Positions 1-19,471 of a stretch of DNA of 19,471 nucleotides are shown piece after piece (within the stretch, counting starts at the first letter, position 1; every line of letters begins with the position of its first letter). A program made the translations under genes and the position numbers. The stretch is from a virus (taxonomy: Duplodnaviria > Heunggongvirae > Uroviricota > Caudoviricetes): IMG/VR virus record IMGVR_UViG_2645727743_000022. One strand, written 5' to 3'. Under the pieces are notes generated by a model, which searched no databases, was not told where the DNA came from, and worked only from the letters and a program-made list of their open reading frames with translations.

Positions 1-7874: not shown

Positions 7875-8095
7875 AGAGCACCTCCCAGGCGTTTAAACAT
7901 TTTTCCGGACTGAAACGCCATCAACGGATAGCTAATGGTGTAGTTACGCCCCAGTAATTCACACACAACTTTCTGGCTTTCGGTGCTGACCAGGCAAACC
8001 CGCAGAACGTGACCGTTGCTGGTGGCGAACCACTGCCCCACACGGGGGCAACGGTTGTATCGGTGATACAGGGAATTAACGATGTAGCGGATCAT
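7871..8095 (-). CDS. Hypothetical protein (74 aa), translationally coupled
   Basis: ATG 8095 overlaps the upstream stop; its own stop overlaps the O-like start. Sits where cII-like genes are usually found; no recognisable motif. Confidence 0.5.
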   Translation of the reverse strand: MIRYIVNSLYHRYNRCPRVGQWFATSNGHVLRVCLVSTESQKVVCELLGRNYTISYPLMAFQSGKMFKRLGGAL

Positions 8096-8286
8096 GGACG
8101 CACCTCCGCCGTAGTTACGTATTTAACCGGGCTACCTTTCATTGAGATGGTTTCACACATCTCTGCCGCTTTCAGTTCCGCTGTTTTTCTGGATTTATAG
8201 CGACGGTGCCAGACAGATACATCCGTGCGAACTGATACATCGTTTCTGTATTCCGTAGTGGAGATGATGATTTCGTAACTAATCAT
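8092..8286 (-). CDS. Hypothetical protein (64 aa), translationally coupled
   Basis: ATG 8286 overlaps the stop of the upstream Rha-like gene (ATGA). Confidence 0.5.
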   Translation of the reverse strand: MISYEIIISTTEYRNDVSVRTDVSVWHRRYKSRKTAELKAAEMCETISMKGSPVKYVTTAEVRP

Positions 8287-8834
8287 GGGCGAACCTCCTT
8301 GTCAGAACCATTCAGCCTGGAATCAACAAGTGCAGCGCCAAAAACAGCATCACCAACACGGTCGTACAGTTTGCTAGCCAGCGGAGATTCAACGGCCTTA
8401 AGCATTGGATAAAGCTGGCTTGTCCAGATTTGATGGATTTCACGCAAATGCAGGTATACGCCTCTGGCGTTTCGTGCGACAGCTGACATATCAGACGCAT
8501 CGGCACCTGATAAACTCTTCTCCATCAGGTTAAAGGCGTTGATGTATGCCTCTTTGAACCGGGCAGCACGTTTGCCAGTAAAGCCCATAGCAAGGAACGC
8601 GAAGCCATCACGGGTGATTTGATAGCAAGGTAGTTTGCGGCCTGATGCGTCGGTGTATTCACTTAACACAAAATTGTGTTCAGTAAATTCAGCGGAACAT
8701 TCGAGGTTTCTAATTCTATCTAAAACCCGCTCATGCCGTTTAGTAAAGTAATTAGCTACTGCAAGAGATGTGGTGACAACGCGACCATTGATAATCGTGA
8801 TTTCAGGGTGAGATTGGGTTGGGAGAGTAGTCAT
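8283..8834 (-). CDS. Phage regulatory protein, Rha family (about 183 aa from ATG 8834)
   Basis: N-terminus after M102 of the long ORF: MTTLPTQSHPEITIINGRVVTTSLAVANYFTKRHERVLDRIRNLE matches the Rha N-terminal signature. The 101-codon open frame upstream (8835-9137) is G/P-rich, lacks an RBS and is probably not translated. Confidence 0.7.
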   Translation of the reverse strand: MTTLPTQSHPEITIINGRVVTTSLAVANYFTKRHERVLDRIRNLECSAEFTEHNFVLSEYTDASGRKLPCYQITRDGFAFLAMGFTGKRAARFKEAYINAFNLMEKSLSGADASDMSAVARNARGVYLHLREIHQIWTSQLYPMLKAVESPLASKLYDRVGDAVFGAALVDSRLNGSDKEVRP

Positions 8835-9221
8835 GGTGACAGCCCCTATGTTGAATTCAATGAACTCACCACCAAGGCTTTCCACGACCATATAGGTGGT
8901 GAGACGTACAGGGGTGGAAATACCGGTCAACATAGAACCCGGCCCAACCGAAGTTGGCCCTGCACGCCCCACCATAATTTGGGCGTAACGATGCTCATGA
9001 CACGAAAAAACCGCATGAGCGCGGTTGTGCTCTATATTGAATTTCGGGTTTCCACGCCCGGCACCCGCTTTATAAGGTGCCTGAGCAGTGTAACGTCCCG
9101 GAATTGCAGAATCAATATTTGGTCTTGAAATGATCATATAGCTGCTGATATCTTTAGAACTGTTCTTGGATGTTTCGGAGCCGTTTTATGCGAAACAGCT
9201 CCCCGTTATTGATGTTGAGTG

Positions 9222-9246
9222 AGCCGGGTTACTCCCGGCTTTTTTT
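9222..9246 (+). terminator. Plus-strand intrinsic terminator antisense to the rightward operon (OOP-like position)
   Basis: Stem AGCCGGG (9222-9228), loop TTACT, stem CCCGGCT (9234-9240), then TTTTTT (9241-9246). On the minus strand the T-run is absent, so it is strand-specific. No convincing plus-strand gene upstream. Confidence 0.5.
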
Positions 9247-9959
9247 CATCGCTGCCAACCAATAACCTGAAATAACCCCATTTTCGGGTGATACCAGCGA
9301 GTCCCTCGCGGTTCTGCTTCCTCCATAACCCGATAAAAAGCAGCCATAAACGGTTCCACAGCAACAATTGCGCGACGTGACAACAATCCGTCCGGCGTCA
9401 TGAACTCATGTGTGTCTGTAGGAATTTGATAGGCGTTCACCAGATTGCGGCATTTATCATCTGACAAACCGGTTTTTGCTTTCAGTTGGCGATATCCGGC
9501 ATAGCCCTCACGAATAGTGCCCTTTTTAATTTGCTCGACTGTTTCAGCAACGTGGCTGACTTTTTCTTCCACCTGAGTGATCCGTTTCTGCTGACGAACG
9601 GCTTCAAGAGCCATCGCAGCAACCATTTCAATTTCGCTCATTGGCTTACGGATCTGTTCTTCCAGTTCACGCCAGCGATCTACCAGGCGAGCAGTGAATT
9701 CAGGGCAGAGCTGTGCGACGACAATGATGCTGTCGCGCTTACCTTGTTCTCCTTCAAACAGGTAATGCTCATATTGAACTTTAAAACCTAAGTTATTGAT
9801 TTTCTCGGAAACAGCCATTGGCGGTTTCCGGATGATGTTTTTAGCAACCAGGCGTTCGATACTACGTTTAACATCTGAGTGCTGACTACCCACCAGCTCT
9901 GCGATCTCAACGCTGGTCATGGATGCTTTGTCGTTAAAAATTGCGGTGTTCACTGCCAT
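9246..9959 (-). CDS. Phage regulatory protein, Rha family (about 237 aa)
   Basis: ATG 9959 preceded by TAAGGAG. N-terminus MAVNTAIFNDKASMTSVEIAELVGSQHSDVKRSIERLVAKNII fits the Rha family; C-terminal domain is antirepressor-like. Confidence 0.7.
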   Translation of the reverse strand: MAVNTAIFNDKASMTSVEIAELVGSQHSDVKRSIERLVAKNIIRKPPMAVSEKINNLGFKVQYEHYLFEGEQGKRDSIIVVAQLCPEFTARLVDRWRELEEQIRKPMSEIEMVAAMALEAVRQQKRITQVEEKVSHVAETVEQIKKGTIREGYAGYRQLKAKTGLSDDKCRNLVNAYQIPTDTHEFMTPDGLLSRRAIVAVEPFMAAFYRVMEEAEPRGTRWYHPKMGLFQVIGWQR

Positions 9960-10072
9960 CTCCTTACGGATAAATTCTTTTAAGATTCCGCACATTCGTA
10001 CTTATTGGTGCCGAACCTTCCTTCAGTTATCCTTTTGATCCCTATAAACAAAAGAACCAAAGGAGGTTCGAC

Positions 10073-10366
10073 ATGAAAGTTCAGGCCGTTGGTTTATTCT
10101 GGTTTCGCGATGCGATTCAGTATCATGAGCTCAAAAATATTTTTACTGATGCTGATGTGCTCTCCGACAGTTACACCGAGTGGAAACACGACGCTGAAAA
10201 ATTGATTAAGCGTGTCGAAAGAAGCGGGCAACGAGTTATTAAAGTTGAAGCGGATACAGCCGAGTTCATCACCTGGTGTACAAGCGAAGGCATTGGAATC
10301 AATGCCGAAGGTAGAATGCAGTTCGCATCCTTTAAGGCTTACCAACAACTTCTCAGCGAACGCTAA
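10073..10366 (+). CDS. Hypothetical 97 aa protein on the strand opposite to the rightward operon, between rha and cro
   Basis: Consensus SD AAAGGAGG 6 nt before ATG 10073. Product MKVQAVGLFWFRDAIQYHELKNIFTDADVLSDSYTEWKHDAEKLIKRVERSGQRVIKVEADTAEFITWCTSEGIGINAEGRMQFASFKAYQQLLSER is well balanced and globular-looking. A 7 bp GC-rich hairpin (GGGGCAA 10374-10380 / TTGCCCC 10390-10396) sits right after the stop. Mutually exclusive with minus ORF 10094..10426. Confidence 0.55.
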   Translation: MKVQAVGLFWFRDAIQYHELKNIFTDADVLSDSYTEWKHDAEKLIKRVERSGQRVIKVEADTAEFITWCTSEGIGINAEGRMQFASFKAYQQLLSER

Positions 10367-10436
10367 TGTGATTGGGGCAATCGAAATGGTTGCCCCATCG
10401 TATTTAATAGTTATTTTTTCGCTCATATCACCACCA

Positions 10437-10709
10437 TCACTTCTCGTCCTCTGTGTGCGCTAAGCTTGGATTTGAAATTTTGCGTAACGAATCAGGAATT
10501 CCATCTTCAGGGTGAGGATAAAGATCTGGCCTTAAGCCATGTGGCGTGACCTTCCATGCAACTACTTCACATACGCGTAAAACGAAACGAGCAGGAATTG
10601 TGTTTTTTGAAAACCACTGATTCACCGCTTGCGGCGTCACACCAAGATTTCGCGCTATGGCATTTTGCGCAATTAATGCACGAAGTTTGTCGTAATCATT
10701 TCCTTTCAT
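10437..10709 (-). CDS. cro: Cro-like HTH regulator (Cro/YdaS family, 90 aa)
   Basis: HTH segment LRALIAQNAIARNLGVTPQAVNQWFSKNTIP; divergent from the cI-like gene across a 133 bp operator region. Confidence 0.7.
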   Translation of the reverse strand: MKGNDYDKLRALIAQNAIARNLGVTPQAVNQWFSKNTIPARFVLRVCEVVAWKVTPHGLRPDLYPHPEDGIPDSLRKISNPSLAHTEDEK

Positions 10710-10842
10710 AACAAAGCACCAACATTAACTTTATAAATCAAGAATACATCAAGTTTAAATTAACATGCAAGTTGCAAAAGGATCGAATACACTAAAATCA
10801 AGTAAAGATTTATCCTTGTAAAGAAACCCACAGGATTTGGTC
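10710..10842. promoter_or_regulatory. Immunity operator/promoter region (OR-like) between cro and cI
   Basis: 133 bp AT-rich divergent intergenic region. ATCAAG(T) repeats at 10737-10742, 10748-10754 and 10797-10803; the same half-site occurs as an inverted pair at the pL-like promoter (11631-11647). Exact -35/-10 elements could not be fixed by eye. Confidence 0.5.
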
Positions 10843-11532
10843 ATGAAGAACGTCAAAAACACGGAAAATCGAATAGCCGCGATGCTGAAAGCAAAAGGAT
10901 GGACTCAGGCTCAACTGGCCCGCAAGTTAGGTGTGAGTGCGCAATCAGTGCAGTACTGGACAACAGGAAAAACATTTCCACGGAGTGATAAGCTCGCGCA
11001 TTTATCCGAGATTAGCGGTTATCCACAATCCTGGTTCTTAGGTGAAGACTCCTCACCAACCTTTTCCTCGCAAGAGAAACACCAGACAAGAACAGATAGC
11101 GTCGTGTTTAATGTCCTTGATGTTGAGTTTAGTTGCGGTGATGGAACTCATGTCCGTGGTGACTTGATAGATGTAGTGCGCTCAATAGAACTTGATCCTG
11201 AATATGCCCGACGCCTTGTTGGAAATCGGGCATTCAAAAATATAGGAATAGGTAACGCCAGAGGAGACAGTATGGCTCCCACAATCTCACCTGGCGACCT
11301 TCTTTTTCTTGATAAGACAGTAACTTATTTTGATGGCGATGGCATTTATGCATTTTGTTTTGATGGAGAATGCTACGTGAAAAGACTTCAAAAAATTGGA
11401 AGCAAAATCATGGTGTTATCTGATAACCCCAATTATCAACCATGGAGCATCGAAAAAGAGGGGTTAGCTCTGCTTTATATCCAGTCTAAAGTGATCTCAT
11501 CAGTACCATTCAATATAAACAGATTTGGTTAG
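10843..11532 (+). CDS. cI: Prophage repressor CI-like (N-terminal HTH plus C-terminal S24 LexA-type peptidase domain, about 229 aa)
   Basis: HTH IAAMLKAKGWTQAQLARKLGVSAQSVQYW; S24 motifs GDSMAPTISPGD (Ser nucleophile) and CYVKRL (Lys). ATG at 10843 (the ORF track starts at TTG 10837). Divergent from cro. Confidence 0.85.
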   Translation: MKNVKNTENRIAAMLKAKGWTQAQLARKLGVSAQSVQYWTTGKTFPRSDKLAHLSEISGYPQSWFLGEDSSPTFSSQEKHQTRTDSVVFNVLDVEFSCGDGTHVRGDLIDVVRSIELDPEYARRLVGNRAFKNIGIGNARGDSMAPTISPGDLLFLDKTVTYFDGDGIYAFCFDGECYVKRLQKIGSKIMVLSDNPNYQPWSIEKEGLALLYIQSKVISSVPFNINRFG

Positions 11533-11543
11533 TCTTTGATTTT

Positions 11544-11566
11544 AACGGGCTTTGCCCGTTTTTTTC
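11544..11566 (+). terminator. Intrinsic terminator downstream of cI
   Basis: Stem AACGGGC (11544-11550), loop TTT, stem GCCCGTT (11554-11560), then TTTTT (11561-11565). Confidence 0.6.
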
Positions 11567-11595
11567 TGCCTAAAACACACGATATCAATTTTTTC

Positions 11596-11624
11596 TTGAC
11601 AGCCTATTTCTCAAAGCATAATAT
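11596..11624 (+). promoter_or_regulatory. Near-consensus sigma70 promoter (pL-like) driving the early-left operon
   Basis: TTGACA (11596-11601), 17 bp spacer, TAATAT (11619-11624). Palindrome ATCAATTATAACTTGAT (11631-11647) covers the predicted start and is a candidate operator. Confidence 0.6.
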
Positions 11625-11677
11625 CGCGCCATCAATTATAACTTGATTAAATTCAATTTAAAATTGTTGGTGGGTAT

Positions 11678-12226
11678 ATGAAGACACTAAAAGCAACTCC
11701 AGAAACAACTAATTTTATCAACTGCGGCTGTGTTACGCTTGAAGGCTTAGAACTTGATTCCTTTGCATTAAATATTGCAAATTTGCTAAGTGCTGTACGC
11801 ACATTCCATCTTCTGGATTGTGCTCGCTCAAAGGAACTGGGCATTGAGGTAATGGAATTTATCCATGAATATGCCCTATCTGCGGCTTCTCCTGCACAAC
11901 AAAAACAATCCTTCCCTAAAAGCTGGCTGGTTAACCTTCGCACCCAACGCGAAGCCTGCGGCTTAACAACCGCCGAACTCGCCAGGCTGCTCGATCTCGA
12001 TGAAGAAATCATCATTCAGTGGGAGAGCGGAGAGTATGAACCAACCATCAGTATGCTTATCCCACTGGCAAATATTCTTGGCTGCGATCCGATGTGGCTG
12101 TTAACTGGCGAGGTTACTCCTCCGGAGCAACCAAAAAGTGAGGAGCAGCAACACCATGACGCATCTCAACAAGTTTGCCCCTTATCTCGCGAAGCTCTTC
12201 TGCGGAAGAACCAATACCAATGGTGA
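11678..12226 (+). CDS. Two-domain protein: N-terminal domain of unknown function plus C-terminal XRE-type HTH (182 aa)
   Basis: RBS GGTGGGT before ATG 11678. XRE HTH WLVNLRTQREACGLTTAELARLLDLDEEIIIQWESGEYEPTISMLIPLANILGCDPMWLLTG at residues ~85-145. N-terminal residues ~20-75 are paralogous to the C-terminus of the next gene. Not arginine-rich, so not N-like. Confidence 0.65.
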   Translation: MKTLKATPETTNFINCGCVTLEGLELDSFALNIANLLSAVRTFHLLDCARSKELGIEVMEFIHEYALSAASPAQQKQSFPKSWLVNLRTQREACGLTTAELARLLDLDEEIIIQWESGEYEPTISMLIPLANILGCDPMWLLTGEVTPPEQPKSEEQQHHDASQQVCPLSREALLRKNQYQW

Positions 12227-12354
12227 CATAATCGCCGCTTCGCCCTTCAAGGTACATGCGAACATTTTTATCAATCATTGCGGAAACAGTCTCAATATGA
12301 AAACACTTCTGAGACTCGCTATATAGCAGAACATATAAGTCAGCTGAGGAAGCC

Positions 12355-12720
12355 ATGAAAAAGTTCGAAAACATAACTGTTCTCCATGTTGATGACTTTG
12401 ATTATACAAACCCGGAACTTCTCCCGGAGGTTGTAAAGGCAATAGATGTTGCCGATATAGTGATTAGAGAAAAGAGAATTGTCAAAAACAGGCTCGCATG
12501 CACTTCAGGAGCAATGACAGAAACAACCTCACAGCAAGATAATTACGAAGGCATTTGCCTGGAGCCTGATTCATTTGCAATAAATGTTTATCATTTATTG
12601 CATGCAACACAGGTATTACATATGTCCAGTAATCACGAAACGAAAACACTCGGCAGCGAAATTCTGAATTTTGCATGTGAGTATACAAAAGCTGCTGCCG
12701 AAAAAGAATTAGCGCAATAA
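12355..12720 (+). CDS. Hypothetical 121 aa protein carrying a domain paralogous to the N-terminus of the preceding HTH protein
   Basis: RBS GAGGAAGCC before ATG 12355; strongly AT-rich. Hand alignment LEGLELDSFALNIANLLSAVRTFHLLDCARSKELGIEVMEFIHEYALSAA (11678 gene) versus EGICLEPDSFAINVYHLLHATQVLHMSSNHETKTLGSEILNFACEYTKAAA. Confidence 0.65.
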   Translation: MKKFENITVLHVDDFDYTNPELLPEVVKAIDVADIVIREKRIVKNRLACTSGAMTETTSQQDNYEGICLEPDSFAINVYHLLHATQVLHMSSNHETKTLGSEILNFACEYTKAAAEKELAQ

Positions 12721-12798
12721 CAACAAATATGCCCTGAACGTTTATTGCGATTTTATCGCTGGGGATTGTTACAACCTTAATCCACAGGAGGCTTTATT

Positions 12799-12912
12799 GT
12801 GACTTTTATAAAGAATATGGCATCACACAAGACCGCCTGCCTTATTGCACAATACGGTGAAAATTACATGCATATTGCCTGCTTATTTCTGCGTAAAGCA
12901 TACGGGAGATAA
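12799..12912 (+). CDS. Possible small ORF (37 aa, GTG start) in an otherwise empty 194 bp gap
   Basis: SD AGGAGG (12786-12791) 7 nt before GTG 12799; product MTFIKNMASHKTACLIAQYGENYMHIACLFLRKAYGR; stop 2 nt before the next gene. Below the ORF-track cutoff. Confidence 0.3.
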   Translation: MTFIKNMASHKTACLIAQYGENYMHIACLFLRKAYGR

Positions 12913-12914
12913 TA

Positions 12915-13097
12915 ATGCATCAGAAAACAGCAGAACACGAACAAACCAGAGTATTGCTGACCATCAAAAACGGGAAAGTAATATTCATTCGCCATGTTCA
13001 TGACGATGAACTTGTAGGAACTCTTTCAACATTCCTGTTTATTGCAGAAAAGGCAGGATATGACGTTATTGCACCAGCAGATGAAGATGAGGAATAA
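12915..13097 (+). CDS. Hypothetical small acidic protein (60 aa)
   Basis: RBS GGGAGA 6 nt before ATG; product MHQKTAEHEQTRVLLTIKNGKVIFIRHVHDDELVGTLSTFLFIAEKAGYDVIAPADEDEE. Confidence 0.5.
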   Translation: MHQKTAEHEQTRVLLTIKNGKVIFIRHVHDDELVGTLSTFLFIAEKAGYDVIAPADEDEE

Positions 13098-13102
13098 ATA
13101 TC

Positions 13103-13684
13103 ATGCAATACGATGAATTCCAGGCTGAAGCAACAGCCAATGGTATACGAACTGGCAGTATGACGATTGATTATCACGACGCCATACGTCGTCTGGATGC
13201 CGGAGAATTCGATACTCCTAATGTGCGAGGTTTACGTATCCTTCAGTGTCTGGCGCAAGCCGACGAAGCAGGATTACTGGGTAAACTTCCGGTTGAGATG
13301 AAGGTTGCTCAGTGGCGATGGTTGTATGTGACGACATTCATCAACGAAGAAGAAGACAAGAACGGCACAATTGATATCCTGAATGAACACGGAACAACTG
13401 AACACGCCGTGGTATATAACGGGATGTATGGGTTTATGACGATATATCCCGGCCCCATTCGATTTGCCTTACAACAGTATATTGAATGGAATTTAATTCA
13501 AAAATACGGCGAAGCTGAAGGAATGGGAAGAGCGCTGTTTCTTTATCAGAAAATGCTCACTACTTCCCCTGATAAAGGTTTCATTCTTTCAGATATGGGT
13601 CGAGAAGGGCTTGAAATCCTTCTGGATGAAATTATTAACGAAATGAATACTCATGGCATGCAATCCGAAACAGATATTAAGTAA
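13103..13684 (+). CDS. Hypothetical protein (193 aa), no recognisable motif
   Basis: Clean ORF 5 nt after the preceding stop, GAGGA upstream; soluble-protein composition. Confidence 0.6.
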   Translation: MQYDEFQAEATANGIRTGSMTIDYHDAIRRLDAGEFDTPNVRGLRILQCLAQADEAGLLGKLPVEMKVAQWRWLYVTTFINEEEDKNGTIDILNEHGTTEHAVVYNGMYGFMTIYPGPIRFALQQYIEWNLIQKYGEAEGMGRALFLYQKMLTTSPDKGFILSDMGREGLEILLDEIINEMNTHGMQSETDIK

Positions 13685-13694
13685 AAGGGACCAC

Positions 13695-13943
13695 ATGACC
13701 GTTATCGAGTATATCCAGGAAAATCCAGATTGCAGTAGAGAAGATATATCCCTCGCACTTGGAAGAAGCGCAACTTCTATCAGTAATGAATTATCACGGT
13801 TATTGTGGAATGGGTTAATAGTACGAACTGGAGAAAAAAACAAAATGATTCTGTACTGCGTAAACAATCTGCCGTTTGGATACAGCAATCCCCTAAGTGT
13901 TATGTTCAACCAGTTACTTAAACAGGTAAGAAATGGCAACTGA
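13695..13943 (+). CDS. Small winged-helix-like DNA-binding protein (82 aa)
   Basis: RBS AAAGGGA before ATG 13695; HTH-like DCSREDISLALGRSATSISNELSRLLWNGLIVRTGEK. Confidence 0.55.
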   Translation: MTVIEYIQENPDCSREDISLALGRSATSISNELSRLLWNGLIVRTGEKNKMILYCVNNLPFGYSNPLSVMFNQLLKQVRNGN

Positions 13944-14250
13944 CTCACAACTAACCATAGAAACGGCCCTGAATGTCGGCCTGGCGCTCCTTGGTTATTT
14001 TTACATCGTGTTCTGCAGCGGACGGTGGCTGTCGCTGTTGTTCCTGAAAAAATGGAATAAACGCCGTAAGCAGGATGAACGCCAGAAGGCAATGAATGCG
14101 TTTTCCGAAGCCTTCGGAATTGACGGCATGGAACCAGGGGATCCAGCTCGCGCAATCAGCAGAGGGGGTGTGGTAATCCTTGTATATCGGAGTGAAGAGA
14201 AAAATGACGATCACAAAACAACGAGTAGAAAAAATCATATATCGCCATGA
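13933..14250 (+). CDS. Hypothetical membrane protein (105 aa, one predicted TM helix)
   Basis: TM segment LNVGLALLGYFYIVFCSGRWLSLLFL followed by a basic stretch KKWNKRRKQDERQK. Start overlaps the previous gene by 11 nt; 3' end overlaps the next gene by about 47 nt. Confidence 0.45.
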   Translation: MATDSQLTIETALNVGLALLGYFYIVFCSGRWLSLLFLKKWNKRRKQDERQKAMNAFSEAFGIDGMEPGDPARAISRGGVVILVYRSEEKNDDHKTTSRKNHISP

Positions 14251-14518
14251 AATGGGACTGAACAGCGATATCACTGCCGAAGAGGTTTATGACCTGGCTG
14301 TACTGGCGCTGAATTTATCAAATATCGCAAACCTGAAGCGATACGAGCTTGATATGGATGGTTGCGACTCGTGCGGTCAGGATTGTGGCGCAGATATGAC
14401 TGAAGATCCTGATGGTGATTATGTCCTGTTTGATGACGTGGTTAAGTTGTTTGAATTTGATACAACCACTCAAAAGTTAGAAATCCCGGCAAAGGAGGCT
14501 GCCAGTGAGCAAGATTGA
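14204..14518 (+). CDS. Hypothetical acidic protein (about 104 aa)
   Basis: ATG 14204 inside ORF 14180..14518; alternative start at 14252. Stop overlaps the GTG start of the next gene. Confidence 0.5.
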   Translation: MTITKQRVEKIIYRHEMGLNSDITAEEVYDLAVLALNLSNIANLKRYELDMDGCDSCGQDCGADMTEDPDGDYVLFDDVVKLFEFDTTTQKLEIPAKEAASEQD

Positions 14519-14690
14519 CTATCAGGCACTGCGCGAGGCGGCGGAACAGGCAACGCAAGATGAATGGGTAGCATATATTTTGCCGGGTCATAACGGCATT
14601 TATCCTGCGCGCACGTCTGAGGGTAGGCATTGTGCGGATACTTTATTGACTGGCCTGGCGTCTGTCAGGGGCGGGAGAGCATCAACATGA
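14505..14690 (+). CDS. Ea22/Ead-like family protein, short paralogue (61 aa, GTG start)
   Basis: SD AAGGAGG 6 nt before GTG 14505. N-terminus MSKIDYQALREAAEQA parallels MSEINYQALREVAERA of the 15190 gene; about 55 bp of DNA around both starts is about 80% identical. Confidence 0.5.
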   Translation: MSKIDYQALREAAEQATQDEWVAYILPGHNGIYPARTSEGRHCADTLLTGLASVRGGRAST

Positions 14691-15193
14691 GCATCAGAAC
14701 CTACGCAGTGAATTGCAATGACGCATGGCTAAACACCGAAGGTGATGACATCTCCGGCTCATACGTTAAGTACAAAGACCATCAGGAAGTGGTTGCCGCT
14801 CTTGAGGCCAAGTGCGCGGCGCTGGCAGCGGAGAATGCGGGAATAAAGTCTGCAATTCCAGAATCACGGGATATTGAAGATGACAATGACAATATGGATG
14901 ACGTATCTCTCGCGGAAGACTTCGGGTTCAATCATGCAATAGAACGGATGAGGAGACAGATACCTGAAACACCAACCACTGATGCTTTCCTGGCTGAAGT
15001 CCGGGCGCAGGGGGTGGATGCTGCTATAGAAGCTGCAAAAAATCTGGTGGCCCAAGAATATGAGTATAAGGATTTCAAAGCGGCGCAGAGTGATTGCTGT
15101 ATGTACCCTGGTTCAGACCTGGTAGGGAAGGTTGAAATGACTGAGTGGTTAGTTGACTTTGCTGCCCAGCTTCGCAAAGGAGGCAACCAGTGA
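14687..15193 (+). CDS. Hypothetical acidic protein, Ea22-region family (168 aa)
   Basis: ATG 14687 overlaps the upstream stop (ATGA); RBS GGGAGAG; ORF ends at the start of the next gene. Confidence 0.55.
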   Translation: MSIRTYAVNCNDAWLNTEGDDISGSYVKYKDHQEVVAALEAKCAALAAENAGIKSAIPESRDIEDDNDNMDDVSLAEDFGFNHAIERMRRQIPETPTTDAFLAEVRAQGVDAAIEAAKNLVAQEYEYKDFKAAQSDCCMYPGSDLVGKVEMTEWLVDFAAQLRKGGNQ

Positions 15194-15675
15194 GCGAAAT
15201 TAATTACCAGGCACTGCGTGAGGTGGCGGAACGTGCAATTCCAGCAATGGAACGCCTGTTAATGTTGCCAGCTGATGATGACTTGTTAAGTGAACAGGAA
15301 CTTAAAGATTACGGTGTGGATATTGATGCGCTCAACGCCTTCAAATTTCTGACCGGACCAGAAACCGTGCTGGCACTGCTGGATGAACGGGAAAGAAACC
15401 TGCAATACATCAAAAGTCGCGATCAGGAGAACGAGGATATTGCGCTAACGGTAGGGAAGCTGCGCGTTGAGCTTGAAGCAGAAAAACAGCGGGCAAAAGT
15501 TCTATTTATGGAAAATGCTCGGCTTAAGTCAGGCATAGCCGGTCTGATACACCTCGGTATTCGATATGCAGATGTTGAGGTCATGAAAATTGCTGGAGAT
15601 GCCCAGCTTTCTACCCCATGCACTGACAGCATCATAAACAGCATTGCAACAGGCATTCGCATCAAAGGAGAGTGA
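15190..15675 (+). CDS. Ea22/Ead-like family protein (161 aa, GTG start)
   Basis: SD AAAGGAGG before GTG 15190. Motif LLDERERNLQYIKSRDQENEDIALTVGKLRVELEAEK matches my recollection of Ea22-like proteins. Confidence 0.6.
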   Translation: MSEINYQALREVAERAIPAMERLLMLPADDDLLSEQELKDYGVDIDALNAFKFLTGPETVLALLDERERNLQYIKSRDQENEDIALTVGKLRVELEAEKQRAKVLFMENARLKSGIAGLIHLGIRYADVEVMKIAGDAQLSTPCTDSIINSIATGIRIKGE

Positions 15676-15676
15676 T

Positions 15677-16192
15677 ATGGCGTTAACACACCACGAACTC
15701 TGTCAGATTGCGTACAAGTTCCTTAAGCGCAACGGGTTCAAGGTTTGCTTTCATGACCGCTTTGTTGCTGTAACCAGTACCGGAGAACAGCCAGATGCTA
15801 TGGGATTCAGAAATTCAGCATCATGCCTGATAGAGGCGAAGTGTTCTCGTGCTGACTTGTTGGCAGATAGAAAAAAGCGTTTCCGTAAAAATCCCTCACT
15901 TGGCATGGGCGACTGGCGATTCTTTATTAGTGAGCCGGAAATTATTTCAGTTGAGGATTTACCTCCCGGCTGGGGATTACTTCACGTTGTTAACGGAAGA
16001 GTACGGAAAGTACATGGATGGCCCAGGGGTAATTGCTGTTGGGGTAATCCTGACGATAAGCCATTTACTGGGAATAAGCAGGTTGAATGCGATTACATGT
16101 TATCTGCATTAAGGCGCATGGAGTTGAGAGGGCACCTTAATGAAATATATGACGGTGTGATTGTTAATAAGAAAGAAGGAAACGCGGCATGA
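15677..16192 (+). CDS. Putative PD-(D/E)xK nuclease-fold protein (171 aa)
   Basis: RBS AAAGGAGAG before ATG 15677. Candidate catalytic motif EQPDAMGF...SCLIEAKCSRADLL (D ... E-x-K). Assignment by motif only. Confidence 0.5.
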   Translation: MALTHHELCQIAYKFLKRNGFKVCFHDRFVAVTSTGEQPDAMGFRNSASCLIEAKCSRADLLADRKKRFRKNPSLGMGDWRFFISEPEIISVEDLPPGWGLLHVVNGRVRKVHGWPRGNCCWGNPDDKPFTGNKQVECDYMLSALRRMELRGHLNEIYDGVIVNKKEGNAA

Positions 16193-16596
16193 TCACTATT
16201 ACCAAAGGGCGACTGCTGACAATCAAGCAGTGGCGCGAAACATACGGACCGGGTAGCAACGTTGTGCTTCCAGCAGAAGAAGCGGAAGAGCTGGCACGGA
16301 TTGCGCTGGCATCACTGGCAGCAGAGCCGGTGGCAAAGATTATAGCTCATTACCCATTAGGAGTTGACGCAGGCAAACAAAAATTCGTACAGGCCATTAG
16401 AGAGCTTCCTGACTTTGGCGGATATCTATTTGCCGCCCCGCCAGCGCCGGTAGTGCCGGAAGAAGCAACTCCGGAAAACGTAGAAATGCTCTCTGGCTAT
16501 GTTTCCACGTACAAATTAACCGATAGCGAGCGCGATATTGCTGCCGAAATATGGAACGCCTGCCGCGCCGCTATGCTTCATGGGAAAGGAGAGTGA
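16189..16596 (+). CDS. Hypothetical protein (135 aa) with shared module [16 protein letters not shown]
   Basis: ATG overlaps the upstream stop. The same peptide and about 45 bp DNA module recurs in the 16872 and 17036 genes. Confidence 0.55.
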   Translation: MITITKGRLLTIKQWRETYGPGSNVVLPAEEAEELARIALASLAAEPVAKIIAHYPLGVDAGKQKFVQAIRELPDFGGYLFAAPPAPVVPEEATPENVEMLSGYVSTYKLTDSERDIAAEIWNACRAAMLHGKGE

Positions 16597-16597
16597 T

Positions 16598-16861
16598 ATG
16601 GCAACTTTAACAAAAAAAGAACGGGCATGGTTGAACGAATTACAGGACGTTCTTGATCGCTGCCCATCACCGAAAAAAATTGGTTTTTACACCATTGGCG
16701 ATAAAAGCATTTACCTGTATGACCTGCGCCGCATGGATGAAATCATGGAGGCTCTTGATAATCGTTCGTCAATGGATTGGTGTGTTGCTGTCCATGATAT
16801 GAATGCAGGGTTTGATGAAAAGATTTTGTTCCCCTCATCAGTTGAAAGCACTGCGGGTTAA
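16598..16861 (+). CDS. Hypothetical protein (87 aa)
   Basis: ATG 16598 with RBS AAAGGAGAG, the same RBS context as the 15677 gene. Confidence 0.55.
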   Translation: MATLTKKERAWLNELQDVLDRCPSPKKIGFYTIGDKSIYLYDLRRMDEIMEALDNRSSMDWCVAVHDMNAGFDEKILFPSSVESTAG

Positions 16862-16871
16862 GGAGTAACAC

Positions 16872-17039
16872 ATGACCACTATTACCAAAGAACGTATTGA
16901 ATTGTTCATTAAAAATCCGCTTGAAAACGGGCTTACCCGTGGTGAACAAATGGAACTGGCACGGATTGCGCTGGCATCGCTGGAAGCAGAGCCGGTTGTG
17001 TTCTGGTTTGAAAAATATCAAGAAGGGGCTACGGCATGA
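16872..17039 (+). CDS. Small protein (55 aa) carrying the shared [15 protein letters not shown] module
   Basis: SD AAGGAG before ATG 16872; product [55 protein letters not shown]; stop overlaps the next ATG. Below the ORF-track cutoff. Confidence 0.45.
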
Positions 17040-17380
17040 CGACTTTTACCAGAGAGCAGTTAATAGCTCACGCAGAGGAGACTATTGAAGCACAGAGACT
17101 GTGCATACCGGGCACAATCGACCATGACATCATCCGCACATATAAGATGGATATTGCTGTTCTGGAAATCGCACTGGTATCGCTGGCAGCAGAGCCAGCC
17201 GGTAAATTGCATGAATACAAACCAGTGGGATATCAGCGTCTGGTCGATGAGTTAACCATGCTGGTAAAGCAGTTAACCTGGCAACTGAGGAAAGCGAAGC
17301 CAGACTGCAAATTACCGGATAAGGCGATGAGTTATCTGGAGCGGAACGGACTGATAAGCGTGGAGGATATTTTACGATGA
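17036..17380 (+). CDS. Hypothetical protein (114 aa) with a third copy of the shared module ([17 protein letters not shown])
   Basis: ATG overlaps the upstream stop; repeated DNA segment at about 17163-17200. Confidence 0.55.
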
Positions 17381-17460
17381 CCTGGCCTGAAGCATTAACA
17401 ACGGTAGGAATTGCGATGGCGGTGGCGCTGGTGGTGTATTCGATTTGCCGCTGGGGATAA
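17377..17460 (+). CDS. Possible 27 aa hydrophobic micro-protein
   Basis: ATG 17377 overlaps the upstream stop (ATGA); product [27 protein letters not shown] has one predicted TM helix. Too short to judge. Confidence 0.25.
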
Positions 17461-17464
17461 CCAC

Positions 17465-17707
17465 ATGTTCGCTTTGATTCAACGCGGTCAGATATACACG
17501 GACAGAGCCGGATACCCCGTGGTGATTACTCGCATCACTGAGCACTCAGTGTTCTTTCGACGGATGGACGGACGATCCGGGCGGGTACGCATTGGTGAGT
17601 TAAACTGCCTGTTCGAACATATTGACCACCAGGAGTACCGCAAAATTCTCGCGGACACTGAGCAGGAAAAGCACCTGAAAAAATTACGAGCCATAAAAAG
17701 GAAGTAA
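17465..17707 (+). CDS. Hypothetical small basic protein (80 aa)
   Basis: ATG 17465 inside ORF 17411..17707; product MFALIQRGQIYTDRAGYPVVITRITEHSVFFRRMDGRSGRVRIGELNCLFEHIDHQEYRK... Confidence 0.5.
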   Translation: MFALIQRGQIYTDRAGYPVVITRITEHSVFFRRMDGRSGRVRIGELNCLFEHIDHQEYRKILADTEQEKHLKKLRAIKRK

Positions 17708-17710
17708 AGA

Positions 17711-17857
17711 ATGAATAAAGCATTTGAACGATGGGTCCACCAGCGTTACGGCAATCGCTATGACCTGACGCGAGATGTTGACGGCTTCTACTGTCGTGAA
17801 GTTGTGAAGCGAATGTTTGAAGTGTGTTGCCACTGCCGTGGGCTGAGTGTTGTGTGA
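17711..17857 (+). CDS. Possible small Cys-rich protein (48 aa)
   Basis: SD AAGGAAG before ATG 17711; product MNKAFERWVHQRYGNRYDLTRDVDGFYCREVVKRMFEVCCHCRGLSVV; fills the gap before xis. Confidence 0.4.
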   Translation: MNKAFERWVHQRYGNRYDLTRDVDGFYCREVVKRMFEVCCHCRGLSVV

Positions 17858-17865
17858 GGTAATAC

Positions 17866-18102
17866 ATGGGCAATGTGATTCAACTGGCTCCCAATGAATG
17901 GGTTTGTGAAAGCGTTCTTATCGCAATTACCGGGCTCAAACCAGGCACAATTCTTCGGGCCCGGAAAGAATGCTGGATGGTTGGAAGAGAGTATATTCAC
18001 GTATCACCAGACGGTAATCCAAAGCCTTCCAGTGAATGTATGTATAACAGAAAAGCAATAGATGCCTGGGTCGCCTCAATGAAAAACAAACAACCCAGGT
18101 GA
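17866..18102 (+). CDS. xis: Excisionase-like protein (78 aa)
   Basis: Small basic protein immediately upstream of the integrase on the same strand; RBS GAGGTA; wHTH-like core LKPGTILRARKECWMVGREYIHVSPDG. Confidence 0.65.
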   Translation: MGNVIQLAPNEWVCESVLIAITGLKPGTILRARKECWMVGREYIHVSPDGNPKPSSECMYNRKAIDAWVASMKNKQPR

Positions 18103-18157
18103 TTTAATATCATGAAATATGTAAGCTCGTATCGCTCTTGGGCGTCTGGAGGTATCG

Positions 18158-19471
18158 ATGGATAAAGTCAAATATCCAACAGGCGTCGAAAACCACGGCG
18201 GCACATTACGCATCTGGTTTAATTTTAAAGGTAAACGTGTCAGGGAAAATCTTGGTGTCCCTGACACTGCCAAGAACAGGAAGATCGCCGGGGAACTGCG
18301 GACATCAGTATGTTTTGCCATCCGCACAGGAAGCTTTGATTATGCTGCACAGTTCCCTGACTCCCCCAACCTTCAGACTTTTGGGGTAAGTAAAAAAGAA
18401 ATTACGGTGAAGGAACTTGAAGAAAAGTGGCTGGATCTGAAACGAATGGAAATCTCTGCAAATGCATTCAATCGCTATGAATCCGTTGCAAGAACGATGG
18501 TTCCGAAAATTGGAGGCAGTAGACTGGTGTCATCGGTAACCAAAGAGGAATTGCTGTATATCAGGAAAGATTTGCTTACCGGGTATCAGAATTCAACGAA
18601 AAACAAAGTAGCAGCAAAAGGACGGAGCGTCGTTACTGTAAATTATTACATGACGACAATCGCTGGAATGTTTCAGTTTGCTGCAGATCACGGTTACTTA
18701 GAAGCAAATCCCTTCCAGGGAATTAAGCCTCTTAAAAGAGCCAGGGCAGAGCCAGATCCGCTAACTCGTGACGAATTTATTCGCCTGATAGATGCTTGCC
18801 GACATCAGCAGACGAAAAACCTGTGGTCATTGGCTGTGTACACAGGAATGCGTCACGGTGAACTGGTCTCCCTGGCCTGGGAAGATATCGATCTGAAGGC
18901 AGGAACAATTACCATCAGGCGCAATTATACGAAACTTGGTGAGTTCACTCTACCGAAAACTGAAGCAAGCACAAACAGGGTTGTGCACCTTATCCAGCCC
19001 GCTATCAGTGTCCTGAAAAATCAGGCTGAAATGACAAGACTGGGTAAGCAGTACAACATCAAGGTGCAACTACGTGAATATAGACGTTCAGTGAACCATG
19101 AATGTACTTTCGTGTTTAACCCTCAAGTGGTTAGAAAAAGCGAACAGGTAGGTTTTGTCTACAAAGTCGATTCTGTAGGTGACTCATGGGAAACAGCCAT
19201 TAAGCGTGCAGGGATCAGGCATCGAAAGGCATACCAGTCACGACACACTTATGCGTGCTGGTCATTATCTGCCGGAGCAAACCCAAGCTTCATTGCCAGC
19301 CAGATGGGCCATGCAAGTGCCCAGATGGTATTCAATGTATACGGAGCATGGATGACTGACAGCAATGCAGAACAGATCGCAATGCTGAATCAGAAGCTGA
19401 CAGATTATGTCCCAATGATGCCCCATAGTCACCAAAGTGACACCAGAGGCTTATTAAAATCAGTAAGTTAA
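18158..19471 (+). CDS. int: Tyrosine site-specific integrase (437 aa), complete; stop at the last base of the window
   Basis: RBS GGAGGT before ATG. N-terminal arm-binding region, then a catalytic domain with conserved R (YTGMRHGEL), H-x-x-R (RHTYACW) and a Tyr-containing C-terminus (HASAQMVFNVYGAWM). Confidence 0.9.
   Translation: MDKVKYPTGVENHGGTLRIWFNFKGKRVRENLGVPDTAKNRKIAGELRTSVCFAIRTGSFDYAAQFPDSPNLQTFGVSKKEITVKELEEKWLDLKRMEISANAFNRYESVARTMVPKIGGSRLVSSVTKEELLYIRKDLLTGYQNSTKNKVAAKGRSVVTVNYYMTTIAGMFQFAADHGYLEANPFQGIKPLKRARAEPDPLTRDEFIRLIDACRHQQTKNLWSLAVYTGMRHGELVSLAWEDIDLKAGTITIRRNYTKLGEFTLPKTEASTNRVVHLIQPAISVLKNQAEMTRLGKQYNIKVQLREYRRSVNHECTFVFNPQVVRKSEQVGFVYKVDSVGDSWETAIKRAGIRHRKAYQSRHTYACWSLSAGANPSFIASQMGHASAQMVFNVYGAWMTDSNAEQIAMLNQKLTDYVPMMPHSHQSDTRGLLKSVS

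Follow-up and report, generated by a model that had tools for sequence, protein, structure and literature searches.

Genes and signals at the locus

The window, by which we mean the whole stretch of 19,471 nucleotides that was analysed, is a lambdoid E. coli prophage, whose annotation runs, from right to left, from an integrase over pL-side genes, cI, cro, a small reverse-oriented cassette and two rha-type genes to replication genes (DnaD/O-like, DnaC-like and DnaB), Q, a methylase and tRNAs. The cassette (approximately 9954-10440, plus strand) lies between two genes of the minus strand, the Cro/YdaS-type HTH gene cro (10437-10709, YdaS/P22_Cro match) and rha (9246-9953/9995, Pfam Phage_pRha match), and the S24-peptidase cI-type repressor gene follows on the plus strand at 10837-11532. 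Positions 9900-10800 are 100% identical to prophages of several complete E. coli genomes, including those of strains SCU-105 and APEC E19035, in which the RefSeq name of the plus-strand ORF is hypothetical protein WP_000867914.1; the gene has thus been annotated before, as hypothetical, and the moron, the class of element to which the cassette is compared below, is likewise of a known kind. An Rfam scan of 9900-10900 returned nothing.

Direct reading and the ORF list bear out the description from which the sequence-only reading had started, namely a plus-strand ORF of 97 codons between the minus-strand genes rha and cro, which begins 6 nt after a consensus ribosome binding site. The ORF extends from the ATG at 10073 to a TAA stop at 10364-10366, the Shine-Dalgarno sequence AAAGGAGG is located at 10059-10066 on the same strand and the 6-nt spacer between the two reads TTCGAC. 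Within the 75 nt 5' of the ATG, conserved blocks persist in relatives despite the saturation of synonymous sites, namely the Shine-Dalgarno block, of which AAGGAG/GGAGG is retained in the relatives L005, L035, L037, L038, L003 and L051, and a putative sigma-70 promoter (10005-10033, plus strand) composed of a -35 element TTGGTG (10005-10010), a 17-nt spacer and a -10 element TATCCT (10028-10033), from which a transcript would start near 10040. The promoter elements can still be made out where protein identity is down to 32-46% (L002, L003, L051), the -10 box varies among relatives between TATTCT, TATCCT and TATCTT, and an extended TGn at the -10 box is also found in L035/37/38 and L002. A strict consensus scan reported no promoter anywhere in 9800-11000, a negative that carries little weight because the same interval must also hold pR and pRM; the putative assignment of the promoter is based on conservation and not on the consensus scan. 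A CI operator within the cassette promoter was considered and discarded, as the cI-cro intergenic repeats (AAATCAAG...) do not recur there.

The 3' end of the gene is followed by a hairpin (10373-10397) with a T-rich tail, which together take up 10373-10423 on the plus strand and were flagged as terminator-like by a terminator scan. The GC-rich 7-bp stem pointed out in the sequence-only reading is the GGGGCAA/TTGCCCC core of this hairpin (10374-10380 and 10390-10396), which extends to 10 or 11 pairs and folds, as plus-strand RNA, with -18.6 kcal/mol (z -3.7; 0 of 200 shuffles fold as well) and, as minus-strand RNA, with -14.2. In six sequences compared, all pairs form in the plus RNA (10/10), whereas the minus RNA, in which every G.U pair turns into A.C, retains no more than 7-9 of the 10, and compensatory changes of the stem occur in L055 (GGGGAAA/UUUCCCC) and L003 (GGGGAG/CUCCCC). 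Full pairing in the plus RNA only identifies the hairpin as an element of the plus-strand transcript. Several relatives have a weak T-tract 3' of the hairpin, so that termination may be partial.

In addition, a long imperfect inverted repeat, to which no strand is assigned, spans 10007-10078, with the promoter spacer CGAACCTTCCTT pairing with the Shine-Dalgarno/start region AAGGAGGTTCG. Its arms (10009-10023 and 10059-10073) are 80% complementary, it would fold with -22.4 kcal/mol (z -2.7) as plus RNA and with -29.9 kcal/mol (z -3.8) as minus RNA, and it is retained in relatives with a few compensatory or wobble changes.

The coding frame

A minus-strand ORF of 110 codons (10094-10426) overlaps the plus-strand gene over most of its length. 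The sequence-only reading had expected only one of the two frames to be real and had suggested codon periodicity and the conservation of each frame as ways to decide, naming an interrupted plus frame beside a conserved minus frame as the pattern that would speak against the plus-strand gene. Both comparisons favour the plus strand. Variable sites among 15 distinct alleles are distributed 30/13/70 over plus codon positions 1/2/3, and in comparisons with relatives of 77-82% protein identity, where synonymous sites are near saturation, dN/dS amounts to 0.03-0.10 for the plus frame and to 0.6-1.4 for the minus frame. In BLASTP comparisons, the plus product outscores the minus product in every distant pair (Klebsiella phage Kp4865-4, phage EKP1 and Burkholderia phage Bcep176), and the similarity of the minus frame disappears between distant pairs. 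With the plus frame intact, the minus frame is broken by four stops each in L046 and L058, two in L059, one in L045 and seven in L047, where the plus frame encodes a 506-aa protein. Residues 1-97 of the plus product match positions 1-97 of the 97-position PHROG 4753 profile (E 1.8e-49, 166.8 bits), the family comprises 994 clusters at E<=1e-3, mostly of 95-105 aa, in a phmmer search of 1.84 billion representatives, and the exact protein is present on at least 1000 contigs. Taken together, these comparisons indicate that coding takes place in the plus frame and that it belongs to a real, widely conserved phage gene, the only conserved protein of the two frames.

The adverse pattern does occur in two near-identical alleles, L026 (W37*) and L033 (E36*), in which the plus frame carries a nonsense codon and the minus frame is intact, but in distant homologs it is the minus frame that is broken instead. 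The minus start, for its part, is lost in the close relatives L017 and L027 only and not throughout L027-L032, and among near-identical alleles neither frame is favoured. Our reading of the two nonsense alleles is that they represent decay of a dispensable accessory gene; they imply that the gene can be dispensed with in at least some lysogens.

The protein and its family

The 97-residue product is slightly acidic, with approximately 13 Lys+Arg and 15 Asp+Glu, and neither a signal peptide nor a membrane segment was seen upon reading the sequence. An AlphaFold model built on 83 homologs (pLDDT 95.4, pTM 0.85) predicts a small alpha/beta domain of the order beta-alpha-alpha-beta-alpha-alpha that accounts for all 97 residues. 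Scans of the ORF product against Pfam, NCBIfam and PADLOC gave no significant match, Pfam likewise assigned no family and no partner domain to 83 family members and 10 longer or fused members, searches of PDB sequences with the family profile gave nothing below E 0.02, and no paper was found in a literature search for WP_000867914 or phrog_4753. PHROG 4753, which the protein matches over its full length, is accordingly a family with neither a Pfam or NCBIfam counterpart nor an assigned function.

A Foldseek search of the PDB gave 2ox6 (SO3848) as the best match, a weak one with E 0.48, and a structure search of BFVD returned only uncharacterised viral proteins. SO3848 (PDB 2OX6) is an Aca2/YdiL-like regulator in which an HTH at the N-terminus is followed by an extended dimerisation domain at the C-terminus, the latter containing two parallel strands and extra helices (PMC8434428). 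As this C-terminal topology fits that of the window protein, the structural match is most likely to the dimerisation domain. The window protein differs from SO3848 and the other Aca2/YdiL (DUF1870) regulators in that it lacks the N-terminal HTH, no HTH family being matched, and in that it shows no sequence or profile similarity to them, with a probability of 0.2% in an hhalign comparison of the 83-sequence profile with E. coli YdiL. Without an HTH and without a detectable sequence relationship to YdiL, the protein is not a member of the Aca2/YdiL family; the confidently predicted model may nevertheless link it to an Aca2-like dimerisation domain minus the DNA-binding half. In some family proteins (P0018, P0025 and P0037) the domain occurs two or three times in tandem, which suggests that it self-associates.

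The protein would most likely act by protein-protein binding as an accessory or regulatory factor expressed in the lysogen, with superinfection exclusion or the modulation of a host or phage regulator as example roles. This is the weakest step of the proposed mechanism and the function assigned in it is a guess, since the protein has no Pfam, NCBIfam or PADLOC match. The repeated placement of the gene beside the lysis-lysogeny switch of temperate phages makes it plausible that its product serves in the lysogen as a factor for exclusion, anti-defence or regulation, in a family that is large (about 1000 clusters at 50% identity), unstudied and not represented by a Pfam or NCBIfam model.

An insertion, probably self-contained, in the early-right operon

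When the start of rha and the end of cro were joined into an artificial junction and used as a query, contiguous DNA was matched in E. coli 94-3024, O145 RM10425, JNE170426, ATCC 43886 and O111:H8 8E, where the annotation has cro directly followed by rha and the cassette is missing. In ATCC 43886 the two genes overlap by 4 nt. This empty-site prophage shares the cI protein WP_000800136.1 with the cassette-bearing prophage of SCU-105, the arrangement in strain 94-3024 is similar to that in ATCC 43886, and cI at the empty sites is the same or near-identical. Upon alignment of empty sites with the window, homology ends at about 9953 and resumes at about 10440. Judged from the empty-site junctions and the gap in homology, about 490 bp have been gained precisely where two translationally coupled genes meet.

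We therefore regard the region as, very probably, a moron, that is, a self-contained transcription unit of about 490 bp that has been inserted in reverse orientation between cro and rha in the early-right (pR) operon, the term being used as defined by Cumby, Davidson & Maxwell (2012; PMC3594210), with the HK97 gene 15 element as an example. Like morons, the cassette is additional DNA that separates two genes found side by side in related phages, carries promoter-like and terminator-like elements, the latter recognisable at the sequence level with a weak T-tract in some relatives, would be placed for possible expression from a repressed prophage and has spread among mosaic phages with differing neighbours. 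It departs from morons in its GC content, which at 0.434 is not distinct from its surroundings (cro 0.443, cI 0.429, rha 0.477, whole window 0.471), and from those of the HK97 type in its position, which is antisense in the early-right operon at the cro junction and not in the late or tail region. Accessory (moron) loci are reported to be characteristically placed antisense within lytic genes (PMC7067206).

As a self-contained unit, the cassette would work as follows. A sigma-70-type promoter, TTGGTG-17-TATCCT, would start a short leader with the consensus Shine-Dalgarno sequence, a cytoplasmic protein of 97 aa would be translated from this leader, and the plus-RNA hairpin with its T-rich tail would end or stabilise the transcript ahead of cro. 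Expression would take place from the repressed prophage, because the promoter contains no cI/cro-operator-like repeat and the facing operon is silent in the lysogen; after induction, the cassette would be opposed by convergent pR transcription.

Homologs of the gene were seen in about 15 distinct contexts, mostly as a lone reverse-oriented gene or as part of a two-gene reverse island, in which the partner genes belong to unrelated PHROGs without assigned function. Often the homolog comes directly after a cro-like gene; in other relatives it is found near int/xis or beside terminase and tail genes, in L046 and L049 it is far from the switch, and in L002 and in the P0031 context it is opposite cI. 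Locus searches with four single distant family proteins yielded almost nothing. Judged from these contexts, the recurring property is that of a lone reverse-oriented unit inside an operon, and with such varied placement co-orientation with the repressor is not a conserved property.

The opposite strand

The minus ORF starts with an ATG 10 nt past the cro stop, preceded by GGTGGTGAT, and is in exact codon register with the plus-strand gene. Because of this register, stops of the minus frame correspond to the plus codons TTA, CTA and TCA, so that the minus ORF stays open wherever the real gene avoids these three codons; its actual stop is the complement of plus codon Leu8 (TTA). Scans against Pfam, PHROG, NCBIfam and PADLOC gave no match for the minus product, and a collection of about 15 billion proteins does not contain its exact sequence. 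The sequence-only reading had described a translationally coupled minus-strand ORF; the coupled position of its start next to cro stands, but the product is not a conserved protein and the ORF stops 141 nt before rha. The comparisons identify the minus ORF as an antisense shadow of the plus-strand gene and not as a second conserved protein, although ribosomes coming from cro may pass through it. The features found here, exact register and a dN/dS of about 1, are those of antisense shadow ORFs in the codon-complement frame; what sets the present case apart is that in several relatives start/stop coupling links the ORF to the genes on both sides far more often than expected by chance.

Protein-level conservation of the N-terminal motif of the minus product (DGATISIAP) was also considered and rejected, as the motif, which lies beyond the plus ORF, merely results from reading the GGGG/CCCC hairpin and the T-rich tail as codons. 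With the compensatory stem changes in L055 and L003, its Ala is replaced by Glu and Ser, respectively. The constraint at this motif thus acts on the RNA structure and not on a protein.

Antisense frames that bridge the flanking genes

In the tightly embedded relatives L005, L035/L038, L051, L057 and L042, the antisense frame in codon register with the homolog is open from the stop of the upstream gene to the start of the downstream gene. The bridging ORF starts at the upstream stop or at most 26 nt away from it, with SD-like sequences or ATGA overlaps, and its end overlaps the start of the downstream gene or falls within 15 nt of it, the junctions being ATGA/GTGA overlaps or gaps of 1-26 nt. 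Under a null model in which the plus-strand protein was kept, synonymous codons were resampled and the flanks were shuffled, a bridging ORF has a probability of 0.0035 in L005, 0.024 in L035, less than 0.00025 in L051 and 0.0047 in L057. In the flanks of tightly embedded loci, stops number 3 in about 464 codons of the bridging frame, compared with 28 in 460 and 34 in 458 codons of the other minus frames, and within the embedded genes themselves TTA, CTA or TCA account for 2 of 83 Leu+Ser codons, compared with 14 of 90 in non-embedded homologs. The window does not fully share this property: its minus ORF ends at 10094 and so leaves a gap of 141 nt to the start of rha at 9953, and the ORFs of L003 and L055 are similarly truncated.

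Alternative readings of the antisense arrangement

One way to read the locus is to exchange the roles of the two strands, with the minus ORF as a true gene of the pR operon, coupled translationally to cro, and the plus ORF as its shadow. The minus ORF is indeed co-directional with the operon, its start lies immediately behind cro, it is an annotated gene in the Elizabethkingia phage EKP1, one NCBI assembly calls it alongside the plus-strand gene, and the two nonsense alleles leave it intact. This reading is nevertheless already contradicted, in our judgement, by the comparative data and is very improbable: substitutions are found mostly at minus codon position 1 with a dN/dS of about 1, similarity of the minus product is below that of the plus product in every comparison and gone between distant pairs, up to four stops in L046 and L058 and seven in L047 coincide with an intact plus frame, the DGA..IAP motif is produced by the hairpin, and the minus product has neither a family match nor an identical counterpart among 15 billion proteins. 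A second alternative takes up the proposal of the sequence-only reading that the plus strand carries a pRE-type transcript co-expressed with the repressor. In such a pRE/OOP-like antisense regulator, read-through from about 10040 across cro into cI would favour lysogeny and the ORF would be secondary. The geometry is in agreement with it, as the unit is downstream of cro, points toward cro and cI and comes directly after a cro-like gene in many relatives, and the T-tract after the hairpin is non-canonical and, in relatives, weak, which makes read-through plausible. The antisense transcripts pRE, paQ and OOP of lambda are similarly placed, downstream of cro, against pR and toward cro/cI.

The other elements of that proposal fare less well. 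Promoters of the pRE type in lambda and P22 possess activator-binding direct repeats, TTGC-N6-TTGC, that straddle a poor -35 element. A repeat of this type is absent at 10000-10020 (ACTTATTGGTGCCGAACCTTC), that is, the -35 region of the cassette has no CII-type box, a result to be read with the fact that the motif is that of lambda and P22 and that the cII-like protein of the present phage, encoded at 11678-12226, belongs to a different family, phrog_4836. In contrast to pRE, paQ and OOP, the unit in the window has a consensus ribosome binding site and a product under strong conservation, the hairpin ahead of cro is conserved and plus-strand-specific, and the orientation toward cI varies among homologs, with the gene opposite cI in two contexts and distant from the switch in two others. 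Strong purifying selection and a family of about 1000 clusters argue that the protein is the selected product. Thus, the pRE-like geometry stands, the remaining marks of a pRE transcript do not, and co-expression with the repressor is disfavoured both by the conserved plus-RNA hairpin before cro and by the lack of conserved co-orientation with cI. We consider an antisense regulator of this kind unlikely as the main role of the unit, although partial read-through into cro as antisense RNA is possible.

In a third reading, both strands would be functional, the plus strand encoding the protein and the minus ORF being translated as a ribosome relay that leads from cro across the insertion to the next early gene. 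Translational coupling would thereby be restored and Rho-dependent polarity avoided, a joint claim that we put forward tentatively and rate as somewhat short of even. Since the sequence of the bridging ORF evolves neutrally, what is proposed to be maintained is an ORF held open, and the data hint that its openness and not its sequence is selected. The 4-nt cro/rha overlap of the empty-site phage, the bridging frames of the relatives and their low null probabilities (0.024 down to less than 0.00025), the scarcity of flank stops in the relay frame (3 against 28 and 34), the rarity of antisense-stop codons in embedded genes and the minus ATG 10 nt past the cro stop of the window after GGTGGTGAT all speak for the relay. 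Against it stand the premature end of the ORF in the window as well as in L003 and L055 and the loss of the minus start in L017 and L027; moreover, the lineages are in part related, some of the signal may be confounded by GC content and elements in the flanks are conserved for other reasons.

For tightly embedded antisense cassettes in general, it is conceivable, with a probability somewhat below even, that a relay ORF is maintained on the opposite strand, open but free of constraint on its sequence, by which coupling and Rho protection are preserved. If true, the relay would act as an adaptor through which an essential operon can accommodate a moron in reverse orientation, and the bridging ORFs hint that phages may cope with reversed insertions in such operons by this route more generally; the wider value of the locus is mainly in the unstudied protein family and in this possible relay-ORF mechanism. 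What remains of the relay in the window is a partial one, an ORF of 110 codons that ends 141 nt before rha, and past 10094 there follow the long hairpin (10078-10007) and then a fresh AAGGAG-GTG start for rha.

Insertion of the cassette and the antisense frame

In cassette-free prophages which carry the same cI, the stop codon of cro and the ATG of rha share a 4-nt overlap (L060 1565-1568, E. coli ATCC 43886), and the insertion of the cassette, the ~490-bp unit which we read as a moron, has therefore taken place exactly at a translationally coupled junction, with the junction points at ~9953 and ~10440 in the window. The C-terminus of cro was replaced by the cassette, with which rha also acquired a new AAGGAG-GTG start.

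The conserved 97-aa plus-strand ORF of the cassette (10073-10366, +) is faced in exact codon register by a 110-codon ORF on the minus strand (10094-10426, -). In six related loci (L005, L035, L038, L051, L057 and L042), the in-register antisense frame of the homologous cassette is an ORF which extends from the stop of the upstream gene to the start of the downstream gene, the junctions being either short gaps or ATGA/GTGA overlaps. Per mid-GC lineage, the null probability of such a bridging ORF lies between 0.0002 and 0.02. The dN/dS of this ORF is ~1. Among near-identical alleles, the plus ORF is interrupted by nonsense mutations at codon 37 (W37*, L026) and codon 36 (E36*, L033), and the start of the minus ORF is lost in two other alleles (L017 and L027). 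The deposited annotation of phage EKP1 (L003, OM284015.1) contains the 110-aa antisense shadow ORF (4064-4396, -) and leaves out the plus-strand homolog, which is probably a mis-annotation. This record is labelled as an Elizabethkingia phage, yet in its neighbour genes and in the upstream element of its cassette it is similar to L035 and L038, two of the IMG/VR loci.

At the 5' end of the plus gene, a long imperfect inverted repeat (10007-10078) pairs the spacer of the putative promoter with the Shine-Dalgarno sequence and the ATG. Folded as RNA, the minus strand (-29.9 kcal/mol, z -3.8) is more stable than the plus strand (-22.4 kcal/mol, z -2.7), and the repeat is kept in relatives.

The homologous protein P0018 (506 aa; L047 1052-2572) harbours the domain three times in tandem, with coiled-coil-like linkers between the copies. 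Its gene is divergent from an AbiEi_4 antitoxin-family gene, and no recognisable phage genes were found among its neighbours in L047.

Other elements of the window

Rfam gathering-level matches to the C4 antisense RNA (8892-8979, -; 82 bits) and to isrK (9004-9080, -; 62 bits) both fall inside the ORF 8283-9137 (-), in its 5' 'Ash' region. In the product of this ORF, residues 16-112 match Phage_ASH and residues 122-207 match Phage_pRha. The Ash part of this protein may really represent RNA genes which control an antirepressor-like Rha gene, an arrangement that resembles c4/ant of P1 and isrK/anrP of Gifsy-1.

A second lone reverse-oriented gene (2784-3971, +), encoding 395 aa with DUF4236 at the N-terminus, sits between Q (4139-4504, -) and a DNA methylase gene (1038-2096, -) and is another moron-like unit.
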